Assembly: GCF_009914755.1 (NCBI RefSeq)
Contig: NC_060926.1
Length of the DNA: 64,000 nucleotides
DNA from: the human T2T-CHM13v2.0 reference genome, Homo sapiens
Reading direction: 5' to 3' (one strand)
Part shown: positions 1 through 64,000 of the stretch, in pieces
How positions within the stretch are numbered: position 1 is the stretch's first letter
How the letters are laid out: every line of letters starts with the position of its first letter
Position numbers and translations under genes: made by a program
Notes under the pieces: generated by a model
Databases searched by the model: none
What the model saw: the letters and a program-made list of their open reading frames with translations, nothing else
What the model was told of the DNA's origin: nothing

Positions 1-245
1 GAAAGAAGAGGAAATTGTGGGCAACAGACATTTTTCATCACTGAGTTTGGAAGAACTATACACTAAACAAGTGCTACTCAAAGACTGGAAGTTTGAATAT
101 TATTTAACTATAAGGAAATGGTACACCATGTGTCTTCCTCTATAATAAATTTACAGCATCTAGACATACAGTAAACACCTAGTAGAGCTTTCCTTTCTCC
201 ACCTTTCTCCATCTCTTTTTCCCCCTTCTTCCTTCATTTTCTTAT

Positions 246-355
246 CTTAGAGAATGTGTCATCCATATTATACTGGACAACTTCCAATAAAAAACCTGCC
301 ACATTTTCTAGGAAATAGGCTTGTCTGTTTCTTAATTTCAAGAGGCACATATAAC
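246..355 (-). pseudogene. S28 peptidase pseudogene copy B, exon 'L(C)..AYFLE..VVQYN'
   Basis: Minus strand: acceptor ttttctttcctacag|G, then LYVPLEIKK-(1-nt frameshift)-RQAYFLENVAGFLLEVVQYNMDDTFSK; donor degenerate (ataag for gtaag). VVQYN is an S28 motif. Phase fits the exon at 18661-18797 (AA|G = Lys). Confidence 0.8.
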
Positions 356-743
356 CTGTAGGAAAGAAAACACATTGAGCTTTCATGTCACTTGAGCTTC
401 AAAACCTAAATGTAGAAAACATCTCTAAATAAATAGACTCCAGGTTTCTTCAAAAAGTTGTTACTATGGAAGGAGTTATGGTCACTACTCTTAAGTTTTC
501 TAAATATCTTATGAATATAATTCTGTTCAGCATTTGTGTAACGCTACTGTTTTCCAAATGCTTCATTTAAACCAACTCATTTGGTTAAAAATGTCATATG
601 ACCATCTTTAAATATTAAAAAGGTATATTAGGATCTAAAACGTTTTTATACATTATCACTCAAACAGTATGAGTTAAAAAGTTTGGAGTGCCATTGATCA
701 TTGATCAATATTCATGAATTTTTTCTGAAGTTCATTTTTTTAA

Positions 744-1089
<346 letters not shown>

Positions 1090-1937
1090 GATACTATGGT
1101 CTTAAACAGATCATAATACATTACTCTTTTCTGTGTGCCATTATTCCTCCCCGATTTTTTTTTTTACATCTGTGTGATCATTTCAACCATCTACTTTGCC
1201 ACACAAAATCCATGTTTCTTAAAAACTCAGAATGCTGTTAATTCCTAATTACTACCCGCTTTTAAGTTTCCTTAATTATATGCTAAAATAAATGTATGCA
1301 TATAAAATGCTTAGAACAGTGCCTGGCTCACAATCAGTATTTAATAAATTATAGATATAATTATTATCAATAAGTTATATTTGCTACCTCTGCTTTATGC
1401 CTTTTAGAAGCACGATTTTAAAAATTCTTTAGCTGAGACTTTTAATTTTTATTTTTTGGCATTATTTAATATTTTGCTTTGTTTGTAAATCTACCATAAG
1501 GAATATGTGCAAAGACAAAGAACACTAGAAAACAGAGAAAATACTGAGCAATCCCCCATGTTCAAAACTGGTTTTGAGAAAAAAGCATTTTAAAAATTCT
1601 CCAACCTTCATTGCCTACTGCCTCTATCTAACTGCCGGAAAGATGTGGTGTACCTCTCATTATTAGTCTGCAATCTATCAGGCTATGTACACTATATAGT
1701 TCAGCAGTTCTAGTTCAGAGCAAATTAGCTTACACAAACAAAAAGCTGAGTCACTCTATAAGAAAACCAAGCCTTCCATTTTTATTTTTGGCATTGAAGC
1801 CCTGTTGCCTAGAGATTATGTTTACTGTAGAGTTAAAGAACGTTCATTTTCTTGGAACATTTCAGAAGAGGAGGTAACTCTCTGGGATGATGAGGTCATT
1901 TCTGAAGTTAACTGGGAGAGAAGTGAGTCTCTTGTAA

Positions 1938-2335
<398 letters not shown>

Positions 2336-2371
2336 TAGACAGTAGTTTCCAATAGTTCAGTTTAGGCCATT

Positions 2372-2733
2372 TGTTAACTAAAGGTCACAGATACGCCCTG
2401 AGTTTTTGGAAAACCTGCAGGTCAGCTTAACTTTGGGACTTTCACTGTTCCTATTTATGCCACCTAAACCACCTAATAGGCTGTGACCTAAATAACCAAT
2501 CAGAACTCATCAAAGATCAAGCAATCAAAACTAAGCAAGTTTGAATCCTTCATTCACATAAGAGGACCTGAGAGGGAACCTAGGTGGGCACACTCTCTAT
2601 AAAAAATAAACCCTTTTCTTATTATCTGGAATGCACTTCCAGTTAATACTGAAGCTACATCTCTGCAGTTTGCAACTTTTCACTGGAATAAAACCTCTTT
2701 TTTCTAAATCTCTTTTCAGGGAACTTCTTCACA
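2372..2733 (+). mobile_element. Probable ERV solo LTR (family unassigned)
   Basis: TG...CA termini, CCAAT, TATA-like ctataaaa and AATAAA in LTR order; no TSD recognised. Confidence 0.5.
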
Positions 2734-3191
2734 GGGTTAAATTGTGTCCTCCCAAAAAATGTAGTATACTGGAGTTCTAGCCCTTAGTACCTTAAAGTGT
2801 GACCTTATTTGGAGATAGGATCTTTACAGAGGTAATCAAGTTAAAATAAGGTTATTAGAGTGGGCCCTAATCCGATATGACTGGTGTCCCTATAAGAGAG
2901 AAAATGTGGACACAGAGAGGCAGAGAGAGAGATGTATTGACAGAGCATGATGTAAAGACATGCACACGGCAGAACATCCTATGAAGACAGGTTGTGCTGC
3001 CATGAGTCAGGAGACTACCAGAAGGTAAGAGGGACACATAAGACCGATCCTTCCCTGGTACTTTCAGGGAAAGCATGGCCCTGCCAACACCCTGACCTCA
3101 GACTTCCAGCCCCCAAACCATCAGACAATACATTTCTGTTGTTTAAGCCACCCAGCGTGCAGTACTTTGTTACAATAGCCCCAGAAATACA
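2734..3191 (+). mobile_element. MLT1 (MaLR) LTR
   Basis: aattgtgtcctcccaaaa...gtgaccttatttggagatagg...gtttaagccacccag...tactttgttac MLT1 signatures. Confidence 0.85.
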
Positions 3192-3419
3192 TTGGTGAAA
3201 TTAGGCTGAGTCCAGTTCTCATTGTCACTGGCGTTAGATTCTACGGATCTTGCTTTCTTCACTGCAGTATCAACCACTGATCATCTGTGACCTTTATGGC
3301 TGATTGAATCAAGGAACTCCAGGCCTCAAAATATGGAAGACTGAATGGGACCAGATGGACATTTCAGAGAAGATCTGCACCAGAAATATTGATTGTGAGG
3401 TAGTAAAGAATGTCATAAA

Positions 3420-3850
3420 GCCAAAAATACAGAGATGACAAAATTATAGAAATGGAGAATAGATCAGTGGTTGCCAGGACTTAGAGAGGGAGAGAAGGAT
3501 CTGAGCATAAAAGAGTAGTGCTAAGGAACTCCCTCATGGTAACGGAGCAGTTCTGTGTCTTGTTAGCTCTGGTGTTACACAAATCTATACGTGGGGTAAA
3601 ATCATACAACTATGCACAGAGCATGTAAAAAAAAAGAGTGTATTCAAAATCTGGTGACATCCAAGTAATATCTGTAGTCTAGTTAATTGTACTGTTCTAA
3701 TGTCAATTTCCTAGGCTTAATAACGTACTGTTGTTAAGTAAGATGTTAGTTACAACTGGAGGAAGCTGGGGGATGGGTACGCAGTGTCTCCTGGTAATAT
3801 TTTTGCAATTTCTTGTGAGTCTGTAATTCTCTCAAAATAGAAAGTGTTTT
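3420..3850 (+). mobile_element. Old L1 (L1M) 3' UTR fragment
   Basis: aatagatcagtggttgccagg...ttttgcaatttcttgtgagtctgtaat, typical L1MB/MC 3' end; boundaries approximate. Confidence 0.6.
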
Positions 3851-6685
3851 ATCAAAAAGAAAGGTTGGCTGGAACCTAGAAGCTAGAGGTCTTAGTTCAT
3901 TAATTTCTACTATTTATGTGGTTTCAACCTTTGACCTTGATGGCCCTGGTGTAATCGCTTGTTAACTTAACACTATAGTTCAGAATGTGATACTTTAATA
4001 ATCACAGCCAGTTTTTAAAAATGGATGTCAAGGGCAAAGAGAGCAAAATGTTAAGCATGCACCGTGGAACATGTTAGAATTTCAGTTATTAATCTGACTC
4101 TCATAATTTCTGATCTGATTTGAACCTGTTAAATAGCTAACACACTCCAAAGTTACATCTGTGTTTCATTGGTTGTCAGCTGGTGACTGCTGCAATTTTC
4201 ACATTGAGATTATCTAATTCTGTACCAGCATGATTTTCACTTAAAAAAAATGAGTTTATGAAATGTAATCATTGATTCTAAGAAGTGTTCCAGACTTAAT
4301 CATTAGTATCTTTTAAACTTCTCCCTGGTGCTTCTTTAGAGATGTAATCAAATCTGATGCTCTTCAGGAAAATTTTCAGGAAATATTCATATATTTTGTT
4401 TCCAAATTCATTTTTTAAATGGTGGTACTTAAAATACATTGGTAGCAGAATAACCAAGCTACAGAACAGGATTATGGATGATCCCATTGGTGTATGAAAT
4501 ATCTATGTGTGGGTACATGTGCATTTATTTTAATATATGAATAGGAAGAATAGACATCACACTGTTAACAATGATTACTACTGGAAGATTGAAATTGCAG
4601 GAGACTCATTCTCTAAGGAATACGTATATTTCCAAAATATTTAGTCAATAAAGACCAAAGTGATATTTGATGCCCTTCCCAATCATACTGGTCAACAATC
4701 AGCATGTGTCCACCTCATTCTTCTATCACTACACAAACAAGCACATACACAGTGTCTATTAGCAGATCACTAACCCTGCAGTAATGATGCTGAGGAAGTC
4801 TTAGATTATAGGGAAGAATCCCAGGTATTATTTTCTTTTGTTTCTTTACCTCTTGCATTTTAATCCAGCCTAACTGTAGCTGTACATCTCAATCCAGCTA
4901 AATCACTATATCCTGTTCCAAATTCTTTAACCCCCCCGCTTTTTTTGGCAGCCTCAGAACCCTTGGGTTTACAGCATTGGCCTCCATCTCACCTCTAATG
5001 TAGAGAATGTGGTGTTTACAAGTAGTCTGTTGTGTCTGAACCTTAGCTTGGTTACTCCTATGGCACAGAGTCTTCTGTGGGAGTCCTTCCTCTCAGCTTC
5101 AACCTGATCCCTGTGTTCCTCTGTTCTGCTAGTGATGGCTGGGGCAAAGAATGCCCTGCTTAGCACTGCAGGTGAATTGTGAGGGAGAGAGGAGCCTAAG
5201 TGCCAGCAGCCTGGAAAACATGCAGCAGGGACTGAACATGGTTATACTTGGGCAGAGCATAACCAGAGCACAGTAACATCAATAAGGACATAAAGAAGAT
5301 AGGAGCTTGCTGCCTGATGTGGTTTTTGTACATCCAGCTCCCATACACATGTATTCAAGTCTAAGAAGTAAAGGGAGACCCAGAACTCTCCAGGAATACA
5401 GGAAAGAGAAAGACAACATACATGATGAGTCACTAATCTCCTAAATAGGCATGTGTGGAAAAGGAGAGGGTTCTACCTTTGCAGATAAATCACGGCTGGG
5501 CAGGGGGTGGGCAGTGCTGCATCTGGAGAGGGTGCCACAAAGTAGCAGGGTCACAGAAGTCTTCAAAGACCGTGTCATACTGAGAAGTTGACCCTCTGAA
5601 GTCACTGACCCAGGACAGAAGATAAGTTTGTTGACAGTCTGAGCCCTCTTCTTTTGAAACCCTCCCTATATAGAGAACAGGGCCAAAGTCCAAGACACAA
5701 TCATGACAAAAACCCTGGCCCTCACCCTTTATGCGAGAAGCTGAAGATCAGTTCATCAATTACCAGCGGGATTGCGGTGAGAGGACCTCAGCTCTGAAAG
5801 ATTCATGCTTCATAAACTTGAACTCTGATGAGAGATATCATCCTTTCCCCTGGAAATTGTGTCTGGGAATGCTCATGCAGAAGTTTTCGCAGTCTCAGGG
5901 ATTTCAAGAATGCATTTTAAGAACTTTGCTACATTTCCTCAAAGAAGGTTAAAACTCAGTGGAAAAACAGGAAGGTCTTAGTGTGGAATTTAGAATACTT
6001 AAGAAAACTATGGGGGAAATGAAGTTAGAAAAAAATTAATAACAAAGCAAATGCCAAAATTAATAGGCTTAGTAAAATAGCAAAATCTCTTTGGACTAGA
6101 CTTTTAACAGAAAACTCATCTAGTGAAGCTCAGTGTTTCTCAAAAGAACAATAAAAAGATCCCAAGAGTTAGAGGTGGGAGATGGGAAGCTATCCTATAT
6201 GAAAAAGTGAAGAAGGAGTGGGAAGAAGCCAAATTAATTATGCAAACATTCTAAATACAAATTAAAATTATAAGAAAAAACTTGGTCAGCTTACCCAAGA
6301 GAACACAATGAGATAGCAGGTAATTGTGCTAAAATGAAAAAAATAAACGCCAGAAATTAGATGCAAATTGCAAGCCACAAACAAAGACAAGTACAAAGTT
6401 CTTCAAATACATATGGGATGAGAAACAATAGAGAGATGTTGGCCTTTCAGATTGCTTTGTAATAAACGATAGAAAAATCTCTTAACTTATCACTGTACAG
6501 GGATCCAGTTGCAAAGTTTCTGGCAGTCAATAAATAGTAATAGTAATAATCATATAATCATAATATTACCAATATACCATAGGTATGAAATATAGGCCAG
6601 CCTTAGTCATAAAACTTTGTATTATTCCTTCATTCCCTCAACAACAGTTTTCTGAGCATTTTAGTGCACATCTTAAATGAGTAAA

Positions 6686-6972
6686 AGCCGGGTGCAGTGG
6701 CTCACACCTCTAATCCCAGCACTTTGGAAGGCCAAGGTGGGAGGATTGCTTGACACCAGGAGTATAAGACTAGCCTGAGCAACATAGTGAGACCCCATCT
6801 CTACAAAAAATACAAAAATTAGCCAGGCATGGTGGTGCATGCCTGTAGCCTCAGACACTTGGAAGGCTGAGACGGGAGGACTGCTTAAGTCCAGGAACTC
6901 AAGGCAGCAATGAGCTATGATTACGCCACTACACTCCAGCGTGGGTGACAAAGCAAGACACTGTCTAAAAAC
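6686..6972 (+). mobile_element. Alu (AluJ-like)
   Basis: Diverged Alu dimer gccgggtgcagtggctcacac...gcaagacactgtct with short A tail. Confidence 0.9.
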
Positions 6973-9080
6973 AAATAGTAAATCCACATAGATCACTGCA
7001 TAAATATAAGTCATCAATATTGTTATTAATGTTTCTGCTTGCCCAGTATTCATTCCCCCTGTTCTGATAAGAGAATTCCTTTTCTCCCTTTAGAAATCAT
7101 TGTCAATCTGTATGGGTCAGGTGGCATTGACCTCTGCTCCAAGTTTTTGGAATGTCTCCCAATCCTGACTAAGGTAGTCAGAACACCAGGCTCTTCAGCC
7201 ATGGGGGGCTTATGGATGAGACCACAACCCAAGCAGAACAATGAAAACTCTCGTTGGAATATTTGCTGAATCGATACCCCTGTGAGACATGGGGTACCAA
7301 GGATCAGGTAAGCCTGGAACAACCAGAGTCATCTTGGCCACTACAAAGACAGAATATATCTAAGAGTAAGAGCAACAAGAGGAAAAATCATCCTAAGGAC
7401 AAAACTTAAGTCCAGGAACACAGCTGTGATGAAACAACCCACTTTTATCTCCAGACGTTTTAGCTCCATGAGCCACTGGTTCCTTCTTCCTGCGTAAGTT
7501 GGTGTGAGTTGTAACCTTGTAACCCAGAGTCCTGACGAGAAGAAATGCTTGCTATGTGCATGCTACATGATGGAGAGATATGGGGGTCCGCAACAGTTGG
7601 GGTCCCTGCCTTTATGGAGTCCAGAGTCTACCAAGGAAGACTGCCATGAACAATTAACTACAAATGTGTTGAGAGTTACAAGGAAGGAGTATAGGTTTCC
7701 AATGCCAAGGTTTAAGCACAGGTGCATCTCACTAGGTTTGAAAAATGAGGGAAGACTTCTCCAAGAAACTGACACTTATGAGACTTAAAGGATGAAAAGA
7801 AGTTCATCTAGTTTAAACAGATGACATTGAAAAAGCAAAATTCTTGCATACATACAAAACCTGTGGACAAAATCCTTACTCCATATTTTTAAAAGGGCAA
7901 TTTTTAGCTCACTAATAAAACAGGCCATACAAAAAATGCAAAGTCAAATACACACATTACATAGAAATCAATGCACCTATAGATTAATCAAATATGAGAT
8001 ATATTAATTTCTTTATAGAATAAAAAATCATATATTAAAAAATAGCTAAAGAAATGTAGATGTCTTCATGAATGCACAATTTCAAAAAGTATTTCAGCGA
8101 TGGGTACCATGGGGGAACTAACAGTACGGGGTCAGTTTGGATGGGAGGATGGTATTCTGCTCAAAGGTTGATGCATTAGTTCTGAGGGCTGAAAATTACT
8201 TCTCTAGTCTTAGTCATGTAAGCTTGAGCCATCAATATTTTAAATCCAAAAGATGATGGGATTGTAACTAGAGGATCTCTAAAAGCCCTTGCACTAATGA
8301 AATTCTATGACATGTCTCCAGTCTGATTTGTCAAAACTTAATTTTGACATATTAAAATATCATTCAGACACTAACAGCTCACTTTCCCAAGTTCATATTT
8401 CACTAAGCCCTTTATATTGCTTATTCTCCACTTGTAGCATTGTAACCTATCTACAGAACTTAATTCTTAAAGAAAGATAGAAGCTGAAGTCCATGTTTCG
8501 CATTGCGGAATGTAGAACATGGGCACAGTGTGATGCTTTAAAAAATCAAACCACACTCCCAAAGCTCCTAACAGAAGTGTATCTGGATTGATAAATTAAA
8601 TGAATGAGGTATGATATAACATAATCTGTCTAGTTTCAAAGCACACATAACAAGTGGGTATGGTCTTTTCAAAGAAGCATCCTTGAGAGATGGCTCCCTC
8701 ATCCCAGAAGTGTGCCTCAGCCATATACAAGTTATTTTTGGAAACTGCTTTTTTGAATTGCCATTAGAGACATTGCTCACTGCCCTTAATAGTGATAAAA
8801 TTTTTCCTTTGTATGATTTTTTTAAAACAAAGAAAAGTCACTTAGCTCCAAGTCAGATGAGTTAAAGTGGGCAACTGAGCCGTAGAATTCCACTTTGATC
8901 CAAAACGTGAAACGGTGAGCTTTGTTCTCCAGTGTGCAAACTGACTCTAGGGCAGTTCCAAATAAGATCTAAGGAAAGTAAATGTTTTGAATAATGACAA
9001 TATTATAAGAATAAGTATGTCACCTGCTAGGATGATTACTCAAGTACACACTCTAGGCTGACTGACACATAGATAATACT

Positions 9081-9314
9081 TTTTTCATTTTCTTTTTTCT
9101 TCTTCAACTTTTGTTTTAAATTCCAGGGTACATGTGCAGGATCTGCAGGTTTGCTCCACAGGTAAACATGTGCCATGGTGGTTTGCTGCACAGATCAACT
9201 CATCACCTAGGTATTAAGCCCAGCATCTATTAGCTATTCTTCCTGATGCTCCCCCTCCCCCCACATCCCCACAACAGGCCCCAGTGTGTGTTGATCCCCC
9301 GATGTGTCCACGTG
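9081..9314 (-). mobile_element. L1PA/L1PB 3' end, 5'-truncated
   Basis: gtacatgtgcagg...gtgccatggtggtttgctgcac...cacctaggtattaagccc; T-rich tail on the left; TSD tagataat at 9070 and 9315. Confidence 0.85.
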
Positions 9315-9380
9315 TAGATAATTTTTTAACACCTACAATACCAAATTAAATATATGTGGAATTAAAACTGGGGGCCCCTC

Positions 9381-9740
9381 TGCTATGGTTTGAATGTATG
9401 CATCCTTCCAAAATTCATATGTTGGAAGCTAACCCTCAAGGTGATGGGATTACCTTTGGGAGGTAATTAAGCCATGAGGGTTCACCCTCATGAATGAGAT
9501 TAATACTCTTACCAAAAGGGCTTGAGGGAGTGAGGTTGTCCCTTCTCCATCCCTTCTGCCATGTGAGGATGCAGCAACAAGGAGCCATTGTGGAAGCAGA
9601 GAGGAAGCCCTCACCAGACACCCAAGTCCACTGTCACCTGGATCTTGGACTTCCCAGCCTCCAGAACTGTGAGAAACAAGTTTCTATTGTTTGTAAGCTA
9701 CCTCAGTTATTTTGTTAAGGCAGCAAAAACAGACTAAGAC
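9381..9740 (+). mobile_element. MST (MaLR) solo LTR
   Basis: tgctatggtttgaatg...ccagcctccagaactgtgaga...gactaagac. Confidence 0.85.
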
Positions 9741-12700
9741 CTTCTCCATGACTATAATTCTCTGTGAAATTCATCATTTCAAAATGTTTTAAAGCCTCCA
9801 TCATGAGCCATACCCTGCGTATAACAGGCACACAAAGAATAAAGACAATTACTACTAATAAAGCAAGACAGAAGCAAATAAAAAGTGGAGCCAGTCCTTG
9901 AGTTTAAATTGTTATTGTAGGGCCTCAAAAAGAAATGCTTTGGTAATAGACAGTGACAGCAGGCTGAAAATTCCAGAGTATGGTGACAGGGCTTTTAAGA
10001 AATAAAACTTAATTTCTGAACAATGTTTTGAAAAATTAATGGAATCTATCTAAATATATTAGTTCCATGATTAAGAGACAAGAAAAGTTTTCTAAATTAT
10101 ATTTGGAGTAACATCTTGAATAATTTGCCACTTATTAATACCTCTAAAGCCAAAATAAAAGCTCTATAGACATTTAAGAAATTTAGATGTTTATCTTTCT
10201 ACATGTTTACTGCCACTAATTATAACTCTTTACACTTAAATTAATGTTCAAATCTCTCACAATCTATTTTTACCCTTGGGAGAAAAACTACTTTGTTAAC
10301 CTAAGTTATTATAAACATTCAAAGGAACTGTTAGTTGTCAATTTTTTAAAATACGATAAAAATAATCTATTTTAGTATCCTAGCTTTCCCAACTTGAGAA
10401 ATACTCAAAAATACACAAGGTGAACAAAAAGCTTCCTGAATGATTTTAGATGCTTAAAAGCTTAGGGAAATAAAACTGCTAATATACATTACAAGTTTTT
10501 CTTTTTTGAATCTTTGTGTGTACTGAGGCGAATTAGAGAAAAATATTTTAAAAGCAGGAGAAGACAAAAGAGAACAGTACAGGTGATTACATTTTACCTT
10601 TAACAGAAGTCTCTCAGTAACGCATTGCACACATTTACTCCGGCAAATATCTTTAATTTCCACTTAGGAGAATTTAAAGGCCCTCAAATAGAATTCACAT
10701 TAGGTCAGAAGTTATCTAAAAATGTTTCTCTAAATATAACTTAACTTTAGTTACTAATGTTGAAGCCAACATTAGTCTTAAGTCAAATATGGAAAGTGCC
10801 AATCAATATGAAAAATTATTTTCCCTAAGACAAAGGAAAGCACATTTTAATTCATTCATTTCATAAAGTGACCCAACTCAAAATTGTAACTCCATCAACA
10901 AATTCTTCTACCCAATTGTCTATTAAGAGATTAGGGGCATGCATTGCAGGGTGTAACATCTACAAGGGAGCTTATATTGCTCTGCTCATATGGAATTGAT
11001 TTAAGCCAAAAAAGATTTTACAAGACCACAATTCTCATATTTTCTGGGTCAGCACAATCCATACAATAGAGTGGTCCTAGAGGTGCGGGCAAGGTCTCCA
11101 AGAGGCTAAATATGGGCATTGGGAAATGGATTTCTTTCCATTGTGATTTTTATCATTCAATCTCCTCTCAACTCCTAAACTTATGTAGAGAAAAAAAATG
11201 TATTTCTAAAACAAAGATTGACGCTGCACTTGATATTTTCTCTTGCTACTTGATACTCTTCTGTGGTTAAAACATGATAACAATCTTGCACATTTTCACA
11301 GTTCATGTTTAATCAATTGAGAAATATTGGTCAAGCCTACCATGTTGCCCTTGCCTTTGCTGGATTTGTGGTCTAGTTCGGAAGACAGAAGATGCAAGGA
11401 AAGAATAGCGAAGCCTGCAAATAGGTGCTCATGTGGGCTCAGACTGCATGTTCTGGGGGAGTTAAGAGACAAGAGAGATGCTTGGGTGCTGTACTGTGCA
11501 GTGAGCAAGGAAGGTGGTCTATGCAGAGGGTGACAGAGGTCCTTGGTGAGGCAGAGCATGGTCAGACCCCACAGTCTCTACTCATGGAGAGATGGTTAGG
11601 CTAGCAACCTGACCTTGGGTTTCTCTAAGCCTTTGTGCCCTTGGCTGTATAATGGGGATAAGAACAGCACCTCCCTTGTGGGCTATCACGAGGCTTGTCT
11701 GAGTGATGCTTAGCACAGTGTCTGGCATGTAGTTACAAGCTATTATTTAGTCAGGAGGTAGGACTTGATCAAAGTTCTGACTGATGGATAGAATTTTGCT
11801 AAGACGAAGGGAAAGAACATTCCAGAACAGGGAGCAACATGTGTACAAACCCAGAGGCAGAAATGATGACACAGTGTGGAGACAAACGTTACTGAAATTT
11901 TCAAGCTTTATACCAACTTATACTAGGAAGACACATAGTCTCATATAATGAATATTTTGTCTATGTAACCAGAGAAAGAATGCAGTTTCTACTCCTGTTT
12001 CCCTGGAGATTCTGAGTCAGTAGGTTTATGGAGACCCAGGAATCTGTATATCAAAACATATCACATGTGAATATATTTATCAATTTTTGGGTACAGTAAG
12101 CCAATGAACTTATGTTCATTTTTTTGACAGAGTGTTATTTATGTACTCATAGCACTCTAACACTCTAGCTACTCCATGATTTATGAAAACATATTTTAAC
12201 ATAAATTGTTAGAGGTTGATATAAAAACATTTTTAAAAATAATTCAGGGAGGTACATGCTGGAGACAGAATTTGGAGCAGTAGGTGGAAAGCAGAGAGAA
12301 TCCCAGAATTTGGAGGTAGTGATATTAGATAATACCCCTTTATTTTACATGTGATAAAATTCAGACCAAAGGAATTAAGTGCCCTGTTATCATTGTCACT
12401 ATATAGTGCCTATGATATCAAGGCCTTGGGCAAGAAAAAGCTAGTCTTTCATTTTGCATAAGCAATTTAAGGAATTAAATATTGCTCCGTGGTGGTAGGT
12501 AGGTAAGCTATTCAATTGGAAAGCCTTGAGCCTGCAGACTTACTAAAAGGTGGGCCTTTTTCATTAGGCAGCATAGGCAGAGTTCAGAAATCTAATAAAG
12601 CAGACAGAAATTGATTTCCTTTGGACTCAACCAAAGGTGTATAAAAGGTGCAGAAAAGGAGTTGAGTCTCAGTGGACAAACGGGTGGCTTTGGCATCCAC

Positions 12701-13445
12701 CTGAGATACAGGGACATCTGCAACCTTAGTCCATTGTGAGAACGAATCTGTGATTTCACCAACTCCCCCCGCCAAGTTGAAATTGGGCAAAATTTTATTT
12801 ACTGGGCATAAAATTTTGCCCTCCCAAAAGTACAAAAAGGGACTTCAGCAATTCTGTACATCTACGTGAACCCAAACTTTCTTAACGCTGAACAGTGCAT
12901 CCCATAAGGCAAGTTTGCTTTAGGCATTTATATTTAGTCTGATTTTGCTTGGAACATTTGCTCATCCAGTGTAGGAATTTGATTACAAATGCAAGTGTCT
13001 TATATATATCCTAAAGCTTAAACAACTCTGTCTCTACCCACTTTTGATTTATAACTCTAAAATAGGAATTTTTCTATTAGCTGCTTCATTTCTAGAATGT
13101 GTCCATGTAAAGGGACTACTTACTATGGTGTTCTGAATGTTGCCCTGTTTTTGAGGGTATGGTGACCCTACTAGACTTGGGTCATGTCTCACTCATCTTT
13201 GTAACCCCTGTAGTGCTTAGGAAAAGTAAAGATTGATTAAATGTAATTGAATTGTACTTTTTGTCAAAATTTGGACAAATTCATTCTAGTTATATAAGCC
13301 AAAATTTCGGGAATTATTCTTGACATCTACTTATTTCTCATACTGTATGTCCAATTCATCACTGATATTTATCCCCTAAATCTTTCTAAAATCTCTTGCC
13401 ATCTCCAGAGCAGTATCCTAGTCCAAGTCACCATAATTTCTATGA

Positions 13446-13820
<375 letters not shown>

Positions 13821-14176
13821 CAATTGTCTTTTTAAAATGAAAATATAATTATGACACCCCTAACCTCCCCGCTTAAAATCAGCCAGCCACTTCCCATCTC
13901 ATATTCAGCAAGGTTCGGCAGAGTCCTGCCTCCAACGGAAACGCTGCCTCTTGCTCTCTGCTCTCCAGCCACTGGCTTCCATTCAGTTCTTTGAATTACA
14001 GGGCTTTTGTCCTCGCTGCTCTCTCTGTAATAATCTCTGCCTACCTCCCTTCACCTTTATATAGATCCCATACATTAGAAGGCGGGTCAAGGGTCACATC
14101 CTTGAGGAAGTCTACTATCCTGCCTTCAAGCTAGGATAATTTCTTTCCTTTGTTCAAAATTTATAATATATATATA

Positions 14177-14478
<302 letters not shown>

Positions 14479-14659
14479 TAGAATCTTATTCATTCTTTTC
14501 TTAGAAGGTTTACCTTAGGTTGTACTTGTAATTTTAATTCTTTTTGTTGATATCTTATTTGTGTCCATTTACATGTCTATCAATTTCATGAAAGCCAGAG
14601 ACTTTGTTCATTTTTTTCTTCCTGTTGTATCTCCAGTGCCTAGCATGGTGTCTAGGGTG

Positions 14660-14696
14660 AATGGATGGATAGATGGATAGATAGATGGATAGATAA

Positions 14697-14742
<46 letters not shown>

Positions 14743-14800
14743 GTAGATAGATGGGTTGGGTGGATGGTTGATGGATGGATGGGTAAATGGATGAACAAAT
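14660..14800. repeat. Compound (GGAT)n/(GATA)n microsatellite at an L2-like 3' end
   Basis: A perfect GATA run around 14697-14742 flanked by GGAT repeats; preceded by gtatctccagtgcctagcatggtgtct (L2-like). Confidence 0.95.
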
Positions 14801-17105
14801 GGATCAAAAAGAGAAGGAAGGAAAATGAAACTGGGTATTGGCGAGTTCTGTGTATAAAAAAAAAAAAAAGGCATCTCCAAGTAGCGTGCTTTTCCAACAA
14901 GTCATTCTGCTTAATATCGAGAATAATAATGGTTAATCAGTGTCCACTTAAATAGTGAAGTTCCACAAAAAATGCAATTAATTGAGAATTAACTTTGGTA
15001 TAATTCAATGCCTATGATAAGATGATTTTGATTAAAAATATTATTGAATTGAAAACCAGAGACCACAGTTAGTTCCTGGGTCTGTGATTTTGGGCAAAAT
15101 CACCCAAACTCTCCGTTTTCTGGCATCATCTATAAAAACAGAGGCATAGCCAGGGGATTCTCTGAGTAGCTTCCAGGATTCTATGAATTTACTGATTATT
15201 ATGAATTTTCTCTTAAAATATCCAGCTCTATGAAACATTTATTAATAAGCATATATTGTGATTACTTTAACCAATAAAATGTATGTAATCCACCTTTTAA
15301 GCTAGTTTAATGTATTCACATCTAGTAAGATAATAAAGTTTGGGAACACCGATGCTGCCAACACCATGGTACATCTTACCTCCTAGACGTCAAAGACAAC
15401 TAATGACCAACTGTCAGGTCAAGATTCTTATGTCTTGGCAGTAATGAGATCCCAGTGAGTTGTCCTTTGGGAAGTAGAAGAAGGAAGAGGTAGTATTGGA
15501 GAGAGGGGACATTGGGCAAAGGTAGAGTTTTAAAAGCTCAGGATTTTGGAATGTCAGAAGAAATGAGAGTTGCTGAGAACTTTTACTTCGCTGTATTGCC
15601 CATGCCCTGGGAATAGATGTTGTGCCCCTGAAAATCTCCCCTCTGCTACCAGCCTGGGTTGCCAATGCCCAAGCTGGGATGTCAGAATTTGTCATTATGC
15701 CTGCAAACGCTCAGCCTTCCATTTCAACGGAGTTCTCCAGCCCATCTCAACCCAGCCCAGTCTTCTTCAACCTGACATTGATTCCCTTCCTTACTCCATC
15801 CAGGAGGAGAATGAAAAGGGGGAAAAGGAAGAAAAACATCAAAGAGTAAGAATATAAAAGAGAAAGATATATCTATGCCAGTTTTTATCGGTGGAGAGGA
15901 AAGCTTGAATTCATCCTGTTACCAGCTTTTTTTTTTCCTTGGCGGAATTACTTTTTCCTTTACTATGGTTACTTAATATTTAAGCCTTCCTTTTCCAGGG
16001 ACTACATTTCTCTTGAATCTATCCCTACCTTTCTGTAATTCTTAACCTCAGCTGTGCCCTCGAATGTCTTGGTGAGCTTTCTGGAATGATGTCTAATCCA
16101 GTAGGTCTGTGGTGGGAGGAGTGGTATAGAGCTCTGTATTTTTAAAAAGCATCCCACAGTCCAATCCCTATCTAGGGCTGAGAATTGCTGCCTTAGTACC
16201 TCAAGGGTCTCTGGAATATTTTATTCCAGCCAGAACAAAGGAAAAGCTGGCAGAACAGAAAGAAAAAGGAGAGAGCATAAATGGTATTAGAGGAAAATAA
16301 TAAACGAGGAGAAAAGACAAGACGGTTTCGTTTAGAGTCCTAGTAGAATTTAGAAAAGCAAAGCGCTTTGGCATGAGTGAGGCCTGGGCAGCATCTTGTT
16401 TAACTCCTGCAAGCATAGCCTGGCTCTTCTGAACCCTAATCCACTGCTTTTGAACCTTGAGGTCTTTGAAGGGTAAACCAAGCTCAAGTTAGATTCCAGG
16501 TCCAGAGCTTAGCAGGGCAAGGACTAGTGGCAAGTGGCTCTAATTTGGGAGCTTGGGTTCAGGAATCCCCAAGAGTTCTGGTCTCTCCTGTTCCACCCCT
16601 GCTGCGGGGGTTGAAGCCGACCACCCACAGCTCTTTGGGGAGGAGAATCTGCTCAGCCAGCAGGGTCATGAGCAAATGGGGTCATGGCAGCCATGCCCCT
16701 AGTGTGAGCAGTCACATCACGCAAGCCTCAAGACCACAGCAAATGGAATCTTCCCTGCAAGTCTCAGCTCACGCAGGGACTGCTGCCTGGACTAGCCTGG
16801 AGCAAACTGGCTTAGTGTCCCAGGAGATCCCTACGGGGGACAGCTGAGATCTTGAAGAACATGAACGGGAACGTGAAGCAAACTGAAAAGCTTGAAAAAA
16901 TTATCGGAGGAAAAGTTAACTTAATATTAAAATATGTAATAACATGCCTCAACCTAATTCTGCAGTCTAAATGTAAAACGTGATTTGTGAGTGAAAGTTT
17001 GCAGACCTTCTTCCCCAATAGCATTTAAAATCTATAAACAAAAATCTAAATGATGTTGACCTGAAGGCAACACATGCCTTGACTTTGCATTGGCAGACAG
17101 TGTAG

Positions 17106-17401
<296 letters not shown>

Positions 17402-17657
17402 AGGTGTTTAACCCATTCACACAGTCTCCTCCTGTCACCTTGTGGCCAAAGGTGAATGTTTAGAAGCCAGTTGCCTAATGTAGGTGAAGATGACAGTTAT
17501 GCTCCCATCTCATCTGGATAATACCCAATCTAGACAATGCCATGACTGAGAGACCTCAATTATTTGATGAACTTACAATTAGCCTTGGCTTGTCTGCAAA
17601 GACATTAAAACCTTTAAGAATGACCTTTATTGTCCAAGAAAGGAAATTTGAGGAGAT

Positions 17658-17672
17658 GGCACCCCCTGCTGG
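17658..17672 (-). promoter_or_regulatory. Candidate CTCF motif
   Basis: Minus strand CCAGCAGGGGGTGCC versus core CCASYAGRKGGCRS; one mismatch, at a CpG-type position. Sequence match only. Confidence 0.45.
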
Positions 17673-18660
17673 TAAATTTTATCATCATCAGAATTTAATT
17701 ATTATAATATCTGAGAGCTAAGAAAGGTAAGCATGGCTATTATGAGACATTCAGGCAAGATTGTGATTCCTGCCAGCAGGTCTTCTGTCAGTTCCAGAGC
17801 TTCACTTCATCCTTCATTGATATTTGGCTTTATATATGGTTAATCCTGAGGCTATTACCACCTCCTTTCTTTGCTCTAACCTGAGCACCACTACAGTAAA
17901 ACTGTGTAATGCCTTTGGATGCCTGTCTCCCAAAGCATATTTTCTTCCATTCTTCAAGGTAAAGACAAACACCATCATTTCTTATCTGTCATTTTAGGTT
18001 ATCTTATTTTGCCAAATTCAGTTGCAAGGAACTCTCCTACTTTGGAAAAAAGAGCTTCCACCATTAACATGGAAATTTCTAGTCTAGATATTAGAACAAC
18101 ATAAACTTCCTTATTCAACAGCATGAGGGGGAATCTAAATCTAAATCTACTTTCGTTCAGTGCTTGAAGGGCTCCAGTGTCACATCGTGTCTTAGTAGTC
18201 CAAACCCTGTGGACAACATCAACATGATTTGGTTTGTGGAAATGGCACGCTTTCTTTTCAGGGTCCCTTCTCTTTGGTTAACCCTCCTTCTCCAGGAATA
18301 AATGCTTTTGTGGTGCCCCTTGGCTGCCTAAAAATCCCAGTGGTGACACTCATCCTTTTTTTTTTCCCTGCGAGCCTCCATCTCACTGTTGTTAAGATGT
18401 TGTTCCCACAGTTTTTTCCTTTAATATCCACTCCCATCATATTTTAAAACATCTGCAGTGATATTAGTCCCTTTCCTATATGATATAAAAAATGTAACAT
18501 ACACAATATCCAAAAAGAATCAAACTGTTCAAAATCTTCCTTCCTTCCCAGGTAAGTAGACACAAGACCTACTTAAGGGAAGGATGTTAATGCTGTAAAA
18601 CTCAAGTAAACCTAGACCATTTTGGCATAGACCCTCTCACACAGAAACCAGTCTACTTAC

Positions 18661-18797
18661 TTGAAATTGACTGTGAGCTTTGCAAAGCCTTCTGGATATT
18701 TCAGCCTCTCCACAATGATATCTGAGGTATCTTTCACTACTTTTGGACATTTGTTGGTTATGAGTGGCCAGAGACCTTTGAACTACTTGGAGGTATC
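18661..18797 (-). pseudogene. S28 peptidase pseudogene copy B, exon 'YLQVVQRSL..C..NF'
   Basis: Acceptor tttatagtctcag|GA and donor AA|gtaagt are intact; YLQVVQRSLATHN-(+1 frameshift)-NKCPKVVKDTSDIIVERLKYPEGFAKLTVNF resembles PRSS16 EYNDVVSRSL...C. Confidence 0.85.
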
Positions 18798-19782
18798 CTG
18801 AGACTATAAAAAAATAATAATAATAAGCCAGTGCATTTAACATTGTTTAATTGTATTCATTTATACAATGCAACTCTTTTAAGTTTGCAGTTACCTCTCT
18901 CTTATAAAATGGCACATCTAAGAAACTGCACAATTAAACAATTTTGCCAGGATGGCAAGAAAAGTCAGTAGCAATCAGAGACTTACATGTTTGGCAAATC
19001 CTGATCAATAGATCAACTGGGACATGGCTTCACTCTTTAAAAGTGACAGAGAGAGAAGTTCTTCAATTTTCCAACTTTCAGAGTCAATAGACTAGATAAG
19101 GTTATATTAAAGTTATATAAACCTGAACTAGTAGGATAACCAAATACTTGTTCCCCTCTGAAAAGTTGAAATATTAAAACAAATTTTACCCAGAATGTGT
19201 CTCTGGATTTTTGTGGTTGTTTTCTCATGTGTGTGGTTTGGTTTGTTTGTTTGTGTTTTTTTAGACAAGGAAAACTTAATTGAGTAGTAGTTTTATCTCT
19301 TACTCATTTTAACAGGAGCATGTATGCAGAGGCCCAAATTGCCAATCACCAGTATTTATCCACATGGAAAAATCCTAAGGACATTAATTATAAATGATTT
19401 ATCATCCACTCAAATAGCAGGAAGGAGAATTGAAAGGCAAATTTGAAACAGGAAATGTTATTCCTTAAAAACAAGGGCTTTTCCTCATTTCTTTGAAAAT
19501 AGCTAACTCAAGGATTAATTTCACTATCAAATCAACAGCTAAGACTTACCCTACCATTTCTACCCATTAAGGAGCTATTACTAACAAAGTATCTGCAGAT
19601 ATGGATAACAGCTACTAACGGGGGGCATTTTAGGATTCCCTTATGAAATGGTATCATGGTGGTGCGGGCGAGCAGGGATCCATAAACCCAGCTCAAGTAG
19701 GGTGAACTGTGTGTTATAGGTCCACTTGTTAAGATAATTTACTCACTTACAGAAACTTTTTTTAGATTACATATACACTCAA

Positions 19783-20008
19783 CATACATGTCAACTTTTG
19801 TATGGAGTGATGATTGCTGTCCAAGGCTGCAGGAAATAGGTGGGAATTTTTATCCTCAACCACTCTGCAAGGGATCCTGCATAAGAACCACCAACATGAC
19901 CCACATATGGTGGTGAGCTCCACATCCTCGCTATTGCCACTTGGAAGGGGACAGCATCTGCCAAGGCTACCTGTGCTGAGGCAGTAAAGGCGGGCATGCT
20001 CAGATCGC
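19783..20008 (-). pseudogene. S28 peptidase pseudogene copy B, catalytic-Ser exon
   Basis: Across frameshifts: GDLSM..LYCLS..ALADAVPFQVAIA..ELTT..WVM-GGSYAGSLAEWLRIK-NSHLFPAALDS..KVDMY, compared with PRSS16 ALADV...WICFGGSYAGSLAAWARLKFPHL. Ser codon at 19884-19886. Inferred acceptor (cgg) and donor (ttgagt) are both mutated. Confidence 0.9.
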
Positions 20009-20256
20009 CCGAAGTAAAGCATAAACAAACTCTGTTTATGAAAACAGTGCAATCAGCTTGACTATCCAATAAAAATGTGTATTTTAAAAGTATGTTTATA
20101 CCAGGTTCAACTTGAAAATTTCATTAGGATAATCTGGATGACAGGGAAACTGAATGCAGGAGCTAGCAATAATCACTAGCATTTTTGCAGTCTCATTTGG
20201 ATGATGGCATTTCCTTTTGTCACCACTGGGAAGGCAATTCAAGTGCCTGTCCCTAC

Positions 20257-20329
20257 CCACAGGATGACTTTTCTCATACACTGAACTGAACCACAACCAT
20301 CAAATGATCAACCCGACTGAGAGAAGAGC
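20257..20329 (-). pseudogene. S28 peptidase pseudogene copy B, truncated upstream exon remnant
   Basis: Ends YEKSHPV-G|gtaggg (S28 consensus HRFYGKSHP), phase 1, joining 'GC GAT CTG' of the next exon. Upstream FSQ-RVDH resembles the S28 'F.Q.LDHF' motif. Start position uncertain. Confidence 0.55.
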
Positions 20330-22271
20330 CTGTTTTTGAAAGGGCTAAAATGTCAGTGATTTAACTCTTTCCAAAGAATTAAGAAAACTCATAGTTGATT
20401 GTACTTGATGTTATTTTCCCGTCTTCCTGGTTTGCCTGTGACATCAGACAAAGCCATATTTGAGTCTGAGTTTTCTCAGTCATAAGAAAACTACATAAAA
20501 ATTTGCTAGTTACTTTTCAACAGTTGTTTATTCCATAAAAAGGTTTCCTATAAAAGTAGGATTTTATAAAATCCTAATTACTGCAAAGAAAAATTTCCTC
20601 CTGACACACTCAAACCATATAATACTATAGCTAGCTAAATATTAATTTAATGGTAGACAAAGGACATAGGATATTCACAAAAAGAAATATGAATGACCAG
20701 CAAATACATGGAAAAGTTTAGCTCTTTTTATTGTCAAAGTAATGCAAATATAAACAGGATATTTTTCCCTCCTATCAAACTGGCAGAGACTTATTTTGGA
20801 TGATAGTATTGGGTGTTGGCAAGGACGTGACAAGTGTGCAGACTCTCTCATGCACAGCTTAAGGAGGATTAAGCAGTAGAGACGTTCTGGCACCAGTGTG
20901 TCCTCATATATAACAAGGGCTTCAAACAGCAAAATTATAGCTTGGCTCAGGAATTCCACTGCTGAGAACCCATAGCTGAACTTGCTAATTTTCCCCTAAT
21001 ATCCATTGTCTCTTTAATTTTTAGGTAATTAAATTCTGAATTTTAGCTGGGCATGTGGCTGCCCAGAATAAACATTACATATCCCAGCCATCCTTACAGT
21101 TAGACAGAAACTGACTAAATTCTAGCCAATGGGATATAACTGAAAGTATTATGTATAAGCTCCCGAGAAATGTCATTAAAAGGCAGCTGCAGTAAGTCTT
21201 TTCTCCTGTTTTGTGCCACTTGGAATGTAAATGGATGGTGAGGCTACATCTTGGATCGCAAAGATGAGATCCTCACTCCATTAGTGTTAGATGAGAAAAC
21301 TGGAAGTGGCTTGGGTCCCAGATGACCAAGGAGATGCAGTGCCACTCATGGTTCTATGGGATGTTTAAATGTAGAATTTCGTGTTACAAAGAAATAAAAA
21401 GCACCTGTCATTATGCCACTGTTGTTATTTTGGTTCTCTGTTGCTCACAACCAACATGAAATATATGCTAAAAATTCACCAAAATTTCATGTTCATGAAT
21501 GTTTATGTTCACTATTGTGAAGAGCAGATAAATATCTGTATGTTCAATAATAAAAGAACAATTATATAAATTATGTTCATTTGATGCAACATACTTTACA
21601 ATGCAGTCATGCAGTCATGAGAATCTTAGTTTTGAGGATATTTATTGACAGCTCATGACATATGCTAATTAGGGGAATGGAGAATAATACAGTCTTTCAC
21701 AAGCACACACATCTTCATTTTAACTAAAACTAATGTATTAGTACTTATTCATGTTCATTCACATATCTATTTTGTAAACAAATTCTAGATATTTCCACTT
21801 TCGTATCCAGCCTGTAGTTTTCAGCTGCTAGATTGGGGATAATTCGTTATGTAGCAATATGTAACCAATGCATTTTATCTTACCTATTTTTATCCTTTTC
21901 TTTCTTGACTTCTTTTGAATAAATCAATTTTTTAATCATTCTGTTGTTTTTCTCTGGTAATTTAGAAATTATACGTTGTTCTTTTATTCGTTTAATTATT
22001 ACCCAAAGTTACAACTTGTGTATTAACGTATCAATGTCTACAGTTAGCACCTTTATTTTCTGCAAAATATAAGGACCTTGAAGAAAACTTTTCAATTCAA
22101 CTTATCCCCTTCCAACTTATATATTATTATGGGGTGTATTATAATTCATTACTATTATTATTATTACATTCCACAATTATTTTAGTTTGCTTTTTAATTC
22201 TTTGTTTATTATTACATCTCAACTCTTCCATGTAGAATCAGTTTTATCCTGATTGAAATAAACCATCTGTT

Positions 22272-22397
22272 ACTTTTCTTTTTAATAGAGACGGTTCTCA
22301 CTATGTTACTCAGGCTGGTCTCTTGAGCTCAAGGGATCCTCCCACCTCAGTCTGCCAAAGTGTTGGAATTACAGGTGTGAGCCACTGTGCCCAGCCT
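22272..22397 (-). mobile_element. FLAM / Alu monomer
   Basis: Single left-arm-like monomer tagagacgg...gccactgtgcccagcc. Confidence 0.8.
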
Positions 22398-22852
22398 GTA
22401 ATTTTTTAATGAGGGTCCACTTATAGAAAAACTCTTTCATTTGTTTAAAATGACTTCATTCAAAAATATATACAAGATAACATTTTTTTGATTTTCATTG
22501 TTGATGTTGGGAAGTTAGCTATGACTCTCTAAATATTGGCCCTTTGAAGATTATCCTTTTTCTCTTTTTCTTTGATTTTCTGAAGAGACGTTTATGATAT
22601 GTCTAGGTGTGGAGCTCATTCTCTTATATCTCCTTCTGAAACTCAAGAAAAATATGAAACATATATCTTTAATCTCTCATTAGAATTGATTTTCCTTTTA
22701 TTTTCCTCCAAGTTGTATTGTGGATTATTTCTACGGGGATTATAATTTTGCTTGTTACATTTATCTTATTTCTAAAATTATGTTTCTCATTCAAATCTGC
22801 TGTCACTTTTTATTTTTACTTTTCTATTCTAGTCACAGGTATTTTAGATGTG

Positions 22853-23160
22853 TTTTTTTTTTCTTTCTTTTTTTTGGGGGTGGGGGACAGAGTCTTGCTC
22901 TATCACTAGGCTGGAGTGCAGTGGCGATCTCGGCTCACTGCAACCTTCACCTCCCAGGTTCAAGCAATTCTCCTGCCTCAGCCTCCCGAGTAGCTAGGAC
23001 TACAGGCACGTGCCACCATGCCCAGCTAAATTTTGTATGTTTAGTACAGATGGGGTTTTACCATGTTGGCCAGGATGGTCTCGATCTCCTGACCTCGTGA
23101 TCTGCCCACCTCGGCCTCCCAAAGTGTTGGGATTACAAGCGTGAGCCACTGCTCCCAGCC
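22853..23160 (-). mobile_element. Alu (AluS-like)
   Basis: Alu dimer; TSD tagatgtgtttt on both sides. Confidence 0.95.
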
Positions 23161-24249
23161 CTAGATGTGTTTTATGTTTTTAAACATGGTAATCATAACT
23201 GATACATAATTTGTGTTGATAATTCCAACCTATGAAATCTTTGTGGCTCTGTTTCTCTTTGGTTTTTTGGTGGTTTTCACTCACAAGGTCTTGACTTTGC
23301 ATGAGTTGCTATTTTTAATTGTGTAGTGGTCATTTACTTTAAAAATAATTTGTAGAAATAATTTAAAGTCAAGGATACAGATACTTTGTTCCAGAGATGA
23401 GTGTGTTTGCTTCTTCCAGTTACCTGAGGTACCAGTAATCTAGGATGACCTCAAACAAGTCCATAGCTCCAGATTCCCGTAATCATCGGAAGAAACGGCA
23501 TACGTGAGAGCTTGTTTGCTTGGGATTCATTCATTCTTCCTCGCTTATAGTGAGGAAGTCTTTCCTTACACATTCCATCTTTATGCAAGCCCTGAGTTTT
23601 GAATTGTCTTGCTTGCCCATGAGGCTATCAAAACAGAAGTTCAAATTGCTCAGCACCAAAAGTGCCCTCAAGGAAAAAGCAGTTGCCATCTTTCCTCTCT
23701 TCCCCTTTTCCCATTTCCCCTTCAATTTTAGCCTTGCAATTTCTTACTACTTTCTAATCTCTTTGATGTTTTTAAGGAGATGTTTTTAAATCTTTTCTTC
23801 TGCATTCAGAGGAAAGATTTATCCAAATAATATAGCCCATTATCCCAGGAAATTATAAGTCACCTAGCCACCTACTTGATATCCATCTGCTAAACGTTAA
23901 AAAAGACTTTAAGAAAGTAAACAAATATTTTTAATAACAGCCTAGCCTCTGGTAGGTCAGAATGACTATTGTGTGTTTATGTATGGCTATTGTATGCTTA
24001 TTCTCAGTATGGGTTTAAGCCTATAAGCCCTTACTGAAGAAATAAAAGATACTTGATTTTGTTTTTCTACCCTAAGGAATTCCCATTTATTTCTTTTGTG
24101 ACAGAGACACTTGTCTTACTGGTGCTTTTATTAAGAAACTCGATAAAGGTTTGCCTTTTCTTACAGAAACTTTACTCTTCTTATCACTTATACTCTTCAG
24201 TGGGGGGGAGGGAAAGCAGAACTAATGGAATTCAAAACCAAAATTAGCA

Positions 24250-26329
24250 AAATTCTCAGAAATCCTTGAACTCCCATGTCCTAAAGCATTGCCATTAGTT
24301 TTAATATTTATAAGGTCAATCCCTTCACAACCCCACAGATTCTACTTCTATTAATTAATAACAGATTACCTCAAGAAATATAGATATTTCACCCCCAAAC
24401 TTAAATTCTACCAAATTACAATGAAATATGATTAATTACTACAGGGGAGTCATACGATACACTCAGCTCTTTAAGCAACAGGTATGAACTACCTTTTCTA
24501 ACTACCCACCTAAAGTCTCTGTGTAATCTACATTTTGGAGATTTAGTCTCCAAAAAAAGACACTACTGAAAAACTGCCCTTGGGTCCTGATGAAGATGAC
24601 CTTATCAGGGACTATTATCAACTGACACAAGAGTAAAACCCCAAAATATTCCTCCTCACTCTCATGTTTCCCAGCTCAAAAAAGACATATACCTTTCCCT
24701 TGACTACTTGACATCGATTCCTTCTGGAAATTGTAAACTGAGGATTCTCAGGAATCTTCTAGAAGATGCTGATTTCTGAGGTGGACAGCTTTTGCCCAGG
24801 ATAACTAGAACGAGTAGCAAACCTCAAAATTGAACACCTTCTGCCCAAGGTGGAACAAGATTAACTTTTGATTCTTCAACACCTTTTCCAGCCTATTGTT
24901 CCATGTTGGTGCCCTCTAAAACACTAGTAGGATTTTCCTTATTTTAATCCACTTATTTCTGACCCCTGATGGTCTCCTACCACTTAAGGAAAAATAAAAC
25001 TCTCTTACACATTTTTCCTCGACTATAGTTAACCACTGAGTCAAACGGGTGCTGGATCGATCACTGTTTACCTGACGTGCCTGACAAAATTTAGTAACTA
25101 ATCCTTTACATACTTCAGAAGGCAAATTCCCTTTAATAGGGCCTTTCTAGTATATACATTTCCCCAATATCATCAATCCCAATTTTCAGTCTTGCAGATA
25201 ATAGACCTTGAACTCACATTGACAAATTGCTTCTGCTGACATTGACACAATCCTATCAGCAAGACCCAGTCAATCAAGAATAAGCACGAATATGGGGGCC
25301 ATTCTGACTGCAATAGTCAGTTTGTTTTCTTCAGAGACACTTCAGCCTGTCTTGCAGGAACTGTTCAACCACACTCTAGGATTTGTCTAACTCAAGGGAC
25401 ACAAAATTGGCGCCCATCTCTTGTAATAAATAATACTTATACTCCCCACACAATCCATGCTCCACTAGGATATTGGTCCGTATACCTGACTACCACATAC
25501 AATGTACCCTGTCTATTTTGTAGTCATTGTTAGAGATTTTCAGATATTTAAAACTACCATCCCTCCAGGAAATCATATTTCCTTAAAAATAATACCAGAA
25601 GCTTCCAAAATACAGCAAGCACAGGTTATTTGAAACAACTTCCAAGAAGGATAACAGATTCACGCTTCATGTGTACTCTATAGCTACAGTTCACACAGTA
25701 GGTATAACACAATTATAAAAAGTGACCCAGATCTTGTCTCTAATCTTGTCAGAAGACACGAAATGACACCACTTCTGCTCTGAAAGCCCAACTCTCTGGT
25801 CTAAATCAATTAACCACAATTGTCAAAGACCATCATAAAGTCTTTGATTTTCTCTTAGCCGGCCAATGGGGAATTTGTACTAGAGCAAATACTATTATCC
25901 CACCTATATAAATACTACAGAGCAAACAGAACAGTCTATCACAGAGCTTTCTTTAAAAAATCACCTGTCTCTCTAAAACAGACCCAGCTAGATTCTGGGA
26001 TATGTTTTCTTGCCTTGCTATTATAAGGTAGGGCATAGTTTCAAGATCTATTACAAAGACTAATAATATTTTGTTTCTAAAATTGACTATGCTACATTTA
26101 ACCAATATATCTGCTGCAGAGCTTTAAATGCTACTATACAGCCGTTGTCTCTTCAATATGTCAACAACTCATCCCACAGCACTATGAAAGATTGATCCTG
26201 GATCACTAGATTATGTTCAGTGAGCACTATTCTAATGCTAATTAACAAAACTTGGCAATGCTGAAAATCTGGATATCATAGGTCAATGTGTTATACTGTG
26301 ACTTCATCTGTCCTTGGCCAAAAGAGGAA
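24250..26329 (+). mobile_element. Degenerate ERV1 internal region: integrase C-terminus and env (MER34-like by inference)
   Basis: PYQGLLSTDT..K...HVSQLKK around 24600-24685; env TM LNQLTTIVKDHHKVFDFLLAGQWGICTRANT from 25801; PPT aaaagaggaa at 26320-26329. Many stops. Left boundary approximate. Confidence 0.75.
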
Positions 26330-26872
26330 TGGAGAAATTAAAAACAAACAAAAACAAAACAAAACAAAACAAAACAAAACAAAAAACTGCCTCTGACATT
26401 TAGAAGCTGGCCTGGCACTTACAACTATTCCATGTTTTCTCCTGGGTAAATAATCTCCTAAATAATCTCACAGAAATTCAATCTCAGACAAGGTTACCCT
26501 GAAACCATGATAAAAAGGGACCAAGAAAGGCCACTTCATAATTTCTTAATTTTGTCTAACCACAGAGAAAAACAAGGTCATCATGTCACCTACAAAATAC
26601 CAAGCCTACTCCCTTTGAATCAAAATGAATAACTGCTGTTTCTCCCCACCATGTGGATAAGGTTTACTGAGATACCCAAGTCTCCCCACTTCCTTAGACT
26701 CCCCCCAAATTACTCCATCAAGGTGCAAATTCCATTGTAGATTCTAACACCTTTTTACTGAGATGCCCCATTACCCCTATGATGTATGTTCCCTTGGCTG
26801 CAATGAGTAATAAATTTTATTTATTTAACTACAGGTATATTCCTGGTAGTCTTTTGCTGAAGTACATTCACA
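26330..26872 (+). mobile_element. 3' LTR of the degenerate ERV1, containing (CAAAA)n
   Basis: TG start directly after the PPT, AATAAA near 26809, CA end. Confidence 0.7.
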
Positions 26873-28035
26873 TAGGTAATGTCAAATTTGTTTTGCCAAA
26901 CAAATTGATTTTTCTAAAACAAAACTGTTTGTTTCATGACCAGCATAACTCATAGAAAACCCTATCGCGATTTCAAAGCTAGATCAATGAATAAAGACTT
27001 GTAAATAGATCAGTGGTGGGGTGGTGAGCCACAGGACAATTTTGAAGGCTCCATGCTCGTGGCTAAGTCAAATTTACAGACACATCATTTAACAGTCAGT
27101 GGTAAGAAATTTCATTCTTTATTGACTCCTCTCAAAAAAGATTAAAGCGATTCGAGCCTAACCTAAATTAAAAACTTCTCAAAAGCCTCTGCTTCCATTC
27201 CCCTGCGCTCCTGCTTGGAAATCTTGTATAAGACAAATCCTAGACTCTCTTCTACAACCCAAACACGAGGGCTTCTTCTCCTTCTGCTCCCAGCCTTTTA
27301 TTATGTAAATCAGCTTAGCCTCTTCCGCATTGGTCTCAAAAGGGTCAGGAAAAAGGAGCCAGGCCAATGAAGAATTTCCATTAGCATTCGGGGGAAAAGG
27401 GGGATGTGCAGAACATTCAGAAGTTAATCCTCTTTTCCCCCTCCCTAAACAACTGATTGAAGGATAATGAAATCAAGAAATTAAGTCTGGCAAGAGTTTT
27501 CAACCTCATGAAGATGATCTGTATGGCAAACTGCTTTAATTTCACTCAACATAAGTTATCCCATATTTGAAAATTATTTTGTTTCCTTAGAGAGATTAAG
27601 AAAACCCAGATTTAAAACTATTTATAGGATATCAATTATTGTTAACACCCACACACAAACCTAAGTTTCAAATGAAGAAATGTAGCCATGATGACATTAC
27701 TAGAATGTCACCTCCCCATCAAAAGTTAAATGACTTAGAATCCAAAATCACATTTGTGGAGTCACAGCTAGAAAGAGGTTGGTGGAATTTTAAGTAATTA
27801 TTGGACTGTCATGATAAACAGTACCAAGAATTATGACTCATATAATAAAGGTATCACTTCACTGACACTAATCACATTCTCAGGGTTGTAAAAAGCAATC
27901 CTTACTTCTTACTTAAATGGGAATAAAAGACTTTGACATTACATTGGATTTTTCATAACCTTCAGGGGTACTTTTTAAACTTCATTTGATTTGCTTGACT
28001 TTATGGAATGAACAGTTTATAAACAAGAAAACAAG

Positions 28036-28945
28036 CTTTTCGATACACCATCTGCAGTGGAACCACCATCAAAATGCAGATTTTTACAAAAACTCTTACA
28101 GAGAAGACCATCACCCTGGAGGTTGAAACTTCAGATACAATAGAAAATGTAAAGGCCAAGATCCAGGATAAGGAAGGAAATCTGCCTGGTTAGCAAAGAC
28201 TTATCTTTGCTGGTAAGCAACTGGAAGATGGATGGTATGGTTTGGCTCTGTGTCCCCACCCAAATCTCATCTTGAATTGTAGCTCCCATAATTCCCATTT
28301 GCTGTAGGAGGGACCTGGTGGGAGATAACTGAATCATGGGGGTGTTTTCCCTCATACTGTGCTCATGGTAGTGAGTAAGTCTCATGAGATCTGATGGTTT
28401 TATAAGGGGTTTCCACTTTCGTTTGGCTCTCATTCTCTCTTGCCTGCCACCATGTAAGATGTGCCTTTCACCTTCCACCATGATTGTGAGGCCTCCCCAG
28501 CCATGTGGAACTGTGAGTTCATTACACCTCTTTTTCTTTACAAATTACCCAGTCTTGGGTATATCTTTATCAGCAGCATGAAAACACACTAATAAAAATG
28601 GGCATCCTTTGTCTAACTACAACATTCACAAGGAGTCTACTCTTTGTCTCATGCTGAGACTTTGTAGTGGCTCTAAGAAAAGGAAGAAGTCTTACACCCC
28701 TCCCAAAAACAATAAGAAGGTGAAGCTGACTGTCCTGAAATACTATAGGATGGATGACAATGGCAAAATTAGTAGCCTCCGTCAGGAGTGTCCTTCAGAT
28801 GAATGTGGTCCTAGAGTTTTTATGGCCAGCCACTTTGACACATTATTGTGGCACAGGGTGTCTGACTTATCGCTTCAACAAACCAGAAGACAAGTGATTG
28901 TGTATGAGTTAATAAAAAACATGAACTAACAACAATAACAAAAAG
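28036..28945 (+). pseudogene. RPS27A: Ubiquitin-ribosomal protein S27a processed pseudogene, interrupted by THE1 LTR
   Basis: 5'UTR cttttcgat..., ATG at 28074 ([35 protein letters not shown]), in-frame TAG; resumes at 28603 ([12 protein letters not shown]...KKRKKSYT...ECPSDECG...NKPEDK*, TGA 28895-28897); intronless, AATAAA at 28911, A-rich tail, TSD-like aagaaaac(t)aag. Confidence 0.97.
28233..28597 (+). mobile_element. THE1 (MaLR) solo LTR
   Basis: tggtatggtttggctctgtgtccccacccaaatctcatc...cagcagcatgaaaacacactaata; 5-bp TSD atgga/atggg inside the ubiquitin codons. Confidence 0.92.
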
Positions 28946-29320
28946 AAAACTAAGTATACATCTTTCAACTGACAAAGCCAACAATGTAGGGAGCAAGAAT
29001 AAACTATCAAGGCAACAATAGTCCTCATTTTCTTGCTTCTCAATCTCCCACTGCAATCTGCACTTTAGTAGGGCATCTGGTTACCACTGATGAGTTGCTT
29101 TAACAAAAAGTCACCCCTGCTTCCTTGGTGAGAGCAATTTTCATGATTTAAAATTCCATTGGGGGAAAAAATATTACTAGGTATATCATGTTGCTAAATA
29201 TGTTCAGTAAAATCCATGGAATTGTTGTACAGAAGGACTACATTTTATTCGAAAGAAACTTCATGTGAATCTTTTCATCAAGAAAGTTGCCCCATCCCCA
29301 TCCTCTACCTACAGTTTTTC

Positions 29321-29645
29321 TTTTCTTTTTCCTTTTTTTTTTTTTTTTTTTGAGATGGAGACTCGCTCTGTCACCCAGGCTGGAGTGCAGTGGCGCAATC
29401 TTGGCTCACTGGCTCACTGCAAGCTCTGCCTCGTGGGTTCATGCCATTTTCCTGCCTCAGCCTCCTGAGTAGCTGGGACTACAGGCACCTGCCACCACAG
29501 CCAGCTAATTTTTTGTATTTTTTTTTTAGTGGAGACGGGGTCTTACCATGTTATCCAGGATGGTCTTGATCTCCTGACCTTGTGATCTGCCTGCCTTGGC
29601 TGCCCAAAGTGCTGGGATTACAGGCGTGAGCCACCACGCCCAGCC
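29321..29645 (-). mobile_element. Alu (AluY-like)
   Basis: TSD tacctacagtttttc at 29306-29320 and 29646-29660; internal duplication of ggctcact. Confidence 0.95.
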
Positions 29646-29776
29646 TACCTACAGTTTTTCTTTGTGATAGTTGGAATTTTCAAATATTCAGCTTTCTGAA
29701 AGAGAGGTATATTAAGAATTAAAAGTGCATGAAAAAGAGACAGAGAGAGTATAGCAACAGCAACAAGAACGGTCAC

Positions 29777-30189
29777 TGTCAGGCCTCTGAGCCCAAGCTA
29801 AGCCATCATATCCCCTGTGACCTGCACGTACACATCCAGATGGCTGGTTCCTGCCTTAACTGATGACATTCCACCACAAAAGAAGTGAAAATGGCCTGTT
29901 CCTGCCTTAACTGATGACATTGTCTTGTGAAATTCCTTTTCCTGGCTCATCCTGGCTCAAAAGCTCCCCCACTGAGAACATTGTGACCTCCACTTTGCCC
30001 GCCGGAGGACAACCCCCCTTTGACTGTAATTTTCCTTTACTTACCCAAATCCTATAAAATGGCCCCACCCCTATCTCCCTTCACTGACTCTCTTTTCGGA
30101 CTCAGCCCACCTGCACCCAGGTGAAATAAACAGCTTTATTGCTCACACAAAGCCTGTTTGGTGGTCTCTTCACACAGACACGCATGAAA
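29777..30189 (+). mobile_element. HERV-H 5' LTR (LTR7)
   Basis: tgtcaggcctctgagcccaagc...catgaaa; two copies of ttcctgccttaactgatgacatt, TATA cctataaaa, GT-box ccccacccc, AATAAA. Confidence 0.97.
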
Positions 30190-30191
30190 TT

Positions 30192-30209
30192 TGGTGCTGT
30201 GACTCGGAT
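30192..30209 (+). promoter_or_regulatory. Primer binding site, tRNA-His
   Basis: TGGTGCTGTGACTCGGAT versus the tRNA-His complement TGGTGCCGTGACTCGGAT (1 mismatch). Confidence 0.95.
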
Positions 30210-30789
30210 CGGGGGACCACCCTTGGGAGATCAATCCCCTGTCCTCCTGTTCTTTGTTCCAAGAGAAAGATCCACCTACGACCTTGGTCCTCAGACCGAC
30301 CAGCCCAAGAAACATCTCACCAATTTCAAATCCAGTAAGCGGCCTCTTTTTACTCTCTTCTCCAACCTCCCTCACTATCCCTCAACTTCTTTCTCCTTTC
30401 AATCTTGGCACCACACTTCAATCTCTCCTTTCTTTTAATTTCAATTCCTTTCATTTTCTGGTAGAGACAAAGGAGACACGTTTTATCTGTGGACCCAAAA
30501 CTCCGGCACCAGTCACGGACTGAGAAGGCAGCCTTCCCTTGGTGTTTAATCATTGCAGGGACACCTCTCTGATTATTCACCCAGGTTTCAGAGGTGTCAG
30601 ACCACGCAGGGACGCCTGCCTTGGTCCTTCACCCTTAATGGCAAGTCCCGCTTTTCTGGGGGAGGGTCAAGTACCCCAACCCCTTCTCTCCATGTCTCTA
30701 CCTCTTCTCCGCCTTTCTGGGGGGCAAGAAACCCCCAACCCCTTCTCCTTCACCCTTAGCAGCAAGTCTCACTTTTCTAGGGGAGGGGC

Positions 30790-31000
30790 AAGTACCCCAA
30801 CCTCATATCTCTGTGCCCCATCCCTTCTTTCCGCACCCCGAACCCTTATATCTCTGCACCCTAATCCCTTATTTCCCTTCCCCAACCTCTTATATCTCTG
30901 TGCCCTGATCCCTTATTTCTGTACCCCAACCTCTTATATCTCTGTGCCCCAATCCCTTATTTCCACGCCCCAACCTCATATCTCTGTGCCCCGACCCCTT
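30790..31000 (+). repeat. HERV-H leader tandem repeat (~34 bp unit, ~6 copies)
   Basis: Repeated ccccaacctc(t)atatctctgtgcccc...cccttatttc units. Confidence 0.8.
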
Positions 31001-31948
31001 TCCCACTTTTCTGGAGGGTAAAAACCCCCAAACCCCTTCCCTCTGTGTCTCTACCCTCTCTTTTCTCTGGGCTTGCCTCCTTCACTATGGGCAACCTTCC
31101 ACCCTCCATTCCTCCTTCTTCTCCCTTAGCCTGTGTTCTTAAGAACTTAAAACCTCTTCAACTCTCACCTGACCAAAATCTAAGCATCTTATTTTCTTCT
31201 GCAATGCCGCTTGACCCCAATACAAACTCTACAGTAGTTCCAAATAGCCAGAAAATGGCACTTTCAATTTTTCCATCCTGCAAGATCTAAATAATTCTTG
31301 TCGTAAAATAGGCAAACAGTCTGAGGAGCCTGACGTCCAGGCATTCTTTTACACATCGGTCCCTTCCTAGTCTCTGTGCCCAATGCAACTCGTCCCAAAT
31401 CTTCCTTCTTTCCCTCCTGCCTGTCCCCTCAGTCCCAACCCCAAGAGTCACTGAGTCTTTCTAATCTTCCTTTTCTACAGACTTATCTGACCTCTCCCCT
31501 CCTGGCCAGGCTGAGCTAGGTCCCAATTCTTCCTTAGCCTCCGCTCCTGCACCCTATAATCATTTTATCACCTCCCCTCCTAACACCTGGTCTGGCTTAC
31601 AGTTTCGTTCCATGTCTAGCCCTCCCCCACCTGCCCAGCAATTTACTCTTAAAAGGGTGGCTGAAGCTAAAGGCATAGTCAAGGTTAATGCTCCTTTTTC
31701 TTTATCCCAAGTCAGATAGCGTTTAGGCTCTTTTTCACCAAATATAAAAATCCAGCCAAATTCATGACTCCTTTGGCAGCAACCCTGAGATGATGCTTTA
31801 CAGCCCTAGACCCTAAAAGGTCAAAAGGGCGTCTTATCCTCAAAATACATTTTATTACCCAATCTGCTCCCGACATTAAATAAAACTCCAAAAATTAAAT
31901 TCCGGCCCTCAAACCCCACAACAGGATTTAATTAACCTCGCTTTCAAG

Positions 31949-32281
31949 GTGTACAATAATAGAAAAAAGTTGCAATTCCTTGCCTCCACTGTGAGACAAA
32001 CCCCAGCCACATCTCCAGCACATGAGAACTTCCAAACGCCTGAACTGCAGTGGCCAGGTATTCCTCCAGAACCTCCTCCCCCAGGAGCTTGCTACAAGTG
32101 CCAGAAATCTGGCCACCAGGCCAAGGAATGCCTGCAGCCCAGGAGTTCTCCTAAGCCGCGTCCCATCTGTGCGGGACCCCACTGGAAATCGGACTGTCCA
32201 ACTCACCTGGCAGCCACTCCCAGAGCCCCTGGAACTCTGGCCCAAGGCTCTCTGACTCCTTCCAAGATCTTCTTGGCTTAG
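31949..32281 (+). pseudogene. gag: HERV-H gag nucleocapsid remnant
   Basis: Zinc knuckle CYKCQKSGHQAKEC; second knuckle degenerate (RPICAGPHWKSDC). Confidence 0.9.
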
Positions 32282-32339
32282 CAGCTGAAGACTGACGCTG
32301 CCCGATCACCTCGGAAGCCCCCTAGACCGTCACGGACGC

Positions 32340-32640
32340 CGAGCTTCAGGTAACTCTTACAGTGGAAGGTAAGTCCGTCCCCTTCTTAGTCAATACGGAG
32401 GCTACCCACTCCACATTACCTTCTTTTCAAGGGCCTGTTTCCCTTGCCTCCATAACTGTTGTGGGTATTGACAGCCAGGCTTCTAAACCTCTTAAAACTC
32501 CCCAACTCTGGTGCCAACTTAGACAATACTCTTTTAAGCACTCCTTTTAATTATCCCCACCTGCCCAGTTCCCTTATTAGGCCGAAACACTTTAACTAAA
32601 TTATCTGCTTCCCTGACTATTCCTGGATTACAGCTACATC
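32340..32640 (+). pseudogene. pro: HERV-H protease remnant
   Basis: VEGKSVPFLVNTEATHSTL (catalytic DTG changed to NTE), ITVVGID; frameshift before IPTCPVPLL. Confidence 0.85.
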
Positions 32641-32643
32641 TCA

Positions 32644-34470
32644 TTGCTGCCCTTCTTCCCAATCCAAAGCCTCCTTTGTGTTCTCCTCTTGTATTCCCCC
32701 ACCTTAACCCTCAAGTATATCTCTACTCCCTCCTTGGCGACCGATCATGCACCCCTTACCATCTCATTAAAACCTAATCACCCTTACCCTGCTCAATGCC
32801 AATATCCCATCCCACAGCATGCTTTGAAAGGATTAAAGCCTGCTATCACTCGCCTGCTACAGCATGGCCTTTTAAAGCCTATAAACTCTCCTTACAATTC
32901 CCCCATTTTACCTGTCCTAGAACCAGAGAAGATTTACAGGTTAGTTCAGGATCTGCGCCTTATCAACCAAATTGTTTTGCCTATCCACCCCGTGGTGCCA
33001 AACCCATATACTCTCCTATCCTCAATACCTCCCTCCACAATCCATTATTCTGTTCTGGATCTCAAACGTGCTTTCTTTACTATTCCTTTGTACCCTTCAT
33101 CCCAGCCTCTCTTCGCTTTCACTTGGACTGACCCTGACACCCTTCAGGCTCAGCAAATTACCTGGGCTGTACTGCCGCAAAGCTTCACAGACAGCCCCCA
33201 TTACTTCAGTCAAGCCCAAATTTCTTCCTTATCTGTTACCTATCTCAGCATAATTCTCATAAAAACACACACGCTCTCCCTGCTGATCATGTCCGATTAA
33301 TCTCCCAAACCTCAATCCCTTACAAAACAACAACTCCTTTCCTTCCTAGGCATGGTTAGTGCGGTCAGAATTCTTACACAAGAGCCAGGACCACACCCTG
33401 TAGCCTTTCTGTCCAAACAACTTGACCTTACTGTTTTAGCCTAGCTCTCATGTCTCCATGCAGCGGCTGCTGCCGCCCTAATACTTTTAGAGGCCCTCAA
33501 AATCACAAACTATGCTCAACTTACTCTCTACATTTCTCATGACTTCCAAAATCTGTTTTCTTCCTCATACCTGAAGCATACACTTTCTGTGCCCTGGCTC
33601 CTTCAGCTGTACTCACTCTTTGTTAAGTCCCACAATTACCACTGTTCCTGGCCCGGACTTCAATCCGGCCTCCCACATTATTCCTGATACCACACCTGAC
33701 CCCCATGACTGTATCTCTCTGATCCACCTGACATTCACCCCATTACCCCATATTTCCTTCTTTCCTGTTCCTCACCCTGATCATGCTTGATTTATTGATG
33801 GCGGTTCCACCAGGCCTAATCGCCACACACCAGCAAAGGCAGGCTATGCTATAGTACAAGCCACTAGCCTGCCTCTTAGAACCTCTCATTTCCTTTCCAT
33901 CGTGGAAATCTATCCTCAAGGAAATAACTTCTCAGTGTTCCATCTGCTATTCTACTACTGCTCAGGGATTATTCAGGCCCCCTCTCTTCCCTACACATCA
34001 AGCTCGAGGATTTGCCCCCACCCAGGACTGGCAAATGAGCTTTACTCAACATGCCCCGAGTCAGATAACTAAAATACCTCTTAATCTAGGTAGACACTTT
34101 CACTGGATAGGTACAGCCCTTTCCTACAGAGTCTAAGAGGCCACCGCAGTCATTTCTTCCCTTCTGTCAGACACAATTCCTCAGTTTAGCCTTCCCACCT
34201 CTATACAGTCTGATAACAGACCAGCCTTTATTAGTCAAATCAGCCAAGCAGTTTTTCAGGCTCTTAGTATTCAGTGAAATCTTTATATCCCTTATGGTCC
34301 TCCATCTTCAGGAAAAGTAGAACGGACTAAAGGTCTTTTAAAAACACACCTCACCAAGCTCAGCCACCAACTTAAAAAGGACTGGACAATACTTTTACCA
34401 CTTTTGCTTCTCAGCATTCAGGCCTGTCCTCAGAATGCTACAAGGTACAGCCCATTTGAGCTCCTTTTTA
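32644..34470 (+). pseudogene. pol: HERV-H pol remnant (partial RT, RNaseH start, integrase)
   Basis: SPYNSPILPV, YRLVQDLRLIN, VLDLKRAFF, FAFTWTDP, WAVLPQSF; YxDD region deleted; later FIDGGS and IQSDNRPAF motifs with stops. Confidence 0.9.
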
Positions 34471-35083
34471 TTAGGCCCCAGTCTCATTCCAGACACCAGA
34501 CCAACTTAGACTGTGCCCCAAAAAACTTGTCATCCCTACTATCTTCTGTCTAGTCATACTCCTATTCACCGTTCTCAACTACTCATACATACCCTGCTCT
34601 TGTTTACCCTGCCAGTTTACACTGTTTCTCCAAGCCATCACAGCTGGTATCTCCTCGTGCTATCCCTAAACTGCCACTCTTAACTCTTAAAGTAAATAAA
34701 TAATCTTTACTGGCAAGGCTATGCTGAGCCTCCTTAGGCACTCTCTAATTAGATGTCCTAGGTCCTCCCAATTCTTAGTCCTTTAATACCTGTTTTTCTC
34801 CTTATCTTATTCCGTTTAGTTTTTCAATTCATACAAAACTGTATCCAGGCCATCACCAATAATTCTAAATGACAAATGTTCCTTCTAACAACCCCACAAT
34901 ATCACCCCTTACCACAAAATCTTCCTTCAGCTTAATCTCTCCCACTCTAGGTTCCCATGCCACCCCTAATCCCGCTCAAAGTAGCCCTGAGAAACATCGC
35001 CCATTATCTCTCCATACCATCCCCCAAAATTTTCACTGTCCCAACACTTTACCACTATTTCATTTTATTTTTCTTATTAATAT

Positions 35084-35096
35084 AAGAAGACAGGAA
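35084..35096 (+). promoter_or_regulatory. Polypurine tract
   Basis: aagaagacaggaa immediately before the 3' LTR. Confidence 0.85.
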
Positions 35097-35509
35097 TGTC
35101 AGGCCTCTGAGCCCAAGCTAAGCCATCATATCCCCTGTGACCTGCACATACACATCCAGATGGCCGGTTCCTGCCTTAACTGATGATATTCCACCACAAA
35201 AGAAGTGAAAATGGCCTGTTCCTGCCTTAACTGATGACATTGTCTTGTGAAATTCCTTCTCCTGGCTCATCCTGGCTCAAAAGCTCCCCCACTGAGTACC
35301 TTGCGACCCCCACTCTGCCAGCCAGAGAACAACCCCCCTTTGACTGTAATTTTCCTTTACCTACCCAAATCCTATAAAATGGCCCCACCCCTATCTCCCT
35401 TTGCTGACTCTCTTTTCGGACTCAGCCCACCTGCACCCACGTGAAACAAACAGCTTTATTGCTCACACAAAGCCTGTTTGGTGGTCTCTTCACACGGATG
35501 CACATGAAA
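35097..35509 (+). mobile_element. HERV-H 3' LTR (LTR7)
   Basis: Colinear with the 5' LTR, about 21 substitutions in 413 bp by manual count; AATAAA changed to AACAAA. Confidence 0.97.
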
Positions 35510-35676
35510 GTCATGAAAAGAAAAGCCTTCAGGTTACCCTGCTGGTTGGCTGTGCCCTTTAATTCTGTGTTCTGGAAGTAAGCAGAAGGCCTCGAGTTCT
35601 CTGGGTATAAGTAACGCAGGGGACAGTCAGGACATTGAGTTTCTACTGGCAACTGTCACCCTTCAATCATTAGAAA

Positions 35677-35931
<255 letters not shown>

Positions 35932-36607
35932 TCACTGTTAATGAAATATCTCTGTAGAAAGAAAAACATGCTTTTAGGTCATTAATTTGCCATGCCCTGA
36001 GATTTGTTTGTGATTTGTGATAACTGGGTGGCAGCATAATTTGGTTTGTCAGAGCAAAGATTTGGATGAAGCAGGTTCACTGTGCACTGATGACCAATGT
36101 GTCTGAGTCCAGCGAGGTGGAACACCCAACGTACAAGTTACATGAAGCAGGTCTTTACTTACAGGTAGACAATTAGGGATAGCAGAAGGCTAGGAGTCAT
36201 TCTGAGCTGGCCCCTCAAACTCAGGAAAGCTGCTCATTTGTGTCGCCTCATTTGCACAGCAGCTCAGGAACTGTGAAAGTTGCATACTTCCGAGCCCGTG
36301 TCCTGCTGGGCTAAAGGGCTGAAGGCCATCCTGTCTCTAAGGGAGAGACGAACAGAGCTCAGGCTGTCCTGGCCTGTTCCTTCCCTATCTCAGAATGTTA
36401 CATTCCCTGCATATTCTACAGTTATTCTCGAGAACTTCAAGTAAGAAAGTGGGGAGAACCGGGTCAGTCCAAAGCCACCTGGAGAAATGTCCTTAGATTA
36501 TGGGTCCTGAGAGCCCCCTAAATCAATGACACTGCACAAGCTACTATGCGTATACATTGGGCACATTTATTTTTTGCTTTTTAATTTAAAAATTTTCCAA
36601 CAGATAC

Positions 36608-37160
36608 TGTTATCAGAACGGGGTCCTGATCCAGACACCAAGAGAGGGTTCTCAGATCTCCTGCAAGAAAGAATTCAGGGTGCGTCCACAGAGTGAAGTG
36701 AAAGCAAGTTTATTTGGAAAGTAAAGGAATAAAAGAGTGGCTACTCCATAAACAGAACAGCTCTGAGGGCCACTGGTTGCCCATTTTTATAGTTATTTCT
36801 TGATTATATGCTAAACAATGGGTGGATTATTCACACATCCTCTTTTTAGACCATACAGGATAACTACCTGACATTGCCATGGCACCCATAAACTGTCATG
36901 GTGCTGGTGGGAGTGTAGCAGTGAGGATGACCGGAGGTCACTCTCATTGCCATCTTGGTTTTGGTAGGTTTTAGCTGGCTTGTTTACTGCAACCTGTTTT
37001 ATCAGCAAGGTCTTTATAACCTGTATCTTGTGCTGACCTCCTATCTCATCCTATGACTTAGAATCCCTAACCATCTGGGAATGCAGTCCAGTAGGTCTCA
37101 ACCTCATTTTACCCAGATCCTGTTCAAGATGGAGTTGGTCTGGTTCAAACACCTCTGACA
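36608..37160 (-). mobile_element. MER41 solo LTR (MER41A-like)
   Basis: Minus strand begins tgtcagaggtgtttgaaccaga..ccatcttgaa and ends gatcaggacccc..taaca; 553 bp; flanks atac/acac. Confidence 0.85.
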
Positions 37161-37211
37161 ACACTACAGTACAAAAACCAAAATAATGAATCTCCATGTG
37201 CTCATCACCCA

Positions 37212-37734
37212 GTATGGCAGGTTGAAAAATAGCTCCCAAAGATATCCACGCCCTAATCCATGCAACCGTTGAATGTTTCTTTATATGGAAAAATGTTCTT
37301 TTCAGATGTGATTACATTAAGGATCTTGAAATGGAGTGAGTAGCCTGGGTTATCCAAGTGGGTCCTTTTATGTAATCACAAGTATCCTTTTAAGAGGGAG
37401 GCAGAGGGAAACTTAACTTCAGACAAAAGAGAAGAAGCCGTTTGATGGAAGCAATGGGAAGCAGAGTCGGAAGATATTACGTTGCTGGCTTTAAAGATGG
37501 AGCAACGGGCCATGAGCTAAGGATGCAAGGAATACAGCTCAGGATGCAGGAAAAGTCAAAGAAATGGATTCTCAACTACAGCCTCTAGCGGGATCAGTCC
37601 TTGCAGGCACCACAACTGCAGACCAGTGAAACTGATTTTGCCCTTGACCTCCAGAACTGTTGGAGAATAAATAAGTGTTGACTTAAGTCACCAAGTTTGT
37701 GGTAACTATTGCAGCAGTCATAGGCAACTAATAC
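37212..37734 (+). mobile_element. MLT1 (MaLR) LTR
   Basis: cccaaagatatccacgccctaatcc...ctccagaactgt...aagtcaccaagtttgtggtaact...aactaatac. Confidence 0.8.
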
Positions 37735-37764
37735 TCCAGTTTCAACTATTACCAAATTTTGGTG

Positions 37765-37788
37765 TCACACACACACACACACACACAC
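37765..37788. repeat. (CA)n microsatellite
   Basis: About 11 CA units. Confidence 0.9.
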
Positions 37789-38111
37789 TCACGCCCCAAC
37801 AGACACCCTATTGTATTATTTGAAGCACATCACATGCACAATAATACTTTATCCATAAATACTTCATTTTGTTTTATGAAACAATATGGGCTCAAACAAG
37901 TAAATAAGCATGGCCACAATAACACAAATAAAAATAATTAATAAAAAGTTATTAATATCAAATATCCCTTTGTGTTTCAAACTTCCAAATGCTCCCATCA
38001 TTGTTTTTTATATTTAAACATCATGTTAGTTTGTTTAAATCAGGATTCAAGCAAGGTCTACACATTGCAATTAGTTGATTTATCTCCTAATTATTGGATT
38101 TGTGGTTTTTG

Positions 38112-38305
38112 CTATGCTATCCAATATGGTAGTCACTAGTCATATGTGGCTATTTACATAAATCAATATAAATTGAACAGAATTTAAAAATCAGCTATTC
38201 AGCTCCTGGAGCTCATTAGCCACATTGCAATACTAACATGTGGCTCATAGCGACCTTAGTGAACAGACAGACATATGGAATATTTCCATCATCTCAGAAT
38301 GTTTG
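38112..38305. mobile_element. MER3-like hAT MITE
   Basis: ctatccaatatggtagtcactagtcatatgtggcta...catgtggctcatagcgacc...atttccatcat. Confidence 0.65.
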
Positions 38306-38489
38306 ATAGATTCTCCCTTGTTTTTTTTCTCTCTCTTTTTCTTTACTTCTTTCCTTTTTTCTTTGTCTCTGGTTTTCTGTCTTTCCTCACTTTTTTGGCC
38401 CAATAAAATCTCCTATGGTCTGAATTTTGCGTAGAGTATTTCCTTGATGTCATTTAACATATTTCTCTATCCCTTGTGCTTTTTTGTAA

Positions 38490-38961
<472 letters not shown>

Positions 38962-38977
38962 TAAAACTAACAGTTTA

Positions 38978-39316
<339 letters not shown>

Positions 39317-39835
39317 TTAATATAGCAAAAGGATTTAAGACAGCGCTGGGCACATAATAAGTCTTATATGGTATAATGTTCCTACTATTTTACTTACATA
39401 GAAGACTAGTGCTTATACTTGAAGTTTCAGACATGTTCCCTTGACAGTGAATCTAGATCTTCTGAAATATATATTCAGATATCAAGCCTTCCCTGGAGAT
39501 AAATGTAACTCAAGAGCAGAAATAAATGCTTTCTCCTTGAGGAACTCTGACTCTTCTATTATTTGGTTTTTATTGTGGAGCAGTGAAATAATTTGCATCT
39601 TCCTCGTTTCCACACAGGCTCAGATACTCACAGAAGCTGGGATAAGGATTTGAGAATTGATCTCAGCAAAGTTTCTCATCCTAGTCTTTTAAATTTTTTC
39701 CCCCTGAAGTTCAACGTTACATAGCTGTTTGAAGAGAGTTCAGCCTAAAATTTCTGACTTTTACAATCATCGGATCAGGGAATTCTTCCTTCTGAAAACC
39801 AAATAGCTCTTATTTTTCCCCCAATAATAATGCTG

Positions 39836-40120
39836 GGGCCAGACATGGTGGCCCACGCCTCTAATCTCAGCACTTTGGGAGGCCAATTGCTTGAGCCCAG
39901 GAGTTCAAGACCAGCTGGGCCAACACAGTGAGACCCCATCTCTACAAAAAAAATTAAAAATTAGCCTGGCATGATGACGTGTGCCTCCAGTCCTGGCTAC
40001 TCAGGGCAGTGAGTGGGGCCTGAAATGGGAGGATGGCTTGAACCTGGGAAGTTAGGACTGCAGGGAGCTGTGATGTGGCCACTCCAGCCTGGCTGACAGA
40101 GTGAGGCCCTGTCTCAAATC
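39836..40120 (+). mobile_element. Alu (AluJ-like), degenerate
   Basis: ggccagacatggtggcccacgcct...gagtgaggccctgtctc; TSD-like ataataatg. Confidence 0.85.
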
Positions 40121-40598
40121 ATAATAATGATGCTAGAAAATAAGCAATGATATTAGAGTTCTCAGTAATTTTTTTACTCCTTCCAATAATGCTAAGAATA
40201 TCTGAAAAAGTCTATTATCCGATATTTTACTGTTAAAAATAGAATGACTCAGTGTCTCCCACCTACCCCTTTCATGCTTGGCAAATAATATTTCTTGTCA
40301 ATACTAGAAGTTATTGTTTAAAAAGTTATGGGTGCTATAAGGGCAATCTTGGGGTAGAGAGAATGTTCTAGGTCTTGATTATGGTGGTAGTTACACAACT
40401 GTAACCATTTGTCAAAACATACAGAATTGTGCACTTAAAATGGCTATTTTATTATATGTAAATTATTCCACAATAAAGTTGATTTTTAAAAACTCATAGA
40501 AAATTGTTCTTAAAATGTAAGCATTTGATTGGATATAAATTATAGCTCAGTGAAGTTAATATACAAATCACAAATCATCGACTACCAAAAAAAATTTA

Positions 40599-40865
40599 CA
40601 GATGCAAAGTCTACACTCACTCCATCCCCAACTTAACAATGGTTCAACTTAGAATTTTTCAACTTTATGATGGTGTGAAAGCAATATGCATTCAGTAAAA
40701 CAGCAGTAAATTACATGAGATATTCAACACGTTATTATGAAATAGGTTTATGCTAGATGATTTTGCCCAACTGTAAGCTAAAGTAAGCATTGTGAGCATG
40801 TTTAAGCACATCATAGCTAAGCTAAGCTATGATGTTTAGTAGATTTTTGTGCCTGTATTAAATGC
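40599..40865 (-). mobile_element. MER47-like Tigger MITE
   Basis: ccccaacttaacaatggttcaactt...gatgattttgcccaactgta...gctaagctatgatgttt. Confidence 0.7.
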
Positions 40866-41018
40866 TTCTGTAGTGCATTAAGGAGAGAAAAGTATAATAA
40901 AAAGGGTCAAATTTGGAAAAAGAGAAAGAGCAGGAAGAATACTTATAAAGTCAGCAACTGCTGCCACAAAAATTGTGACCACCACGGAGGAAAGTTCACT
41001 GTGAGTCAGGCCTTACAC

Positions 41019-41351
41019 CAGGGGTCCGCAATCCCCTGGGCCACGGACCATTACCACGTGGCCTGTTAAGAACCAGGCTGCATAGCAGGAGGTGTGCGGC
41101 AGGCGAAGGAGCATTATGACCTGAGTTCTGCCTTTTGTCAGATCAGTGGCAGCATTAGATTCTAATAGAAGTGCGACCTTATTGTGAACTGTGCATGCAA
41201 GGGATCTAGGTTGCATGCTCCTTATGAGAATCTAATGCCTGATAATCTGAGGTGGAACAGTTTCATCCCGAAATCATCCTCCTATCCTATGCATGGAAAA
41301 ATTGTCTTCCACAAAACCAGTCCCCAGTGCCAAAAAGGTTGGAGACCTCTG
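41019..41351 (+). mobile_element. MER1B-like hAT/Charlie element
   Basis: TIRs caggggtccgcaa / ttggagacctctg; perfect 8-bp TSD ccttacac at 41011-41018 and 41352-41359. Confidence 0.9.
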
Positions 41352-42622
41352 CCTTACACATCACAATGTCAGAGGCAATGTCAGCAACAGACAAGAAGAA
41401 TTTAGCATGCCTTGAATAGGGGCCCATGACATAAATAATATTTAGTCTTTTATTACATGATAAATCCCTGGCCCAGATACTTTCCTCAATATATAAAACA
41501 TTTATACTGCTTTTAGGATTAAGGTGACATTATTCCTGTGAAAGGCATATTTGCATGTTTGTTTCACTTTCAGCTGGTGAGGGAGGGTTAACTTCAGATG
41601 ACCTTTGCAAATTAGTAGCTGAGCTTTGGCATAAACCTGACTCACAAAAGAACTGCTATGCCGAGTTTTTGGTTTTCTTACTTAAGAGAAAGAAGGAAGC
41701 TGCAAATAAAATTCTGGTGATTTCCCAAAAGGATATTTGAAAGATGTGCTTGTTAAAGAACTTTACAATGGATTTTTTTTTAACATCTTGAGGGCTTGAC
41801 AGTTTGCCTGAGACTTATCAAATCAGAAGTGGCCTGTCAAAGGGTGAGCAGGTGAACCCTGATCTGTGAGAGGAACAAAGTGGACAGGTAGTCCATGAAC
41901 TCTATTTTCTGTACACGTCTGACCTGCTCAAGGTTTGTTTGGTTGGTTGACCCTTTAAGGACAATAAAGTCCTTGAGTTCTTAACCTAAAGGCTTGTAAA
42001 TTCTTGCAGAGAACTAAAACAAGAAAATGAATAAAGGACAGCTAAGGAGACAGGATAATATGTATTTTAGGCAGGTATTATACAATGACCTATCCTTGGC
42101 TTATAATGGTGCAGTTCTCTCTTAAAATGGATGAACCCAATCCGAAGGGAATTTGTAAAGGTTAAATACTACAAAATTGAGTTGAGAGTACTGATTATAG
42201 TGAGAATAGAGTGTTAAACATATATGACACATTTTTCTCATTGAACTTTACATTTTTCAATGTAATCAAGTTAATGGAATGCATTTTGGTTAGAAGTCTA
42301 AGGGAGGCTCAGTGAGGCTTGGTTTGATGTGGTCCTTTCAGACTGGCCCTCGACCCAACTGACACAGGCTCATAGCTTCAAGAACAAGGTCAAACCTACA
42401 GAAAGCACCTGGGATGGTTTATGGCTGAAGTGGCTTGAAGTTCCACAGTAGGTGTGGTCTGGGAATTTTTCTGATGAATGTCATCTAAAAGTTCCCTTCT
42501 TTTTCCCAACAAGCTACTATTGCAAACCACAGTGTGGTCAGGAACATTTCTGCTGTAGTGTTCTCCAGGGAGTGGTCTGGCCTCATACTGCATCCAGCTG
42601 GTTAAACCGACCCCTAATTCCT

Positions 42623-42925
42623 CAGCCTGCGCTGTCCAATGCGGTAGCCACCAGCCACAGGCAGCTCTTGAGAACTTGAAATATGGCTAGAGTGATGCTA
42701 TAAATACACTGGATTTGGATGCCTTAGCAGAAAAAAAAAAGAATGAAAAATGTCTCATTATATTGATTGTATGTTGAAATGATCCTATTTTGAATGCAGT
42801 GGGTTGAATAAAATATATTACTAAAAATAATCTCATTTGTTTCTTTTTTGTATTTTTAAATGTGGATATTAGAACATTTTAAACTACCTGTGTGCCTTGT
42901 ATTATATTTATATTGGACAATACCA
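42623..42925. mobile_element. MER33-like hAT MITE
   Basis: gcgctgtccaatgcggtagccaccagccac...atatttatattggacaa. Confidence 0.7.
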
Positions 42926-43421
42926 TCTGTCCTAGTTCTCAGCCTGGCCAAGGCTCAGTTCACTCACTTCCCCGTGCAGTGCCCAAGTGTGATCTTCAGC
43001 ACCTTTTCTCTCTCTCAGACTTAGGAGGCTCTATCTTGGAATAGGGGTTGTGCCTCCACAGGGATTTGGGTTGGGGTTGCCAGCCCCTTTCCACTCATTT
43101 GCGTCCTCCTGGGTCCCAGCCCTTGATATGTCTCTGTAGCCTCCAGTTTTCTCCCGAGCCTGCTCCCTCCCTCCTTCCTCACGGCATGCTCTCGGACTGG
43201 GGCAGCACAGCAAGCCTCTGCTGATTCCAGACTCTCATGCCATCTTCCTTCAAGAAATGGATCTAAAGGAAAGTCATTAATTGGAGTCCAGTTGAATAAG
43301 TACCAAAATAGAAGGAGGTATCTTTTTTTGTCTAGATAAAAGTTTTGTGCTATCTATATTTCCCTTAAATACACTGTTTCATTTTCCTTTTGACAATGAA
43401 GAATACGTCATGATATTTTGG

Positions 43422-43706
43422 ATCATGCCTGTAATCCCAGCATTTTGGGAGGCCGAGGCTGGCGGATCACCTGAGGTCAGGAGGTCAAGACCAATCTGGG
43501 TAACACGGTGAAACCTCATCTCTACTAAAAATACAAAAGTCAGTGGGCGTGGTGGCACACGCCTGTAATCCCAGCTACTCAGGAGGCTAAGGCAGGAGAA
43601 TCGCTTGAAACTGGCAGGCGGTGGTTACAGTGAGCCGAGATCGCACCATTGCGCTCCAGCCTGGGCAACACAGCAAGACTCTATCTCAAAAAAAAAAAAA
43701 AAAAAA
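43422..43706 (+). mobile_element. Alu (AluS-like)
   Basis: Dimer with a ~20-nt A tail; TSD-like aagaatacgt. Confidence 0.93.
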
Positions 43707-44655
43707 AGAATACGTGATGTTTTCTAGATCTGCTTTCTCAATACATTCATTTTCTCCAGGAACCACATTTAAATCCCTTTTCAGTGCCTGCCAGGACCTT
43801 CATGCTCTGGGTGCCTGACTGTCTCTGCAGCCTCTTTGTAGGCCACTTTCCTTGCCCATCAATCAAGGCCAAGGCCTTTCTCCTTCCCCAAATGCACCAC
43901 ACCAAGCATCCAAACTGTGTTCTTTGCTCTCCTGGAATACTTGACCTTCAGAACATCACCCCATTCGCCCTCCTCTCTTCTCCACCTGCTTATATTAGCC
44001 ACACACAAATGTAGCTAGTAGAGCAAGTACTTAGAATTTTTGTACAGTGAAATAAATAAACCAATAAAACCCTCAAAGATATTACAAAATTTGATAAGTG
44101 AGATTCATGGCTAGCGAGTTAAAAAAACTATACCTGATGCAAAATGCCATCCTTCAGAAAGGACAGAAGGGTGGCACCTTGTATTTGGAAGTGTTTTGTC
44201 TATAAATAAAGCAGAGATCTGAGAAAGGAAGTTAGACGTGGAAGTATTTTTAAAAGGGAGGAGAGAAAGATACACACACAGTGTTGAGGGTGTATTCCAT
44301 TAACGGACTGGTTTTGGGTGGTTTTCCAAAAGCATCTTGTTTATTTACATATTTTACTTAGTAAGGGATTTGTATCATCCTTTATACCTTGTTTATCTCA
44401 TTTATTTACTTGCTAAATAATTTGTGTCATGGTCTGAAAGTATCTTGCTTATTTCTGTATTTGCTTGTTTATTGCAGATCAGATTGTGGTGCTCCTTTGA
44501 AGAAAACCATCCAATTAGTCCCTCAGAAGCACCATAAATAAAAGCCATTTCCTCACTCTGACTCACCAACTTCTCACATGTCCCTTGCCAGCCACACCCC
44601 AGCTACACACAAACTTCGTTCAATCTGCGGAACACTCAGAATTTATTCCCAACTA

Positions 44656-45099
<444 letters not shown>

Positions 45100-45799
45100 T
45101 TAGAAATGAGGTTTTAGAAGATATCATCTAAAATAGCATGAAAATAAGTTGTGCAAGTAATGTGTTTTGTGATTAATAACGTGATACAATCCTGTGAATA
45201 ATCTGTTTTCTATTAGTAAGATTCAAAGTCACCCCTATGACAGCATCATTTAAATGCACTTATTTTCTGATGTTTCAAGAGATAGACTAGTTCTCATTTA
45301 CTGAGGTGTGACATTGCAGTTGTCTGTCTTTTTTCTAATCACTCTAACCATGGATAAATTTACATTAAGTAAGAAGATCAGGGATAGAACAAACTATGGA
45401 CAGTGCATATACCTCTCCATGTTAGAAGTACAATAATTATGCTGTGAAAATCCTCGTGAATAAGAAAATGATTGGTGTGAGCCTGCCTTGGAGAAGGGAG
45501 GCCAATCACCAATTTTATTGTATCTAAATTTGCATTATTGAAGGCAGGACGTTGCAGAGTTTCTTCCCATTGTAATTAAATGGGTAATTTTTTTTGTTTT
45601 TTCCATGAAATTACCTTTGAGATTGTGGATACACACACACACACAAATGAACTATATTAATGTACTCCTTGACTTCCCCCCAAAAATATGCAACACTGTA
45701 TACTTCATTCAATATGTGTGTGTTGGGGAGTGAGTAGTATCAATTTCAGATATGTCCACAGATCTCTGGGGTTCCTCATGTGAATGCCATCTGTCATGT

Positions 45800-46020
45800 G
45801 TCCTGTGCTCAAATTGTGGCTTCACCCCTTAGCAGCTCTGTGACCTTGTGCAAGCTAATTAACCTCTCTGGGCCTCAGCTCTGCATCTGAAAAGAGAGAG
45901 TCAAAATAGTCCCTACTTCACAGGTTTGGTGTAAAGACTAAACAAGTGAATGCATGTAAGGTCTAGGACACAGCCTAGTGCATAGCAGATGCACAATAAA
46001 TGTTAGGTATGACTATTACT
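45800..46020. mobile_element. MIR
   Basis: Core tgtgaccttgtgcaagctaattaacctctctgggcctcag...aataaatgttag. Confidence 0.75.
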
Positions 46021-48829
46021 GCACTGGAAATTTACACAGCCTCAGGCTTCGAGTCTCATGCCAGACAATTCTGCCACTGAGCTTCAGGGAACATTGGTTG
46101 GGTGATTTGCCATCTATAAAGGAGACAGCTGCTGTGGCTATTGGTCACAGAGATTAGCAGTCTGACTAGGTACTTTTTCCTTCCTCCATAACTTTATCCC
46201 CCGGGAACATGGAATACAGGATCACTCATCCTTTCTCCCTCAGTGCATCACCTCACCCACCTAAGAAAATCGCCAGGCCAGAGACTGAATGCTTCTTTGT
46301 CCTGACATCTCCCACATAGAGAGAACTGAACCAAAGGGCATTGCTGCCACCTCTCCATCATTCATCCTGGCACAGTGGACCTCTCCAGACCTTCTTACAA
46401 CTATAATGAAGCACGAACTAGGAAGCAAACACCGAACAGGATGGAAACTGAGCCACTGTGACACATTTTTAAACACCTTCCCCAGCTCTCCCGTATCTCT
46501 GAGCTTGTTCCCCTTCACAATCTCCATTAGTAGCAGCGATCTTATAATCACAGTCGTATGTGTCAGTAGAGAGGAAACACTAATTTATTAAATCTGTCAT
46601 GCTGGTTTTCTCTAACAAAACAACCAGGGGTCAGTTCTGTAGGTGTGAACACATGCACACACATAGATACAAAGATACAGACACAACCACTGCCTAAAAT
46701 CTAAGACAGTTATAAACTCAATTTTAGTATGTGGTATGATAGAGCTATGCAGTTTTTAGGACAACAACATGGTGTCCTCTCTATTTATATCAAAAGGAGG
46801 TAGGTGTAGCATTTTTTAAATTAATAGAGATGATTCAGATGACAACAATACTTAAGCATCTTTTCTAAGTGATAGGATCATAAGTAAGGGAAATGTCTTC
46901 GGAAGCAAACTTTATCTGTCGCATTGGAATGTCCCCTTTCCATTTGCAAACTGTAAATATTCGCGTAGCTAAATTATGCGTTAAATTGCTTTTGCTCCAG
47001 ACATACCGACGCCTTCACAGGTGTAACTGAAAACCAAATTTGGCCCATCACAACTGATGAGAATCAACTCAAGTAGGGGCTTTGCTCACAAATGTACAAC
47101 CTTCCCCAGAGTCCTGATCCTGTGCTACATTTTATTCTTTAAGATCATTATGTTAGGACTTCTTAAGTGAGGTGTACAGAAACAGACGTGGTTTTGCACG
47201 TGGCGATCATTTCCATGGTGTCTATGGGGCCGTTTAAAACTCTGCTCCTTTAGCATGATATCCAAAGCCATCAAAACAGAGTTCCCCAGGAACCCTGTTT
47301 TGGAGAGTTCCAGGAAAAATGTCCCTTTTTTTCTGAATTTATGAGACATCTTCTCTTAGGAGGAAGTCACAGAATTTAATTTAACACTCCTTAGTCCTGA
47401 ATAGAGGAATATTTCAAGTGTGTGGCACTGTACTGCTTGCCTGATAGGAGCTCAAGAAACATTCCTTGATAGGCTAGTTGGAACCTAAACATTGCAGCAT
47501 GAGGATGGACACACGCAAGCTCTCAAAACTTCTGGGGGACTGCTGCTGTGATTTAATTGTCTTTGCAGCTGTAGAAGTCTAAATGGAAACTATCACATTA
47601 ATATCAATCCCCAGTAAGCATTCTAGATGGATGAGGCAGCTGCACCGGTAGCAGATTCCTAGCTATGTGTTAATTATTCTTTTTTTTTTTTAATTTCTTG
47701 ATTTAGGGCAGTGAAAAACAAATTTTAACTCCCTACTTTTCCGTTTTAATTAGAGGCAGTTTAGTGTTTATCTGGAATTTATTTTTTTATGCCTCACCTA
47801 TTCGAGGCCAAAATTAAGAAAATGAAAATAAATTCAGGATGATGACTGGCTTGAAAGCAGAGAGCAAACTTTGATGACAGTTTCTCAGCTAAAGATTTTA
47901 CATTCAACCTTTTAAAACTTAAATAATCAAAGAAAATTTCTACAGACTCCAACAGCCCATATCTACCGTTGTGCCTACATCCCTCCTGTTAGGATAAATA
48001 ATTGAGATTACATTATAAAAGGCATTGAGACTTCTGTCTTAGTTTCTTTCTGTCTCTGTCCCTCTCATTCTCCCACTCTCTCTCACTCTGTGTCTCTCTG
48101 GAGCAGTCCTATGGAGGTCCATATAGAGGGAACTGAGGCCTCTTGCCTACAGCCATGTGAGAAAGCTTGGAAGCAAATCCTCCAGCCCAGTCAAGTCTTC
48201 AGATTGCCTGTATTCCAGGCTGACAGCTTGACCTTCAACCTGGTGAGACATCCTAAGCCAGAATGACCCAGCTAAGCTGCTCCCTGATTCTTGGTTTTCA
48301 GAAACTGTACAATATAATCAATGATTGTTGAGTTAAGCTGCTTTTCTTTGTGAGTTCTTTGTTGAGGAGAACAGAAAACTCTCACAGTGCCTTTAGACCA
48401 TTAAGGTTTAATGTAATTACTGTTGTAGTTGGGTTGACATCTACCATCTTGTCCCATCTGTTCTTTGTTCACTTTTTCCTTGTTTTCCACATACTTTTGG
48501 ATCCTTTGCTGACTTAGCAGCTATAACTCTGCATGGCTATGTGATGGTTGCTTTAGGGTTCATCGCATACTCTTTAACTCATCACAGTCTACATTCAAGT
48601 AGATTTCATGTATTGCATAAGAACTTTAAAGCAATTTAAAGTTTCACGTGTTGTGTAAGAACTTTCATTTCTCCTGTCTGTCTTTATGGCATTGTTGTTA
48701 TAAATTTTACTTCTACCTATATTTTAAACACCATACTATATTTGATGTTTTTGCTTCAAACAAGAAATTTAAATAATAAAAAATTATATTTGTACGCACA
48801 GTTACCATTTCCAGCATGCTTTGTTTCCT

Positions 48830-50325
<1,496 letters not shown>

Positions 50326-50391
50326 ATAGATACAGATCTTTGCTCTTCTGCCGCTCACATGGGAATGGGAACAGTGAAAGATAACTATATT

Positions 50392-50618
50392 TTTGAGTCC
50401 AGGAGTTCGAGACTAACCTGGACAATATAGAGAGATCTTATCTTTAAAAACCTGAAAAAAAGTTAGCCAGGCATGATGCACACATGTAGTCCCAGCTACT
50501 CATGAAGCTGAGGTGGGAGAATCGCTTGAACCCAGGAATTCAAGGCTGCAGTGAGCCATAATCATGCCTCTGCCTTCCAACCTGGGCTACGGAGTGAGAT
50601 CCCATCTCTTAAAAAATT
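50392..50618 (+). mobile_element. Alu (AluJ-like), 5'-truncated
   Basis: ttgagtccaggagttcgagac...gtgagatcccatctct; TSD-like aaagataa(c/g)tatatttt. Confidence 0.85.
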
Positions 50619-50914
50619 ATTTTAAAGATAAGTATATTTTATTAAGTTGAATGATATGAAATTGCCATTTCTTGTGGGCAAAAAAATGAACAAATATGAA
50701 TGTCGTATGACTCCAACTAATAAATGTTATCGTATGGTAGAAGTTGGTAAGTGCTATGGGTAAATGAGAAGTCAAGCCTGGTAGGGCAATCAGGATTTCC
50801 AGGTGGAGGCACAGTTTGCGAATTTTAAAGAGGGTGTAATGTGACTGGGGTAGGTCTCATTGAGACCGTGACATGGAGCAAAGACGTGAAGGTGTGAAAG
50901 GGAGGGCCATCTGG

Positions 50915-51213
50915 TTTTTTGTCCTTGCGATAGTTTGCTGAGAATGATGGTTTCCAGTTTCATCCATGTCCTCACTCATAGGTGGGAACTGAACAATGAG
51001 AACACTTGGACACAGGAAGGGGAACATCACACACAGGGGCCTGTCATGAGGTCGGGGGAGGGGGCAGGGATAGCATTAGGAGATATACCTAAAGTAAATG
51101 ACGAGTTAATGGGTGCAGCACACCAACATGGCACATGTATACATATGTAACAAACCTGCACATTGTGCACATGTACCCTAGAGCTTAATTATAATAATAA
51201 AAAAAGAAAAAAA
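50915..51213 (+). mobile_element. L1PA short insertion with 5' inversion
   Basis: Antisense L1 segment ~50915-50971 joined to sense 3' UTR and A tail; TSD gaaag(g/c)gagggccatctgg at 50896-50914 and 51214-51232. Confidence 0.92.
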
Positions 51214-52150
51214 GAAAGCGAGGGCCATCTGGATTTTGGGGGGAGAGAGCCATCCAGGAGGAAGGAAGCACCAGGAGAGAGACCCTAAGAATGCTATACA
51301 TGTTTACAGAATAGTGAGAAGCCTGCTGTAGGTAGAACCTGAAAAACTTTTTTTGTTAAGATATTGAGGAGCTCATGGAACAGCTGATAAGGCTGGAAAA
51401 CAAGACTGATAAGGCACAGAAACAAAGCGAGGAGACACAGCCAGAACCAGAGACAATATCAGGCCTAAGGGGCATCATCCTGGCTGCATACTGGAGCTTG
51501 CCTGGGCCTGGGCTCAGCACACTGGCACTCACACCGCTGCTACCAGCTGCTGGAGGGCTATCCCCTCACTCTAAGTCTTCCATGATTGGCTCCACAGCTA
51601 CAGTTCCAATGGATAGATCTGTTTTGCCAAGGGTGTCTCCTGTCCCCAGCCCTCACTGCCAGAGAAGGGAGGCAAACATCTGGAGTTTCAGCTTGCACAG
51701 TGGGAAGCGGCCCCCTGCCTCCTCCTATCCCCGCACAACCTCTCAACCTCCCTCCCCACACCCGCCCCAATATACTCATAGGGGTGGGGGAGTTACTTCC
51801 CCGCACATGAGAAAGGAGATAAGACAAGGTCCAGGAGAAAAGAATAAAAGAGACCTAACTCACCCTCTGCAGTGAAGAGCCATCAGGAAGAATTTGCCTT
51901 GGCTTCCCTTGCCTAGATGCCACCAACAGTGACAATTTTATGGTAGAGGGGAAAACAAGGCGGACATTTATATGGTCTATAAAACGTCCTGCTGAAAATA
52001 GTCTTTTGGAGTCTGACAAATGACTGCATAAGCCAAAAGGAAATAAAACTCAAAATTATCTGTGAATATAAAATGCACGATAGCTTCCAGTGGATCTGCA
52101 GACTGGAATCAACTACCACAGGGGTCCCCAGGAATTCAAACAGCTGCTTT

Positions 52151-52202
52151 GCTGTTGCAATGACAGAGTATGGTTGGCTGTTGCAATGACAGAGTATGGT
52201 TG
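52151..52202. repeat. Perfect 26-bp tandem duplication
   Basis: gctgttgcaatgacagagtatggttg twice. Confidence 0.95.
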
Positions 52203-52419
52203 CATCTCCTGACCAGAGAAAACCTGCCTCTCTGCAACCCCCTGTCCCAGGCAGCCTTGCACTGTGAGCATCACAGTCTGAGGATAGTGGCGCTGCCCTC
52301 CTTCCCTGCCAGGCTGCCAGCTTCTTAGAGTCAGGAGGTGTGACTTGAAGAAATGAGGAACCCAAAACACTGAAAGTGATTTTCAAGTGTGTGACTTCAC
52401 TGTTCACATCGAATCAAAT

Positions 52420-52493
52420 GGAAAGGAGAGGAGAGGAGGGGAGGGGAAGAGAGCAGAGGAGAGGGGAGGGGAGGGGACGGGAAGGGAGGGAGA
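52420..52493. repeat. Purine-rich (GGAGA/GGGGA)n tract
   Basis: Nearly pure A/G run. Confidence 0.85.
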
Positions 52494-52514
52494 CTTTGAG
52501 AGCTAAGTACAAAA

Positions 52515-53025
52515 CAAGGGTGGCTTCATGGACCAGGGACTAGGGCTGTCACCCAAGGTGCCACACTCAGAAAGAGGGACCCTGAGCTAAGGGTGTAATG
52601 CTCTGGGGTCACTGTCTTGAAATGCTTAATAATTTTATCTTTGAATTTCTCTACAGTCCTATGAGCTACACAAGGGCTGTAACCTCTACTCACGTGTATC
52701 CCACGTCCTGCCCCCTCCCCACCTCCGGCTCCCTCCCCACCTCCCGAGAGAGGCCTGGAGTTGTCCCCAACCGCCCACCTCCAGATGGAGGCTTGAGCAT
52801 GCTCACGGGTGGGGCCTAGGGTGGACACACACTTCCTTCAAGAGTAGCCCAGTGTAGAGGAATTGCAACACTAACTAGTGAATAAAACACAACACGGCAG
52901 CTCAAGAGAGACCAGGGAAAAAAGTATTCTCTTTTTAAATCAGAAAAAAGTGTTCTGATTTTTTAACAAAGAGCCCTACATTTTCACTTCGTCCTGGATC
53001 AGGCAAACTGGGCATCCAGCTCTGC
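52515..53025 (+). mobile_element. MER45-like hAT element
   Basis: ggcttcatgg...taatgctctg...gtcttgaaatgcttaataatttt...aacaaagagccctacattttca. Confidence 0.65.
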
Positions 53026-53237
53026 ACAAAGCTAATAGGAAAGCAAGAAAAGTGCAGCCTTGGGAATGGAGAAGGAGCAGGTGCAAGTGAGGGAGGGGGA
53101 GGGCTGACAGAGCTCCAGAGCCCAGGCAGCTGTGGACATGGTTCCCGGTTCGCCTTTGGCATCCAGGGTGCAAAGCCTCGTTTTTGCCCCACCTTAGCTG
53201 TGCATGAAGGAAACAAAATATTTAAAAAGCAATTGCA

Positions 53238-53613
<376 letters not shown>

Positions 53614-54706
53614 TCAATGTCTTTTAAAAAGTAACATTTGATCTGAACCTGCAGTGACATCTAATCTGAAGCCAGCCTGAAAGAGTGTGGGGAGGAATAT
53701 TTCAGATGGAAGGAACAAAGCCCCGAGGTGGAAAAAGCCTGATTAGCAGTGGTTTACCAGTGCTTTACCAGTGATTTGTGCAGAAATAGTTTTTAAAATA
53801 ATGACCATAACCCATGATATCAACTGAAGGAATGTCTCCTCTCTTTTGACCTTAAAGTAGGAACTATCAATGTTTAATCCACTAAGTTACAGGCTTGACC
53901 AACTGCTGATGGATATTACCATTTGCCATTGGAGAATATTGATGAGCTGTTGAACATTAGCTGTGACCTCCATTTACTACCATGAGTTGATACTAAGTGC
54001 CTCTTTATTACCTCCAGCTTTCCCTAAAATACCATTTAGAATAAATGTGCTCATTCAACAAATCTTGCTTAAGCACCTCTTATGCTCAAAGGCTCGGTAG
54101 GAGAAACATTGAGGAATAAAACCTCCAGATTCTTTGGAATCTAACCTAGCAGTGGGAAAAAGGCACTTAACCTTGAGATGTGATAAATACTAAGAGAGGT
54201 ACTGAATTAGTGCAGTGGGAGTCTAGCTGGGATAGAATCCCTTTTAGCTGAGGTTTAGTGGAGGGAGGGTCTGTGAGCTGAGCCAAGAATCAATGTTTTT
54301 TTTATGTCAAGGTATCAGTTAATATTAGCCTTAAAACAATCATATAAATACTTAAAAACTCAGCATCTTGTGTATCACAAGTTTTACAAATTTTTTCTTA
54401 GCTAATTAGAAGCTTATCAAAGCACTTTTTAAAATTAGATTCCAACTATGCTCATTTATTTTACCAAACTTCTCTATGAATCAGTTTGCAGAGTACGTGA
54501 GACTAAAACAGAAGTCATCAAGATGATTAGCATTTTTTAAGTTTCTAGTTCTCTGAAACAATGCAATTTAAAACTCTCAAGGTGACTAAATCATAATCTT
54601 TATAAAGTCTTATTCTTACATTATGCTTAAAGATTCCTAGATTTAGACCTCAACATACTTTATAGAATACCTAATTCCATCCTTACATTTAGAAATAATA
54701 AAACCT

Positions 54707-55092
54707 GGCTGAGCTCAGTGGCTCACGCCTGTAATCCCAACATTTTGAGAGGCTAAGGTGGGCAGATCACTTGAGGTCAGGAGTTCGAGAACAGCCTGGC
54801 CAACATGGTGAAACCCCGTCTCTACCATAAATACAAAAATTAGGTGAGCTTAGTGGTGCGTGCCTGTAATTCAGCTACCCAGAAGGCTGAGGCATGAGAA
54901 TAGCTTGAACCTGGGAGGCGGAGGTTGCAGTGAGCCAAGATTGTGCCATTGCACTCCAGCCTGGGCAACAGAGCGAGACTTTGTCTCAAAAAAAAGCAAG
55001 CAAGCAAGAGAAAGAAGAGAGAAAGAGAGAGTGTGAGAGAGAGAGAGAAAAGAAGGAAGGAAGGAAGGAAGGAAGGGAGGGAAAGGAAAGGA
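54707..55092 (+). mobile_element. Alu with expanded (GA)/(GGAA)n tail
   Basis: Alu body to ~54988, then a GA-rich microsatellite tail. Confidence 0.93.
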
Positions 55093-56294
55093 ACTGGGCT
55101 CCAAAGAGTCAATTAGCTTAAATAAAGTTATATTCTTCCCTTTCACTGTCCTTCTAATATTTTTTTTCTCAGAATATCTGTTGGCATGTAATAAATTAGA
55201 TAGGTTTGTAAGCAGTCCTGTTGTCAGTTGTTGGCAATAAGGTGAAAGACATAGAAATTGATGTCTGGAAGGCACATCTGGAGGAGAAAAGACCCTGGTT
55301 ACGATGCTTCTGTGAGCAGAGGCCCATACTTACGAGGAACCTGTGGCAGAATAATGGTCCCTTCAAAGATTCCTGCAACCTGTGAATATATCAGGTTACA
55401 TGGCAAAAGACAATTAAGGCTGAAAATGGAATTAAGGATCCTGACTTATCTGAGAGGAGATTTTATCTTGGAAGGAAAGTCGGGTAAGCCCTCCCTGAAC
55501 AAGAGATGTTTGAGGTGGGATCTCAAAGGTGAATGGGAGATAATGAGGTCACAAAAACCAAGAGAAACCATCCAGGTGGTAAAAATGGCATAGGCAAAAG
55601 TCCTGAGGCCAGCAAAGCATGAAGAATGTGAGGGACTGAAGAAGACAGTGTGGCTGGAAGGGAGAAACGGAGAAAAGTTGGTCTAAAACGAGGGTAGAGA
55701 AGCTGGTAATGGGATGACTTACTCAGAGCCCTGGAAACCGGATGAACCAAGTCCATCTTCACCTTGAAAGCAATGGCAAGCCATTGAATGACTCTCGCAG
55801 CTCAAATGGAGGTTAAAAGCAATTCATTTTCAGGATAAAAATGTACTTGGACAAAATGCATCTTTAAGGAAAGCTGCAGAGTAATCCAATAATGTGCTTA
55901 TGCATTTTGTTTCAGAAGGCTTTCTCTTGAATCTTGAATTTTGAATAAATATGACTAACAATGACAGAATTGCTCTCTGTAGAAAAATATGTGCTATAAA
56001 AATCCAACTTAAAAAATTTTTAATTCATGGAATTTTGCTAACCGAGTCTATTTTCAGAACGAAAATAAACTAGTCTGGACAGAATTTTAATGAAATGTTC
56101 CCATTAGTATTATTGTGAGTAGATGACAGACTCCAAGTTCCAAGAGGATTAGGAACCAATGTTTCCTAGGGATTCTAGTATGCTTTACAAGTTCCTTTCT
56201 GACTGGCTGATGTAGGCACGGGACGTTGATGGCAAAATTCCCCGGTATAAAAAATTCATAAGGAGACACCTGGGCCCAGAAAGTTTTCCTAACG

Positions 56295-56296
<2 letters not shown>

Positions 56297-56333
<37 letters not shown>
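56297..56333. repeat. (CA)n microsatellite
   Basis: About 18 AC units. Confidence 0.95.
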
Positions 56334-56335
<2 letters not shown>

Positions 56336-56702
56336 TGGCTTACAAAATGATTTAATCAAATCACATATGTGCATTTCATAAATGGGCTTTTTTGAAAACA
56401 ACAAGATTACATGAAATTGACATAGTTCTAGGAAATCCAGTCTGTTTCTGTAGCAACCAATAATTAGCATGCACATGATCCTCTAGTACAATTAATTTCT
56501 AAGTGTTGGAATGGTTTGATGCTTCTAAACATCACAAAGGAAGAACTTGATTTAAAAAACTATTTAAAATATAAAACACACACACACCATTTAAATCTAA
56601 AAGTACTGTCCTTCCATCTCCTTTAACTTCATCCTTGCTGAGGTTTTGTGTTTTGGTGAGAAAATGGAGGGCAGACTTTGCATTCCATTGAGCTTTCCTT
56701 TC

Positions 56703-56824
56703 TCATCGATCACTTGGGTTAGTTAGCCACTTTTGCAGAAACTCAAAAGATTTTTTCTCGTCACAAGTTAGTTCAGCTGAATCGGTAGTTTGGGCTGGAT
56801 ACAAATTTGCACAGTGAGCTTCAC
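56703..56824 (-). pseudogene. S28 peptidase pseudogene copy A, terminal exon (catalytic His)
   Basis: Acceptor ccttttcacattttag|GT; (G)EAHCANLYPAQTTDSAELT-fs-REKIF-fs-EFLQKWLTNPSDR*; compare PRSS16 GSHCLDM...DSPSL...RQNIFQQLQTWL. His codon at 56814-56816. Confidence 0.92.
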
Positions 56825-57873
56825 CTAAAATGTGAAAAGGAAAGGTCAGAATACCTCTACAGCAAGTATTCTTAACTCTGGTTGCACATCAACACATCTG
56901 GGGAGCTTTTAAAAATACCTATGTCCAGGACAATTCCCAGAAATTCTCAATTAATCGGTCCAATATTTATTTAAAACACGTATTGCTTGTTATCAATTAT
57001 CAAGTGATACAAATGAATGAACACTACAGGAAATTGCCTAATCTTGTCAATTTAGAGATTCATGTTTTTAATAATCTCATCCTTCAACTCAAAAGTATGA
57101 CATAAATTAAGCTCCCAGGATATGAGTTTATTCCCTGGAAGTTACAAATAGAAAGTTAACAGCTACTAAAATAAGAACAAAAGCACGATTTATAGTTTTG
57201 TAGAACTTTAAGCTACGTTTAATAAATATTTTTGTTTCCTTTCTTTTTCAGGTTAAAGAAAACAAAACAAAACTGAAGCTCAGATAGTTTACGTGACTTG
57301 TAAAGTCACGTGTTGATGAAGCCAGGTCACTGGGACATGTATTTTACCTGTCCTGACTTAACAGTGATCTAGAAATACATATGGAAGCCTCCTCCATGCA
57401 CATATACCTGACTTTTCTTTGATTTCCAAGGATTTGGGAGGACTTTGGGCTTGAAATCGAGGTGATAGCTTTGCAAATACATTAACATAATAAACTGAAG
57501 ATTTTCATTTTGCAAGTGGCATAACACGTGAACATCTCAATACTAAAAATGGATTATTTTGAATTATTTTAAAGCTTACTTCAATAATTTCCAACAAAGA
57601 AAACTTAATTTTCAGTCACAGGTTCCTTGCATCTCTCATGAATTTATTGCACTAAAAACTAGGTAGATACATCATTGGGTACATCATTTGCCTTCAAATC
57701 AAATTTATGTAGACAAAATAGCTCAATTTAACGAGTAACAAGAGTCCTGAAAGAATGTGACCTTACGTCACATTATCTGAAACTGCGTAAACCACTTATC
57801 GAAAAACCTTTAAGCCCAACAGTTGACAAAGTCGTTCATTTTGTATCCCTACAAATACTAACAACTGTGTTAC

Positions 57874-58083
57874 CCTCAATGTAAACAGCAGGCAAATCTT
57901 TACTGATATCTTTTATGACTCCCAAAGCATGCCAAGGGTCAATGAAACCTTTGGCAAAGACAGTTTTGCTTCCTGTCACATTCAGGCCACCGTAGAACTA
58001 AGTGTGGCCTGAACAGCCTAAGCCACTGAAACATTATTGAAGTCAGGGCCCAAGATATCTGAACATTGCTGAAGAAAAAAAAT
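57874..58083 (-). pseudogene. S28 peptidase pseudogene copy A, catalytic-Asp exon
   Basis: Acceptor poly(T)gcag|, donor G|gtaac; LQQCSDILGPDFNNVSVA*AVQATL-fs-FYGGLNVTGSKTVFAKGFIDPWHALGVIKDISKDLPAVYIE(G); stop at 58018-58020; Asp codon at 57938-57940. Confidence 0.95.
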
Positions 58084-58249
58084 CTGCAAAAAAAAAAAAA
58101 TTATAGTTTTGATCAAGCAGGAATGAGGAGTTCAAGAAGGGTATAAAGAGAAAGATGGTGGAGATTAATTTTTGTGCTTTGTTTTCTTCTGATAATCTGG
58201 ATTTACTGGAATTACTAAAGAAACTTCTGTAACTAAAAAAAAAAGTTAT

Positions 58250-58490
58250 TGGATGGGTACAGTGGTTCATGCTTGTAATGTCAGTGCTCTGAGAAGCTGA
58301 GGTGGGGGGGATCTCTTGAGGCCAGGAGTTCGAGACCAGCCTGGGCCACATAGCGAGATCATATCTACAAAAAATTCTTTAAAAAGAAAAAATTAGCCAG
58401 GTGTGGTTGTGCGTTTGAGGTTACAGTGAGTTATGATCATGCCACTGCAATTCAGCCTAAGCAACAGAGCAAGAACCTGCCTCTCTAAAA
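58250..58490 (+). mobile_element. Alu (AluJ-like) with internal deletion in the right arm
   Basis: gtggttgtgcgt joined directly to tgaggttacagtgag. Confidence 0.85.
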
Positions 58491-60188
58491 GATAATAATA
58501 AGAATAAATTATTGAAAACCCAATGATCTCAGGTTCATTATTTCTCATGGAGACATCTCTTCCACATGCTAAATTATTAGTTTCTTGCCAAACACCTAAA
58601 GATACTGTGATACAGCAAGGTAGCTTTTCATTTGACCCATGCATATATTTCCATGAGAATGTTTATAAACATGATATTCTTTCTTACTCAGATGAAAGCA
58701 TGTGCTGAGATCCTATTCTCTAAACCTTAACTTCCTATGTACATAAGAAATGCTGGCTTCATACTTAGAGAAAAGTATGCATTTCTTAATCAAAGAACTC
58801 ATACACAACTCAAGATAAATCCCTAATACTGAATGAGTTCGTATTGGAAAAAGGTAGTACTACTTTCTTTCTAAATTCAGTTGTGATAGTGACCCTCCTT
58901 TAAAAGAAAAAGGGTGAAGAGAGGTAATAATCTTATGCAGTATACCTCTAAGTCAAAAGTGAACTTCTGGCTTCTTTGACTTTTTTTTTTTTTTAAGATA
59001 CAATTAGCCAGAGTTTGGATACAAGAAATGGAAAAAAAGTTAAAAGAAAGCAAGTAAGGTGTAAAAGCAAGATAACAATGGTTAGTTGCAAGAATTTGTC
59101 ATAACAATGAAAAATTGAAGAAAGAGAAAGGAAGGAGGAGAGAAACTTCCCTCCTGAATCCTGGGCTGGAGCTGGATGGGCAGTGAATCCAAACAAAACA
59201 AAAGGAGAAAAAGAGGCCTGGGCTCCTCACACCCAGCAGCCCAGAATGAAGAGACACACAGAGGTGCTGGCCCCTGTCCAGGCTCTTCATGCCTCCACCG
59301 AGGCACCACTCCAAAACAGGTGGCCTGGTGTGGATCTTTTGCCTTTCTAAACCAGGGCTGCATTCCTCCTCACTGGGGAGCTGAGAGGGTTGTGGAGCCA
59401 GAAAAGACAAACTATGTGCTTCACTTGGACATTTGGTAATTTTGTGTTATTTTATCCTCAAAATTTGAGAGAGAGACAGACATAAAAAATGGAGGTACAT
59501 GTGCACCACACACACACACAGAAAATCCTTCTGCTCCTCATATCAAAAAGAAAGAAAGAAAAAAGGAAAGGTAAGAGGAGGAAATAGGAAATCATTCTCC
59601 ATGTCTAGCAACCTCAATTTATAATGTGAACTTCCAAGAGCAGGGGTTATCCTTGGCTGAACCAAACCAATAAATAAGAACAAAAAAACACTAACAGATG
59701 AAGTGCAAGTTGGAGGCCTGGTGTCATTTCTCCAGCAAATCTTGCCTAATCTATAAAGGTAAAATATATAGATATCTTGCATTCTTTGATAAGAATGTGT
59801 ATTTTACTTACGTCTTTGGTGTAGCTTATGATCCTAATTTGGATTTTTTTAAATCAACACATCAAATATTTTGGGGAAACAAGTTTTAAATGAAGTATCT
59901 CAGTAATGCCAGCCGTTAGGACAGAGAATGCTAGTGTATACCCTCTCTTGTGTCACAGAGAGCCATTAATGTTTCTGATTCTCTGGAGTTTGATATCAAA
60001 ATAGAGTGAGTTAGAGAAACTGAATTTTAATTTTGTATTGTGACTTCTCAAACTTCCATCTGGAAAATTTCTCCATTAATTTTTCATTGATTTAGGCATG
60101 GCCAATCTGATGAATATAATTATTCCTTTAAACATAGAAACAATTTGCAGTTGTGGATTCTAGTGGCAAACAGAACTCAAATTCTTAC

Positions 60189-60274
60189 AGGGAATCCAGA
60201 GAAGGGCTGGTTCTTCGAACTCGTGCTCTGCTAGAAGCCAAATTCAGTGCAAGTCTGATAAAACCATTGCCTGG
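60189..60274 (-). pseudogene. S28 peptidase pseudogene copy A, 'RQW.YQTCTEFG' exon
   Basis: Acceptor ttttgctttctag|CC; RQWFYQTCTEFGF*QSTSSKNQPFSGFP then gtaaga; PRSS16 has RQWLYQTCTEFGFY; nonsense TAG at 60231-60233. Confidence 0.95.
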
Positions 60275-60719
60275 CTAGAAAGCAAAACGTCAATTATCTT
60301 AAGAATGATACTATTTCGCTGGTGACCAGAAAAAGACCTAAAAACTTTAAAGGATTCCATTTTACAACACTGTCACACCCTAGAAGAACAATTTGGATCT
60401 CCATTTTCCTCGACATTTTTTAGTCATGTCCATACATAACCACAGCAAGGTGCTGAAACTGTATCCTGTGATCGGGCATGCTATCATGGCGCCCACATGC
60501 TCTTGAAGGAGCCCCTTCCCTTCCTCTCAGCACCTGGGGTCTGTCCACTCCCCTTCCTCTATTCCCAATCTTTCTAGGTCATGCTCCACGCCCTCTGCAT
60601 CCCTCCCTAGCTGACTTCCCCTCAAGATCTCCATTGTTTCACAGCAAAGTTTCTTTCTTGAATGAGTGATGCACACTTGATCCATTTGTTCATCCCCTTC
60701 TCCATACCTCAGTCACACT

Positions 60720-62430
60720 GTGACAGGATGCCGTCCTCCCCAGGTGTCCAGGACCTCTCAAGTGCAACAAAGAAACTTTACACCCGCCTCCTGCTTCTAT
60801 AGCTGACCTTACCCCCCAAGCACATCTTCTGAGCTTTGCGCTTGGCTTCTGGGACACCTCCCTCTCAGATTCCCTCCTGCCTTGCCCAGGCTCAGCTCCT
60901 TCTTCTGCCCATTGTTTACATCTTGGTGTTCTCTTCATCCTCCTCTCTCTAGGACCCAAATCCTAGCTGCTAACTCCCAAATCGCTCCTCTAGCCCAGCC
61001 TCTCTCTCGCTTGCACACCATACCCTCCAGACACCTTCACTGGAGCCTCAAAAACTAGATGCTTAAAACAGAGCCAAATATCACCCTTACCAGACTCCTT
61101 ACTCAGACATCTTCTCCACTTGTACATCCTCTCTTCCATCCACCTGGGCCAGAAAAAAAATGAACTCCATCTTGAGGTCCTTCTTATCTCTCACCTCCTT
61201 ACATAGATGGTTCACTGAGTCCTGCCAATATTATTTGCCAGCGTTCTTGTCTCCGCAGTCACTGCCCTTGTCAAATGCTGGGTCCTCATCGTTTCATAGG
61301 TCAACTGTCACGAAGGACTCTCAACTGCATTCCCTGCCTCGTTATCTCTTGTCCCGTCCACCCTGCAAGCCCTTGGGAAAATATTTCTAAACCTCATACA
61401 TGCTCTTCCCCTCCCTCCCCTCTTATTGATTTGTATGGACTATATGATCAAGTTCAGGCTTCTTAATGGGATGTAAAACTCTTTCTGATCTGGCCCCGCC
61501 CACTGGTCCAACCTCATGTCTTGCCACCACACCACCACCTCCCACACTCCCATTTCTCAAGCTGTACCCCACTTCTGTGGTCTAGACCCAGGTTTGCTCC
61601 ACATCTGTGTGCCTTTTCTACTTCTACTCCTGCCTACATAAAAAAACATGCTTTGTCTTCTGATTTGAAAACTTCTGCCCATCCTGCCGCCTGAACTCAG
61701 AGGTTACTGCTTCTGAATTTTTCCCTTACCCTTTCTTCATACTGTCTTCCTGTTTCATTTCCAGATCTTCTCCGACCTTCTTGCACATGTTCCTATGAAA
61801 GTACCCATCCTCAGCATCTAACACAGTGCCTGGCTGGAAACTAAACCCAGGAATTAGAATTATGAGTAACCATCTGGAAATGTCATTCATGTAAAGTCTA
61901 GCAGTCATGTCAAGAACCTGGGCATCATCCTAAGAGTTTGTAGCTCTTAGCAGATAGGGAAATAATATAATAAAAAGCGACCCAGAGTGCCTGGAAGGGG
62001 GGTGAGGGACAGTTTACAATTTTAGATGGAGAGAACAGGGTGGGTGCCACTGAGAAGGCAGTTTGAGCAAAGATTCTAAGGAGACGAGGGAGTGGAGAAG
62101 ATGACGTCCTGGAATGTTGCAGAGCCAGTGTGGCTGTCCCAGAGCAAGCAGGGTGAGGGGAGTAGGAATGGTGTCAGACTGGATGGGATTCTGCATGGCA
62201 CTGTAAGGACAATGGCTTTTCCTCTAAGAGAAATGGCCATCATTGCACCATTTTGAGCAAAGGATTCAATTTGTTCATTAGGGATCACTACAGCTGCTGA
62301 ATTAGAATAAGTGTAGGGGCCAGCACAGAGATGCAGAAACAGGTTAGGAAGCTGTTCTAATAATCCAGCGGAGAGGAGGTGGCAGCCAGGGAAGCAGAGC
62401 CAGAGGAGTTGGATTCTGGAGAAATCTAGG
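60720..62430. mobile_element. L2-like fragments (both orientations)
   Basis: Pyrimidine-rich L2-type text such as ttggcttctgggacacc, cagcatctaacacagtgcctggc and, reversed, gagcaaaggat...gttaggaagctgtt; boundaries rough. Confidence 0.55.
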
Positions 62431-63169
62431 CCCAAAAACTTAAAAACAGTCTTGGAAATAGACTTGGAATTTTTCCAAGTACATATTCTGGAGTCATAAT
62501 CTCAAGAAAATTTCTAGCACTGACCTACCCAAGACATTTGGAAGATTTGCTGTGTGTCAAGTATAACAGGAAGACTAAAGTTTCTCTTATTTTCCTGTCA
62601 ATCTCATTCTCCATAATTATCTTTTTATATTTACATATGGACATTTGATAGGGAAGTGCAATCAGACTATTATAATGCAGTTCTTAAGACTATTTCCCCT
62701 CCTACAGGTGGAGTTTTGCACATATATACCTGAACTATGCCTGTATTACACATAATTACACCTGCAGGTGTATCTAACTTCTTGAAAATATGAGTTATGG
62801 ACAAATCAATGCATCAGTAATCAGATACTGAAAGTTAATTTTAATAGGCAATGCTTTTCCCAAGGCTATCAATCCTTCCATAACTCCATCAACATTTGTG
62901 AGCCCTTATTCGCACCAAGCATTATCCAAAACACTAGAGAAACAAAAATGAACAAGCCACAGTCGTCTTTGGCTTCAAATCGCTGACAGTCTAGTAGAAG
63001 AGGCAAACATACAGCACAGCTTTAACTTCACCCTCTCTAAGACATCTTGCACTTAAGCCTACTCCTTCTGCAAACTGGCAGCAGTTGTAGCCCTCACACT
63101 CTGGCTGAACACCCTCTCGGGTTCTGCCTACAGCACCCCTGGAAGCAAATTTAAAACTTGCTAACAGAG

Positions 63170-63463
<294 letters not shown>

Positions 63464-64000
63464 TTAAGCTTGCTAGCAAGAGGCACTATCCACACCTTTG
63501 CTGCAGCATTTTAGGCAAAGGACTCTTCTAGTCTATTTGGGCTCTAGTTCACCCCTGGGGGTCCCTGGGCAAAAATAAAAAATAAAAATGAAAAAAGCAC
63601 AGAAGAAAGCATAAATACCTCCTCCTAGGGAGATGTTAAATTCGGATAAATACTAACCCTCAGGCATGGGGCCAGGGCATTGGTGCTGTTCAAAAGCTCT
63701 TTGGGTGATTCTCAGGTCCAGCCAAGGATGAGGAACCCCACAAGGAACTGCAGGTAGAGCACTTTCTTGCTACTGACAGCTCTTCTTTCAGGTGGTTAAA
63801 AGATAACAGCATGCTTCTGAAAAGCACTGTGGAGTATCTTTCTTGATTCTGCTCTTTAAACTATGGGCGTGTGAGAATTGCCCTCTTTCCCATGTAAAGA
63901 GAGTTGTTTGTGATGTCCAGCACCCCCTTACTACTTGTTCAAGGACATTTAGTTCCTAGTTCCTTGGTAATTCCTCCCTGTGCTGAATTCAATTTTTGTA

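What the first reader, a model, noticed from the sequence alone, without database searches (positions are those of the whole stretch)
56703..60274. Copy A 3' half is well preserved, with canonical splice dinucleotides and catalytic Asp/His
Three consecutive exons keep AG acceptors, GT donors, the DPWH and HC motifs and a stop codon. Visible lesions are two TAG codons (60231-60233, 58018-58020) and a few small indels. Copy B has three mutated splice sites and more frameshifts. Inference: copy A was inactivated later than copy B and may still be spliced as a non-coding transcript.
Basis: partly seen in the sequence, partly recalled or inferred. Interest (0 to 1): 0.7.

Follow-up and report, generated by a model that had tools for sequence, protein, structure and literature searches.

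The report
Lost fourth S28 peptidase gene pair
These three exons are the tail end of a broken human gene for a protein-cutting enzyme that is predicted to be intact in mouse lemur, with relatives in colugo, elephants, platypus and fish; it likely died later than its broken twin next door, and nothing found here shows that it is still spliced.

Summary
Window 60274-56703 (minus strand) holds exons 7-9 of a nine-exon, intron-containing pseudogene of an S28 serine peptidase (copy A, extending to 87868), absent from the RefSeq table. It groups with a predicted intact mouse-lemur protein (74% identity, support 100). Tandem copy B (35951 to about -25960) groups with colugo and afrotherian proteins. 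Both belong to a vertebrate S28 lineage distinct from PRSS16 (AU p=0.0001); no intact human copy was found. 'A died later than B' is supported: 12 of 115 versus 25 of 104 conserved residues changed (p=0.011), and about 9 versus 18-27 frameshifts. Over the whole genes A lost 4 of 16 splice sites and B 5 of 15; both keep Ser, Asp and His; five intact dinucleotides are expected by chance about 56% of the time. The three exons carry seven frame lesions. A has also lost its ATG and part of exon 6. No evidence for splicing was found, and RNA-seq could not be searched. Verdict: an apparently undescribed unitary pseudogene pair, not a preserved lncRNA.

The parts
60189..60274 (-). Copy A exon 7 (QWFYQTCTEFGF); TAG at 60233-60231; about 5 coding nt lost at the donor
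57874..58083 (-). Copy A exon 8; catalytic Asp codon at 57940; TAG 58020-58018; +2 nt in the opening T-run; -1 nt at about 57999; conserved I>T (57964) and N>K (57952)
56703..56824 (-). Copy A exon 9, coding part; catalytic His codon at 56816; compensating -1/+1 indels at 56762 and 56748; TGA 56705-56703
60275..64000 (-). Copy A intron 6, running out of the window. Beyond the window, in the same coordinates: exon 6 remnant 64218-64095 (acceptor and first ~75 nt replaced by a repeat fragment), exon 5 69359-69246 (acceptor and donor lost, -1 nt), exon 4 74663-74530 (acceptor lost, -2 nt), exon 3 76136-75904 (catalytic Ser at 76009, TGA at 76069), exon 2 81230-81046 (-1/+1 pair), exon 1 87868-87692 (start reads GTG, third codon TGA)
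35538..35951 (-). Copy B exon 2, split by an Alu-type repeat (about 35677-35930), three or more frameshifts
19783..20007 (-). Copy B exon 3; Ser codon at 19886; acceptor GG, donor TT; four or more frameshifts
18661..18797 (-). Copy B exon 4; one frameshift
246..355 (-). Copy B exon 5; donor GT>AT; frameshifted. Exons 6-9 lie left of the window at -8082..-8278, -13408..-13498, -16796..-16984 and -25866..-25962 (exon-6 donor GA, exon-9 acceptor AA; Asp and His codons kept)

Best explanation
The three exons are the 3' end of a dead, intron-containing S28 serine-peptidase gene (copy A) that sits head-to-tail with an even more decayed twin (copy B), and A likely stopped working later than B and is likely decaying neutrally, its splice sites and catalytic codons surviving simply because little time has passed. 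Shown: nine-exon anatomy, lost ATG, four stops, about nine frameshifts, part of exon 6 replaced, four of 16 splice sites lost, no intact human copy found. Shown by tree: A pairs with mouse lemur, B with colugo and then afrotherians, and the whole lineage (lamprey to lemur) is separate from PRSS16. Inferred: a single ancestral gene (platypus, amphibians, fish) was duplicated in tandem after the monotreme split and before afrotherians and primates parted; B died near the root of primates and A around the base of monkeys and apes (about 0.05 versus 0.12 substitutions per site; the conversion to branches uses recalled primate branch lengths). Inferred for the living enzyme: a signal-peptide-bearing, lysosomal or secreted alpha/beta-hydrolase exopeptidase using a Ser-Asp-His triad like PRCP and DPP7, probably cutting next to proline; substrate untested.
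For: Pfam S28 over cut-off. Orthologue P0001, 74% over 375 columns, tree support 100. Exon map and lesions; the longest ATG frame in the spliced relic is 92 aa. A and B are colinear in introns at about 58-68% identity, as expected of an old tandem gene duplication. Genome-wide S28 matches fall at only five places: this locus, chr6 (PRSS16), chr9, chr11 and a processed copy on chr2 that is 83-91% identical to chr11 exons. Age contrast; on columns not conditioned on the orthologue, A changed 14 and lemur 3 of 123, B 27 and colugo 0 of 116. Neutral expectation for five intact dinucleotides 0.56 and for three intact catalytic codons 0.65.
Against: No DNA of lemur or other primates was available, so synteny, shared lesions and dN/dS were not tested; orthology rests on protein trees. 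The lemur and colugo proteins are predicted models that begin in exon 2. Divergence intervals of A (0.024-0.096) and B (0.073-0.185) overlap at their ends, and the branch-length ratio alone would allow an older death of A. Intact afrotherian proteins differ at 13-22 of the 130 conserved columns, so the B lineage can drift while working. Only the best 120 of 1323 and 120 of 869 hits were listed, and only annotated proteins are held, so absences in other mammals are not proof of loss. Lesions were read from one assembly.
Confidence: 0.85

Rival explanations
1. The 3' exons of A are still spliced into a non-coding RNA that matters, for example by read-through from FAM124B, whose 3' end lies 24 kb upstream of exon 1 on the same strand.
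For: Five consecutive splice dinucleotides and their pyrimidine tracts are intact; the 60189>58083 junction happens to keep frame; all four lost sites of A lie in exons 4-6; loss relics that became lncRNAs are described (PMC10195156, abstract start and passages).
Against: Chance of five intact sites is 0.56; whole-gene loss rate equals B's (p=0.70). No RefSeq model (hub table), no Rfam match in 54000-64000, no CpG island at exon 1 (observed/expected 0.11-0.48), no AATAAA within 2.2 kb after the stop.
Confidence: 0.06
2. A and B died on the same branch; B only looks older because its lineage evolved fast while still working or the B region mutates faster.
For: Afrotherian B-type proteins deviate at 10-17% of conserved columns while intact; splice-site loss is equal; confidence intervals touch.
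Against: B's sister, the colugo protein, changed 0 of 116 and 1 of 130 such columns; frameshifts cannot accumulate in a working gene and are two to three times denser in B; an A-type protein is predicted intact in lemur whereas no lemur B-type protein was listed.
Confidence: 0.08
3. The locus is a duplicated pseudogene of PRSS16 (or of PRCP/DPP7) and no gene was lost.
For: Databases label many relatives 'thymus-specific serine protease' or 'Serine protease 16'.
Against: Trees put human PRSS16 in a separate clade (100/100) and reject grouping it with this lineage (AU p=0.0001); A is 36% identical to PRSS16 but 74% to lemur; only the first of A's eight intron positions matches a PRSS16 intron seen.
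Confidence: 0.01

Closest known systems
'Putative serine protease K12H4.7' gene models (mouse lemur P0001, colugo P0004, elephants, manatees, dugong, golden mole, platypus, amphibians, fish, lamprey)
   Same: Same lineage, same motifs; A is 74% identical to the lemur protein and B 60% to the colugo protein.
   Different: The human copies are broken; the relatives are predicted proteins with automatic names and no tested function found.
PRSS16 / thymus-specific serine protease (chr6)
   Same: S28 family, Ser-Asp-His motifs, first intron at the same place.
   Different: Separate deep clade; about 35-45% identity; seven of eight intron positions differ. Described as the third S28 member with undeciphered activity (PMC4570136, one passage).
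PRCP and DPP7 (PDB 3n2z, 3jyh)
   Same: The lemur protein aligns over residues 7-421 at E 1e-39 to 1e-35, with triad residues in register.
   Different: Much more distant; substrate of this lineage unknown.
Human unitary pseudogenes (Zhang 2010, Mudge 2019, Wen 2023 lists)
   Same: Intron-containing relic, no working copy in the genome.
   Different: Zhang and Wen anchor on rodent genes (passages), and no rodent member was found, so such screens would be blind to it; not found in the list files searched.

Membership tests
Peptidase family S28 (PF05577) | Profile match over the curated cut-off | tested here: met
   33.7 and 29.4 bits vs 25; 72.2 and 54.3 bits for exons 3 and 2
Peptidase family S28 (PF05577) | Ser-Asp-His triad in that order | tested here: met
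   Codons at 76009, 57940, 56816 in A and 19886, -16916, -25874 in B; columns hold S 140/142, D 142/142, H 142/142; triad defined in PMC2893456 passages
Peptidase family S28 (PF05577) | Alpha/beta hydrolase fold with SKS cap domain | not tested
   No fold was run; only sequence alignment of the lemur protein to DPP7 and PRCP
Peptidase family S28 (PF05577) | Proline-directed exopeptidase activity | not testable with these tools
   Needs an assay of the lemur or fish enzyme
PRSS16 orthologues | Groups with human PRSS16 | tested here: not met
   Separate clades; AU p=0.0001
PRSS16 orthologues | Shared intron positions | tested here: not met
   1 of A's 8 positions matches an intron seen in PRSS16
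Unitary pseudogene | Disabled reading frame | tested here: met
   Start loss, 4 stops, about 9 frameshifts, exon-6 replacement
Unitary pseudogene | Unprocessed (keeps exon-intron structure) | tested here: met
   Nine exons over 31 kb, 12 of 16 splice dinucleotides canonical
Unitary pseudogene | No working counterpart in the same genome | tested here: met
   Two genome-wide searches (28 and 25 candidates scored) found only this locus and four other S28 places; counts are lower bounds
Unitary pseudogene | Syntenic intact orthologue in another species | tested here: inconclusive
   Protein-tree orthologue in lemur; synteny not testable, no vertebrate DNA other than this genome
Unitary pseudogene | Lesions fixed in humans | not testable with these tools
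   One assembly only
Pseudogene-derived lncRNA | Spliced transcript detected | not testable with these tools
   No RNA-seq tool; RefSeq table shows none
Pseudogene-derived lncRNA | Splice sites kept beyond neutral expectation | tested here: not met

The most novel reading that the evidence does not exclude
Vertebrates have a fourth, undescribed S28 peptidase besides PRCP, DPP7 and PRSS16. It is well conserved from lamprey to platypus, was duplicated in early placental mammals, expanded in elephants and sea cows, and was lost many times independently, surviving as copy A only in lemurs and as copy B only in colugo and afrotherians. Humans keep both as unannotated relics with different ages, and many fish proteins labelled 'thymus-specific serine protease/PRSS16' are really this gene.
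Probability: 0.55. Interest if true: 0.6.

Novelty: new member of a known kind. Interest (0 to 1): 0.42.

Why it matters
It adds a lost enzyme to the human gene-loss catalogue that rodent-anchored screens are built to miss, with two staggered losses at one locus that can be dated on primate genomes. It also warns that fish proteins labelled PRSS16 may be the wrong paralogue, which matters for claims about the evolution of thymic antigen processing. The lncRNA idea that prompted the flag is the least supported part.

Tried and rejected
Self-comparison of the window did not find copy B's 3' exons because they lie outside it. Search for copy B exon 1 between 35960 and 56600 with four proteins and with A's exon-1 DNA gave only background scores: deleted or too decayed. 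Search for A's missing exon-6 5' part in 64230-69250 gave background only; the replacing fragment has dispersed 69-87% matches and no close source copy; its likeness to an old L1 3' end is recalled, not tested. A first lesion count missed the -1/+1 pair in exon 9; rerun with three frameshift penalties, the A/B contrast held. No lesion is identical in A and B, so no sign of conversion after death. The first tree, without distant outgroups, left PRSS16 unresolved (support 50) and was replaced. The exon sizes of the lamprey 'PRSS16' probe in PMC12685072 (passage) did not match either human gene by eye, so which paralogue that paper used could not be told. Ten paper searches found no description of the locus. 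No structure prediction, complex prediction or atlas search was run. Earlier scan notes were not available.

Full report
Observation. Exons at 60274-60189 and 58083-57874 each pass the Pfam Peptidase_S28 cut-off. A search with 41 residues of exon 8 returned one protein, mouse lemur 'putative serine protease K12H4.7' (P0001, 88%), which matches the three exons at 71-88%.

Anatomy. Searching the genome with P0001 and fetching 120 kb of flanks showed that the window cuts two genes in half. Copy A runs from 87868 to 56703 in nine exons; copy B from 35951 to about -25960 in eight found exons, with exon 1 not found. The copies are colinear in their introns at about 58-68% identity. A's lesions: start reads GTG in a good Kozak context, TGA at codon 3, a -1/+1 pair in exon 2, TGA in exon 3, -2 in exon 4, -1 in exon 5, acceptor and first ~75 nt of exon 6 replaced by a repeat fragment, TAG and a ~5-nt loss in exon 7, +2, TAG and -1 in exon 8, and a -1/+1 pair in exon 9. 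Joined at the homologous sites, A's longest ATG frame is 92 aa. B has 18 frameshifts under a strict setting and 26-27 under lenient ones, and an Alu-type insert in exon 2.

Is the 3' half specially preserved? No. It has 7 stops and frameshifts in 418 nt against 6 in the other 967 nt. A has lost 4 of 16 splice dinucleotides, B 5 of 15 (p=0.70), and B's own last three exons keep 4 of 5. At A's divergence, five intact dinucleotides are expected 56% of the time and three intact catalytic codons 65%. Both copies keep Ser, Asp and His; the triad was placed by alignment to PRCP and DPP7 and by passages of PMC2893456.

Relative age. At columns at least 90% conserved in 142 proteins and unchanged in lemur and colugo, A changed 15 of 118 and B 30 of 116 (p=0.013). 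With residues beside frameshifts left out, the figures are 12 of 115 and 25 of 104 (p=0.011). These convert to about 0.05 (0.024-0.096 over settings) and 0.12 (0.073-0.185) substitutions per site. As a control for change while working, lemur alone changed 3 of 123 and colugo alone 0 of 116 such columns. An early count of 8 versus 17 frameshifts gave p=0.043. By recalled primate branch lengths (about 0.04 to the ape-Old World monkey ancestor, 0.06 to the simian ancestor, 0.11 to the primate root; no call), A died around the base of monkeys and apes and B near the primate root. The tree branch of A (0.23 against 0.12 for lemur) would allow an earlier date in the haplorhine stem. This dating is inference.

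Family position. IQ-TREE puts A with lemur (100), B with colugo (100), these two with afrotherians (100), and all with platypus (90). With distant unnamed representatives (38 of 150 used, 13), lamprey, shark, bony fish, amphibian and mammalian members form one clade (99-100), and human PRSS16 with seven unnamed proteins forms another (100/100); forcing PRSS16 into the first is rejected (AU p=0.0001, which also flags odd composition in four PRSS16-side rows). All 147 proteins score better against lemur P0001 than against three PRSS16-side proteins (partly circular, as they were found with P0001 and P0004), although many carry the label 'thymus-specific serine protease'. Intron positions differ from PRSS16 at seven of eight places. 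The genome holds no other copy of the lineage among the candidates scored; the chr2:101.98 Mb match is a processed copy of the chr11 gene. Named mammals in the two top-120 lists are lemur, colugo, elephants, manatees, dugong, golden mole and platypus only (one ferret label on a tilapia cluster disregarded). An A or B orthologue in another placental should have ranked near the top, so repeated loss is likely, but 1203 and 749 weaker hits were not shown and only annotated proteins are held.

Mechanism. The relic cannot give the enzyme (shown). The living enzyme is inferred to be a signal-peptide-bearing Ser-Asp-His exopeptidase like PRCP and DPP7; no activity data were found. A non-coding transcript is not supported: no RefSeq row (hub table), no Rfam match, no CpG island at exon 1, no AATAAA in 2.2 kb after the stop. 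RNA-seq was not searchable.

Literature. Ten searches (listings and abstract starts) found no description of this locus. Seen as passages only: PMC7555810 (supplements not searched), PMC2864566 (mouse-anchored; supplements not searched), PMC10195156 (rodent-anchored; supplement searched for names, no hit), PMC6886504 (supplement files S1-S5 and the stored part of S6 searched by name and by GRCh38 coordinate prefixes that rest on a recalled offset, no hit), PMC9004415 (supplements not searched), PMC12685072, PMC1309616, PMC2865498 (PRSS16 absent in two birds), PMC4570136, PMC2893456. GENCODE, HGNC and MEROPS could not be checked, and unsearched supplements could list the locus.

Verdict. The finding is an apparently unannotated pair of unitary pseudogenes of a fourth vertebrate S28 lineage: a new member of a known kind, interest 0.42.

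Noticed in passing
window 29762-35509, + strand: Endogenous retrovirus with two LTRs (29762-30189, 35084-35509) differing at 25 of 426 columns (16 of 406 non-CpG), inserted about 28 nt into copy B intron 2, antisense to B. The primer-site-like sequence after the first LTR looks HERV-H-like (recalled, not tested).
   Followed up: partly
window 35677-35930: Alu-type repeat inside copy B exon 2, with about six codons of the exon missing at its edge; its subfamily would give a minimum age for B's death.
   Followed up: partly
G000:C2:101979633-101980524 (L034): Intronless, broken S28 copy, 83-91% identical to exons of the chr11 gene: a processed pseudogene, likely of PRCP.
   Followed up: partly
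proteins P0070, P0089, P0110, P0116, P0118, P0122-P0125, P0131, P0133, P0144: Afrotherians carry several divergent B-type copies, some elephant ones with GCSY in place of GGSY at the nucleophile: a lineage-specific expansion with fast evolution.
   Followed up: partly
protein P0014: A cluster labelled both tilapia and ferret; the ferret label is likely a mislabelled record and was not counted as a mammal.
   Followed up: no
window 27497-28232: Intron-2 homology between B (28027-27497) and A (80678-80144; 66% over 557 nt) ends right beside the annotated UBA52 pseudogene LOC100289117 (28074-28232), which lies inside B intron 2.
   Followed up: no
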